From assembly GCF_006345805.1 (NCBI RefSeq), contig NC_043001.1:19592001-19656000 (forward strand): a stretch of DNA of 64,000 bases. The letters run 5' to 3'. The DNA comes from Octopus sinensis (taxonomy: Eukaryota). Of this stretch, positions 1 to 64,000 are shown piece by piece. The notes beneath the pieces are model-generated. The model worked only from the letters and a program-made list of their open reading frames with translations. It had not been told where the DNA came from and searched no databases. Position 1 is the first letter of the stretch; each line of letters starts with the position of its first letter. Position numbers and translations under genes: made by a program.

Positions 1-888
1 ATAAAAGTGTACTTTCATTTTCAATGTATTTACAAATTTAATTATAAGATAATTAACAATCAATCTAAAAATGCCCTGTCTACATTTATAAATGTGTTTA
101 TTAAATAGGGAGAGTTTACGAAACAAACAAGACGAAGACAGGTGGTGTACAAAATAAAGAGATGTATTAGCATAATGCTCAGGAATAGAAAAAGTCTTTT
201 ACGTTTCAAGCCTACGCTCTTCTACAGAAAGGGACACAGAGAAAACAAGGAGAGAAAAAAATGTGTGTAGTGGCTAAAGATCTATCATGGCGACTGTTTA
301 TTAAATATATCCTTAAATACCATATTAAATTTTATACTTTATTTGGAGAGAGAAGTGGGGACAGCTACAGAGAAATTTAACTCAAAATGATGTTTTCAAA
401 GTTTCTCTCAACAATTATGTAATACTCTGAATAAAAGTCAGACAGGTCCTAAGTCCATAGGTTTGTTCAGTCAGGGTGGGCATGGGTCCTGAACAACATT
501 TTCAGACACTTAATCTGGTTGTCTTTGTTTTGATTTCTTTCTTCCATTACAATTAATCTTGAAATCGTTAATCTTAGTTTTCCTTTATTTGATAAACATC
601 TTTAGCAATTTGATGCTAATCATATATTAATTATAAGAATAATGGATATGGAAGATATTTAGTTTGGTTTTTTTTCATTTCCATGTTGATTTGAAGATTT
701 TATTTTAATGAACAGAGGAGTAACATATCGATTGTGATAGTTTTACTTAATTAACTTTAGTCATATCAAGATTAATAGAATTGCTAGAGCAGTGGACATT
801 TAAGAAAACTGAGGAAAGAATTTTCTAGAAAGCTCAACAGAGAAATGATGTGCCTGAGAAGAAAAGCAGGTGACACATTTAAAGGTCT

Positions 889-1455
889 TCATCATCATCA
901 TCATCATCATCGTCGTTTAACGTCCGCTTTCCATGCTAGCATGGGTTGGACGGTTTGACTGTGGGCCGGCGAACCAGATGGCTGCACCAGGCTTCAATCT
1001 TGATCTGGCAGAGTTTCTACAGCTGGATGCCCTTCCTAATGCCAACCACTCCGAGAGTGTAGTGGGTGCTTTTAGATGCCACCGGCACGGGAGCCAGTCA
1101 GGTGGTACTGGCAACGACCTCGTTCGAATTTTTTTACACATGCCAACGGCACAGGTGCCAGTAAGGCGATGGTGGTAACAATCCCACTCAAATGGTGCCC
1201 TTTTATGTGCCACGGGTACGGAAGCCAGTTAGCTGCTTTGGCAACGATCATGCTCGGATGGTGCTCTTAGCACCCTACTAGAACAGGGCACAAGTACCAG
1301 TAAGGTGAGGCTGGCAACGATCACACTCGAATGGTGCCTTTTATGTGCCACTCTGTCAACGATCACGCTCGTACGGTGCTCATGCCCGTCATCGAATTTC
1401 ACTTTGATTTTGATTTCGATTTCACTTGCCTCAACAGGTCTTCGCAAGCAGAGTT
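889..1455 (-). mobile_element. SINE-D (RTE-related short retroposon with (ATG)n tail and internal GTGCCACCGGCAC repeats)
   Basis: Conserved 3' block TTTCCATGCTAGCATGGGTTGGACG recurring about 10 times in the window. Confidence 0.75.
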
Positions 1456-2183
1456 TTGATAGACTAAATCGATCTTAGGATGGTGTTTCAGTGATATTTT
1501 ATTTACACATTTGTTTGACTTTAAAACAAGGTTAACAGTATCAGTGAAGTAGTGGTATTGATTTAGTGACTGTATCCACCCAATAATTTATGACCGTTAG
1601 CCAATTGTAGTAATGTACCAATATCAACTAACCAGGAATGAATTGCAATAAGTACCTATATATAATCACTGCCTGGTAATTGATGAATACATCAAAAACT
1701 CAAGGACTGCTATATACTTCAATATAGAAAAAACAGTGGTTCAAGATAGACTGTACATTATATTTAAAAACTCTCAAATTGTTTCTAATTAGTAGCTAGT
1801 AAATTTTTCCTACTGCTGACTGAAAATGAAGTTTAAAGTGTATGTGGAACTACAGTAAACTATCACCCCATTCAAAGTATCACTACCATCTTTGAATAAT
1901 CACTATATTGGTTACTTATAGATATTAGATGTACTGCTCAATCTGTAGAAAAGGTGTAGGTAGAAACTCCATAAGATGTACCCAGTGTAAGCTACGGACA
2001 CACAAGAGGTGCAACAACATCAACAGAAGATAGCTTTCATGTGTGGCAGATGCTAACTTAATGTATTCTATTGATTTAAAATTTCAATAATTTATAACAT
2101 TACCTAGCTAACTTTTTCCATTATTCAGCTCATGTACAGCATATAGAACTTTTGTTTTTAAAATTATAATGGATAGCTTTAAT

Positions 2184-2704
2184 TTAACCTATTGCCTGCC
2201 ATGGGCCCCATTTGAGGATCTGTTAAAAACAGTCTCACTGCTGGTTGTTCATTGTATTTAAAGTGAATTGCTTATGTACATTGAATTTGCAGAGGTGTGT
2301 TTAACAATATTTAGTAGTTAAAGTTTGTCATTATTAGCTCTGGCTAATTCTAGAGGACATTTCATGTCATAAACTGCAATTTTTGAACAACAAAAATATT
2401 GACTGTTTTGAAAACGTTTTTTTTTTTTGCCTCTCCCATCAATATCATTCATTGATATTTCATACACATTTGCATTTGATATTATAGTTTCAGAAAAACT
2501 ATAAATGTTTATTATTGCAATTGAATAGAAAAGGATAAATATGCTATTTTTCAGTAATCTCCATTTGGACTTTTTGAAAAATTTATAATTTCCAAAATAA
2601 TTCACATATGAAGAAAATTTAAATACTATATATTATTTTAACTTCTAAGACACCTAGCAAAACCAGAAAATATGAATAAAAAAAATTGGCAGTTAATGGG
2701 TTAA
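2184..2704. mobile_element. Possible old piggyBac-type relic
   Basis: TTAA-CCTATTGCCTGCCA ... TGGCAGTTAATGGG-TTAA imperfect termini. Confidence 0.35.
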
Positions 2705-2954
2705 ATGTAGAGATTTTAAAACAGCAGATTTCATATCATGAAAACAAAGGCAGTTTCAGATAAGTTGATATAAAAAGGACTAATTGGATGTTTTAACCCT
2801 ATAATACCTAAATTACCAATATTTAGAAATCAAATCAAGATTTTCCAGATCTAAAAAAAAAGTTTTTTAACATAGACACACTAACGAATGAATGAATGAA
2901 CAAATATATGTATGTATGTATGGATGGATGGATTAATGATTTCAAATTTTTGCT

Positions 2955-3152
2955 ACAAGGGCAGCTTGTGAGAGGGGATTAAGTCGATTACATCGACCCC
3001 AGTTTGTAACTGATACTTATTTAATTGACCCCCGAAAGGATAAAAAGCAAAGTCGACTTCAGCAGAATTTGAACTCAAAACGTAGCAGCACACAAAATAC
3101 TGCAAAACATTTCGCTTGGCATGCAAACAATTCTGCCAGCTCGCTGCTTTGC
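2955..3152 (-). mobile_element. SINE-A (tRNA-derived head GGCGGCGAGCTGGCAGAA)
   Basis: B-box-like GAGTTCAAATTCC; multi-copy in the window. Confidence 0.75.
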
Positions 3153-3284
3153 ACACATGCAATAATATTGATCAAATGTAAAAACTTCTTGCAGTTCATT
3201 CAAGCTTTAAATATTGTCATTTTCTTCCCATAAGAGCACCATATCTGAAGGTTCGAGAATCATTAATCGGCATTCTAGACATTC

Positions 3285-3519
3285 CAAGGTGGCGAGCTGG
3301 TAGAATCGTTAGCACATCAGGCAAGATGCATAGCCATATTTCGTCTGCCGCTACGTTCTGAGTTCAAATTCCGCCGAGGTCAACTTTGCCTTTCATCCTT
3401 TCAGGGTCGATTAAATAAGTACCAGTTACGCACTAGGGTCGATATAATTGACTTAATCCGTATGTCTGTCCTTGTTTGTTCTCTCTGTGTTTAGCCCCTT
3501 GTGGGTAGTGAAGAAATAG
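3285..3519 (+). mobile_element. SINE-A
   Basis: Full head-to-tail match ending AAAGAAATA. Confidence 0.8.
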
Positions 3520-3612
3520 GCATTCTAGACTTTTTGAAAGAAATACAAAATTCACCCCTTTAATTCAGAGATAATATAGATTAATAAAATGGTAATGTAG
3601 GAAATAACTTAC

Positions 3613-3663
3613 CAGAAGATGTTCTGCTGGCACACCTGCGAGTTATCTTGATCCAGCCATTCC
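3613..3663 (-). CDS. Gene A exon 3: (W)NGWIKITRRCASRTSS(G)
   Basis: Acceptor after a pyrimidine tract (cctctttctctctcaag|), donor G|gtaagt, 51 nt, in frame with exon 2. Carries the conserved R-x-C motif of the LU domain. The terminal exon (C-x-C...CN) was not found in 1-3600. Confidence 0.85.
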
Positions 3664-3794
3664 CTTGAGAGAGAAAGAGGTTCTTAGTTTAAAATGTGTC
3701 AGATGAGAAATATTTTGAAATCACTGTCTAAAAACTGAAAAGAATCTTTATTGCATGAAGATAGAGCATAAAACAGAAAGGGACATGGCTGAAG

Positions 3795-4042
3795 TATGGA
3801 ACAAACTGCCGGCATCAGTTGTTAGTTGTTGGAGCACTGCATCCTTCAAAACTTCCATGCTTCCTGAGATTCACCAACACTACACCTGACTTTCTTCCCT
3901 CCATATACACGCAAGCATGTATCTGACTCATACACTGTTCACTTTCCAGACATTTGTACATTACTGCATATGCTTTATACGCACTTTTGACAAGTTGTGG
4001 TGCACCTGAGCACTGTATACAATAATTTCATTATTATTATTA
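3795..4042 (+). mobile_element. Short 5'-truncated copy of the same CR1
   Basis: Co-linear with 35785-36024. Confidence 0.75.
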
Positions 4043-4290
4043 ATGTCTAGCGTGTTCAGCCTACAATCACAAGGTTTGATTCCTGACAGCATTTTGTGTC
4101 CTTGAGCAAGACACTTTATCACTCATTGCTCCACTCTACTCAGCTGGCAAAAATGAGTTGTACCTGTACTTCAAAGGACCATTCTTGTCATGCTGAATCT
4201 CCCTGAGAACTATGTTAAGGATACATGTGTCTGTGAAGTGGTCAGCCACTTGCATGATCATTTCATGAGCAGGTTATTTAGTTGATCGTA
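4040..4290 (+). mobile_element. Degenerate SINE-C
   Basis: Residual head and GAGAACTATGTTAAGG core. Confidence 0.5.
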
Positions 4291-4539
4291 AATGATGGAG
4301 AGTCAGGCCAGTGCATCTACAACTGATAACATTAAGTAATTTAAATAGTAGCTATTACTGAATTTATCTTTAATTGTGGAGGGAACCTGTGGAAGAGGTA
4401 GACTCAGGAAGACATTAGATGAAGTGGTGAAGCATGATCTTCAATTCATTGAGTCTTATGGAGGTAAAAACAAGTGATTGAAACCTTGGTGGTTTGCTGT
4501 GCTTGAGAAGACTCATCAAGCCAAGTGATATCATAGTTA

Positions 4540-4836
4540 TGGTCAGTGCCAGTGACACATAACAGGCACCCTTGCTGGTGACATGTAAACAGGAACATGC
4601 ACCAGTGATATATAAAAGGTATCCATGCTGGTGACACATGAAAGGTACCCATGTCAGTGACATGTAGAAGGCAACCACTTCACTCTTGGAATAGTTGGCA
4701 TTAGGAAGGGTATCCAGCTGTAGAAACCAAACCAAATCAGACTGGAACCTGCTACAGATTCTCCAGCTTACCAGTTCCAGTCAAACCGTCTAACCCATGC
4801 CAGTATGGAAGGCAAACACTAAATGATGATGATGAT
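4540..4836 (+). mobile_element. SINE-D
   Basis: Ends ...AAATGATGATGATG. Confidence 0.7.
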
Positions 4837-5194
4837 TTTTAACATCCAGCTAGCCTCAAGCTATCACCAGTTAGCCCTCTTTTCAGGTGCGTTATAACCA
4901 ATGTGCCAGAAAAGAAGATTAGGTAGATGGTAATACTGTAATACATACAATAAATGAATTAAACACTGTATGTCACAATGCGCAGTATGATCCCCAGTTA
5001 GATGGTAATATAGTTTATCTAGAAACATGGAAAATAGTCATTTACCAGTTTTGTGCATTTAGGTCTGCTCAATTACTAGCTGCACTAAATGGGCAGGTGC
5101 ATTGTCGGCCGAAAGCAGTTTTGGCACAAACTTGGCAGACACACATCTCATACCCAAAACTTCAGTGATAATAGACTGAATTGAACCATAACTA

Positions 5195-5440
5195 ATCTGC
5201 ACATCCTCTGATAACTCACGGATGGGGATTCAACAATTTTCCCTTACAGCTGCATGCACATCTGTGATGTTTTTCTCAGTTCTGTTGGTTGCAGGTCTCC
5301 CAGAACGTTTATCACTCTTGACATTTTTTTGGCTCATACACTCCTCTCCATACACTTCCTGCAACTTTGCATTGGCCCCTGAGCTGGCATCGCCAAGCTT
5401 TTGGCAAAAGTTGATGCAGATTCATGGTCAATGCAACAAT
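5195..5440 (-). mobile_element. Decayed mariner transposase N-terminal fragment
   Basis: Manual translation with frameshifts gives FCQKLG..KLQEVYGEECMS..SDKRSGRPAT..ENITDVHAAVREN, a mariner HTH motif. Confidence 0.6.
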
Positions 5441-6307
5441 CACATGCTACACACCTTCCTACCAAGCACTGTTGTAAACAGCAGAAGTGAGCTAGAACAT
5501 TAAAACTTAGTGCACATGGACAGCAGAGTTCAAGGTCAATCTGTGCCTAGCTGCTTCACTCTGCATGATTTAGCTGCATTACTATGGCAACAGTCCGAAT
5601 ACTTATTGATCAGACCACGTATTCTATCAGCCTCTTTTGCCGAACCATAAGGTTACAAGGTTATAAAAATAACCACAACACTTTTCAAATGATATGCAGG
5701 GACAAACAGTGACACAAAGACATACACACATACATATATTCAGACACATACATACACACACACACACACACATATATGTATGTGTGTGTGTGTGTGTGTG
5801 ATTTTTCAGAAATACAGCACTGAATGTTCCAAGTGCAGTTGAATGCTTAACCACAATGGGTCAAGAAAGCACTAATGCATTCTATTACAGAGATAAAATG
5901 TCAAACTGTACACATAAGATACACTATTTTCATGTGTGTGTGTGGATGCATGATGGAATTCCATATGGCTTCCATCTACCAAATAGAAGAAGACACTTGT
6001 TCAGTGTCATACAGTGAGATTGAACCCAAAACCACATGGTTGAGAAGCAAGCATCTTAACACAGCCTGCACCTATGGTTAATAATTATATTTGAAGTTTT
6101 TAAGCCCAGGTCAACTCTGATTAAGTAGAAATATCATGAAAATATTTCAGCTGTAACCATTCCTTTTTATTTATTTTATTTCCAAGACAGTAAAATGTTA
6201 AATTCAAGGGTATTTAATTGCTATTTCTAGCAAGTCAAGTGACCTCATAGAGGCAACCTCAGCATGTAAAATTCATCTTTAAATACTTGTGTATTCATTT
6301 TACTTAC

Positions 6308-6469
6308 ATCCAGGGCTTTGCTGGTACCTTTTCATGCAAAACTGCCCAGGTACATTTGCTTCGAAGCTATTACAATCAATTAAACCATTAACTTTAGTAT
6401 CAAATGCCTCCGATGATGGACAAGAAATATCTTCATTGCTGTCACATTGGTAACACTGTATGGCAATAC
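6308..6469 (-). CDS. Gene A exon 2: (G)IAIQCYQCDSNEDISCPSSEAFDTKVNGLIDCNSFEANVPGQFCMKRYQQSPG
   Basis: Acceptor tttcgttttag|, donor T|gtaagt, 162 nt open, phase 1-1. CxxC start and Cys spacing match LU/QVR-type domains. Confidence 0.9.
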
Positions 6470-6778
6470 CTAAAACGAAAGCAAATTAAATAAAAAGCAC
6501 ATTAGCATCAATGATTCAATACAAAATTACAATTTCTATGAACAGAGAACAATAAGCGTTTTTTGTCTTGCTTTTTGTTTTTTTAGATATTTCCCTCATA
6601 TTTTATTGGTTTTTTTTTTTATTTCTCTCTTCATGAAATATTTTAATACGATACTGGTTTGAGAGAAAAGAATGATGGCAATTCTTGAATAGATATCCAA
6701 AGTGAAATTTCAACAATCCTTGAGTTATATCATTCTTTAAATACTGTAATTTTTTAAGAAAATTTGCATTCTTATATC

Positions 6779-7007
6779 TTAACCCTTTCATTACTGTATT
6801 TATTTTGAGATGCTCTGTGTTTCTTTTAATTACTTTAAGTATAACAAAGAATTTAGTAAAATAACCTAATTATCATTAAGCTAGTGTTAGGAACATAAAT
6901 TGTGACTAAGGTTTGGTGGAAGATTTTAATTCAAAACTTATGAAAACAAGATATTTGTACTACAGAGCCAGAGGTGGTTTCAGCTGGGCTGGTAACAAAA
7001 GAGTTAA
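6779..7007. mobile_element. piggyBac-type MITE
   Basis: TTAA-CCCTTTCATTAC...GTAACAAAAGAG-TTAA. A second copy lies at 45408-45634. Confidence 0.7.
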
Positions 7008-8085
7008 TCAAAAACATTAGCATAGATAACATGATTTACAGTAAAGTTTAATTATTGTTCCTCTAGCATACTTTCACTTCATTATCAACATCATCATCCT
7101 CTAACATCTGTTTTCCTTGCTGGCATGTGTTGGACGGTTTGACCAGAGCTGACATGCTGTACCAGGTTTCAGTCTGGTTTGCCTTGATTTCTACATCTAG
7201 ATGCCCTTCCTAAGGCCAACCACTTTATAGTGTGTGCTGGGTGCTTTTAACATGGTGCTGGTATGGGCACTTTAACGTGGCACTGGCACAAGACTCTCAC
7301 AGGACAATCCCCTTTAGCAGGGGCAGCGAGGAGGAGTAGCCTTAATATTGCTGCTATGGAGGAGGGGTCTTCTTGAGTACAGCAATGTGCCTGACATCTT
7401 GGCCCTTTATCATCTCATCTGAAAGACTCAGTGTCCTGAGGTTGCCTTCAGTGCCTTGTCCCATGTCTTCCTGGGTCTCCCTTTTCCAAGAGTTCCATCT
7501 ACTTTAAGGGATCAGCAGTTCTTCATGGAGCTCTCAGCATCCATATGCATCTGCAAATACTCGGTGACCTCACTAGTGCCATGAAAATGCTCCCAGTACA
7601 CTCTATAAAGTGGTTAGGAAGAGCATCCAGCTGTAGAAACCATACCAAAGCAGACAATGGCGCTCATTGTAGTCCTCTGGTTAATCAGTTCATGTCAAAT
7701 CATCCAACCCATGCTAGCATGGAAAGACAATGTTCAATGATGTTGAAGAGAGAATTCTAGAAAAATATTACAAATACTGTAACTGTTACAACTAAAGTAA
7801 ATCTCAACTGGTTCCTCTCTATTTGGAAACAGAATCATTATTGTTGTTTAACACCAGGTCAGCTCTGGTCAAACAGACCAATGATCAATGACACTGCAAC
7901 CATGAAAATTTTTTTTTTTTTAGATGTAGCTGATGTTAGAGTACTTTATCCAAATTATATCCTTACATTTTTTGAAAACAGAAGAGCGTGATTTGAGAGA
8001 GAGTTGTCTGTTAGATACAAGTGGAAATTATTCGGTGCCATTTTGTTGTGACTCTCAATTATTTGTAATTCACTTTTACATCAGC

Positions 8086-8490
8086 ACCATCATCATCATC
8101 GTTTAATGTCCATTCTCCATGCTAGCATGGGTTGGACAGTTCGACCAGGGTCTGGGAAGCCAGAAGGCTGCACCAGGCTCCAGTCTGATCTGGCGGTGTT
8201 TCTACAGCTGGATGCCCTTCCTAACGCCAACCCTTCTGTGAGTGTAGTGGGTGCTTTTTATGTGCCACCGGCACAGGTGCTAGGCAAGGCTGGCAACGGC
8301 CCGATCGGTTGGTGCATTTTATGTCTCACCAGTACGGAGGCCAGTCAAGGCAGCGCTGGCAACAGCCACATTCGGATGGTTCTTTTACGTACCACCGGCA
8401 CTGGTATCACAACTACAATTTCCATTGATTTTTTATTGATTTCGATTTCACTTGCCTCAACAGGTCTTCGCAAGCAGAGTTTTGTGTCCC
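8086..8490 (-). mobile_element. SINE-D
   Basis: Co-linear with 889-1455. Further degenerate pieces at 7085-7745 include an RTE C-terminus (GRPRKTW). Confidence 0.75.
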
Positions 8491-8924
8491 AAATATATGA
8501 ACTCTGCCTGTGTCTCTTGCCTGAATTCATCATCATTACTATTTTAGAACTGCTTTCTATCATGACATGGATCAGTCAAATATCAGTGACACACCACCAC
8601 TTGGTTATAGATCCTCACTATCAGACAAACACCACCAGAGAAATCTGTCAATCACTGTTGCTGTATATGTCATGCTTTGACATGGTTTCCATGGCTTGAT
8701 GTCCCATCTATCATTAACCATTTTACAGCATAAATTTCATGCATTTTATCATGAGCCCAATACTACAGAGGTTATTTGCAACAAGACTAAAGCATCCCAC
8801 TTCTACTTTGTAACAGATTTTATTTGAAGTTAACTACTCTCCTAACCTAGATACTTTTTCTGTGACTAAAGAGTTTCCCCTCTATCTTGTATCAGTTTTT
8901 ATTTGATATTACTACACAGACTCT

Positions 8925-9085
8925 TACTTGTTTCAGCCATTTAGTTGACTGCGGCCAGGACTTATTCTTTGTAAGCCTAGTACTTATTCTATCGGTCACT
9001 TTTGCCGAACCGCTAAGTTACGGGGACGTAAACACACCAGCATCGGTTGTCAAGTGATGTTAGGGGGGCAAACACTGACATACAA

Positions 9086-9100
<15 letters not shown>
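8925..9100 (-). mobile_element. SINE-B 3' half
   Basis: Matches the GGTTCGGCAAAAG..GATAGAATAAGTACTAGGC block. Confidence 0.7.
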
Positions 9101-9135
<35 letters not shown>

Positions 9136-9136
<1 letters not shown>

Positions 9137-9205
9137 AGTTTAAAAGTGTTTAGTTACGTGGAAATTATTTTTAAAAACTGCCGTTCAAACCAAAACGATA
9201 CATCA
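9136..9205. mobile_element. Terminal fragment of the hAT MITE
   Basis: Matches the right end ...gtggaaattatttttaaaaactgccgttcaaacc. Confidence 0.6.
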
Positions 9206-9995
9206 TCTTTTCTTTTTCATACATACAGTGTATCCACAATCAGGTTATCCTATTGATACTGCTTTTCCAAGAATATTAGACATGGTTTGAGGTAGGACTG
9301 CCTTAACAACATTTATAGCCCCACCACCTGGACAATGTACTACACTGGCATCCCTAAATGCACAGCAACAGCATCATTGGGCCCTCAGTGACCCCAGGGA
9401 ACTGACCAGTTCGCCCACGCTTTAAGATGGAACAGGTTTGAGAAAGATATGGTTATTATTTCTAGCAGGACAAGTGGACAGCGCAGAGGTCCAATGAGTC
9501 GCAGGTGAGAATTGTATTTGTTGTTGTGTAGCCTTAAATCTGCTTCTTCATTTAGCAAACCTATGATCAAAGGCGTTCCAGTTGTGACCATCTCGTTTTT
9601 ATTTCAAGGTATAATGCATCAAAGAGTAACTTCAGTGTCATTCGATGTTTAAAGGCAGCAGGGTGTGGTTTGAAGAATTTCTTTCCATTTCTTATAAGTA
9701 ACAACGTCAAGGTTTTCACGATGGCTCATGTGTGTTAGGAGATGAAATTCAATTGAACTAAGGGGATCTGGCTAAACAAGGGAAGTATTATCAACAGAAG
9801 GGACATTCTTTATTGCTAGTGATTAAAACAATGTTTTCAAGGAGATCGCTTTCATAAAAGCAAGAAGCAATAAGACATTTATAACCTGTCATCCATTAAC
9901 AATAAATGACAAATATATAATCGAAGAGACTTACGTGAAGAAATTTGAACGATTTTTCTTTGCTATTCACGGAATTCAGAAATAATTTTTTTTTT

Positions 9996-10445
9996 GGCAA
10001 TCTTTCGTCTCTAGTAGACCTTTCCGTCGATTTCCGTAAAATTTTTTTTTTTTTTTTAAATATGGGCTTGCGGGAACTTTTGAAGTAATGAGAGCGAAAG
10101 AGACTAAGAGAAAGCGATTGTATGAGGAGGGAAGTTCTTTTGAAGTTACCGTGCATGGGAAGCATTGATGGACATGTGTGTGCGTGCGTGTGTGTGTGTG
10201 TGTGTGTGTGTGTTTGATGGGGTGTGGGAGACAGACAGTATGTTGTGTAAGTGAAGTGCTTCTGTTAGTGTGTGTGAAGAGACAGAGAGAGTAATGTGTG
10301 AAAGAGAGAGATAACTGAAATTTTTTACTCGGTGTATGTGTATATGTATGTATATTACTTCAAAAGTTCCCGCAAGCCCATATGTAAAAAAAAAAAATTT
10401 TTTACGGAAATCGACGGAAAGGTCTACTAGAGACGAAAGATCGCC
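9996..10445. mobile_element. Long-TIR MITE (Mutator-like) in gene A intron 1
   Basis: About 92-bp inverted arms (9996-10089 / 10354-10445) starting with GG, flanked on both sides by at least 9 T, compatible with a 9-bp TSD. Confidence 0.65.
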
Positions 10446-11232
10446 TTTTTTTTTTTAAACTACTCGAGCAATTATTACTTAATTTGATTTTAAATGTCGA
10501 TATAAAACAGACTTTGCAATCGAATAAAAACGTCATGATATGGAGATAGAAGTTAATCATTTTGAGTATGGACTATCACAACATAACATGTATTACGCAG
10601 ACAATACACTAATCTTGGATAATTACTTAAATGTTTATTTATATCTTATAAACTAACAAATGCTATTTTCATTAATGAGTGGTAATATATTTAACGACGA
10701 ACACTTTTATTGAAAACTTCGATAATCTAGGGATTTGTTGACTTCGATACTAAGAAAATTGACACAAAGGCAAAATAATATTTTAATTAACAAAACATAT
10801 TGTTACATGATTAAGATTTAAACAAGATTTTGTAGATCGTCTGAACTCCACAAAGACAACATCTGGAGAGTCTTGCCAGATTTTGGTTTGCTTCCTAGGT
10901 TAAGTTATTTGGAAAGTAATATAGGCCTAAACAAAATATTGTAATCCAATGTAACAGTTCAACAAAACCGGGAAATAAGCAAATTATAAGTGTCGCAGGT
11001 GATAAAAATAATATTAATACTAAAGAAATATATAAAGAGAAATATATATCGGTATTTTAAATTACAAGATCAGAAATTAAGAAAATGCAAGTTTAATTAA
11101 CGAATTTACCGAAGAGGAAATGAACATTTGGGAAATAATTCACATAATTTTTGAATTTTATTAAACTGAAAATATTCATCGATTGAAAATTGGATTAGTT
11201 ATTAAGGTAGAAAAATGATATAAACAACCTAC

Positions 11233-11278
11233 CTGGCGGTATAATTGCCAACAAAGTTAAAAGCAAAAGGCAATTCAT
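11233..11278 (-). CDS. Gene A (Ly6/uPAR three-finger protein), coding exon 1: signal peptide MNCLLLLTLLAIIPP+G
   Basis: ATG at 11278, then 15 mostly hydrophobic codons plus 1 nt, then donor G|gtaggt. The phase-1 join to exon 6469 gives ...IPPGIAIQCYQC. Confidence 0.8.
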
Positions 11279-11536
11279 ATCATAAGGTCCGTGCAAAATA
11301 TGGCAGTGCGTAGTTGGAGTACCTGGCTACTGAGACCCCACCTCACCGACTTGACGTACACCAGGTAACAAGGTGATGACAATATTTAATTTAGATGATA
11401 AGTTTTCGAAATAGTTTTTAAAACGTAAATATTTACTTAAAATTATTTAATATGATATTATCAAAGAAATTATGCTTCAAAATTATAAATCACGTTTTGA
11501 AATAGTTTTTTTGTCACAGCAGATATCGTGAATTAT

Positions 11537-11578
11537 ACGCATGCGCGGAGGAGTCTCATTCAGGTGGACAGTCACCTG
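11537..11578. promoter_or_regulatory. Probable gene A proximal promoter: NRF1-like ACGCATGCGC plus inverted E-box pair
   Basis: ACGCATGCGC at 11537-11546, CAGGTG at 11561 and CACCTG at 11573, in a CpG-containing non-repeat patch about 260-300 bp upstream of the ATG. The TSS is not known. Confidence 0.4.
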
Positions 11579-12029
11579 TTGATTAATTTTTTTTTTTTTT
11601 GTTCGGGAATTAGTGTGTCATTCGGTTAATCACAAACTACTTTGATATTGGTGTCTAATTCTTACTTTATTTACGACGAATACTTTTTAAGTTTATATAA
11701 TAAATATGATTCCGTTAATTATTTTTCATGTTTTGTTGTATAAAAACATTTTAAAAGAATGACACATCGTTTTACTATTTAACGGAAACGTCTAGAAAGG
11801 GTGTCAATACTTCATTTATTAGCACCGGGTGTTTACTAATATCATAATAATGATTTCTAACATATATATATATAACTACACACGATTAGGTAGACTTCAA
11901 TATTTGATTTGTACTTATCGTATTGACTGCCGAATTATATAAAAGGCTAAGTTTACCATTACAGGATTTGAGACGGAATTTTGTCAACATTCTGGCAGTC
12001 CACCATCGTTTACTAATATTATTTTTTTT

Positions 12030-12340
12030 ATCTATGCGCCCTTTTCAAGCCTAACCAGGCTCATGGGCCCAGTTTCCCGGTTTCTGTGGCGTATGTGTTC
12101 CCCCCAGCTGGACGGGACGCCAGTCCATCGCAGCGTTACCCAAGAAACAGGAAGAGAGAGTGAGAGAAAGTTGGGGCGAAAGAGTACAACAGGGGTCGCC
12201 ACCACCCCCTGCCGGGGCCTCGTGGAGCTTTTTAGGTGTTTTCGCTCAATAAATACTCACAACATCCGGTCTGGGAATCGAAACCGCGATCTTCCGACCG
12301 CGAGTTCGCTGCCCTAAACACTGGGCCATTGCGCCTCCAC
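12030..12340 (-). mobile_element. SINE-C (head GGAGGCGCAATGGCCCAGTGG)
   Basis: tRNA-like A/B boxes; TSD TACTAATAT. Confidence 0.8.
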
Positions 12341-12354
12341 TACTAATATAATAA

Positions 12355-13545
12355 CTTCAAATTCCGCCGAAGTCGACTTTACTTTTCATCCTTTCGGGAT
12401 CGATAAAATAAGTACCAGGTGAGGACTGGGGTTGATGTAATTGAATTACTCGCTCCCTCAAAATTGCTGGCCTTGTGTCAAGATTTAAAACCAATATGGT
12501 GGAAGTAAAGAATATGCATACCACCTGTTTTCGGCATAACTCTAACCCTTAAGGCCGAAAATAGGTGGTGTGCGTATTTTTTACCTTCGCCACCAATATC
12601 ATAATAATTGTTTAAATTCCGCCGAACTTGATATTGACTATCATCCTTAAGGGTTGATAAAATAAGTACCAGTTGAGCACCAGTTAACTCTCGCCCCTGA
12701 AATGGTTGGCCTTGTGCAAAAATTTGAAAGCAATATTATATATTTCTTTACTACCCAGAAGGGGCTAAACACAGAGGGAACAAACAAGGACAGACAAACG
12801 GATTAAGTCGATTATATCGACCCCAGTGCGTAACTGGTACTTAATTTATCGACCCCGAAAGGATGAAAGGCAAAATCGACCTCGGCGGAATTTGAACTCA
12901 TAACGTAACGGCAGACGAACCCGGCGTGCTAACATTTCTGCGAGCTCGCCGCCTTTGAAAGCAATATTATAATAATATTTTCTGTTACAGGCACCAGGCC
13001 AGAAATATAAGCGAGGGGACAGTCGATTATATCGACCTCAGCTCTCGACTGGTACTTTATTTTTATCTTGTAAGGATGAAGGGCAAAGTTGACCATGGCG
13101 GAATTTGAACTCAACGTAAAGAGCCGGAAGAAATGCTGTTCAATATTTTGTTCGACACACTAACGATTCTTCCATCTCACCGCCTTTACTGATGTTATAA
13201 TAATTCTTTCTCCAAGCACAAGCCTTGAAATTTTGGAGGTGTTAGGATCTGGAAAACAGGAAGGAGAGGAATGAATCGAGCGAGTTTGGTAGGAGATAAT
13301 TAGGCAATTCAGATAAGAGCCAATATAATAATAATTTCAAATTTTAGCACAAGGCCAACAATTTTAGGGGAAAGGATTACATCGCCTCCAATGCTCAACT
13401 GGTACTTATTTTATCGACCCCGAAAGAAGGAAAGGTAAAGTCGGCCTCGGCAGAATTTTTACTCAAAACGTAAAGACAAACGAAATGCCGCTAAGCATTT
13501 TGCCCAGCGTGCTACGATTCTGCCAGTTCAACGCCTTATGGACCA
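12355..13545. mobile_element. Cluster of at least 5 SINE-A copies and fragments
   Basis: The copy at 12741-12953 (-) has an 18-bp TSD TTTGAAAGCAATATTATA; the others are degenerate. Confidence 0.7.
12497..12595. repeat. About 100-bp hairpin
   Basis: About 40-bp arms with mostly transition mismatches and a loop of about 18 nt. Confidence 0.75.
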
Positions 13546-13570
13546 ATATGAAAATGGTAAAAGAAACAGC

Positions 13571-13875
13571 GTGGAGGCGCAATGGTCCAATGGTTAGGGC
13601 AGCAGACTTGCGGTCGGAGGATCGCGGTTTCGATTCCCAGACCGGGCGTTGTGTGTGTTTATTGAGCGAAAACACCTAAAAGCTCCATGAGGTTCCGGCA
13701 GGGGTTGGTGGTGACCCCTGTTGTACTCTTTCGTCACATCTTTCTCTCTCTCTCTCTTCCTGTTCCTTGGGTAACGCTGCGATGGGCTGGCGTCCCGTCC
13801 AGCTGAGGGGAGCACATACGCCACAGAAACCGGGAAACCGGGCCCATGAGCCTGGCTAGGCTTGAAAAGGGCAAC
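13571..13875 (+). mobile_element. SINE-C
   Basis: Inverted relative to 12030-12340, same subfamily tail. Confidence 0.8.
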
Positions 13876-14555
13876 GCTTATCGTTTATCGTAAAAGAAGC
13901 AGCATGTTTGTAAATCAGAAATGCTTGATACCGACAAGCATGTTTATGTGTGCAGCAAATCACTACTCTAACGCACTTGAGCTTTGTTGAAGATCCGTAA
14001 CTGATAAAGCTTTTAAAATTTTACTGGTACTAAAGAAGCCTAATGCTTCTATCGTGGCTTTGACAATGTTTTATATGCATGGCCATAACTAGTATTTCAA
14101 CCGTGGGATTCTCAATTTTTTAAATGGATCTGCCATAACAGTAGTGTAGATGATGGGGCGAACGAGGGTACAATTCACCCCGGACACTTTTAGGTTTACT
14201 GTATAAGTCTGTATAGACTTGGGGGCCCGGTGGGGGACGACTAAATCAAAAGCTGCCCCAGGCGTTACATGCTAGTTATGCTACTACACTATTAGCTATC
14301 TCATACGAGCTTGTACACACTTGTATGCGTATATTATACAGACGACCCTAGCTGGCTGGGGGCTCGTCTGAACCTGTCGATATCCACCTTTTAGCTACGT
14401 ATGTTATGCCACGTTACCTTAAAATACAAAGTCTTCAAAGTTACTAGAAATGCTTGGTATAAAATTTAATCCCTGTTGTTCATGCACACAGAGTATATAC
14501 AATACAAGCTGTATTATATGTACTCTTTGTGTTTTATTGACGTTCAAGAAGGCTA

Positions 14556-15546
14556 CGAGGGACGGCTGAAAATTTCATAGGCTGTCCAAGATACTCTCGT
14601 GGAATGAGATCTATTTTTCAACATAGTCCCCTTTGTGGTCCACATACTTCTATCGGTGTTTCAATGCTTGGATCCCTTTATTGAAGAAGCTTTCGTCCTC
14701 TTGGTCAAAAAAAAAAAAAAAAAGAAGCCATCAACAGCAAATATGATGCCATAGGGCGGCGAGCTGGCAGAATCGTTAGCACGCTGGGCGAAATGCTTAG
14801 GTGGTATTAGGGCGAAATGCTTAGGTTACGTTCTGAGTTCAAATGCCACCGAGGTCGACTTTGCCTTTCATCCTTTCGGGGTCGATTAAATAAGTACCAG
14901 TTACGGACTGAAGTCGATGTAATCGACTTACCCTATGTTTAGCTCCCTGTGGGCAATAAAGAAATAAATATGATGCCATCATCACTGCGACACTACTTCC
15001 CAGCCATGCGCTTTTTCATGTTGGGGAACAGATGAGAGTTAGATGGGGCTAAATCCGAAGGCTGGTCAACCAGTTTAAAGCCACAGTCATGCACAGCAGC
15101 CATTGAAACGAGGACTTGTTGGACCATTGCCCTGATGAAACAAGACCCCTTTCGTCAGTTTGCTTGGGTATATAGTCATGGTAGCCTTCCGTAACTGTTT
15201 CAACAGGTTGGCATAGGCCACTCCATTGACGGCGTGGCCTTCTTGAAGATAATCAATAAACACAATGCATTTTGCATCCCAAAAAACTGAGGCAACCACC
15301 TACCCTGCGGAAGAAACGACCATGGCCTTCTTTGGAGCGTCATGCCAAGTTCATTGGGTAGAATATTCTCCACTCTCTCACAGGATATGCTTATAGCATT
15401 GGCTATTTAATTTATAATCAATCGCCTATCATCTGTCACCATGTGGTGTACACAATGTTTTCTTTGGTGATGGCAGTTACAGGACGTCCAGACGTTGGTT
15501 CATTTTCAAAACTCTTCCTTCCCCTCCTAAATTCAGCTGCCCACAC
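14556..15546 (-). mobile_element. Mariner transposon relic (5' truncated) with SINE-A insertion
   Basis: TA-CGAGGG terminus; C-terminus FFNKGIQALKHR*..GDYVEK*; catalytic region SVFWDAKCIVFIDYL..GVLFHQGN; HTH AAEFRRGRKSFENEPTSGRP. Confidence 0.85.
14753..14965 (+). mobile_element. SINE-A inside the mariner relic
   Basis: 14-bp TSD AAATATGATGCCAT. Confidence 0.85.
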
Positions 15547-16704
15547 TCAGGGGGGAGCCCTTGTAGCGGCACAAGCAGCCAGCGCCATATTGGATGAGAT
15601 CTCGCGGCAGCCATTGCCATCTCCAAGACTGGAGCGAGACCTCACCTGCATCCATTTGCCATGCGCAAGATCACAGCGAAACTCACGATGGAAACTATAT
15701 AAAGGGAAAACCCGATTCAACTCTCTTTTTGGCATCACTACACCAGCAGCGCTTGCTGAACACACCACTGGCTGGAGGCAATTTGCACCCGCACTATCGG
15801 AGCTTAAAATGGTTGCTGAGAACAGGATACTTCACCTTTCCTGTAAATAGCGTTTATACTTGAAGTCTCTTCTCTTCGCCTGCCGAAAGCCTGAACTACA
15901 TAAAGAACAAGAAAAACTGATGGAAGGAGACGATATTCCTCCGATATTGTAAACCTTGCCTTCCATTATTAAAATATATATATGACAAGGTAGAAAATGC
16001 TAAAATAATTTTATCATGAACATTTTAGTACCGGTTTCAGCCTTTGCAACTTTTTCAATTTGGAATAAAGCATAAAAAACAGTTGAATTGTGGAAAAATT
16101 AAATGAAATATTTTTTTTAATATTTCCATAGTTTTCAAATACAAGGGACATTTTCCTTTCTCTCTCTCACCCTCTCTCTCTCTTTCTTTCTTTCTTTCTC
16201 TCTCTCTCTTTTACTCTTGTGAAAGCTTGGTAGTAGGTAGTAGCAGTTCTAAAAGATGTGTGTGTGTCTGTGTCTGTGTGTGTAACGACATAATTGGGAT
16301 GAGACGTCGAAAGTATTGATGCAGCGGAGAAATGAATTAAGAACAATTAATTATGAAGATGGCCATTTATCTAGTTGATTATAATGTCGTTACAAATATA
16401 AAATAAACAACGTCATCGCGTCGTTTGTTTGTATATGGAACACATTACCAGTTTTTAGCAGTAAAATACTATCTGGTTCCAATGATTCTTTGCATGTGGG
16501 ATCTAGCTTCATTGTCCGCTGCTAGAGAAGGAGAAAGGGTGAGATTTATATTGTCACAAGAGAGTATCTTTTCTGTTTGGTTGCTACTTGTCTGTTTCTT
16601 CAATTTTCTACTTGATTTCATATTTGGTGAGTTGTAGTTTTTTTGTACGGTAATCATTGACATGAAATTCGTTTTCGCCATAAATCAATAAATAAAGAGT
16701 TAAT

Positions 16705-17117
16705 AGGCGTAGGAGTGGCTGTTTGTGGTAAGTAGCTTACTTACGAACCACATAGTTCCGGGTTCAGTCCCACTACGTGGCACCTTGGGCAAGTTTTTTC
16801 TACTATAGCCTCGAGCCGACCAAAGCCTTGTGAGTGGATTTGGTAGACGGAAACTGAAAGAAGCCCGTCGTATATATGTATATATGTATGTGTGTTTGTG
16901 TATATGTTTGTGTGTGTGTGTGTTTGTTTGTCTCCCCAACATCGCTTGTCAACCGATGGTGGTGTGTTTATGTCCCCGTCACCTAGCAGTTCAGCAAAAG
17001 AGACCGATAGAATAAGTACAAGGCTTTCAAAGAATGAGTCCTGGGGTCGATTTGCTCGACTAAAGGCGGTGCTCCAGCATGGTCACATTCAGATGCCTGA
17101 AGCAAGTAAAAGAGTAA
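16705..17117 (+). mobile_element. SINE-B (head AGGCGCAGGAGTGGCTGTGTGG, internal (TA)/(TG) microsatellite)
   Basis: Full length; tail GTAAAAGAGTAAAA. Confidence 0.8.
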
Positions 17118-18444
17118 AAAAAGCTTTTAAAGTTTGCAAATTGGGGATAATTTTAGCCAATCGAAAGTCACAGACATATCGGTGTCTATTTCCATAGTAA
17201 CAAGCCAAGCTGTTATCAAGCTGCTGACGCACGTGGTCATGTTTCGCTTACTGAATGCTTAAAACACCTGCGGTATGAGGTGGTCATGAGATATGCTAAA
17301 AATAATAACTAAATAGGCCTTAACTCACGCACCTTTTTTGCTTCTTGCATAATTGTATGGATTCCTAAGTATAGAATACAAATTCGCAAAAATTTTCTGA
17401 GAATTCCCAAAAAATAAAAAGTTAGGAGGGTTATATGGCGTGCGGAAAGCATAATTCCGCCAACATTTCGTTTGTTTATAATTGGATACTTTGGGGTTAT
17501 CTCACCCCCATTAAAATATTGGGTTATCTCCCCCACGTTTTATGAGAAACAGCGGTACTTTTGGTTATCTCCATCTACTAAAAAAATTGTTTAACCCTTA
17601 ATAGAACATAATATAAAAAGTGAATCGATGAAACCTCGTATTGAATCTGATAATATTTTTATAACAAAGCATACATAACTGAAAAGATTAATAAACATGG
17701 AAACTGAAAAAATTAACAAACACGAAAACTGAAATAATTAAACATCTTAATGAATCTGAAAACATTTTTATAACAAATCATACAATGCTTATTGGGGAGG
17801 CCAAACGTCAACAATGTGTTGAAGTATTGAATCAAAAGGATCTAACCCTTTTAATCCAATCTCTTGTCGCCACATAAACTCAATTTTTTAGTGGGGAGAT
17901 AACCCAGTTTTTTAATGGCAAATTTTTAATTGGGGTGAGTTAAACAAAAAGTACCTACAATTAACACGTGCAATCACGCACAAGATGACAGCTTCCAAAT
18001 CCTGTTTCCAAACTGGGTAAAATTTATCAAACTTTTTTTCATTTTAATTTTCTGGAAAAAGTAAACTTGTCCCTGAGATTCAGCGTGGAAAATTACATCA
18101 GCCAACCAAATTTTTTCAATTTTCAGTAAACTTTGAAATGTCCACTGGTGTAGCTGAACAGAAAAGATCCGCAGTGTGTTGTCCGTCTCTTCTCCATTCG
18201 GTACCAGAAAGCTTATTGATCAAAGTTATTGACCCAAAAGACTGACCAAGCCCTCGCTGGATATTTATAAAGTTTGGCAACTAAAGTAGGTCAACCTAAA
18301 ACAACGGATTGACTTTTCCATGACCTGAGAAGGTCCCAGGGGTCAACTCATCCTCATTAATCACCAAGTGCAAAGAGGAGAAAACAAAGGCCGGAAATTC
18401 ATCTAACAATGAATTAAAATGTGAATTTGGTTTCGAACTAATAT

Positions 18445-20460
18445 ACAGACAAAAATCAGTGTCTATAAAGCGTGTGTATTGAGTACACTTCTTTACTCAA
18501 ATGAGACGTGGACCACTTACAAACGTCATATAAAAATGCTGGAGAGATTTCGTCAAAGGTGCCTCAGATGTATTTTAGGAGTCAAGCGGGAATGTTTCGT
18601 ACCAGATACAGAAGTTTTGTGCATGATACGTTGTAGCTCAATTGAACAACATGTTATCTTGGCTCAAATAATATGGACTGGACACGCTATTAGAATGAAA
18701 GACGACCGATTGCCAAAGCGTTTTTTTTTTTTTTACGGTGAGCTCAACTCTGGTAAGCGATCACAACATAAGCCGTGGAGAAGTACAAAGACTGTGTGAA
18801 GGAAACCCTGAAGAAACTAGATATGAACAAAGGTAATTGGGAAAATGATGTTATAGATCGGAACAAGTGGAGAGATGCTGTTAGGACTGCTTGCAATGCC
18901 TAGGAGGAAAAGATGATTCGGCACTTTGAGCTTAAAAGGGTCTGTCTCAAAGGAACGATTGGAATTGTAACCAACAGTGAACATTGGATATGTATCATAT
19001 GTGATTGTGTTCTGTTGTCAAAATATTCTTCTTGACCACCTGAATGGGCGACTCGTAAATGGTGTCCTATGTGAATCTCAATGTGGCTTCCAATCTGGTA
19101 GAGGAACAATGGATATGATTTTCACAGCAAGACAGATACAGAAGTGCTATGAACAGAATATGGAACTTGTCCAAGGTATTCATTGATTTAACCAACATAT
19201 TTGATACTGTGAATAGGGCCTTGCTATGGAAAGTACTTGGCAAACTTGGATGTCCGGATCACTTTGTATCTATAACTAAATCATTTCATGATGAGACGGA
19301 GGCTTGTGTCAATGTTGGTAGTGGCTCGGCGGGACCCATTCCTATAGAGAATAGTGTCAAGCAGGGTGACATTCTTGCCCCAACTCTCTTTCCATTTTAC
19401 TTTGCTGCTGCTTTTACTCATGCTTTTGCTAAGGTTAGCTCTCTGGGAATATATGTCAGGTATCGATCTTCTGGCCGCTTCTTTTATTTGCGCTGATTTG
19501 CTGCCAATTCAAAAGTTTTCCAGTCTCTTATTCGTGACCTCATTTATGCAGATGACTGTGGCTTAGTCACTCATACAGTGGATGACACGCAACTACTTAT
19601 AAATCGTATTTCTGCTTCTTGCAAAGCTTGTGGACTCAGCATTAACCTGTGCAAGACTGTCGTAATATTCCAGCCTGCACCAGGATATCCATATGTGGAA
19701 CCAGCTGAAGGAACAATACTAAAAGTGGTAGACAAGTTTGTCTACCTAGGCAGCACACTCAGCCGTTCTTGCTCCCTGGATGATGAAATATCTTTCAGGT
19801 TGCAGAGAGCAACTGATTCCTTCCAATCTCTTCAGTCTTGTGTCTGGTCCCAGCATGGCATCACAAGGCAAACAAAAATATACCGTGCATGTGTACTGAC
19901 ATCGCTCCGTCACTCATGTGAGACATGGACCTTTTACAACTGTCATGTAACGCTTTCATCAGTGATGTCTGAGACACGTTTTGAATGTTGGCTGAACCTT
20001 AAAAAGACCAGACACACAGATCCTGAGGAAAGCTGATATCTTCAGTATTACAGCGATAGTGCACAAGCTCCGGTTACGATTGACTGGACACTTTATTAGA
20101 TTAAAGGATAGCAGGATCCCTAAACAGATGCTATATAGAGAGAGCTTGTTAGTGGAAAGAGACTCCTGCAAAAACCAAGGCTGCGATTTAAGGGCTGTGT
20201 CAAGTCCTCATTAAAGGCCTGTGATATGCAGGAGACGGACTGGGAGAGCAATGCCTGTCATCGCCACAGATGGAGGAAACAGGTTACAAAGGTGGTCGAC
20301 ACTTTTGCGAGAGTACGTATTCTGCATAAAGACTTTAAGCGTGCTGCATGAAAGCGTACCGCTTGTGTAGTGAATGGGGAAAGCTTGGTTTGCAATGTTT
20401 GCAGTCGTGTATGCTTGTCAAGAGCAGGGCTCATTAACCACCAACGGAGCCGCAAATACA
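18445..20460 (+). mobile_element. RTE-clade LINE fragments (C-terminal piece 18445-19015 joined to an RT-to-end piece 19030-20460)
   Basis: QCGFQSGRG, FIDLTNIFDTVNR, VKQGDILAPTLF, LYADDC, FVYLGS, LLYSNETW, WTGHAIRM and a terminal C2H2-like CNVCSRVC..H; many stops and frameshifts. Confidence 0.9.
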
Positions 20461-21392
20461 AAATATAAGTTAGTCTCTATGTAGTCATTGAATGAGCTCG
20501 AAATAGAAGCCAAATATCCCTCAACTCACACTCTACAGTCTTCATTATAACATGCACTGTAGATGAATAAGCAGCTGCCTTGTACAGCGAATTCTCTGTT
20601 TATGTCCACAAAGAAGTCTCTGTGTATTCGTTCTACATACTAAAAATAGAAGACAAATTTCCCTCGGTTCTCTCTTTACTGTCTTCATCCAGCGAAGGAC
20701 ATATTGGATAACGTAGTCCATTGCCTGAAAAAGATGGGATGGTCATGAGTGGAATGCTGTTGATTACATTTCAGCTCCATCAAGGTCGATGTGGGGTTAA
20801 ACCACAACACGAGTTTATCTCTCGTTTCGTAATATACAGTAAATATTTACATTAAGCACTCAATTGAAGATGTATATTTATTTTATCCTTTTGCTAATTT
20901 CAGTCATTAGATTAGGACTATATTAGGACATTGATTTCAGCCTTTCAGTCAATTGAAATGAACCAAGAAGTTAATCATGTACTCATTGTCTAGATTTCAA
21001 TTAACTAAGTACACAGAGTTACCTCCCGTCTAAAAGAGTTGCCTCCCATGACAAACTTCCTCCCTACCGAAAATTTATAACCACATTTAAGAACAAAGGA
21101 TCTTTATCTAGCAACCTATTTTTTATAGGAGGCGGGAAAAAAAGGTCTAAGCATAAAAGGTTATATTTTAGAGAAAAAAAAAAGAATTACTTCAACAAGG
21201 AAGCAAAGTAAAAGAAAAGGTGAGAAGGTTGAGCAACAAAAGATAGAGAGGGTTAACAGGTTGTACATCCCAACCCAACCCAAATGGTGTATGCAGCCGC
21301 TAATCTCGGACATAATTGCAAAGGCGTTGCCGCGAAGAATGACCAACTCGCGAGGTTCATTTCTCAGACAAGCCGCTGTTATCCCGGGTTCG

Positions 21393-21478
21393 TGTGCGTT
21401 GACGTCAGGGTGGGTGAAGGCCGACGAAAAAGTCCGGACTTTTTCGTCGGCCTTCACCCACCCTGACGTCAACGCACA
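21393..21478. repeat. Perfect 86-bp palindrome with no spacer
   Basis: 43-bp arm TGTGCGTTGACGTCAGGGTGGGTGAAGGCCGACGAAAAAGTCC followed directly by its exact reverse complement. Confidence 0.95.
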
Positions 21479-21864
21479 TTGAGAGACAGTTTTGTGCCTT
21501 ACCATGGGTTCCTAGGGAGCGTTTTGATCGAATAGCTTGCTGCGCATTTGTTTGGAGATTTAAATTCCTGGTTTTTCCTGAAGAGAAAGCTGCAAAACGG
21601 TCTCCTTATTCAATCCGAATTTGGAAATTTGCAGCCTTTGAAACATGTGTAGAAAATAATATAAAGGAATTTTGTAGAATCTTCGTTCAGCTCCATTTCT
21701 TCCCTTCACTAAATATATAAAACTTCAATTATCCGCGCTAAGGCACGGTTGCGACACCCCATGGTCGTAACCTCAACCGTGTTTTTTCTGTTGTGATTTT
21801 TGCTACCCAGGTATCGGTTAAATTTTGAATAATCCGTAACAAGATAATTCATTTATCCATTTCA

Positions 21865-22017
<153 letters not shown>

Positions 22018-22300
22018 TGGCCTAGTGGTTAGGGCAGCGGACTCGCGGTTGCAGGATCGCGGTTTCGATTCCCAGACCGGGCGTTGTGAGTGTTTATTGA
22101 GCGAAAACACCTAAAGGTCCACGAGGTTCCGGCAGAGAGTGGTGTACTCTTTCACCACAACTTTCTCCCACTCTTTCTTCTGTTGGCCTGCTCGCTTAGC
22201 CAGCGGGGTGGCGTCATTCAAAGGCTAAAACAATGCGAACGCATTGTGACCAGCGATGTGTAACAACATCTGATGGTCTGGTCGGTCACGTGGTCACGTG
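22018..22300 (+). mobile_element. SINE-C, third tail variant
   Basis: Same head, different 3' part ending (GGTCACGT)n. Confidence 0.75.
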
Positions 22301-22458
22301 ATATATATATATATATATATATAAACATATATATATATATATGATAAATCTCAAGATGTATTCAGAAAATCTTCCTAGAAAAATATGACAAACCACTTCA
22401 TCAAAATCTCAAGGGCTGGGACTTTGATACGTGCCATATAATTTTGTAACTTCTACAT

Positions 22459-22532
<74 letters not shown>

Positions 22533-23918
22533 CTATATATATATATATACATATATATATATACATATATATATATACAATATATATATATATAAACATA
22601 TATATATATATGATAAATCTCAAGATGTATTCAGAAAATCTTCCTAACAACTAAACAACTTTAGAAAAATATGACAAACCACTTCATCAAAATCTCAAGG
22701 GCTGGGACTTTGATACGTGCCATATATTTTTGTAACCTCTACTGATTAAAAATGAAAAATACACACACTCGTGTATTTAGAGCAGTTTATCTTGTTTGTT
22801 CAACCAAACTTGTGTGTTTCAGAGCTTTGGGTGTGTTTGCGTTTATGGATGTTTTTTCATATGTATTCAATTTATAATTTGTTTTTTAATGATTCAACGT
22901 ACGTCCTTGTCGTTTAGCTTCTTGACTGTAACTGGAGAAATGTTAAAGCAAATAGAGCCGTGTCCTGGAAATAAACAGAGCTTATTGCTTTGTCAAAACG
23001 TAAACTGAGAAATTCGAGAAATACTTTGTATTGACATATATAAGTGACCTCTAAAATTGCAACAACAATTTTAAATTGCCCTGGTTTGATATAGCATAGC
23101 TTCGCTAATACTCATATATCAGCTCCCCGCACATCGATGACCTTTACAAATGCAAGTTAAACAATTATTGGTACACTTTTCAAATATTCTGAGATAGTGA
23201 AAGAGAGGGTGCAAGGAACAAATATCTTATTGAAGCATACAAATAATAAATCCAAAGATTTCGTTTACGTATTTAATTTGCAAGATTCGTGATGTAAACT
23301 TTTCTGTTATATTTTGTTATATTTCAGGAGGGTCATTTTGTCAATAATAGACACACGCACTCGTTGTTTTTCACCTCGTTCGTGTTAATTTAACCATTTA
23401 ATTCATCTAATTTTTCGTCCACTCAATCCGCTGAGTTCATCAAAGTCCTTTAATCGCCATTAGTGATCTCTTCAATGATATGACCTTTCTACTCAAGGTT
23501 TGCAAAGCATGCCATTGACGAGGTCGCGATTGGCAACAAAAGGACTTTAATGAACCCAGCTGATTGACTGACTGAACGATTAATCAAATAATAGATAAGT
23601 TAATTGTGTAAATGCTTAACCAATTGATAACTAAAGATATGAAATAGAACCAGTGCGTATGTTTAATATTATGGCATAATGATGCTCTCGAGATACAACA
23701 ACATTCCAAAGATAAAAAGAGGAAAACAGAAACTTTCTCGGCCAAAACTTCAAAATAGTTTATAGATCATAATATAAGTTGAACACGATTACAAATACTA
23801 AACGCTATGGAGAGATCGGTCTACCCATTGTAATTAGCAATCAAAATCTCCCTCAAATCACATCTTGACTTCTTAAGGAAGAAATGAAACATTACATAGT
23901 GAAGACCGAGATATATTA

Positions 23919-24283
23919 TCTCTCTACATATATAAATGGCAAAATGTTTGCCTGTGTGTGTGTGTATCCTTTATACAAATCCAGTTAGAAGGCTTGCACT
24001 TTCTATGGTCATTCAAAACCATCCAAGGGTGGTTGTGCACATCTTTTACATTTCCCCAGTCACCCCGCAAAGCCATTAAAAAATCAATAGAAGTGACTTT
24101 TTTGTGAATTTTCTATCCCAAATCCAATCAAAATGCCCGAAAGTTGATACACCAATTGAATGCCAGCTAGCTGTATGTGATTGGTCGGAGATTTGGACAG
24201 TACTCGCGTGTATGTGCGCACGCACGCAGCTGTATATGCATGCACTAGCACTATGACCCGGCATCGCCGGGTCATAGTGCTAG
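23919..24283 (+). mobile_element. Non-autonomous Helitron (second family)
   Basis: 5' TC(TCTCTACATATATAAATGG), 3' perfect hairpin ACTAGCACTATGACCCGGC-ATC-GCCGGGTCATAGTGCTAGT containing the terminal CTAG, A|T insertion site. Confidence 0.7.
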
Positions 24284-24470
24284 TATATGATAAATCTCAA
24301 GATGTATTCAGGAAAGGACTGGTCGTGGCTGGAAAGTCTTTGGTCATAAGTGTGCTCGATCGTGATAAGTTGGGACTTGCGATATCAAAAGTTGGGCTTA
24401 GTTGTTAAAGTGAATATTGTTACTGATAACGCTCAAATTAAGTCACCGTGGATGTAATCTCGATTGAACA

Positions 24471-24910
24471 AATTCGCCTTCACTGAATCTCACAGTTTCA
24501 GTAGATATATATTAAATATATCACCTGGACCAGCCAGACTGCTTGGTGCCGATTCGCCTTCACTGAATCTCACAGTTTCAGTAGATATATATTAAATATA
24601 TCACCTGGACCAGCCAGACTGCTTGGTGCCGATTCGCCTTCACTGAATCTCACAGTTTCAGTAGATATATATTAAATATATCACCTGGACCAGCCAGACT
24701 GCTTGGTGCCGAGTCGGCTCCAATGGTCACAGCATTTGCTCCATTCCCCTCGGGCTCCCGTCATTTTCCTACGAGTTATTCCGAACATCTTTCTTGAATC
24801 ATTTTCCCACCAGATTGGAGGTCTTCCGAGTCTCTTCCGTTCGTGCGGGTACCACTCGACAACTTCATGGGTCAACTGATTGTCTGTGAACCTTGCGACA
24901 TGACTGGCCC
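24471..24910 (-). mobile_element. RTE-like LINE 3' end with a triplicated 80-bp terminal unit
   Basis: WASHVARFTDN..EWYP..R.LGRPPIWW motif; 80-bp unit repeated at 24471-24710. Confidence 0.75.
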
Positions 24911-24994
24911 ATACATACATACATGCATGCATGCATGCATACATACATACATACATACATACATACATACATACATACATACATACATACATAC

Positions 24995-25868
24995 ATTTCT
25001 TTATTGGCCACACAGGGCTGAACACACGGGGGACAAAATACAAAGTAGAGCTTTTCTTTCTGGAAAGAGAAGGAAAAGAAAAAAAGGAAAGGCGGGGGTA
25101 GAAATTCGATCAAAAAGGATCGTTAAAAAAAAAAGAAACTGATCAATAGGGATCGTGTATCACAGAAATGTCATAGTGTAAAAAGGGGAAATAGATTAGG
25201 TTTATCCGTGGAAAGAAATGCCTACGGAAAAGACCACGATAACCTCGGGCAATAATGCCATGCAAAAAAACGCATTACAGTAAATGACTCTCTTTTTTCC
25301 TTTTTTTTTTTTTTTGGTTCATAGGATTATGCTCAAGGTGGTTTCGTCAATCACACGCGCCATCCTTGCTACATTCACCCATCTGTTTTTTGAAACATTC
25401 ACTAGAGAGGAAAGTGTTTGTCCCAAGACCTTTCAGACGCGTCCAGCATACACATTCTTTAGCCATTGCCACAAGTACGATGAAAATGGCTCTTCCTTCC
25501 CGTTTCAAGGAAGGAGGCACGACAATATTCACGATAGACTCGGTTGATAAACTGAATCGTCCCACACACGATAGCAGTCGTTCGACATAGGCCCACAGGT
25601 CGGAAATGGTTGGACACTGTACGAGTGCGTGCAGAACGGTTTCGTCGCTCTGACCGCATCTCGGGCAGATCGGCCCCGTGTTTCTCGAGCCATGCCTGTA
25701 GAGCTTATCCCGAACGGGTAGCGCTTCTCTACAACACTGCCAGGCCAGGGATCTCTAGAAGTTGTCCATAGGTCCCAGCCCGAAGTCGTCTTGAACAGGC
25801 GGGTCAGGTATTCCTCGTCGACGCCCAGGTTCGCCTCGAGATCGTCGTCGTATCTCCCCTCCACTAAT
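24995..25868 (-). mobile_element. L1/Tx1-clade LINE 3' fragment
   Basis: CPRCGQSDETVLHALVQC (CCHC zinc knuckle) ..LVAMAKECVCWTRLKGL, then AATAAA and an (ATGT)n tail. Confidence 0.75.
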
Positions 25869-25894
25869 CCCCTATAGAATGCTTTGGTTGTGTT

Positions 25895-25965
<71 letters not shown>

Positions 25966-25974
25966 CCTATTTAC

Positions 25975-26219
25975 GGAGATGTACTTGCATAGCAACTGAC
26001 TTGATCTGAGATCGTGTGCTGAAACGAAAGCAATTGGCGCGTGGAAGATGTTTATAAGCCATTTAAGAACACACAAAAAACCCGTTAGATTCACTTCAAC
26101 ATTTAAATTTAATTTAAATATTGAAGTGAATCTAACGGGTTTTTTTTTTTTTTTTTTTTGTTCTTTATGTTTTTGTGCATTCTTAAATTGGTTATAAACA
26201 CCTTCCACGCTGCAACCGT
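25975..26219. mobile_element. Foldback MITE fragment (GGAGATGTACTTGC end)
   Basis: Central palindrome ccgttagattcacttcaacatttaaatt/aatttaaatattgaagtgaatctaacgg. A reverse-oriented arm occurs at about 55545-55692 and a remnant at about 59590-59635. Confidence 0.6.
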
Positions 26220-26930
26220 TTATATGTATATATATAAGTAAAACCTTCAGTCGTGGCTTTGGTTAAGAATTTGCTTAACAACCACATGGTTTTAAGTTCA
26301 ATCTCAGTGCATGGCAAGTGTCATCTGCAATAACAGTCCTGACTAGTGCCCTGAAAGTGAATTTGGTTGACGAAAACTCTGCGGAAGTTCGTCAAATGAG
26401 TGTGGAGGCATCTTTGTGTTTATTTCTTACCGGATGACATCCGGTGTTGGTTTGCTTTCGCCCCTGTGAGTCTTGATCGACTAAACTCTTCGGTGTGATG
26501 CCCCAGCATGGCAACATTCCAGCGACTAAAACAACAAAGACAATAAAATCTGTAAATGTTGACCGAACAGAATGTAGTGTCTCAAGGTAAAACTAATTAT
26601 TTATTCTCTTACCCGAGACGAAACAGGTAAATGGGTGAGGAGGAAAAAACGCGATGGCAGATAAATGTTCTCAATAGAATGACGCCAGTCAAAACTTTAA
26701 TGACATACGTGTCGGGTCATATAGGGTTTTAACTACTGTTTGTTCATATGACCACTTACATTCAGAAATCTCAAATGCAGGTTAAAACTGCCTTTGAAAT
26801 TACTTATCACCTTAAGTATACCTAATCACATGTAAATACTCGAAAAATATGCACAAATATTTACAATTCAATGACATATTTATTATATATGGTATTCACA
26901 ATATTCAACATTCAAATATTTAATATTCAT

Positions 26931-27360
26931 AAGGCGGCGAGCTGGCAGAAACGTTAGCACGCCAGGCGAAATGCTGAACAGTATTTCGTCTGCCGTTACG
27001 TTCTGAGTTCAAATTCCGCCGAGGTCGACTTAGCCTTTCATCTTTTCGGGGTCGATTAAATAAGTACCAGTTACGAACTGGGAGTCGATATAATCGACTA
27101 AATCCCTTTGTCTGTCCTTGTTTGTCCCCTCTATGTTTAGCCCCTTGTGGGCAATAAAGAAATAAGAAACGTTAGCACGCCGGGCGAAATGCTTAGCGGT
27201 ATTTCGTCTGCCGCTACGTTCTAAGTTCAAATTCCGCCGAGGTCGACTTTGCCTTTCATCCTTTCGGGGTCGATAAATTAAGTACCAGTTACGCACTGGA
27301 GTCGACTTAATCCCTTTGCCTGTCCTTGTCTGTCCTCTACGTTTAGCCCCTTGTGGTCAA
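26931..27360 (+). mobile_element. SINE-A tandem dimer
   Basis: Two co-linear units. Confidence 0.8.
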
Positions 27361-27361
27361 T

Positions 27362-27736
27362 GGATGGAAGCACTCCGTTGGTTACGACGATGAGGGTTCC
27401 GGTTGATCCGAATCAACGGAACAGCCTGCTCGTGAAATAAACGTGTAAGTGGCTGAGCACTCCACAAACACGTGCACCTTTAACGTAGTTCTCGGGGATA
27501 TTCAGCGTGACACAGAGAGTGACAAGGCCGGCCCCTTGAAATACAGGAAGTAAGAGTGAGAGAAAGTTGTGGTGAAAGAGTACAGCAGGGATCACCACCA
27601 TCCCCTGCCGGAGCCTCGTGGAGCTTTTTAGGTGTTTTCGCTCAATAAACACTCACAACGCCCGGTCTGGGAATCGAAACCACGATCCTATGACCGCGAG
27701 TCCGCTGCCCTAACCACTGGGCCATTGCGCCTCCAC
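27362..27736 (-). mobile_element. SINE-C nested in the SINE-A tail
   Basis: Flanking duplication CCTTGTGG. Confidence 0.8.
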
Positions 27737-27958
27737 CCTTGTGGGCAATAAAGAAATGATAAATATTAAATATTCATAGTATCAGATTATACCTTCCTAA
27801 ACCACCAACATTTTCACATCTTTCTGAAATGTAAGGTCTTTATACACTGGTAGACCGAAAACACTTCCTAAAAATCCCTTCACTACAAGATTGATGTTAC
27901 TGTTTCGTTTATTATTCCACATCATCATCATGAGTGTCAATCAATACTACAAGTAGGT

Positions 27959-28341
27959 GAAGGCTCAATGGCCCAGTGGTTAGGGCAGCGGACTCGCGGT
28001 CGTAGGATCGCGGCTTCGATTCCCAGACAGGGCGTTGTGAGTGTTTATTGAGCGGAAACACCTAAAAGCTCCACGAGGCTCCGGCAGGGGATGGTGGTGA
28101 TCCCTGCTGTACTCTTTCACCACAACTTTCTCTCACTCTTTCTTCCTGTTTCTGTTGTACCTGTATTTTCAAAGGGCCGACCTTGTCACTCTCTGTGTCA
28201 CGCTGAATATCCATGAGAACTACGTTAAGGGTACACGTGTCTGTGGAGTGCTCAGCCACTTAGACGTTAATTTCACGAGCAGGCTGTTCCGTTGATCGGA
28301 TCAACCGAACCCTCGTCGTCGTAACCGACGGAGTGCTTCCA
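27959..28341 (+). mobile_element. SINE-C
   Basis: 15-bp TSD ATACTACAAGTAGGT. Confidence 0.85.
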
Positions 28342-28631
28342 TATATATACTACAAGTAGGTACCACTGCCAAAATTGAGTAGTCTTTACTCTCATCGTTA
28401 TTCTTACTTGGTTCAAGTGAAACGTTTCAAATTTAAGCCTGATTTGGTCTGCATGAGCCAAAGTTCAAAACCCCTTCCTAGTAATGATGACAATATTGTT
28501 TCTAGCTAACATCAACAAGTTGCCACTTTTAGTGTTGAATTATTCCTGTTATACTACATCAGGTGATTTATGGCTTAGAACATTGTCAAGAATGTACGGA
28601 CCTGGCACCTCATCCAGGCAGAAGTACTTTC

Positions 28632-29079
28632 GGATCTTTTCGGTTTGACCGGCAGTTTTTTCTAGCGGTGTCATATGAAATTGTCACCCATAATTATGAC
28701 CCTAGTATCGATCTATTGCATTTCAATCTGTTTTAGGGTTAGGGTTAGTTAGGGTTAGGGTTAGTTAGGGTTAGGGGTGGGGGGAAGGGTATCTTTTTTC
28801 TTCGGAAATGTAAATAAACCCAATCTGTTTCTTAAACGATGGGACATATTCATACGGCACAGAATGTTTTCACCTCAATAGACGTCATTGATTGGTTGAA
28901 ATTGCAGAAATTGAAGAAGAAAAAAAACAACAAATATCTTACAAACTATAGAATTTTCTCAATAAAGCTAAGAGAAAAAGATGTTTTATAAACACATTCT
29001 ACCAGTATACGAAGTTGAAAAGTGTTTAGTTACATGGAAATTATTTTTAAAAAAACTGCCGGTCAAACCGAAAAGATCC
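28632..29079. mobile_element. hAT-type MITE (TIR GGATCTTTTCGGTTTGAmCGGCAGTTTTT)
   Basis: About 29-bp TIRs, perfect 8-bp TSD GTACTTTC, internal (TTAGGG)n block. Confidence 0.85.
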
Positions 29080-29530
29080 GTACTTTCTAATCTATCCACA
29101 ATGACAAATCGTAAAATAATTAAGCAACAGAAAGAAGTAAAAACAATCCAAACTTCTCTCTCTGAGGAAAGGATTCTTCAATTGCATTTTAATTACCTAA
29201 ATCATTTCTCCTTCAATCTCATTTGATTTTACATGATATGGCAGTGTTTTGTACAGAATGCTGCCAATTTTCTATAACCACGAACACAGATATCCGTCAG
29301 GATATTCGGAAAAATTATCCAACGCTAAAACTTATGGTACATCATTACGAGAGAAAATTACTCACTCATAACAGGGTAGTTTGTTCTCTTCCCATCTGGA
29401 AAGGAATCCACAATGACAAGCATTAATCCGATACTATTAACACAAGCATAATCCATATCTTCAGGGATCTAATTCTATGAGACTTAAATGAAACCTCTTC
29501 TTTCGAACATTCTTTATTATTACTCATTCA

Positions 29531-29914
29531 AATTCCGCTGAGGTCGACTTTGCCTTTCATCCTTTCGAGGTTAATTAAATAAGTACCAGTTACGCACAGG
29601 GGTCGATATAATCGACTTAATCCGTTTGTCTGTCCTTGTTTGTCTTCTCTGTGTTTAGCCCCTTGTGGGTAGTTAAGAAATAGGTATTTCGTCCGCCGCT
29701 ACGTTCTGAGTTCAAATTCCGCCGAGGTCTACTTTGCCTTTCATCCTTTCGGGGTCGATTAAATAAGTACCAGTTACGCACTGGAGTCGATATAATCGTC
29801 TTAATCCGTTTGTCTGTTCTTGTTTGTCCTCTCTGTGTTTAGCCCCTTGTGGGTAGTAAAGAAATAGGTATTTCGTCTGCCGTTACGCTCTGAGTTCAAA
29901 TTCCGCTGAGTTCG
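29531..29914 (+). mobile_element. SINE-A multimer lacking head and tail
   Basis: Two full tandem units plus a partial one, flanked by 167-bp direct repeats. Confidence 0.8.
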
Positions 29915-30446
29915 ACTCATAACAGGGTAGTTTGTTCTCTTCCCATCTGGAAAGGAATCCACAATGACAAGCATCAATCCGATACGATTAACACAAGCAT
30001 AATCCATATCTTCAGGGATCTAATTCTATGAGACTTAAATGAAACCTCTTCATTCGAACATTCTTTATCATTTCTCATTCAGAATAAAGAGCCAGGTGGA
30101 CATATTGGAATTTCTTTATCTCTGCATATTCATCTATGGTCTTCAACATCGCATGAAAAGCCAGGCCAACATCTTTCAAGCTTCAGGCAATTGCGCGTCG
30201 CATTGATTCCACAATATGTCATAATGAACACTTTTTTTTCTTTTTTGCTTCTTGCATAACCATAACATCGCCGTTTCAAAGGATGATGCTTTCACGCTTA
30301 ACCTATATTTAACATCTTGCTAGAGTTTTTCGACGTTGGAGCAGGTATTCCAGACATACATTTTTATTCTGATATCCTCACTGTTTGAGAGACATATTAG
30401 GAATAATCTCGTTTGAGATTACAACCATCTTTGGCTAGTTTGACCC

Positions 30447-30968
30447 TGTTGTGTCCATTGCTCTGATTGGTTGGCATTTGGCGCAGCTTGTCTTTGGACT
30501 TATTTCGCGCCAGTGTGTAGGCCAACCAATCACAGCCTTTGGATAAGGTCTCGTGACACTGTTTTTCTGATCCTTCATTTGAGTCACCTAAACACTATAA
30601 AAAGCCCAGCATTCGTTATTCCAAGTCTTTGGCTCTAGACTTTCTATGGTCTAGTCACTGACCACAGTTCTACTCAGTCATGTTTCAGTTCCAACGACAG
30701 ACGACCAGCCATGACGTCACTAACTTACACCAGCGACAAACAGGACGTTCTCCATCTCCGCCGCCGTCGTCTCCGTCGACTTCAACATCATGTACACATC
30801 AACATCGTCCAGGTCTAAACTCCACGCTGTTTGTGAATATTTCACCGAGGTAAAACAGTTACAGTCTACCTGAAAGAACTTTCTGTATCAAGAGACTCGG
30901 TACGACATTGAAGCCACAACCGCTGCACGACATGTGCCCAACCGGCCTCTGCCTCGTGACCTCCAACA
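30447..30968 (+). mobile_element. Putative solo LTR / terminal repeat carrying Pol II promoter motifs
   Basis: TGTTG...CAACA ends; inverted CCAAT boxes (30464-30475, 30521-30532), TGAGTCA at 30580, TATAAAAA at 30596, CpG-rich downstream. No clean TSD found. Confidence 0.45.
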
Positions 30969-31413
30969 TCTTGTTCAGATCATATTATAGTCAACTTTGC
31001 TTTTTATCTTTTTATTTTTCTTGGTAGTAGTGGATCAATGAAAAAAGTACCAATCCAGGGTAATGGATTAGAAGAATTATTTAAGGGTCAAGCAAGATGC
31101 CTTGGGGTATCTGTTCTGGTTCTTTGTATTTTGATAACAATTCTTGCAATAACACTAATGCCAAGCTATGTTGGTCCAAATCAGCAACCTTCTTTTAGAT
31201 AAATATTAATGGTACGTAAAGGGGAGATGCACATGCATGGGAATCTGCCAGTCTTCTTTAAAAAACTTTTGCCCAGGCCTGCACATACATCATTTGACTG
31301 ATAGAATACTTATGTATATGAGTGTGTTAGGGACAGTGTGTGTGTGTATGTGTATTCATACGTATATATGTATGTGTATATTCATACGTGTATATGTATG
31401 TGTATATTTATAC

Positions 31414-31448
<35 letters not shown>

Positions 31449-31594
31449 CAGAACAACATGAAATGAAGTGCTTTGCTCAAGAACACAATGCAACACCTAG
31501 TCTGGGAATCGAACCCACGATCTCGCAATCCTGAGTGCAACACCCTGACCACTAAGCATTGTGCCTTCACACACACTGGCCGGTGGCACATAGC

Positions 31595-31879
31595 ATCATC
31601 CGTTTGTGGCCGTTGCTAGCCTCACCTGGCCCCCGTGCCGGTGGCACATAAAAGCACCATCCGTTCGTGGCCGTTTGCCAGCTCCGTCTGGCACCTGTGT
31701 GGGTGGCACGTAAAAAGCACCCACTACACTCACGGAGTGGTTGGCGTTAGGAAGGGCATCCAGCCGTAGAAACACTGCCAGATCAGACTGGGCCTGATGC
31801 AGCCTTCTGGCTTCACAGACCCCAGTTGAACCGTCCAACCCATGCTAGCATGGAAAGCGGACGCTAAATGATGATGATG

Positions 31880-31880
<1 letters not shown>
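31595..31880 (+). mobile_element. SINE-D
   Basis: Conserved 3' block plus (ATG)n; degenerate copies follow to about 32300. Confidence 0.75.
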
Positions 31881-31929
<49 letters not shown>

Positions 31930-34900
31930 ACACAGGGTGGTTGGTATTAGGAAGGGTATCCAGCCATAAAAACCGTGCCAAAACAGACAGGCTTTTGCCT
32001 GGCCAGTTCCTGTCAAACCATCCAACCCATTGAAGGAGGACATTAAATGATGACAATGATCACACACACACACATAAACACATTTTTAATCATCATCATT
32101 TACTATCCATGTTCCATGCTGACATGGATTATATGATTCAACAGGATCTGATTACCTTGAGAGTTGTGTTGGTTTCCAGTGTCTGCTTTGACAAAATTTC
32201 TACAGCTGGATGCTTTTCCAAACAGCAACCACTTTAAAGAGCATGGTAGGTGCTTTTTTTCATGGCACCAGCACTAGTGGGGTTGCCAAGTAACTTGCAA
32301 GATGATATCCCTTCACAGGGTTGGGGTGTAGTACTTTTGTTGTTGTTGGTAAGCAACAAGATGGGTAAGGGTGATTAGGTGATGGTCTAGGGCTTAGGTG
32401 GGAAGACCCCAGACCTTGGAAAAAAAAAATTTTTGGTTGTCTTGTTGTAGTCGAGGGCTCTTTGTTGACGCCCGACACCACTGGGAGGTGGCCCTCGAAG
32501 TTGCTGGAAATGGAGATCTCCAGGTCCAAATTCTTGAACGGCAGGGTGTAGTAATGAGGAAGGTGGCTTTGTGTCAGAAGCAGAAAGGCTAAAGTATAAA
32601 AAAGGGACATAAAAAAGGGATGTCTTGCTGTAGAGGAAATACATGGGTATCCTAACAAGAAAGAGGGAAAGGCTGATAGACACACACACAGTCTAAAATT
32701 ATTAGGATTTGGGCCAATAAAGTTAAGGGAAAACCATGGGTACTAAGTAGTGTAAAATTAAAAACAAAAGTATTAGCTTTTGCTAGAAACCAACGCTAAG
32801 ACAATTACAGTTTAAAGTACTTTAATGAAACCATAACAATTACAAACTACAGTTGGAACTTCAAATGATAAACAAATTTAAAATCAATAGAAAAGATGTA
32901 CACTTATGATTATTGTGCCAATTGGACTGATACACAAAGGCTTTATTTTCTGTTTTTTTTGTTCATGAGGCAGCACTTCAACATATTTAATTCATCATCA
33001 TTCTCATCTTTATCACCATGATTGTTCTGTATTATGAAAACCTGTAGCTGCTTTTGGGTTTCTTTATAACATAGATAAAGAATGCTTACTTCTTCTGAGT
33101 AAGCACAAGGCCAATTTTTCCCGAACAGTTGAATCTCTGATTAAAATCACTACCTGCATATTATTCTTATATATTTTATCTAGCCCTGAGGAATAATAAA
33201 CATATAAAGTGTATACAAGAGCACATAGGGACAAAAGCAAATACTAAAATGGATTTATTTTGGTGATCTATGATTTCTGACATCACTCTAGTTTTAATAT
33301 ACGTAATAATTGATGTGCATTGATGTTTTTTTTATTTTCTTTTTTTAAATTACCCAAATTACATGAAACATGGAGTTGATGCCAACTCATAAAATATGGA
33401 TTTATTTAAAGTGGAATAGATAGTTTGGAAAATAAATAAATCATAATTTTCCAGCTTCCAAGAATAAAAGATATATAAATTTATATAAATATAGATAAAA
33501 TTTAGATTTAATCAGCTTTGAAGCGGTTTCCTATTTGAGGACTAGTTTCAGAAGGCCTTGAATATCAGAACTGTTTCGTCAGATGTTGAAGATCCTTGTT
33601 TATTCTTGTAAACAAAGACTGGATGAAGAACAGTTTAACAGCAGCGTGTTGGATACAAAGAAAATATCAGTTATATACATGAGTTTCATAAAATCTCAGT
33701 GAAGAGTAAAGACCAGCCGCAGCAGCTTAGCACCAATTTTGATGTGGATCAGTAAACTGTAAGCTTACGTCAACAGTTGATTACAAACACCGTATTTAAG
33801 TACAATTCACATTTATAATGTTCCTGTAATTATGGCAATGAAAATTCATCTCTCATGTATGATACAGAGTTTTTCTTTAGCATCATTTCAGGCTATCAGA
33901 TATGGAGGCTGTAACGGCAGGATGGCACAATGTATGTAAAAAAAGGTGTGTTTAATCAGCAATATTATAATTGCTGAATGAAATCCTATTTGTATCAATA
34001 CCAACTAAAACTATTACAATGGAAAACTTCATCCTAAATGAAATGAAAAGCAAATTCAAAAGCGACTTACTAGTTTTGTCAGTGTAGACCATAAAAATGA
34101 CTTTATTGTAAAATCAGCATTGAGGAAATCACACTATTGATTGATTGATTGATTCTAGTTTCAGCTCATGAGCTGTGGCCATGCTGGGGCACCGCCATTT
34201 GGTGTTGCTAGGTGCATGAGAGAGTTCGATGCAGCTGCCCTCTATGTCGGTTTTTCAGTTTTTATTTTTCTAGAAAATTCATTTGGTTTTCATAATTGTG
34301 GTGTACTTAACCACAGAGTTAAACCTTGCAGAAAATTTGCATCCCTAATCTTTAGATTTTTAAATGACTATTTCTTTATTATTTATTATTCACGCCAAAA
34401 TGATCTGTTTATAAGATAAATGCGACTTTCAAAAATATCCATTTAAGCTATTCTTTCAGCTTCATCCTAAAGTTTAACAGGTACCAAGCAATATTAATTA
34501 CAAGAACATATTTTATTGGGTTTTTTTTTTTTTACAAACAAAAAGTTACATTTTATACCCCACTCAGAATACCAGACACATAAAACTTTTGATAGAAGTA
34601 AAATGTAACATCTCCAAGTGAAAGCAAAAAATATAACTAAGTAAATAATATTTTTAATCAAGTCTGAAGAGGTTAGATTTCAAATGTTAAGTAGTCTAAC
34701 TAAAAAAACGATTTTAAAAAGCAAATTACTATTCTACTTTTAGAATTCATCAAAATTAGAGTGAAATTTGTTTAAATAACACTATTTAAGATGAGAAACA
34801 TCAGAATACAAAAAAAAAAAAATGCAAGAAAGAGAAATGAAAATGGTTTAAGAAATTAGTGTTGCATGAGTTGAGTTGTTAAGCTTAAGATTTTTAACCT

Positions 34901-35040
34901 AGAAGAAAACAGATTATTATTTAATCAAATGGAACAAGCGAAAAAAATTATGTAAATAACAAACTTTATAAAAAAAAAAAAGGGAGGGAGTCATTAGCAA
35001 GAAATTTATGTAAAAAATAGAGTTTGTAATGTGAATAATG

Positions 35041-35258
35041 CTAAAGATCATAGCTTAGGTACTGTCCAATGATGGCAATAAATACAAGGAAAACTGTACT
35101 GTACAGGCTTGATCCACTATTGCATTTATCTTTGTCTGTGCAGTAACAATAAAACATTTTTATATCATCAGTGCCAACTTTATAGTCGCATTTGCCGACT
35201 ACACCATCTTCTGCACACTGTCTGATGTATCGTGTTTCCCATTCCTCCTTGACTTTGA
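35041..35258 (-). CDS. Gene B terminal coding exon: (I)KVKEEWETRYIRQCAEDGVVGKCDYKVGTDDIKMFYCYCTDKDKCNSGSSLYSTVFLVFIAIIGQYLSYDL*
   Basis: Acceptor tgtatttttcag|, in frame with the 37810 exon. Completes a 10-Cys LU domain ending in CN, followed by small residues (SGSS) and a hydrophobic tail typical of a GPI signal. TAG at 35043-35041. Confidence 0.9.
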
Positions 35259-35407
35259 CTGAAAAATACAAAGAATAATTTGATAAGATTAATCTAAAGT
35301 TTCATGAACAAAATCCTCATCATCATTTAACATCCACTTTTCCATGCTCACATGGGTTGAACATACTTTGCTTCAGTAGATTCTCCTATAGCTAGATCCC
35401 CTTTGGC

Positions 35408-36024
35408 TATCTATCTGCAGCTTTATATAGCTATGGTGCGACCTCACCTGGAATTTGCATCACCAGTCTGGAACCCCTATCTTGCCCACGATATTAATCA
35501 TCTGGAAGCCGTTCAGCGACGTGCAACCAAGAGAATACCCTCCATCAGGCATTTGCCATATTCTGAACGCCATACTTCCCTGGGCATGGATACTTTGAAA
35601 CTCCAACTTCTGGCAGCTGACTTAGAAGACACCCATAAAATTATCAACCATCTTACAAACAATAACTCTGAGCACCTTTTCAAACTCCACCCATCTAACA
35701 CCCGTGGACATGTTTACAAAGTCAGAAAACAGCACAGCTCCCTTGACTTTCGGAAACATTTTTTCACGCTAAGAGTTGATGAAGCATGGAACAAACTGCC
35801 GACATCAGTTTTTAGTTATCGGAGCACTGCATCCTTCAAAACTTCCATGCTTCCTGAGATTCGCCAACACCTGATTTTCCCCCCTCCATACACACACAAG
35901 CATGTATCTGACTCATACACTGTTCACTTTCCAGACATTTGTACATTACTGTATATGCTTTATACACACTTTTGACAAGTTGTGGTGCACCTGAGCACTG
36001 TATACAATAATTTCATTATTATTA
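35408..36024 (+). mobile_element. CR1-clade LINE 3' fragment in gene B intron (antisense)
   Basis: VRPHLEFASPVWNP..LEAVQRRATK..TRGH..RKHFFTLRV..WNKLP, then a 3' UTR ending (ATT)n. Confidence 0.85.
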
Positions 36025-36171
36025 TATTATCACCAGCCCATGACCATTTCCCATATGACCAGACATGTTTTCATGGGAGATTGGAAATGAAGGACATATG
36101 ATGCTGGACACTGGTTTTCAACTATCACATGGAACCAAGGCAAGAAGATACTAACAAACATGCACACACAA

Positions 36172-36500
36172 TAGGCGCAGGAGTGGCTGTGTAGGAAGTA
36201 GCTTGCTTACCAAACAATTGGTTCCGGGTTCAGTCCCACTGCGGGGCACCTTGGGCAAGAGTCTTCTACTATAGCCTCAGGCCGACCAAAGCCTTGTGAG
36301 TGGATTTGGCAGACAGAAACTGAAAGAAGCCTGTCGTATATATATATGTATATATATATATATGTGTGTCTGTGTTTGTCCCCTCGCCTCAGCATCGCTT
36401 GACAACCGATGTTGGTGTGTTTAGGTCCCCGTAACTTAGCAGTTCAGCAAAAGTGACTGATAGAATAAGTACTAGGTTTATAAAGAATAAGTCCTGTGTG
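36172..36500 (+). mobile_element. SINE-B
   Basis: Head and body match. Confidence 0.75.
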
Positions 36501-36958
36501 TGTGTGTATGCATTATAGCTTCCCATCCAGAGAGGGAGAGAGAGACACCAGAGAAACCAGATAACTGTCCTTATGCTCCTTATGGAGTAATGTGGATTAA
36601 CCAATAATGGATTCTAATGAGGTATTTCTCTGTGATGGTCCACATTAAAATAAACACAAAATTTCTGATGTATCTCAGTAACAGAGTCACTACTTTTTTT
36701 TTTTAAATGCCTTGGTCACAAAAGCTCAATGTCCACTGCATCATAGCTACTGAAATAGCATTTTGTGCTGCTCAACACCACCAAGCATGTGAGCCTTCCT
36801 GTCAACAACTGTCAACTGGCGCTTTACAACACCAACAGATTTCCCTAGATGTTTTGTGTTTGAGTTCATGTTCAAATTTACGCTAGTCTACAAAGCCGGA
36901 CTTGATTATATTGTATCTTTGTAGGTCCTATAATTTAACGGAACATATAATATAATTA

Positions 36959-37270
36959 GTGGAGGCGCAATGGCCCAGAGGTTAGGGCAGTGGACTCGTG
37001 GTCAGAGGATCGCAGTTTCGATTCCCAGACCGAGCATTGTGTGTGTTTATTGAGCAAAAATAACCTAAAGTTCCACGAGGCTCCAACAGGGGGTGATGGT
37101 GGCCCCTGTTGTACTCTTTCACTACAAATTTCTCTCACTCTCTCTTCCTGTTTCTTGAGTAACGCTGTGATGGACTGGCATCCCGTCCAGCTGGGGGGAA
37201 CACATACGCCACAGAAACCAGGAAACCGGGCCCATGAGCCTGGCTAGGCTCAAAAAGGGTGCATAAATAA
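36959..37270 (+). mobile_element. SINE-C
   Basis: Head and tail match 13571. Confidence 0.8.
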
Positions 37271-37379
37271 AAATATAATATAATATAATTAAAGGGTGAG
37301 TTAAAAGTTTTGGAGCATATAACATAATCTACTTTATTAGAATACATATTTTTAATGAGATGTAGAACAATTTTGTGGA

Positions 37380-37640
37380 ACATATATTGTGACATGTAAC
37401 ATAATTTAACAGACATAACAATTTATAATCTAATGAAGTATATAACAATATAATAGGACATATAACAATTTAATGGGACATGTAACATAATTTAATGGGA
37501 CATGTAACAATTTATAATCTAATGAAGTATATAACAATATAATAGGACATATAACAATTTAATGGGACATGTAACATAATTTAATGGTAATGTATAACAG
37601 TTTAATAGGACATATCATTTAATTTAATGGAACATACATA
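37380..37640. repeat. AT-rich minisatellite (about 20-bp AATTTAATGGGACATGTAAC core, with a 90-bp higher-order duplication)
   Basis: Repeats directly visible in the gene B intron. Confidence 0.7.
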
Positions 37641-37809
37641 GTTATCACCAAAATAAATACTATACTGAAATTAGTTAGGGGATCAATATGAGCAACGAAA
37701 TTCTTTAATGTGTTGCACCAACATGGCCAGAGTCAATGACAGAAATCAGTAAAAGAATAATAATAAATCATTGGATATTGGTTGGTAATTATAAAAATAA
37801 GATACTTAC

Positions 37810-37941
37810 TTTTCTGCACAACTTTTCTACATCCCTTGTCCGTATCAGAGCAATTCGTCACAAATTCAGAAGAATTACTTAATGATAGCCCACAGCCTTC
37901 ATTATAAAACGAGTTGCAGTTATGACATTGAAGTCCATATC
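37810..37941 (-). CDS. Gene B (Ly6/uPAR, quiver/crooked-like GPI-anchored protein), internal exon: YGLQCHNCNSFYNEGCGLSLSNSSEFVTNCSDTDKGCRKVVQK
   Basis: Acceptor tttttaaag|, donor A|gtaagt, 132 nt, phase 1-1. Contains 5 Cys and the N-glycosylation sequons NSS and NCS. Confidence 0.9.
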
Positions 37942-38356
37942 CTTTAAAAATTACAAAAAAAAACAAAACATTTCTTAATTTATAACAAAACATTGATATG
38001 TAAGTTTGTCTGCATGTATGTATGTCATTGTTCACTTTTATTTCAAGATTTCTTGCCAATAGAGAAAGAGCTGGTTTCTAACCTAGATCCAAGGCACCTT
38101 CATTGGAATTTCAACATCAACAACAGGGTATGTTTGATTGTATGTATATATGCATGTATATTTAAGTAGTTGAATGAATTATCCTAGTATGGATAATTCG
38201 GTTAACCGATACTCGGGTGGCAAATTCACGTCAGAAAACACGGTTGAAGCTACATGCCAAGGGCAGAGATCACGTACTTTCGTGTGGAAATTTGTGTGTT
38301 TTTTTTAACTATAAATAAATGAAAGAATGGAGTCGAACGACGATTTAACAAAATTC

Positions 38357-38450
38357 CCTTATTCTCGACATATGTTTCGAAGACTGCATATTCCTAATTT
38401 CGAAGGAATAAGGGGTGCATTATGCCGCCTTCTCATCAGGAAAGACAAGG
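38357..38450 (-). ncRNA. Type I hammerhead ribozyme (minimal, Penelope/retrozyme type)
   Basis: Minus strand reads CCTTGTCTTTC-CTGATGA-GAAGG...TCTTC-GAAA-CATATG-TC-GAGAATAAGG. All core nucleotides are present, with a GUC cleavage triplet, and stems I, II and III can be drawn. Confidence 0.75.
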
Positions 38451-38929
38451 AACTTATGTCAGCATCATGACGAACAAAAACTTTTAGATGACTGCCCACA
38501 CGGAGTCCATAGTGATAATGCATGTTATAGTATAGTATAGTATATATGCATGTATGTATATGTGCAGATTTGTATATTTTGCTTTATGTATGTATTCTCA
38601 TGCATACAGTTGTATATCGAGACATGTTCATATATATATATATAAATGTTGTGTGTGTATGTATGTATGTATGTATGCTGTGTGAGCAACTGGTTGTTTT
38701 AACGGTGGAACAAATAGGGGATTTCCATTAGAAAAGTTTTAATCGATTTTCTCAGTAACTATGGGGTCTAGGGGAAAAATACAAACTGCATTCCAATCTA
38801 TGCACCCGTTTCCACATGTGTGCCATTTTTCACGTGAATCCACCCAGCCGTTTGGCTGTGAACCTCAAGACAAGAAAGAATACAATGATCACCCATGTCC
38901 AATTCATATTATAGATATATATCATCAAC

Positions 38930-39445
38930 GTCATCATCGTTTAACATGTTTTCCATGCTAGCATGAGTTGGACGGTTCCACCGGGGTCTGGGAAGCCAGG
39001 AAGCTGCACCAGGCTCCAATCTGATCTGAATGCTTCTACAGCTGGATGCCCTTCCTAACACCAACCACTCCGTGAGTGTACTGGGTGCTTTTTACGTGCC
39101 ACCAGCACAGATATCACAACTACAATTTCCATTTGATTTTTATTTTGATGTTGATGTACTTGACTCACTAGATATCCTCAAGCACAGCAGGTCGCCCTAC
39201 AATCCAAAATAAGCACAGCAGGCCATCCTGCGATCTAAGGTACTTTGGATGGGTTGGGGCTGCTATGTGAAGCTGGTGCAGGAAACAGCCATGAGGTGAA
39301 GGAATCATCATCATCATCGTTTAACATCCGTTTTCCATACTAGCATGGGTTGGACGGTTCTGGGAAGCCAGGAGGCTGCACCAGACTCCAGTCTGATCTG
39401 GCAGTGTTTCTACAGCTGGATGCCCTTCCTAACACCAACAACTTC
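38930..39445 (-). mobile_element. Two SINE-D fragments
   Basis: 3' blocks at 38930-39130 and 39305-39445. Confidence 0.7.
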
Positions 39446-39473
39446 CTGGGTGTAGCTATACACACATAATGTT

Positions 39474-39512
<39 letters not shown>

Positions 39513-40141
39513 TTATATATATATATTTATATATAAATATATAAATATATATATTTATATATATATATATATTTATATTTATACAGTAATCCTTGCCATA
39601 TCACAGTTCATCTATCACAAACTCAGTAGATCGCGGATTTTTTGGGCTAATATTTGTAAATTCATATCGTGGACTCCTCAGTATATCGTGGGTTTCTGTG
39701 GCCAATAAGTATTTCTACTTTTTTAGATTTTAATTGTTTGCCTGGACTTGTGCCTCACAGGAGAACTTTCAAGGTGCAGATCCATGATCATTGATGACCA
39801 AGGGAGGTCTTTATCCTTTTATAATTAGTCATACAAATGAAGCAAGCAAAAAGTAAATCATTCATTCATTGAAAGAAGAATTTTCTATTACAATCCTACT
39901 CAAAGGTTTGTGCTTCTTCAAATTGATTGGAGTGAATTCATTTATCAGGCTTTACGTTGGTCTCAGTGAACATATTTAAAAACATAGAAATTTAAAAAAA
40001 CACCTAAAATCATACACAGAAATGGAAAATCAAATTACATACAAGTGGAAACATGTACAAACCATTTATGAGCTAATAAATTTTTTAAATGCTTTTTCAT
40101 GTTACGTTGCAATGTCTTGAAACCAATTACGAACATTAAGT

Positions 40142-40781
40142 TTAACTCTTTAGCATTTAAATCGACCAATATGCAGGAGTGGCTGTGTGGTAAGTAGCTT
40201 GTTTACCAACCACATGGTTCCGGGTTCAGTCCCACTGTGTGGCACCTTGGGCAAGTGTCTTCTACTATAGCCTCGGGCCGACCAAAGCCTCGTGAGTGCA
40301 TTTGGTAGATGGAAACTGAAAGAAGCCCGTCGTATATATGTATATATAAATATATGCGTGTGTGTGTTTGTGTGTCTGTGTTTGTCCCCCAGCATTGCTT
40401 GACAACCGATACTGGTGTGTTTATGTCCCCGTTACTTAGCGGTTCGGCAAAAAGAGACCGATAGAGTAAGTACTGAGCTTACAAAAGAATAAGTCCCGGG
40501 GTCGAGTTGCTCGACTAAAGGCGGTGCTCCAGCATGGCCGCAGTCAAATGACTGAAACAAGTAAAAGGGTAAAGAGTATATCCAACCCAAATATTCTACG
40601 TGTTTTATGTTCAAACAGGCCAGGTCTGGCATCTCATACCTACTCTTCAATGTCATTCTAAAAATATTGAAGGACATCTTTGAAATTTCAGCAGTATGAG
40701 GTAAGGCATGATTAATTCAAAACAATGTGGATAAAATATGGATTATATTTGACAGAATAATTTGAATGCTTAAAGGGTTAA
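40142..40781. mobile_element. piggyBac-type MITE interrupted by a SINE-B (40172-40577)
   Basis: TTAA-CTCTTTAGCATT start and AATGCTTAAAGGG-TTAA end; the body resumes after the SINE. Confidence 0.6.
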
Positions 40782-41141
40782 GTATAACTGTATTAGATCT
40801 ACAAAGTTTCATTCACCTGTTGTATGTACTCTCTGTTGGCCAGTATCTGATCTAATGTAAAATTTGGTAGAAATTACTGTTATAGCTTATGTTACTAACA
40901 GTGTCTTTTACAGCAGCAGCCAGTTATCATAGCACAGTGATACACATAGGATAGAATATCAGTTACAAGTTCGTGTGTGTGTGTGTAGTATGGCAGTGAT
41001 TGCTGCTATAGTTAGATGTTTGCCAAGGAAAGCTTTGGTAGCTACTGAACAAATTGGTTGCACTTATATAAGAAAACACACATACACACACGCAAATATA
41101 TACCGTATGTTTTGCTTGTATGCACCTGTATATACTTACAC

Positions 41142-41174
<33 letters not shown>

Positions 41175-41179
41175 TCTGA

Positions 41180-41507
41180 GATCCCCTTCAGTCTAGACAC
41201 AAACCATGGGATTGCACCTAGAAAGTCACCCTCCTAGGCACAAGCCTGGGCAAGGTTGTTTATTGAAGACCAGCAGTCACCCATGCATACCGGCCTCCCC
41301 TCTCTACACCACCAGTGTTATCCAAGGGAAAGGCAAAGGGGCCGATACAGCTTGGCACCTGTGATGTCGCAACTCATTTCTACAGCTGAGTGAACTGGAG
41401 CAATGTGAAGTAAAGTGTCTTGCTCAAGAACACAACACGCAGCCCTGTCTGGGATTCAAGCTCACAACCTCACAATCGTAAGCTCGATGCTCTAACCACT
41501 GAGCCAT
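41180..41507 (-). mobile_element. SINE-E (head ATGGCTCAGTGGTTAGAGC)
   Basis: tRNA-like A/B boxes, then a GC-richer core; followed by a SINE-B 3' half at 41540-41736. Confidence 0.65.
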
Positions 41508-41735
41508 ATATAATTATATATATAATTATATATATATATATGTCCCCCTAGCATTGCTTGACAACCGATGCTGGTGTGTTTGTGTCCCCAATACTTAGCG
41601 GTTCGGCAAAAGAGACCGATAGAATAAGTACTGGGCTTACAAAAAGAATAAGTCCCGGGGTCAAGTTGCTCGATTAAAGGCGGTGCTCCAGCATGGCCGC
41701 AGTCAAATGACTGAAACAAGTAAAAGAGTAAAAGA

Positions 41736-41801
<66 letters not shown>

Positions 41802-41901
41802 TTATAAATGAGGGTGAAAAATCGATATTAATTTAATAATACCATTAATTAACACCGAGTGGCTTAGCACAAAACACTACGGAGAAAATACAAATTTATA
41901 C

Positions 41902-42137
41902 ATAAATTATTAGAGAGTTAACCACTATGTGGATAACTCTAGTGCTAAAAATAGCTCCGAAGTAACCACAGAAGATTTGTTTCCAACTAGAATCAACATA
42001 CATTTAACGGAAGGAAAGTGAAATACAACGAATAAATGTATGTTAATTCTAGTTGGAAACAAATCTTCTGTGGTTGCTTCGGAGCTATTTTTAGCACTAG
42101 AGTTATCCACATAGTGGTTAACTCTCTAATAATTTAT
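41902..42137. repeat. Near-perfect hairpin / foldback element
   Basis: About 105-bp arms with 2 visible mismatches and a loop of about 26 nt. Confidence 0.9.
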
Positions 42138-42690
42138 ATATATACATATATATATATACATATATATATAAATATACATACACATATATTCACACACACA
42201 TACACATATACAGATACATACAGCAGGATGCTCTTCCTAACACCAACCACTTTACAGAGTGTACTGGGTACTTTTACACAGCACTGGCATGGGTCCTTAT
42301 ATGTGGAACTAGCACAGATGCTTTTTACATGGCCCCAGCACCCACAAGCCTGTAAGATTAGGATCACTCAGCTGAAGGGGGATGCAAGGGACAGGCCAGT
42401 ATGCAAGGACAACCACATGTTTTTAGGCAATCATTGTTGGTGGGTGTTTTCCAAGGTCAGAGTGCAAATCTTGCCTCAACTCCTTTTAGCTGCCTTTTTA
42501 AAACATGCAGAATAAACTTTGGGTCTATTCTTTGAAATGCCAGCCCCTACACAAAGACATCATCACAAATGAAATCAAAACAAAATTCATAATGCTGTTA
42601 ATGTTACTTTTTTGTCTTTTTTTCTTTTTGGAAAGCCAATTAAATGAAATAAACTTGTTATGTAAAATAACTTTTATGACATGAACAAGT

Positions 42691-42862
42691 AAGGCGCAGG
42701 AGTGGCTGTGTGTAAGTAGCTTGTTTACCAACCACATAGTTCCGGGTTCAGTCCACTGCGTGGCACCTTGGGCAAGTGTCTTCTACTATAGCCTCGGGCC
42801 GACCAAAGCCTTGTGAGTGGATTTGGTGGACGGAAACTGAAAGAAGCCCGTCGTATATATGC

Positions 42863-42909
<47 letters not shown>

Positions 42910-43130
42910 GCGTTTTTGCGTGTTGTGTGTCTGTGTTTGTCCCCCTAGCATTGCTTGACAACCGATGCTTGTGGTGTTTATGTCCCCGTTACTTAGCGGT
43001 TCGGCAAAAGAGACTGATAGAATAACTACTGGGCTTACAAAAAAAGAATAAGTCCCGGGCTCGAGTTGCTCGATTAAAGGCGGTGCTCCAGCATGGCGCA
43101 GTCAAATGACTGAAACAAGTAAAAGAGTAA
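42691..43130 (+). mobile_element. SINE-B
   Basis: Full length. Confidence 0.8.
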
Positions 43131-43404
43131 AGTAAATTAACATCAGAAAAATTAATTTCGGAAAAAAGTTCCTTGGAAAAGGTAGTAACCCAATGTTAAC
43201 AGCAAGAGTCAAAACTAAACATCTGCACTTGCTGACAACACAAAATAATCATATAAACACACACACATTTATGAACAACTGTATGTATAATGTATATAGT
43301 GGTTGTGACTTCAGCGACAGCTGACAGGTGTTTTTCAGTGCATGTTTTAGATTTAATTTTTAAAAAAGACTAACTAAATTCAGATATGTGTGTATGTTGT
43401 GTGT

Positions 43405-43700
43405 CATCATCATCATCGTTTAACGTCCGCTTTCCTTGCTAGCATGGGTTGGATGATTTGACTGAGGGCTGGCGAACCAGATGGCTGCACCAGACTCCAA
43501 TCTGATCTGGCAGAGTTTCTACAGCTGGATGCCCTTCCTAACGCCAACCACTCCGAGAGTGTAGTGGGTGCATTTACGTGCCATCTGCATGAGGGCCAGT
43601 CAAGCAGTACTGGCAACGGCCACACTCAAATGGTGCTTTTTATGTGCCACCTGCACAGGAGCCAGTCTAGCAGAACTGGCAACGACCTCGCTTGAATGTG
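43405..43700 (-). mobile_element. SINE-D
   Basis: Conserved 3' block. Confidence 0.75.
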
Positions 43701-43889
43701 TGTGTGGTGTGTGTGTATATATATAGGTGTGTATATATATATACATGCGCAAACACACATTAAAAAATAGGCGAAACACAGATGTGCGACTGAGTTGGAG
43801 GCAGATTTACTTCTGCCTTTATAACATGTCAAGAAAACGTTGCTGAAATGTATGCAGCACGTGTACTGTAACAGTACTATGCATAGTTT

Positions 43890-44312
43890 GGATCTTTTCA
43901 TTTTGACCGGCAGTTTTTTCTAGCGGTGTCTTATGAAATTGTCAGCCATAATTATGACCCTACTATCGATCTATTGCATTTCAATCTGTTTTAGGGTTAG
44001 GGTTAGTTACGGTCAGGGGTGGGGGAAAGGTATCTTTTTTTTTCTTCAAAAATATAAATAAACCCAATCTGTCTCTTAAACGATGGGACATATTCATACG
44101 GCACAGAATGTTTTCACCTCAATAGACGTCATTGATTGGTTGAAATTGCAGAAATTGAAGAACAACAAATATCTTACAAACTATAGAATTTTCTCAATAA
44201 AGCCAAGAGAAAAAGATGTTTTATAAACATATTCTACCAGTATACGAAGTTTAAAAGTGTTTAGTTACGTGGAAATTATTTTTAAAATCTGCCGTTCAAA
44301 CTGAAAAGATCC
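43890..44312. mobile_element. hAT-type MITE, same family as 28632
   Basis: Same TIRs and body; TSD CATAGTTT/CATAGTAT. Confidence 0.8.
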
Positions 44313-44811
44313 CATAGTATTAATACTTAGATTGAAAAGCAGGGCTGAATTATGTCTATCTAAACAACAAAAAAGTAAAATATTTTGCCTTTTATGCATA
44401 CACTGTTCACTTTCCTGACTTTTGTACATAATTCCATGTACTGTACATGCACCTTGATGAGTTGTAGTGCACCTGAGCACTATACACAACAGGTTTATTA
44501 TTATTATCCTCACTTTAACTACAGGCTTGCATGGTACCCTTATGCACACACATTGTGACAAGCATATAATAACACCCCTGCTCTTCCCAATATCTCCTAC
44601 TTACATCACTTCTATTTCACCTAACAGGTCTGTCCAGTATGATGCACAAAAGTCTCATACAGACACAGCATAAAGTAAACATGCATACATATACACATGC
44701 ACTAACTCATGCAGTATACAGGCACACTAACTTCATGCACCAACATACACGCGCACACACACGTAGGCCAGCCTCATGGTTGTCTCCCTTACTACGCATG
44801 CCCAAAACAAT

Positions 44812-45046
44812 TCCTATTTCTTTACTGCCCACAAGGGGCTAAACACAGAGGGGACAAACAAGGACAGACAAACGGACTAAGTTGATTATATCGACCCCAG
44901 TGCGTAACTGGTACTTAATTTATCGACCCCGAAAGGATCAAAGGTAAAGTCGACCTCAGCGGAATTTGAACTCAGAACGCAGCGCCAGACGAAATACCGC
45001 TAAGCATATCGCCCGCATGCTAACGTTTCTGCCAGCTTGCTACCTT
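44812..45046 (-). mobile_element. SINE-A
   Basis: Full length. Confidence 0.8.
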
Positions 45047-45407
45047 AAACAATTCCTTCAGGGAAATAAGGGTGCGTTGAAGTGTGTTGCTTTGTTATTT
45101 ATAAAGGAGAGTTGACTGAATGAAGCTGGCTTATATTCAAAGCCTTTTATATAAAGAAACAGGTTTATATAATGATTAAACTAGGTTATGCATTGTCTGT
45201 GTGAGATTACATTTCGACAAATCTTTTATATTTAATACTGTTTTATAGAAGTGCACCTGTATAACGAGAGACTGAGGTGAAAATAGGGAAGTTGTTCATC
45301 TACTCCTTTATCACTTCTTGTCATTTATACATGGCTACTCTTTCTTTCAGAAGAACAGTGTACACCTAAAACATAAATGACTTTCCCTTCTATTTTTCCC
45401 TGTTTCT

Positions 45408-45634
45408 TTAACCCTTTCGTTACTGTATATTTTGAGATGCTCTGTGTTTCTTTCAATTACTTTAAACATGACAAAGAATTTAGTAGAACAACTTAGTTAT
45501 CATTAAGATAGTGTTAGGAACATAAATTGTGACTAAGGTTTGGTGGCAGATTTTATTTCAGAACTTATGAAAACAAGACATTTGTACTACAGAGCCAGAG
45601 GTGGTTTCAGTCGGGTTGATAATGAAAGAGTTTA
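45408..45634. mobile_element. piggyBac-type MITE (same family as 6779)
   Basis: TTAA-CCCTTTCGTTAC start; body co-linear with 6779-7007. Confidence 0.7.
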
Positions 45635-46311
45635 TGTAAATTTAATGAACAGTTTTCTACCTTATCTTGTGATATATTTTTGTCACCATATATGTGTGTG
45701 GTGTGGTGTGTGTGTGTGTGTGTGTGTGTTGCATCAACTGTAAGGTATATATGCTACAATGTGTAACCATTAAACATCATTTCTTAATTTTTAACATTTA
45801 TTTACAATTCAGTTTGCTAAAGAAATGATGGTTACTTATAGTACAAATGTATTTTAAATCCATTACTGAAACATCTGTATTTCAATAAATACTTTTAAAC
45901 ACATACACATACATAAAGATGTGTAATGGATATCTGGGATGTTTTGCCCAAAGCAGAGACTGCAGAAAATACTTAGAGGTAATACAAGTTCTTCTTTTGA
46001 TGGGTGACTAGATTTTCAGCAGGTATCACAGGATGACGAGTATTTCTCCATCACCTAGCCTGAACATTTTGCCTGAACCAAGCAAGGCAGAATGAATTAA
46101 CCTTCTCCTACAGTGAGTGAGAGAGAGGGAGAGAGTGTGTATGTGCACGTGTGTGTGGATGGATAGATACATACATACATACACATACTCACACACACAC
46201 ACATATATATGCACACACACATGCACACATTAAAAACCTATGTCCAAGTTTGATCTTTCTCATATTTATGGTGGTTTGGAACAATAACATTCCTAAATCT
46301 AGTGATGATGA

Positions 46312-46348
<37 letters not shown>

Positions 46349-46743
46349 CAAAATGAGAAAATGGAGAAATATAATTAAATCAATCATCAACCATCAGATA
46401 ATACCCAATCAGTACTTTAGAGGGTTGAATTTACAACCCCTATCTAATTTTATATATATATATATATATATATGATGATTGTTGCCCCCTCGTGATGGAG
46501 TATGGCCATTGCACGAAGCTTAACTGTTATTGGTGCTGTGATCGAATGTGACTTTTTAGCCCAGCTAAAGATCTACAATGTCTTGTACAGAATTGGCAGC
46601 TGGTAATAGCCGGCTGTAGTTGTAACTGGGTTTCATGTACCATGTGCCCAATGCCCTAACCACTGGGCCATTGCACCTCCACACAATATATATATCATCA
46701 TCGTTTAGCATCCGTTTTCCATATATATATATATATATATATA

Positions 46744-47110
46744 TCTTTATATATAAAAGTCAAGTTGTGTGTCTGTCTCCTACGATTTAGATTCCTAACT
46801 ACTCCCACATTTTGCGGTGCAGTTTAACCATATCGAGCCCTTCTGGGTATTAGCGCACGTCTACGATGAGTCTACGATTTAAAAAATAATTTACCATCAT
46901 TTTTTTCCATTTTAATGCATTTTTTCGCTATTATATAAGGGAAGTAACTCTCTAAAAATGTCTACGATGAGTCAACTATTTTTTAAAAATTTACCATAAT
47001 TCTTTTCCATTTTTAATGCATTTTTTGCTATTTTTTGGCTATAACTCTCTAAAAATGTTTATATAGTTATTTCCCTTACAAACCCGAGCAACGCCGGGTG
47101 ATACTGCTAG
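46744..47110 (+). mobile_element. Non-autonomous Helitron
   Basis: 5' TC(TTTATATATAAAAG), 3' hairpin CCCGagcaacgcCGGG followed by CTAG, inserted between A and T. Confidence 0.75.
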
Positions 47111-47141
<31 letters not shown>

Positions 47142-47143
<2 letters not shown>

Positions 47144-47477
47144 CAACTTGCATTGAAAGTCAACAAACAAAGTTTGCTTTAGAAGCATTGAGATGTATTG
47201 AAGGATTCACATAAAGAAATAATTTTATTCTCAAACGCAGGACAATGTTAATAATATACCATGAACAGGGTAAACTATCCATATTTTTCAGAAAAATCTG
47301 TCAGTGGCCAGCCATGAGATTCAAACATGGATTTTGTGCAAAATATGGATAGTTTATCCTGTCCATGCTATATTATTAGCATTATCCTGCGTTTGAGAAT
47401 AAAATTATTTCCTTATCTTTCAATCCATCTCAACGCTTCTAAAGCAAACTTTGTGTCAACTTTCAAAGTAAGTTGAA
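47142..47477. mobile_element. Foldback/MITE-like element with about 140-bp inverted arms
   Basis: 47142-47290 is the imperfect reverse complement of about 47340-47477. The centre contains a reversed remnant of the tRNA-like T arm. Confidence 0.65.
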
Positions 47478-47547
47478 GTTAACGTATGATAGCATCTTAT
47501 AAAGCTAGATTTATATATCCTAAATTTGCAGAAGAATTTGTTGTTGA

Positions 47548-47623
47548 GGCAGTTTAGCTTAATGGTAAAGCCCTTGATGCATAATCACAGGAATGTGAGT
47601 TCGAGTCTCATGGCAAGCTGCCA
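47548..47623 (+). tRNA. tRNA-Met(CAT)-like sequence, probably a pseudogene or element-borne copy
   Basis: Acceptor GGCAGTT/AGCTGCC+A, D arm GCTT/AAGC, T arm GTGAG-TTCGAGT-CTCAT, loop TGCATAA. Defects: bulged anticodon stem, G at position 33, and 4 extra nt between the T arm and the acceptor strand. Confidence 0.5.
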
Positions 47624-48017
47624 ACAGATTTTTCTGCAAAATACTCATGCTATATCATTAGCATTATCCAGCATTTGAGAATAAGATTATTTCCTTATGT
47701 GTGTGTATATATGTATACATATTCAAATACATATACACATACACACATACTGGTTTCAGATTCTGGCTCAAGACCAATAATTTCAGGGGAAGGGCCAGCT
47801 AAACTGGTACTTATTTTATTAATCCCCAAAAGGATGAAAATCAAAGTTGGCCTCATTGGAGTTTGAACACAGAATGTAAAGACTAATGAAATACTGCTAA
47901 GCAATTTGCCCAGCATGCTAATAACAATTCCGCCAGCTCACTGCCTTGTATATTTATATATTGAGTTTATTTATATATGCAAGCAGTTTTCTATGCCAGT
48001 GAGATGATGATAATGAT

Positions 48018-48060
<43 letters not shown>

Positions 48061-48365
48061 AAGCATCTGTTGCCAATAGATAACTCCCTATACTTCTATT
48101 CCTTCCTTACTCTAGCCATCATTATTTCTCTTTAAACACTGTTAACACTAATTATGTCATAACACACTGAAATAATATTGAAATAATATATCATTACTAA
48201 CATACCATCTCAACTGCTTTTTGACTTCAGTTCACGAGTATGCCTTCTGTTAATTTCTATAATAACCTTGGCAGTACATGAAAACTTTCGACCTAGAGGC
48301 AAACAACACCAATGTCAGCTTCCCAGTTACCTAGCATTTTGTATATAATGAACAGTTATTAAAGT

Positions 48366-49032
48366 ACCTATTTCTTTACTACCCACAAGGGGCTAAACAC
48401 AGAGAGGACAAACAAGGACAGACAAATGGATTAAGTCGATTATATCAACCCCAGTACGTAACTGGTACTCAATTTATCGACCCCGAAAAGATGAAAAGCA
48501 AATTTGACCTCAGTGAAATTTGAACTCAGAACATAAGACAGACGAAATACCTATTTCTTTACTACCCACAAGGGGCTAAACACAGACAGGACAAACAAGG
48601 ACAGACAAACGGATTAAGTCGATTATATCGACCCCAGTACATAACTGGTACTTAATTTATCAACTCCAAAAGGATGAAAGGCAAAGTCGACCTCGGCAGA
48701 ATTTGAACTCAAAACGTAATGGCAGATGAAATATGGCTACGCATTTCGCCCGGTGTGCTAATGTTTCTGCCAGCTCACCGCCCAATAAAGACTGAAAAAT
48801 ACGTATATATATTTCTTTACTACCCACAAGGGGCTAAACACAGAGAGGACAAACAAGGCCAAACGGATTAAGTCGATTATATCAACCCCTGTATGTAACT
48901 GGTACTCAATTTATCGACCTCGAAAGGATGAAAGGCAAAGTCAACCTCGGCGGAATTTGAACTCAGAACGTAACGGCAGACAAAATACGGCTACGCATTT
49001 CGCCCAGCATGCTAACATTTCTGCCAGCTCGC
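48366..49032 (-). mobile_element. SINE-A tandem array (3 units)
   Basis: Units start near 48366, 48550 and 48813; followed by a SINE-D (+) at 49045-49320. Confidence 0.8.
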
Positions 49033-49623
49033 AGTTATTAAAGTACCAGCATCGCCTTACTGGCACCTGTGCCGGTGGCATGTGTAAAAAGATTCGAGTG
49101 AGGTCGTTGCCAGTACCGCCTGACTGGCCCCCGTGCCGGTGGCACGCAAAAGCACCCACTACCCTCTTGGAGTGGTTGGCGTTAGGAAGGGCATCCAGCT
49201 GTAAAAACTCTGCCAGATCAAGATTGGGGCCCGGTGCAGCCATCTGGTTCACCAGCCCTCAGTCACATCGTCCAACCCATGCTAGCATGGAAAGCGGACG
49301 TTAAACGATGATGATGATGGGTAAAAGCATGGCCATGTAGTTAAGAAGTTCCTTATGCATATTACACAATTAGTCTTTATCATCACCCAAGGTTGACGAG
49401 TACTTTAGTAGCAGAATTTGCAAGACAGATACCATCATGTAATAATAATTTCAGTCCATAATAAATTACTTCACATGTCTTCACCAATATGCATGCTATG
49501 CATTATAGACTGAAATCAATATTACATGATGAAGGCTGCGAAATGGTCGTAATGCTATGGTTATCACAAGGTTAAATTAGCATATTAAACTCTCATAATC
49601 ACATAACACACACACTTACATAC

Positions 49624-49660
<37 letters not shown>

Positions 49661-49669
49661 AATGGCCAA

Positions 49670-50056
49670 GGTGCAGGAGTGGCTGTGTGGTAAGTAGCTT
49701 GCTTACCAACCACATGGTTCCGGGTTCATTCCCACTGCGTGGCACCTTGGGCAAGTGTCTTCTACTATAGCCTCGGGCCAACCAAAGCCTTGTGAGTGGA
49801 TTTGGTAGACAGAAACTGAAATGATGGGCTTCTTTCAGTTTCTGTCTACCAAATCCAAAGGTGGCGAGCTGGTAGAAACGTTAGCACGCCGGGCGAAATG
49901 CATAGCCGTATTTCGTCTGCCGTTACATTGTGAGTTCAAATTCCGTCGAGGTTGACAAATTAAGTACCAGTTACGCACTGGGGTCGATGTAATCGACTTA
50001 ACCCCTTTATCTGTCCTTGTTTGTCCCCTCTATGTTTAGCCCCTTGTGGGCAATAA

Positions 50057-50096
<40 letters not shown>

Positions 50097-50099
50097 ATG

Positions 50100-50145
<46 letters not shown>

Positions 50146-50368
50146 TGTATGTATGTATGTGTGTATATGTGTGTGTGTGTGTTTGTCCTCCCAACAACAG
50201 ATGCTGATGTGTTTACGTCCCTGTAACCTAGCAGTTCGGCACAAGAGACCAATAGAATAAGTACTAGGCTTACAAAGAATAAGTCCTGGGGTCGATTTGC
50301 TCAACTAAATGCGGTTCTCTAGCATAGCCGCAGTCAAATGACTGAAACAAGTAAAAGAATAAAAGAAT
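49670..50368 (+). mobile_element. SINE-B split by a SINE-A (49857-50059)
   Basis: 5' half ends in a short inverted duplication; the 3' half resumes at about 50170. Confidence 0.7.
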
Positions 50369-50863
50369 ATATATCTGTGTGTGTGTGTGTGTGTGTGGTG
50401 TGTGTGTATTATGTGAATATTATAGATGTATTGATCAAAAATGTGGTAGGAACGATGGTGCATTGGAGTGTGTTGTTTTATAAAGGAGTGACGACTGAAT
50501 GAAGTTGGCTTATATTCGAAGTGTTTTATGTAACAAAACTGGTTTATATAACGATTAAACTAGGTTATGCATTTATTAAACTAGGTTTTGCATTGTCTGT
50601 GTGAGATTACATTTTCACAGATCTTGTTTATTTAATACTGCTGTATAGAAGTATGTATGTCTATGAGAGACTGAGGTGAAAATAGGCAAGTTGTTCATCT
50701 ACAATATCCATATGAAGGGCACACAAGGTATGTGTGTGAGGGACGCACACTGTCAGTTATTGTTAAGCTTCAGGTCAACCCTGATTAAGTAAAAAAAAAC
50801 TGATCTGAGACTTTTCAACTGTGACTATCAGCCATTTTGTAAAGGGTACATAGGATTATATTA

Positions 50864-51185
50864 CTCTTTTACTCTTTTACTTGTTTCAGTCATTTGACTG
50901 CGGCCATGCTGGAGCACCGCCTTTAGTCAAGCAACTCGACCCCGGGACTTATTCTTTTGTAAGCCCAGTACTTATTCTATCGGTCTCTTTTGCCGAACCG
51001 CTAAGTAACGGGGACATAAACACACCAGCATCGGTTGTCAAGCAATGCTAGGGAGACAAACACACACACGCATATATATATATATATACGACGGGCTTCT
51101 TTCAGTTTCCGTCTACCAAATCCACTCACAAGGCTTTGGTCGGCCCGAGGCTATAGTAGAAGACACTTGCCCAAGATGCCACGTA
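50864..51185 (-). mobile_element. SINE-B
   Basis: Body and tail match. Confidence 0.8.
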
Positions 51186-51511
51186 TATGTATATATGTCT
51201 GTATAAGGAAAATAAGGCAAGGTAGAAAATGCTAAAATAATTTTATCATGGAGAACATTCTAGTACCGGTTTCAGTCTTTGTGACTTTTTCAACTTGGAG
51301 TAAAGCATGAAAAGCAATTAAATTGGGGAAAAATTAAATGAAATGTCTTTTTAAAATATTGTCCACAGTTTTCAAATGTAAGGGACATTTTCCTTTTTTC
51401 TGTCTGTCTATGTCTCTCTTTTTTAATCATGTGAGTTCTAGGTAGTGGGGCAGCACATATATGTATGTGTGTGTGCATGTATGTATATATATATATATAT
51501 ATATCATATAT

Positions 51512-51550
<39 letters not shown>

Positions 51551-51597
51551 TATATAATATATACATATATATATATATATATGTAAATATATATATG

Positions 51598-51830
51598 TGT
51601 ACAATTATTCGGTAGCTAAGATTAACAACTCTGAGTTTTGGATGCCGAGGTAGAAATCCACACCACCTCTCTTTGGTTATCTGGCCATCTGAAAAACCAA
51701 AGAGATACCACCTCGGTATCCAAAACTCAGAGTTTTATCTTAGCTACCAAATTATTGTCACATATTATATTTACAGATAAATTCCTCTATTTGCATAATA
51801 TTGAGGTCTCTTTCTTTCTTTTGTTATCTT
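51598..51830. mobile_element. Hairpin element (Penelope-terminal-repeat-like), degenerate copy
   Basis: Internal inverted repeat; the tail 51745-51830 is the reverse complement of 53283-53360. Confidence 0.55.
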
Positions 51831-51888
51831 ATCTTTTTTACCAATATATATATATACATAAAATTTAATCATGTACAATGTGTATATA

Positions 51889-53156
51889 CAGGGTGCAGAT
51901 GGTATTTGTTCACAATTTTCACTCACTTTTTTTTTTTTTACTTTTGTTGTTGGTCTTTTTCTTCTTAAAAACAATAATCATTTTTATTTTATCTTTTTGC
52001 AGAATAATTGACTATGGAAAATTTTAAACCCCACAATTTGTGGAAGAGGTGTGGATTCCAAGGAGGATGCCACACCAGAAGGACAAAGTGATTTCAGACT
52101 TTTTCAACATCTTCAGAAGGATGGTAGAAGTGGTCAGAAAAGAGCTGGACGATTCAGGATTCAACTACAAGTTCACAGCAAAGAGGAAAACCCATGATTG
52201 ACAATCTGACACCACCAGAACACCAGAATTCATTGCTGAAATCCAGGGGATCATCGACAATGATCTCAGCAAGTTGATGCATGCCATTGCACAGGAGAAT
52301 GGTGTGGATAAAAAGTCCATCAGGCTGGTGGTGCATGAGAACATTTGCAATTTTTCATACAAGATGAGGAAGGGTCAATTTCTGTCCAAACTAATGCAAG
52401 AAAAACAATTCAAGCACATCAAGAAACTGATCAACAAGTTGAAACACTCGGTAGAGCCAGTCATGCTGTGATTCTTCTCCAATGAGAAGAATTTCTGCCA
52501 AGACCAGAAAATCAACTCCCAGAACAACAGGTGGCTTGCTGCCTCACCCAAGGATGGACCTAGAGTCAAGCAGACAAAATTTCCAGGGACAATCATGGTC
52601 TTCAGTATCGTCAGCAGTAAAGGTGACATCTCCGAGAGCCTCAGGCTGAACACCAATGGCTTCATCCATGTCATGTGTGAGGTAGTGAAGCCCTGGATCA
52701 ACTAGGTAACTGCAAAGAGGCCATACACGTGGTAGCAAGACACTGTGCCGTGCCACACCAGTTGGAAAACCCAGGCCTGGCTGTCAGAAAATTTCTTTGA
52801 TCACACAACATGTGACATTTGGCCTCCCAACTCGCCTGGCTTCAATCCCTTCAACTTCTTTGTGTGGGACGTAGTGGAATGAAAGACCAACAAATCCAGC
52901 TGCAAAGGATGAGCTGAGGGTTAGGATTACCAGGGCCTTCAGGGGCCTAAAACAGAAGATAGTGACAAAGGCCTGTGGCTGGTTCCAAGGTCACCTGGAG
53001 ACTGTCATTGAAGGCAAGGCTGGCTCATTGAGCAAAACAAAATACGTCATGAAAACAAACTGACCCAATTTTGACAAATATATCTCAAAAAATATAAACA
53101 CTATTTCATTTTTTCCAGAGACAGTCATCATGCAAACAAATACAGTCTGCACTCTC
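51889..53156 (+). mobile_element. Near full-length decayed maT/ITm (DD37D-like) transposon
   Basis: TA-CAGGGTGCAGATGGTATTTG left TIR and a degenerate inverse copy at about 53132-53156. Disrupted transposase with FSNEKNF..NSQNNRW, W*QDTVPCHTS and WPPNSPGFNPFNFFVW motifs. Confidence 0.8.
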
Positions 53157-53235
53157 TCTCTGTCTGATTTAGCAATGTTTCTATAGCTGGATGCCCTTCC
53201 TAATACCAACCACTCCAGGCGTGTAATGTGTGGGC

Positions 53236-53271
<36 letters not shown>

Positions 53272-53282
53272 ATAGTAATGGT

Positions 53283-53546
53283 AGACAACAAAAGAATGAA
53301 AGAGACCTCGATATTATGTAAATAGAGGAATTTATCTGTAATATAATATGTGACAATTATTCGGTTACTATAATGAAACTCCGAGTTTCAGACGCCGGGG
53401 TGGAAACTTGCACCTGCATCTCTTCAGTTATCAAAGCAATCAAAATATGGTATGAAAACTGAAGAGATGCCGGTGCAGGTTTCTGCCCCGACATCCGAAA
53501 CTCAGAGTTTTATTATGGCAACCGAATAATTGTCACATATTATATT
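53283..53546. mobile_element. Hairpin element with CTGAAGA...GAAAC motifs on both strands
   Basis: Arms 53340-53430 / 53455-53546; same family as 51598, opposite orientation. Confidence 0.6.
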
Positions 53547-53548
53547 AC

Positions 53549-53581
<33 letters not shown>

Positions 53582-53639
53582 CACTATATTATTACTTTGA
53601 CATGCAGTGTAGATGTGAAATGCAATGGACCTGAAACAG

Positions 53640-53935
53640 TAATAAACTCCTTAAAATGTATGCAGTAGTTAAAAGGTCAATTTTTGTATGACACCAATAT
53701 TGCAGGATATACGCAACTGCTTAAAGAAGTCTTGAAGTTTCAATAGGTTTGACACTAATATCTAGTCACAACTGATGTCACTTTTACATAACGCTCCCAC
53801 ATTCTTGGCAGTTTTGTGGTTTCCATTTTCAGTTCAAAGTACTTGACAGTTGTTTCAACCTCTTTCCTAACAATACTCTTGTCATACGGTATGGCTATGT
53901 CAATGATCTAACACTGTATGTCTTTATCTTTCTTT
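53640..53935 (-). mobile_element. Relic of an RLE-type (R4/NeSL-like) non-LTR element, C-terminal endonuclease
   Basis: Manual translation IIDIAIPYDKSIVRKEVE..KYFEL..RMW..IQKL..TAYILR matches the PD-(D/E)xK region of such elements; contains stops. Confidence 0.55.
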
Positions 53936-54109
53936 ATTATTATTACTTGTGTGTGTGTGTGAAGGCACAATGCCTAGGGTAGAGTGCTTACAATCGCTAG
54001 ATCAGTGCCATTCATTTACGACTATCAGGCAATGTTGAGACAAGGAGACACAAATATACACCAACATAAACACAAACCCAAATGCATACAAACACATACA
54101 TGTGTGTGT

Positions 54110-54505
54110 GTATGTATTACTCTTTTACTCTTTTATTTGTTTCAGTCATTTGACTGCGGCCATGCTGGAGCACCGCCTTTAGTCGAGCAAATCGACCCCG
54201 GGACTTATTCTTTGTAAGCCCAGTACTTATTCTATCGGTCTCTTTTTTGCCGAACCACTAAGTAACAGGGACGTAAACACACCAGCATCGGTTGTCAAGC
54301 AATGCTAGGGGGACAAACACAGACACACAAACACACACATATACATATATACGGCAGGCTTCTTTCAGTTTCCGTCTACCAAATCCACTCACAAGGCATT
54401 GGTCGGCCCGGGGCTATAGCGGAAGACACTCGCCCAAGGTGCCACGCAGTGGGACTGAACCTGGAACCATGTGGTTGGTTAGCAAGCTACTTACCACACA
54501 GCCAC
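54110..54505 (-). mobile_element. SINE-B
   Basis: Full length. Confidence 0.8.
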
Positions 54506-54711
54506 GTGAGATATATATATCTCACATATATATATATATTTTTTATTTTTATAATTTGTATATATTTATTCTATTATAAATGCAAAACAACACGGAGGAA
54601 TCGATGTAAGCTTAAATAATAAACAGCTATAGATGAACCGTGATAGGTGAACTGCAATATGGTGAAGGATTATTGTGTGTGTATATATACATATATATAT
54701 ATATATATGTA

Positions 54712-55330
54712 TCATCATCATCATCGTTTAACGTCCGTTCTCCATGCTAGCATGGGTTGGACGGTTCGACCAGGGTTCTGGGAAGCCAGAAGGCTGCACC
54801 AGGCTCCAGTCTAATCTGGCAATGTTTCTACAGCTGGATGCCCTTCCTAACGCCAACCACTCCGTGAGTGTAGTGGGTGCTTTTTACGTGCCACCTGCAC
54901 AGGTGCCAGGCGGGGCTGGCAACGGCCACGGTCAGATTGGTGTATTTTATGTGCCACCGGCACGGAAGCCAGTCAAGGCGGTGCTGGCATCGGCCACGAG
55001 TCGGATAGTGCTTTTTACGTACCACCAGACCAGGGATCCTGGCTGGTTCAATTCGATTTCGATTTCGCTTGCCCCAACATGTCTTCACAAGCAAAGGGGG
55101 GTTGGCATGGGTGCCTGTCGTACGGTCGCATTGGAGTATTTTACATGCCACGGCACGAGTCGGATAGTGCTTTTTACGTACCACCACCAGGCCAGGGATC
55201 CTGGCTGGTTCAATTCGGTTTCGATTTCGATTGCCCCAACATGTCTTCGCAAGCATGGGGGGTTGGCATGGGTGTCTGTCGTCGGGTGAGGTTCTATATC
55301 GACTTCGCTTGCCTCAACCGGTCTTTGCGT
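54712..55330 (-). mobile_element. SINE-D with an internal duplication of about 155 bp
   Basis: Block ..ACGAGTCGGATAGTGC..GGCATGGGTG occurs twice. Confidence 0.75.
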
Positions 55331-55691
55331 CCAAGGGAGGAAAGGCATTCATAAGTGGGCTGGGCTCACTTGTCCTGCCTGGTCTTCTCACGTACAGAAT
55401 ATTTCCAAAGGTCTCGGTCGCTGGTCATTTCCTCAGTGAGGCCTAAAGTTCGATAGAGAGAGAGAGATAGAGAGAGAGAGATAGAGAGAGATGCAGCATG
55501 AAATTTTGTCAGTGAACAGGTCACGGTCTAAAAGCATGAAAATATTTTGACAAATTAATTTTAAATGTTGAAGTGAATCTAACGGTTTTTGTGTGTTTCT
55601 TAAATGGCTTATAAACACCTTCCACACTGCAATTGTTTTCGTTCCAGAACACGATCTCAGATCAGGTCACTTACTAGGCAAGTACATCTCC

Positions 55692-55756
<65 letters not shown>

Positions 55757-56062
55757 TATATCATATTGTAATTTATTTGTGTCAATTTTGGTACAAGGCC
55801 AGCAATTTGAGGGGAGGGGCAAGTCAATTACATAAACTTCAGTTCCTATTTTATCAACCCCAAAAGGATGATAGGCAAAAATCAACCTCGGCAGAATTTG
55901 AACCCAAAACAAAAGATGAATGAAATGCAGCTAAACATTTTGTCTAGCATACTGGTAATTCTGTCAGCTCCCCAATACATTTTTTTTTTTCCCTAGTTTC
56001 AGCTCAGAGGTGCAGCCATGCTGATGCACCGCCATTTTGTGCTACAGTTATTGCGATGAACC

Positions 56063-56730
56063 TCATCTAATATGTGGCACTTGGTGAAGAATGGAGTTTG
56101 ATGTAGCTACTCTCATTTGCACCTCTTGCCGTGAGGTAGGTTCATCTGGGACTCTTGACAGGAAGATGTCCAGCTTTGATTTAAAGACCCCTACATCTAC
56201 TTTGTGCAAGTTCCTCAGACTCTTTGGGAGAATATTAAAAAGCTGTGGGCCCTTGAAACCCAGGCTGTTGCAGAAGCTGGTCCTGAAGCGTGATGGCATT
56301 GCTGGGATCTTTGGCACTATGCAGTGTCGTCCCGTTCTAGCATTGGTGTAGCTTACAATGCCAAAATTTGGCACAATTCCTTCCAGGATCTTCCAGATAT
56401 ATATTACTGCATACCTCTCCCGTCTTCTCTCCAGGGAGTAGAGTCTTAGCTGTTACAACCTTTCCCAGTAGCTGAGCTGTTGCAAAGAGACGATCTTCTT
56501 TGTGAATCTTCTCTGGATTGCTTCAAGGTCCGCTGTTAATTTTACACTGGTGGGTGACCATAGCTGTGAGCAGTAATCCAGGCGACTGAGGACGAATGTC
56601 CGCCAGAGGACCATCATGGTTTCCTTATCTCTGGTTCTGAATGTTCTTAGGATCCACCCAGCCAGTCGTCTGCACTTTGTCGCCATCCTGGTAATGTGCA
56701 CTTGGAAAGAGGTATCATCACTCATGTCGA
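56063..56730 (-). mobile_element. CR1/L2-group LINE 3' fragment (different family)
   Basis: WILRTFRTRD..LWRTFVLSRLDYCSQLWSP..LEAIQRRFTK..LSYWERL..LYSLERRRERY..GPQLFNILPK. Confidence 0.85.
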
Positions 56731-57667
56731 TTGTATATATTAAAAGGTCTAAATGTAAACCCACCAAAGACTGACTCTATTGAAGTGTTCACATTTTAAT
56801 TAAAATCTCATTGCACGAAATATCACTTTTTCGGCCCAAAGCATTAAATAAACTAATAAAACAATGTTGCAAAAGTTTTTTTTTTCTAAATCACTCTAAA
56901 ATCTTGCTTAATTAAAAAAAAAAAAAAAAAAAAAACACTCTAAAAAAATCATTTCTGAATTTTCAATGATATTTTGTAATATGAAAGAAAGCATATATTC
57001 GTAACAAAAGAACTAAGTCCTGATATAATTAGTTAGCTTTACATAAGAGACTTGGCATTTATAAATACATGAGTTTCAATTTACTACATACGGTGGGATA
57101 AATGGTGCTGGAGGTACTCAAACTAATTGAATAACCATTAGCTTGTTTTTGTGTATGTGTAAGTGTGTGAGCATGTGTATGAGTGTGTATGTGTTCGAAT
57201 GTTCCCATCATTAAAATTACTGTAGAAGCCAAGGGAAGCTATTAACCTCTATGCATTTGTTTGACATGCTAGAAATAACAGCCACATTTCCCTCAAATGA
57301 CATGCTAGAAATAACAGCCACATTTCCCTCAAATACAACTTACCATTTTGAAAAGGAAAATATAAAGGATAATGTTATCATATATAGATATATATATATA
57401 TGTGTCTTTATGTTTGTGTTTCTCCCCCTCCCCCCCCCCCGATCACCACTTGACAACCAGTGTTGTAAATTAGCAGTTGAACAAAAAAAAAAATAAAAAG
57501 GCAGATAAAGTATTAGCCTTAAAAAAAAAAAGTACCGGAGTCAATTTGTTTGCCTAAACCCTTGAAGGCAATGCCACAGCATGGCAGCAGAAACAAGTAA
57601 AAGATAAGAGACAAATATTTATTTTTGGATAAGCAGTATGGTGTGTACTTTAATATTACTTTACACT

Positions 57668-58205
57668 AAGGTGGCAAGCTGGCACAATCATTAGCACACT
57701 GGGCAAAATGCTTAGCAGTATTTCATCTGTCATTATGTTCTGAGTTCAAGTTCCACTAAGGTTGACTTTGCCTTTCATCCTTTTCGGAGTTGGTGAAATA
57801 GGTAGCCATTGAACACTGGACTTGATGTAATCAACTTAACCAGTTAACTGAAATTTCTGGCTTTGTGCCAAAATTTGAACTAATATTACTTTACACTGTC
57901 GAGGCGCAATGGCCCAGTGGTTAGGGCAGCGGACTCGCGGTCAGAGGATCACAGTTTCGATTCCAGACCGGGCGTTGTGTGTGTTTATTGAGTGAAAACA
58001 CCTAAAGTTCCGGCAGGGGGTGGTGGCGACCCCTGTTGTATTCTTTCGCCCCAACTTTCTCTCTCACTCTTTCTTCCTGTTCCTTGAGTAACGCTGTGAT
58101 GGACTGGCGTCCCGTCCAGCTGGGGGGAACACATAGGTCACAAAAACCGGGGAAACCGGGCTCATGAGCCTGGCTAGGCTTGAAAAGGGCGCATAAAAAA
58201 GAAAT
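57668..58205 (+). mobile_element. Adjacent SINE-A (57668-57880) and SINE-C (57898-58205)
   Basis: Separated and flanked by three copies of ATTACTTTACACT. Confidence 0.75.
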
Positions 58206-60680
58206 AATAAATTACTTTACACTAGACTAGTCTCTCAAAATTTTTTGACCCATGAAACACTGAATAATGTGCTAAAAGTATTAAGACATAATAAAAAGCA
58301 ATTTGAAATTAGAGTCAAAATAAAACAGAAATGTCATTCAAAAGTTCACTTCAGAACAATGTAGGTCAGTGTTCCATTCCACTGTATGGCACATTGAGCA
58401 AGTGTCTTCTTCTGTGTTCTCATATTGACCAATAACCGGATGTGGTTTAGCAGACAGAAACCCATTGTATATGTGTGTATACATTAACAATGAAATTATT
58501 GTGTATAGTGCTCAGGTGCATTACAACTCATCAAAGGTGCATGTATAACACATTATGTACAAAAGTCAGGAAAGTGATCAGTGTATGAGTCATGATATAC
58601 ATGTGTGCATGTGTATGGAAGGGGTGGATATCAGGTGTAGTGTTGGTGAATTTCAGGGCGCATAGAGGTTAATTTGTTTGTATGTGTATGTTTATGTTTT
58701 TACATTGGCTTAAAACCGGGGTTTTTTTTTTTTTGTTTATGTTGTGTGTCTTGTAACTTAGCAGTTCAGCAAACAGGTTTAAATATAACAAGTATAAGGG
58801 TTGATATCACTGGCTAAATCCCTTAAATGTGATGCCCAAGCAAGGCTGCAGTCCAATGACTGAAACCAGTATTAGAAAAATAAAAGCACAAAAATATGGC
58901 AAAGCATTTTGTCGACCACTTTCTCAATGTCTGCAATCCATTTTTATGTTAGAACATCAGAATATCTTGCAGCATTTACTTTGGCTCTTCCTGTTCTAAG
59001 TTCAAATCCCATCAGAACAACTTAGTCTTCCATTTTTTTTTCAGGGTCAATAAAATAAAGTACCAGTCAAGTACTGAGATAGATGTAATCGACTTATCCT
59101 TCCCATTAAAATTGCTGGCTTTTGTCTAAATTATAAACAGCAGTATCCTACTGGAATTATAGGCGACATCATCTACCAGCAAAATACTGTTTTATAAGTA
59201 CTCGAGTTATTAACACAACATTCTAGCCAAGAAATTAGTTTTTAAGTGGTCATCTCACATACTAATAGTAGTAGTCAAATTTCCTTCAAATCACACACCA
59301 TCACACACCATAAAATAAAATTGGTAAGATACATTAAATAAACAACTACAGCATGGAAGATACATATTCGCCATTCCAAAAATACACAAAGACTTAACTT
59401 CACTTAAACATTTATTATTTGGTGTCAAAATTTTCATCACACCAACTATAACTTCGTCATTGACACAGTTCTATGACAGTGAAGATCATGGTACACACAC
59501 ACAAAAAAAAATAATAATAAATGCTTAAATTATGTTTTTTGTGTGTTTTTGAATGGCTGATATATTTTCAGTGCAGTAACTACTGCAACATTCGATCTCA
59601 GATCAAGACACTTGCTAAGCAAGTACATCTCCACATTAAATAATCTATGATATCTGACAAAGACAGAATCGTTACAGCTGGGATGACAAGACCAGTGTTG
59701 ATTTGGAGATTAAATAACAAATTAACACATTTTTGTAAAAAAACACCATTTTTGAATTTTTCGATGACATTTTGTAATGATACAAAATAAATCATATATT
59801 AGCCACAAAGGTCGAAACTCTTGACATTATCTGTTTGGTTTATAAGAGACTTGGCATTTATAAATACATGCACTTTAATTCCTTATATATAATGAAATAA
59901 ATGAAAGTCGTTAACTCTGGAAATACTCAAGCCGATTAAATAAATGCTATCTTATCGTGAGTGTGTGTGGTTGCACGCATGTGTGGAGATAATATTGTCT
60001 TGTTTGTGAAGAAAGCCAACTGCACAATATTTGAAAATGTTAATGATGGTATAATTGTATGTAGAAAGAGTTGTAATGCTTGCAACTATATGTTAACAAG
60101 GATGGGTAATCTCACTTAAAATGTCTCCACAGAGCAAGAAAATTACTGGCTTGTCCGGTGACTCACAAAGGACATTACATCAGATTATATTCTCCTCACA
60201 AAAATTACCACAGGAGACAAAGGTGGAAGCCAGTCTCTGTGTAGTAGTTTGATATGCTAGAAATAGTAGCTACGTCTCTCTCTCTCTCTCTCTCAAGTGC
60301 ATCCACCCATTTTGAAGAGGAAGGACACTTTAACTAATGCAGTTTTGAATACACAAATACTTGAGACAATGAGTGGATGATAATGGTTGGAACACCATCC
60401 GTCATGGTGTTAATTGGATCAAGGCTAACATGAGCTAAATAAGAGCAACCGACTGTCCTTCAGCACTCTCCAACCTTGAAAGAGAGACACGCACACTGGT
60501 TAATGTAGTCCGCGATACACTACGCCAGAAAACAAAACAGGACGTGAAACAAGATACCCTCTATGAAGTCACAACCTTCTTTCGAAAAATAGCCAAACCT
60601 AACTTAAATCATAACCTACCAGCTTAAACTCAGAAAATACACATAAGCGCAGGCATAGTTGTGTGGTAAGAAGCTTGCTT

Positions 60681-61089
60681 GGATCTTTTCGGTTTGAACG
60701 GCAGTTTTTTAAAATAATTTCCACGTAACTAAACACTTTTAAACTTCGTATACTGGTAGAATGTGTTTATAAAACATCTTTTTCTCTTGGCTTTATTGAG
60801 AAAATTCTATAGTTTGTAAGATATTTGTTGTTTTTTCTTCAATTTCTGTAATTTCAACCAATCAATGACGTCTATTCAGGTGAAAACATTCTGTGCCGTA
60901 TGAATATGTCCTTCGTTTAAGAAACAGATTGGGTTGTAAATATTACATTTCTGAAGAAGAAAAATACCCTTCCCCCACCCCTAACCCTAAAACATTGAAA
61001 TGCAATAGATCGATACTAGGGTCATAATTATGGGTGACAATTTCGTATGACACCGCTAGAAAAAACTGCCGTTCAAACCGAAAAGATCC
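60681..61089. mobile_element. hAT-type MITE, opposite orientation, nested in a SINE-B
   Basis: TIRs intact; perfect 8-bp TSD GCTTGCTT within the SINE-B head. Confidence 0.85.
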
Positions 61090-62289
61090 GCTTGCTTTTC
61101 AACCATATGGTTCTTGTCTCATTGCATGGCTCTTTGGACAAGTGTCTTCTACTATGCTCTATAGCTGATCAAAGCCTTATCGGTGGATTTGATAGACAGA
61201 AATTGAAAGAAACAAGTCATGACTCCTTCTTCTTCATCTTCTTCTTTTACATATCCTTCCTCTTAATTCCTCCTCCCCACATAATATCTGCCCTACTGGC
61301 TTCCTCTCGGTATAAGCACAAAAACAAAGTCTGGATGGCGCACAATGCGACAGCACACTTTTGAGGCAAGTCTGATGAAGTGCCTCTCTCGTGTCTAAAA
61401 CTACAAACATTACGTAAATTTTCACATCGAATTTTTGAAAGTAAATTGGTACAGAAAGTATAATTGACATAGAAACAATTGTAACGAATCATTAAAGATA
61501 TGTTAAAGAATGTTCTTTGTTTTCTAATTATTTTGATATACGTGTGTGTGTGTGTGTGTCCACCCTACAACTTGCCAACCAGTGTTGATATGTTTACGTC
61601 CCCGTAATTTAGCAGCTCCACAATAGAGACCGGTAGAATAAGTACCAGGCCTTAAAAAAAAATTAAGTACCGGGGTCGATTCATTCGACTAAAAATTCTT
61701 CAATGCCGTGCCCCAGCATGGCCGGAGTCTAATGAGTGAAACAATATAAAATATAAATTACATAATATAGTATTAGGTACCTAAAAAAGGAAATGGCCGT
61801 CATGGTCGGAACGCCTTTGGCCAGCCATATCATGGCTGACCTTGGGTCAAGTAAGAACAAAAACAATAAATAAGTCCATGGATTGAACGCCTTTCATTTA
61901 TAGGTCTACCAGATCAAAGCTGATCTGGGGCAAAACAAGGCAGGACGGTTACAGTTGGACTTCCTTTGCATTGTACTTCTACAGGATTAGGACTGACCTA
62001 GGGCTAAAAACTAGTAAATCTAGTGAAGTGCATGTAATAACTGGAATAAGAAATTACTATCCTGTCACCACGCATATTTCTTGTTTATGTAATAATGTCA
62101 CCAGAGATAATAAACAAGATAAACTTAAATACAACAGTAAAGTTCAATGATAACTTCAATTTCGGCTATTAACCAGTTTTAACTGTCAAGCAGAGATTTG
62201 CTGAATAAAGATTAACAAAAAAAAACTATCTGTCAAAAAGAGAGAATGCAGCTTTTCTTAGCGGCAGCATATGCGTGTATGTGCATAAT

Positions 62290-62530
62290 ATAATAATAAT
62301 AATAATTGTGTACAGTGCTCAGGTGCACTACAACTCATCTAAAGTGTTTATATAATCAGGTGTAGTTTCGGCGGATTTCGGAAAGCATGAGGGCCTTAAA
62401 GGATGCAGTGTCATGGCAGTCAACATCTGACGCAGGCAGTTTATTCCATGCTTCAGCAACTCTGAGCGTGAAAAAATGTTTCCGAAAGTCATGGGAGCTG
62501 TGTTGTTTTCTGACTTTGTAGGCATGTGTG
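62290..62530 (-). mobile_element. CR1 3' fragment
   Basis: AYKVRKQHSSHDFRKHFFTLRVAEAWNKLP. Further degenerate pieces lie at about 44395-44505 (+) and 58490-58670 (-). Confidence 0.75.
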
Positions 62531-62715
62531 TGTGAATATGTACGTATGTAACGCATATAGACTACATATAGTCATACATTCAGATATAACTGATATTTAT
62601 CAGGAGCAATAGAGTGAGTCAAGGATTGAGAGTTTCACGCTTTTGTACATATATCAAACATTTGATAAATGCTAATAACCTAAACTTTCGGCCTTTGAGT
62701 CCAATCTATTGCTTC

Positions 62716-63384
62716 GGATCTTTTCCTTTTGAACGGCACATATCAACACAATTTCTAGTTAATTAAACACTTTTAAACTTCGTATACTGGTAGAATGTGT
62801 TTATAAAACATTATTTTTTCTTGGCTTTATTGAGAAAATTCTATATGTTGTAACATATTTCGACTTTAATTTCGAGCATTTCGGCAATTTTAACCAATCG
62901 CTGACCTCCATTGACGTAAACAACATTCCGTGCTGTATGAATATGTCCCTCGTTTAAGAAATAAATTAGGTTTATTTACATTTGCGAAGAAAAAAAGATA
63001 CCGGATCTTTTTAGGTAACTAAAAAATTTTAAACTTCGTATACTGGTAGAATGTGTTTATAAAACATCTTTTTTCTCTTGGCTTTATTGAGAAAATTCTA
63101 TAGTTTGTAAGATATTTGTTGTTTTTTTTTCTTCAATTTCTGCAATTTCAACCAATCAGTGACGTCTATAGAGTTAAAAAGCATTCTGTGCCGTATGAAT
63201 ATGTCCCTCGTTTAAGAAACAGATTGGGTTTATTTACATTTCTGAAGAAAAAAAGATACCCTTCCCCCACCCCTAACCCTAAAAGATATTGAAATGCAAT
63301 AGATCGATTCTGGGGTCAAAATTATGGGTGACAATTTCATATAACACCGCTAGAAAAAAACTGCCGTTCAAACCGAAAAGATCC
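62716..63384. mobile_element. Two abutting truncated copies of the hAT MITE family
   Basis: A divergent copy (62716-63002) is followed by a copy with a shortened left TIR (63003) and an intact right TIR ending at 63384. Confidence 0.7.
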
Positions 63385-63713
63385 TCAACGACTTCAAAGG
63401 TTGCAAGACGCAACAAGAATTTTAGAAAAAATAAATAACTAAATGAGTGGAAATTGAACCGGTGAGTGTGTTAAATAATAAGGCACTAAAAGAGAATGAC
63501 TCTCCCCAGACAATAAAATATGTTTCAACACATGAATTCAGATAAAGAATCTTGCAAACCAAGTAAAAACGAAAAATATATATGTGTGTGTGTGTGTGTG
63601 TACACATATAATAATAATAATAATAATAATATAATAATAATAATAATAATAATAGGGGGTATAACTCCAAACTTACAGGGAAAAATTCAATTTAGTATTA
63701 AATCGAATTTCAC

Positions 63714-63980
63714 AATATAAATATATAAAATATAAATTAGTGATAAAACCACTATTATGCAATTCAAACAATGATAGACATAAACCAAAACATTAATAAC
63801 AAATAAAATATATTTTATAAAACATAACTAGATCACAAAAATATAAAAAGTATATTTGTAATCTAGTTATATGTTTTATAAAAAATATTTTTTATTTGTT
63901 ATGTTTTGGTCTATGTCCGTCATTGTTTGAATTGCATAATAGTGGTTTTATCTCTAATTTATATTTTATATATTTATATT
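63714..63980. repeat. AT-rich imperfect foldback
   Basis: About 125-bp inverted arms around a 15-nt spacer at 63841-63855. Confidence 0.8.
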
Positions 63981-64000
63981 TAATGATTCACAATCAAGGT

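What the first reader, a model, noticed from the sequence alone, without database searches (positions are those of the whole stretch)
38357..38450. Canonical hammerhead ribozyme on the sense strand just upstream of gene B's LU exon
The catalytic core is complete (CUGAUGA at 38439-38433, GAAA at 38378-38375, GUC with predicted cleavage between 38367 and 38366). Stem II (GAAGG/UCUUC) extends into a branched hairpin, and stem I (UUUC/GAGA plus CCUUG/UAAGG) has an internal loop suited to tertiary contacts. Stem III is the short palindromic ACAUAUGU typical of Penelope/retrozyme hammerheads, which often need dimers. It lies about 420 nt from the splice acceptor, so it could cut the Ly6 pre-mRNA co-transcriptionally. 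No partner copy is visible nearby, so activity in cis may be low.
Basis: partly seen in the sequence, partly recalled or inferred. Interest (0 to 1): 0.8.

Follow-up and report, generated by a model that had tools for sequence, protein, structure and literature searches.

The report
Transposon-borne hammerhead ribozyme in octopus intron
The hammerhead ribozyme motif is really there, but it belongs to a 380-base mobile element that recently landed in an intron of an Octopus sinensis Ly6/"sleepless"-type gene, so it is an ordinary transposon hammerhead and not a regulator evolved for that gene.

Summary
The minus strand carries CUGAUGA (38439-38433), GAAA (38378-38375) and GUC (38369-38367) in type I topology, with three helices. 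A descriptor of this kind is expected 0.025 times per 64 kb. Rfam Hammerhead_1 is the only family that matches a 126-nt slice, but below threshold (19.9 vs 34 bits), because helix II holds a 50-nt insert.

The window is Octopus sinensis CM016863.1. The motif lies in sense orientation about 410-425 nt upstream of exon 2 of LOC115211811, a Quiver/Ly6 protein, inside a 33-kb intron 1.

The motif is part of a 380-nt insertion (38539-38160) flanked by a 16-bp target-site duplication. O. vulgaris shares the insertion. O. bimaculoides has the empty site and still expresses the same three-exon gene.

Both keep all 12 essential core bases (P about 3e-4). Four helix pairs show compensatory changes.

No second sense copy lies in the transcription unit, and helix III is only 2 bp. 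This is best read as a solo copy of a retrozyme- or SINE-like hammerhead retroposon. Cleavage of the Ly6 pre-mRNA is possible but probably weak and incidental.

The parts
38540..38555 (-). Upstream copy of the 16-bp target-site duplication ATACATGCATATATAC
   Evidence: the 16-mer occurs at 38555 and 38159 (minus-strand reading) but only once at the orthologous O. bimaculoides site (L009 37854).
38160..38539 (-). 380-nt non-autonomous retroposon (copy B) that carries the hammerhead. Present in O. sinensis and O. vulgaris, absent in O. bimaculoides.
   Evidence: empty site plus duplication; homology to copy A limited to the element.
38351..38455 (-). Whole type I hammerhead motif, from the outer end of helix I to its 3' strand
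38440..38455 (-). Helix I, 5' strand: distal AAGUUCCUU, internal loop GUC, proximal UUUC
   Evidence: 92.6-100% of cells paired in three copies, with one compensatory pair (C-G to U-A).
38433..38439 (-). Core CUGAUGA (C3-A9)
   Evidence: Copy A has CUGAAGA, which differs only at the free position N7.
38379..38432 (-). Helix II, a 54-nt extended imperfect hairpin closed by G10.1-C11.1
   Evidence: three compensatory pairs in helix II. Rfam aligns it as a 50-nt insert.
38375..38378 (-). Core GAAA (G12 A13 A14 A15.1)
   Evidence: invariant in all copies.
38368..38375 (-). Helix III palindrome ACAUAUGU: 2 bp plus an AUAU loop as a monomer, or an 8-bp intermolecular duplex in a dimer
   Evidence: duplex -7.0 kcal/mol. 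Copy C has ACAUGU and copy A has ACAUGUGU.
38366..38367 (-). Predicted cleavage site, 3' of C17 (38367) and before G1.1 (38366)
   Evidence: Follows from the hammerhead numbering applied. Not tested experimentally.
38351..38366 (-). Helix I, 3' strand (GAGA, loop AUA, AAGGGAAUU)
38144..38159 (-). Downstream copy of the 16-bp target-site duplication
21501..21885 (+). Copy A of the same element (68% identical). Its hammerhead spans 21562-21672, with CUGAAGA at 21578-21584, GAAA at 21640-21643 and a GUA site ending at 21651. It shows decay: G10.1.U11.1 and one A.C mismatch.
   Evidence: (relaxed descriptor).
37811..37941 (-). Exon 2 of LOC115211811, encoding the first half of the Quiver/Ly6 domain
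   Evidence: (identical to XP_029636377.1).
35041..35259 (-). Exon 3 of LOC115211811 (rest of the domain, C-terminal hydrophobic tail, stop)

Best explanation
The motif is a genuine type I hammerhead ribozyme carried by a roughly 380-nt non-autonomous retroposon. The element resembles animal non-LTR retrozymes and SINE-like hammerhead elements.

**History of this copy (shown).** One copy inserted by target-primed reverse transcription, leaving a 16-bp duplication. It landed in sense orientation in intron 1 of the Octopus sinensis Quiver/Ly6 gene LOC115211811. The insertion happened after the split from O. bimaculoides and before the O. sinensis/O. vulgaris split.

**Role in the element (inferred from known families).** In the element's own RNA, helices I and II form and the conserved core docks. 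The chain is cut after C17, leaving a 2',3'-cyclic phosphate and a 5'-OH. In known families this trims multimeric or read-through transcripts to unit length, for circularisation and reverse transcription by a partner Penelope-like or LINE enzyme.

**Consequence at this locus (inferred).** Helix III is only 2 bp with a palindromic loop, so efficient cutting probably needs a second copy to form an 8-bp intermolecular helix III. The host transcription unit contains no second copy. The solo intronic copy is therefore expected to cut the pre-mRNA weakly if at all, with no selected role for the gene.
For: **Motif and fold**
- The core and three helices are present.
- Helices I and II appear in the minimum-energy fold, both alone and within the full element.
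- The hammerhead-constrained fold lies within 3.3-4.0 kcal/mol of the minimum for copies B and A.
- Hammerhead_1 is the only Rfam family matching the slice.

**Mobile element**
- Homology between the two window copies is confined to about 320-390 nt, with no colinear flanks.
- The insertion has a 16-bp duplication, and O. bimaculoides shows the empty site.
- A third copy and a 5'-truncated tail fragment lie on another chromosome.
- All copies abut TA/TATG microsatellites.

**Constraint on the ribozyme within the family**
- All 12 essential core positions are invariant in three copies, while about 50% of other columns are invariant (P about 2-4e-4). The only core change is at N7.
- 96% of 78 pair cells are paired, four pairs show compensatory changes, and slid controls reach at most 51% paired.
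- The hammerhead is the best-conserved segment between copies A and B (78% against 55-68% elsewhere, and 74% in the 3' tail).
- The youngest copy (B) has the best motif. The G.U at 10.1-11.1 in copies A and C is a C-to-T change at a CpG.

**Context**
- There is only one sense copy in the 36-kb gene plus 10-kb flanks.

**Literature**
- Animal type I hammerheads with a 1-2 bp helix III and a palindromic loop sit in Penelope-like elements and in 150-450 bp retrozyme repeats. Mussel units are 350-390 bp.
- These elements have low GC and duplications longer than 4 bp. Dispersed monomers, many of them intronic, are common (PMC4209133; PMC7229834; bioRxiv 10.64898/2026.07.22.740005).
Against: - Only three independent copies could be reached, so the covariation statistics are modest (20-41 of 500 shuffles reach the observed values).
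- The score is below Rfam's gathering threshold. Copies A and C get no hammerhead hit at all.
- No tandem array, no circular RNA evidence and no adjacent Penelope-like ORF was seen. The only reverse transcriptase nearby is a LINE-type fragment that is not colinear with the element.
- The 380-nt RNA is not unusually self-paired (z -1.15).
- Copies A and B share the same 5' and 3' ends. That fits a linear SINE-like unit better than a permuted circle.
- No cleavage or expression data exist.
Confidence: 0.75

Rival explanations
1. Exapted intronic ribozyme. The hammerhead has been recruited to cut the Ly6/Quiver pre-mRNA co-transcriptionally just upstream of exon 2. This would tune splicing or expression of the gene.
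For: - The motif is in sense orientation, about 410-425 nt upstream of the exon 2 acceptor.
- This copy has the best core of the three, including G10.1-C11.1.
- The 153-nt region is identical in O. sinensis and O. vulgaris.
- From my own knowledge: conserved intronic type I hammerheads exist in amniotes (Rfam HH9/HH10).
Against: - The insertion is absent from O. bimaculoides, whose orthologue keeps the same three exons and yields a full mRNA contig.
- Zero differences in 94 nt between two very close species is not significant. The whole element has 5 in 397, and about 2 would be expected in 94 nt.
- There is no dimer partner in the transcript, and the monomer helix III is 2 bp.
- Dispersed retrozyme monomers commonly lie in introns.
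Confidence: 0.05
2. Inactive look-alike. The element is an ordinary SINE-like retroposon, and the hammerhead-like arrangement is a fossil or a structural module kept for another reason, such as recognition by the partner reverse transcriptase. It would have no self-cleaving activity in any copy.
For: - The Rfam score is sub-threshold, and copies A and C are not recognised at all.
- The 54-nt helix II is unlike the 4-8 bp helix II of described animal hammerheads.
- There is no recognisable loop-loop tertiary motif.
- No tandem copies were seen.
- The shared discrete ends of A and B are typical of SINEs.
- Minimal hammerheads from Penelope-like elements cleave poorly in vitro.
Against: - A structural module kept for another purpose would not be expected to hold exactly the 12 catalytic positions invariant while letting N7 vary.
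- The compensatory changes fall in helices I and II as drawn for a hammerhead.
- Helix III stays palindromic in all three copies despite length changes (ACAUAUGU, ACAUGUGU, ACAUGU).
Confidence: 0.15
3. Pure chance match in unique intronic DNA.
For: At 0.025 expected hits per 64 kb, a 2-3 Gb genome would contain on the order of a thousand chance matches.
Against: The motif sits in a repeated element, and independent, 30% diverged copies keep the core and the helices.
Confidence: 0.02

Closest known systems
Animal non-LTR retrozymes (Cervera & de la Pena 2020, PMC7229834); the mussel Mytilus galloprovincialis family is the nearest described case
   Same: - Type I hammerhead with a 2-bp helix III capped by a palindromic tetraloop.
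- Unit size of about 350-390 bp in a mollusc.
- Low GC (about 0.4).
- Target-site duplication longer than 4 bp.
- No ORF.
- Dispersed monomers occur, including in introns.
   Different: - No tandem array at any of the three loci.
- The RNA is not markedly self-paired (z -1.15).
- Helix II is 54 nt.
- Two copies share fixed 5' and 3' ends.
- Circular RNA was not tested.
Hammerheads in the pseudo-LTRs of Penelope-like elements (Cervera & de la Pena 2014, PMC4209133; Craig et al. 2021, PMC8557442)
   Same: - Retroelement-borne type I motif.
- Short palindromic helix III that implies action as a dimer.
- Longer-than-usual helix II.
- Insertion next to (TA)n microsatellites.
- High sequence variability within one genome.
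   Different: - No RT/GIY-YIG ORF adjoins any copy.
- There is no unpaired base between A9 and G10.1.
- Helix I is long (4 + 9 bp or more), not 4-5 bp.
- The element is a 380-nt unit with its own duplication, not a terminal repeat of a 3-4 kb element.
Schistosoma Sm-alpha SINE-like elements with hammerheads (from my own knowledge; cited as the schistosome case in PMC7229834)
   Same: A short non-autonomous retroposon of a few hundred nt, dispersed in the genome, carrying an internal type I hammerhead.
   Different: - No sequence relationship was tested.
- A pol III promoter is not evident here: there is only a B-box-like GTTCGACTCC about 205 nt into the element, and ARAGORN finds no tRNA-like head.
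Conserved intronic hammerheads of amniotes (Rfam Hammerhead_HH9 / HH10; from my own knowledge)
   Same: A type I hammerhead on the sense strand within an intron of a protein-coding gene.
   Different: Those are conserved across amniotes at orthologous sites. This one is a lineage-specific transposon insertion that is absent from a congeneric species, and no Rfam HH9/HH10 match was returned.

Membership tests
Hammerhead ribozyme, type I (Rfam RF00163) | Conserved core: C3 U4 G5 A6 N7 G8 A9, G12 A13 A14, A15.1-U16.1, and H17 not G | tested here: met
   All positions are present in copy B and are invariant in copies A and C except N7. H17 is C, A and C in copies B, A and C respectively.
Hammerhead ribozyme, type I (Rfam RF00163) | Three helices around the core, with helix I open-ended (type I order: I-5', core, II, GAAA, III, H, I-3') | tested here: met
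   26 modelled pairs, 96% of cells paired in three copies, 4 compensatory pairs.
Hammerhead ribozyme, type I (Rfam RF00163) | G10.1-C11.1 closing pair of helix II | tested here: met
   Met in copy B. Copies A and C have G.U, a C-to-T change at a CpG.
Hammerhead ribozyme, type I (Rfam RF00163) | Score at or above the family's gathering threshold (34 bits) | tested here: not met
   19.9 bits, E 0.01, full-length model with a 50-nt insert in helix II, and only when a 126-nt slice is searched. No hit over the whole window or over 601 nt.
Hammerhead ribozyme, type I (Rfam RF00163) | Helix I / helix II tertiary contacts that give fast cleavage | tested here: inconclusive
   Internal loops exist in both helices (3x3 in helix I; 1x1 and a 12-nt bulge in helix II). 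No known contact motif could be assigned.
Hammerhead ribozyme, type I (Rfam RF00163) | Mg2+-dependent self-cleavage 3' of position 17 | not testable with these tools
   Needs in vitro transcription or mapping of RNA ends.
Animal non-LTR retrozyme | Non-coding unit of 150-450 bp with a type I hammerhead and low GC | tested here: met
   380 nt; GC about 0.41 in the ribozyme region; only short chance ORFs.
Animal non-LTR retrozyme | Occurs as head-to-tail tandem repeats (dimers to multimers) | tested here: not met
   No tandem copy at B, A or C. Only three loci were seen, and dispersed monomers are known for such families.
Animal non-LTR retrozyme | Target-site duplications longer than the 4 bp of plant LTR retrozymes | tested here: met
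   16 bp.
Animal non-LTR retrozyme | Expressed as linear and circular unit-length RNAs that are highly self-paired | tested here: inconclusive
   The self-pairing part was tested and is not marked (z -1.15 against shuffles). Circular RNA cannot be tested here.
Penelope-like element (pseudo-LTR hammerhead) | Hammerhead lies in a terminal repeat flanking an RT plus GIY-YIG ORF | tested here: inconclusive
   No such ORF adjoins copies A, B or C. The RT fragment 1.5 kb upstream of A matches Pfam RVT_1, reads by eye as LINE-type (my judgement from its motifs), and is not colinear with the element. The whole window was not scanned against GIY-YIG profiles.
Penelope-like element (pseudo-LTR hammerhead) | Minimal architecture: unpaired base between A9 and G10.1, helix I of 4-5 bp, helix III absent or 1 bp | tested here: not met
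   There is no extra base after A9. Helix I is 4 + 9 bp. Helix III is 2 bp plus a tetraloop, which is closer to the 'canonical' animal type described.

The most novel reading that the evidence does not exclude
The element may represent an undescribed cephalopod family of hammerhead-bearing retroposons. Its ribozyme has a roughly 50-nt extended helix II, so it escapes Rfam annotation. The family was still mobile after the O. bimaculoides split, so it would create presence/absence differences in introns of neural genes such as this sleepless/Quiver homologue. Sense-oriented copies that retain activity would then cut host pre-mRNAs or seed circular RNAs.
Probability: 0.25. Interest if true: 0.45.

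Novelty: new member of a known kind. Interest (0 to 1): 0.3.

Why it matters
- **Genome annotation.** The case shows that threshold-level Rfam scans miss at least one hammerhead family in octopus genomes because of a long helix II. Counts such as the 235 Hammerhead_1 loci reported for the giant squid (PMC6962438) are therefore probably underestimates.
- **A natural experiment.** Two Octopus species carry a sense-strand ribozyme in intron 1 of a Quiver/Ly6 gene and a third does not. Any effect on splicing could be measured directly.
- **Limits.** The finding is not evidence for ribozyme-based regulation of the gene. Hammerheads in animal retroelements are already well documented.

Tried and rejected
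- **Metagenome scan.** A scan with the 21-mer TGCAGYCTTYGAAACATRTGT gave six hits. All match only the 21-mer, so they are chance matches and not homologues.
- **ORF as a handle.** I used the 54-aa chance ORF that spans the ribozyme to fish other copies from the protein database. No candidate was found.
- **Gene duplication.** I tested whether copies A and B are part of a duplicated gene. This is rejected: there are no colinear flanks and no paralogous LU exon near copy A.
- **Alternative fold.** A fold using the first GAAA (38401-38398), with helix II GAAGG/CCUUC and a long helix III, is rejected. That GAAA is GAAU or GGAA in copies A and C, and helix III would be only A-U plus U.G.
- **tRNA-derived head.** ARAGORN finds nothing.
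- **More sequence.** Extra Octopus loci were fetched to find further copies. L008, L013 and L014 contain none, and L014 merely overlaps L008.
- **Partner LINE.** Separate profiles for the 5', middle and 3' modules find no partner LINE sharing the tail in the sequence at hand.
- **Supplementary files.** Supplementary files were checked for two of the papers: none is held as text for the Penelope-like element paper (PMC8557442), and the one held for the retrozyme paper (PMC7229834) has no cephalopod or matching sequences.
- **microRNA hits.** The mir-297 and mir-3149 hits next to the element are TA/TG microsatellite artefacts far below threshold.

Full report
**1. The observation**

The minus strand of 38455-38351 reads:

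AAGUUCCUUGUCUUUC-CUGAUGA-GAAGGC...GUCUUC-GAAA-CAUAUGU-C-GAGAAUAAGGGAAUUU.

- The order is that of a type I hammerhead: helix I 5' strand, core, helix II, GAAA, helix III, H17, helix I 3' strand.
- RNAfold alone recovers helices I and II. They persist when the whole 380-nt element is folded.
- A fold constrained to the hammerhead is 3.3 kcal/mol above the minimum. Part of that gap comes from spurious pairs the program places in the core.

Two details need correction.
That register holds in all three copies and includes one compensatory pair.
- Helix II is a long imperfect hairpin of 54 nt, not a branched structure.

**2. Chance**

- I wrote a descriptor requiring CUGANGA, helix II of at least 4 bp followed directly by GAAA, A15.1-U16.1 plus one further pair, H17, and helix I of at least 4 bp.
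- It finds only this locus in the window.
- It finds 10 loci in 400 first-order Markov sequences of 64 kb, which is 0.025 per window.
- In about 308 kb of real Octopus DNA it hits only this locus and its orthologues.
- A genome of a few Gb would still hold on the order of a thousand chance matches, so chance is excluded by the comparative evidence below and not by the motif alone.

**3. Rfam**

- There is no hit at gathering thresholds in the window and no hammerhead hit at E<=10 in a 601-nt slice.
- In a 126-nt slice, Hammerhead_1 (RF00163) is the only family reported. The match is full-length (model 1-45), 19.9 bits against a gathering score of 34, E 0.01. The 50 nt of helix II are treated as an insert.
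- 'Canonical' therefore applies to the core, not to the architecture.

**4. Where the window comes from, and the gene**

- A LINE ORF in the window matches Octopus proteins.
- The putative LU exon, searched with X-padding, finds a 136-aa Octopus protein with the Pfam Quiver (QVR) Ly-6-like domain.
- Its cluster holds the O. vulgaris, O. sinensis (XP_029636377.1, LOC115211811) and O. bimaculoides orthologues.
- The O. sinensis locus (L011, CM016863.1) is 100% identical to window 64000-25041.
- The gene is on the window's minus strand:
  - Exon 1 lies about 7 kb beyond the window's end.
  - Exon 2 is 37941-37811.
  - Exon 3 is 35259-35041.
  - Intron 1 is about 33 kb.
- An O. bimaculoides mRNA contig confirms the three-exon structure.
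- The hammerhead is thus in intron 1, on the sense strand.

**5. It is part of a mobile element**

*A second copy in the window.*
- blastn of the surroundings against the window finds a copy on the + strand at 21561-21885 (70% identity over 329 nt, E 1e-29). nhmmer extends it to 21501-21885.
- Homology is confined to this unit, with no colinear flanks and no LU-like exon near the second copy. This is an interspersed repeat, not a gene duplication.

*The orthologous site in other species.*
- O. vulgaris has the element (L012 61623-61999).
- In O. bimaculoides the two flanks abut (L009 37793-37877 and 37864-38643).
- The 16-mer ATACATGCATATATAC flanks the insert at 38555-38540 and 38159-38144 but occurs only once at the O. 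bimaculoides site.
- That is a target-site duplication around a 380-nt insertion (38539-38160). The insertion was made after the O. bimaculoides split and before the O. sinensis/O. vulgaris split.

*A third copy elsewhere.*
- Another copy sits on a different O. sinensis chromosome (L007 18038-18204).
- An inverted, 5'-truncated fragment of the element's 3' tail lies next to it (17763-17676).
- 5' truncation with a retained tail, a 16-bp duplication, and ends abutting TA/TATG microsatellites are all what target-primed reverse transcription produces.

**6. The ribozyme is conserved within the family**

- The three copies are about 70% identical to one another.
- In their alignment (A3), all 12 essential core positions are invariant: C3 U4 G5 A6 G8 A9 G10.1 G12 A13 A14 A15.1 U16.1. 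About 50% of the other columns are invariant, giving P = 2-4e-4.
- The single change in the heptamer (CUGAAGA in copy A) falls on N7, the one position free to vary.
- Of 78 pair cells in 26 modelled pairs, 96% are standard pairs, and four pairs carry changes on both sides. Sliding the 3' partners by 1-3 columns gives at most 51% paired and at most 2 such pairs. With only three sequences, 20-41 of 500 shuffles reach the observed values.
- Helix III changes length but stays self-complementary: ACAUAUGU, ACAUGUGU (with a wobble) and ACAUGU.
- Between copies A and B the hammerhead is the best-conserved segment (78%). The 3' tail follows at 74%, and the rest is 55-68%.
- Copy B, the youngest, has the cleanest motif. 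Copies A and C have U at 11.1, where C11.1-G12 is a CpG, and copy A has one A.C mismatch. These are decayed copies, and Rfam does not see them at all.

**7. No sign of selection at this locus**

- O. sinensis and O. vulgaris differ at 5 of 397 aligned positions in the element and at none of the 94 in the motif.
- At that rate about 1-2 differences would be expected, so zero is not significant.
- A covariance model built from the three copies finds a single sense-strand hit across the whole gene plus 10-kb flanks. It finds nothing more in about 330 kb of Octopus DNA.
- The pre-mRNA therefore contains no partner for a dimeric helix III.

**8. How it most likely works**

*Shown:* the sequence can form a type I hammerhead, it rides on a retroposon, and the family keeps the core and helices.

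*Inferred from the described families:*
- Animal type I hammerheads with a 1-2 bp helix III and a palindromic loop lie in Penelope-like elements and in 150-450 bp retrozyme repeats.
- There they cut multimeric transcripts to unit length.
- The weakest ones work only as dimers. Invertebrate ones with a 2-bp helix III plus tetraloop can cleave as monomers at 0.1-0.8 per min (PMC4209133; PMC7229834).

*At this locus:*
- The solo copy could cut intron 1 after C17, but probably slowly. Helix III is weak, there is no partner, no tertiary contact motif is recognisable, and helix II is unusual.
- From my own knowledge: published work with engineered intronic hammerheads shows that cleavage within an intron often leaves splicing intact unless it is very fast.
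- The gene works without the insertion in O. bimaculoides. I therefore rate a regulatory role at about 5%.

**9. Classification**

- The element works like a retrozyme or SINE-like hammerhead retroposon. It meets the size, GC, duplication and ribozyme-type criteria of animal non-LTR retrozymes.
- I saw no tandem array, the RNA is not strongly self-paired, and copies A and B share fixed ends as a linear SINE-like unit would.
- It does not have the minimal architecture of Penelope-like element hammerheads, and no such ORF adjoins it.
- I therefore file it as a new member of the known class 'retroelement-borne type I hammerheads of animals'. The exact family (retrozyme monomer or SINE-like) remains open.
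- No report of this family in cephalopods was found in the searchable literature. Hammerhead_1 hits have been counted in the giant squid genome.

**10. Verdict**

Interest is modest.

Noticed in passing
window 21501-21885 (+): Second, older copy of the hammerhead element. It ends in a long (TA)n/(TATG)n microsatellite (21886-22020). Its core is intact, but helix II is weakened by G.U at 10.1-11.1 and an A.C mismatch.
   Followed up: yes
L007 17676-17763 (-) and 18038-18204 (+), O. sinensis CM016860.1: A 5'-truncated tail fragment and a 3'-truncated hammerhead-bearing fragment of the same family face away from each other about 275 nt apart. Each abuts a (TA)n run. This could be two insertions into one microsatellite, or one complex inverted insertion of the kind described for Penelope-like elements.
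   Followed up: partly
window 38398-38401 (-): A second GAAA inside helix II allows an alternative hammerhead-like drawing (helix II GAAGG/CCUUC). It is not conserved in the other copies.
   Followed up: yes
window 18430-20480 (+) and 35403-35975 (+): Fragments of LINE-type reverse transcriptases. ORF 19149-19493 matches Pfam RVT_1, and ORF 35403-35972 is 65-90% identical to the six closest hits in that search, three of which are named Octopus proteins ('jockey-like', 'Tick transposon'). The first contains stops and frameshifts. None is colinear with the hammerhead element.
   Followed up: partly
window 36177-36452 and 40173-40452; 38924-39080 and 39304-39454: Copies of abundant SINE-like Octopus repeats (88-94% identical pairs). 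They recur many times in the O. vulgaris and O. bimaculoides loci.
   Followed up: no
window 37391-37635: Tandem repeat in intron 2 of the Quiver/Ly6 gene, with an 89-bp period and 2.3 copies (two 83-bp stretches identical).
   Followed up: no
window 6411-6515 (-): A weak tblastn match (E 1.5) to the signal-peptide/LU start of the Quiver protein (…IAIQCYQCDSNEDISC…). It may be an exon of a second Ly6-type gene in the window.
   Followed up: no
window 38530-38690: Sub-threshold Rfam hits to mir-297, mir-3149, mir-466 and others are TA/TG microsatellite artefacts (16-32 bits against thresholds of 80-100).
   Followed up: yes
L012 (O. vulgaris OX597818.1) versus L011: The O. vulgaris orthologue is annotated with a 56-kb gene range and a 158-aa isoform carrying an N-terminal extension. 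The O. sinensis orthologue has a 36-kb range and 136 aa. This may reflect extra insertions in intron 1 or an annotation difference.
   Followed up: no
window 38327-38336 (-): The B-box-like motif GTTCGACTCC, about 205 nt into the element, is conserved in all three copies (GTTCAGCTCC, GTTCAACTCC). It is too far from the 5' end for a standard tRNA-type pol III promoter, and its meaning is unknown.
   Followed up: partly
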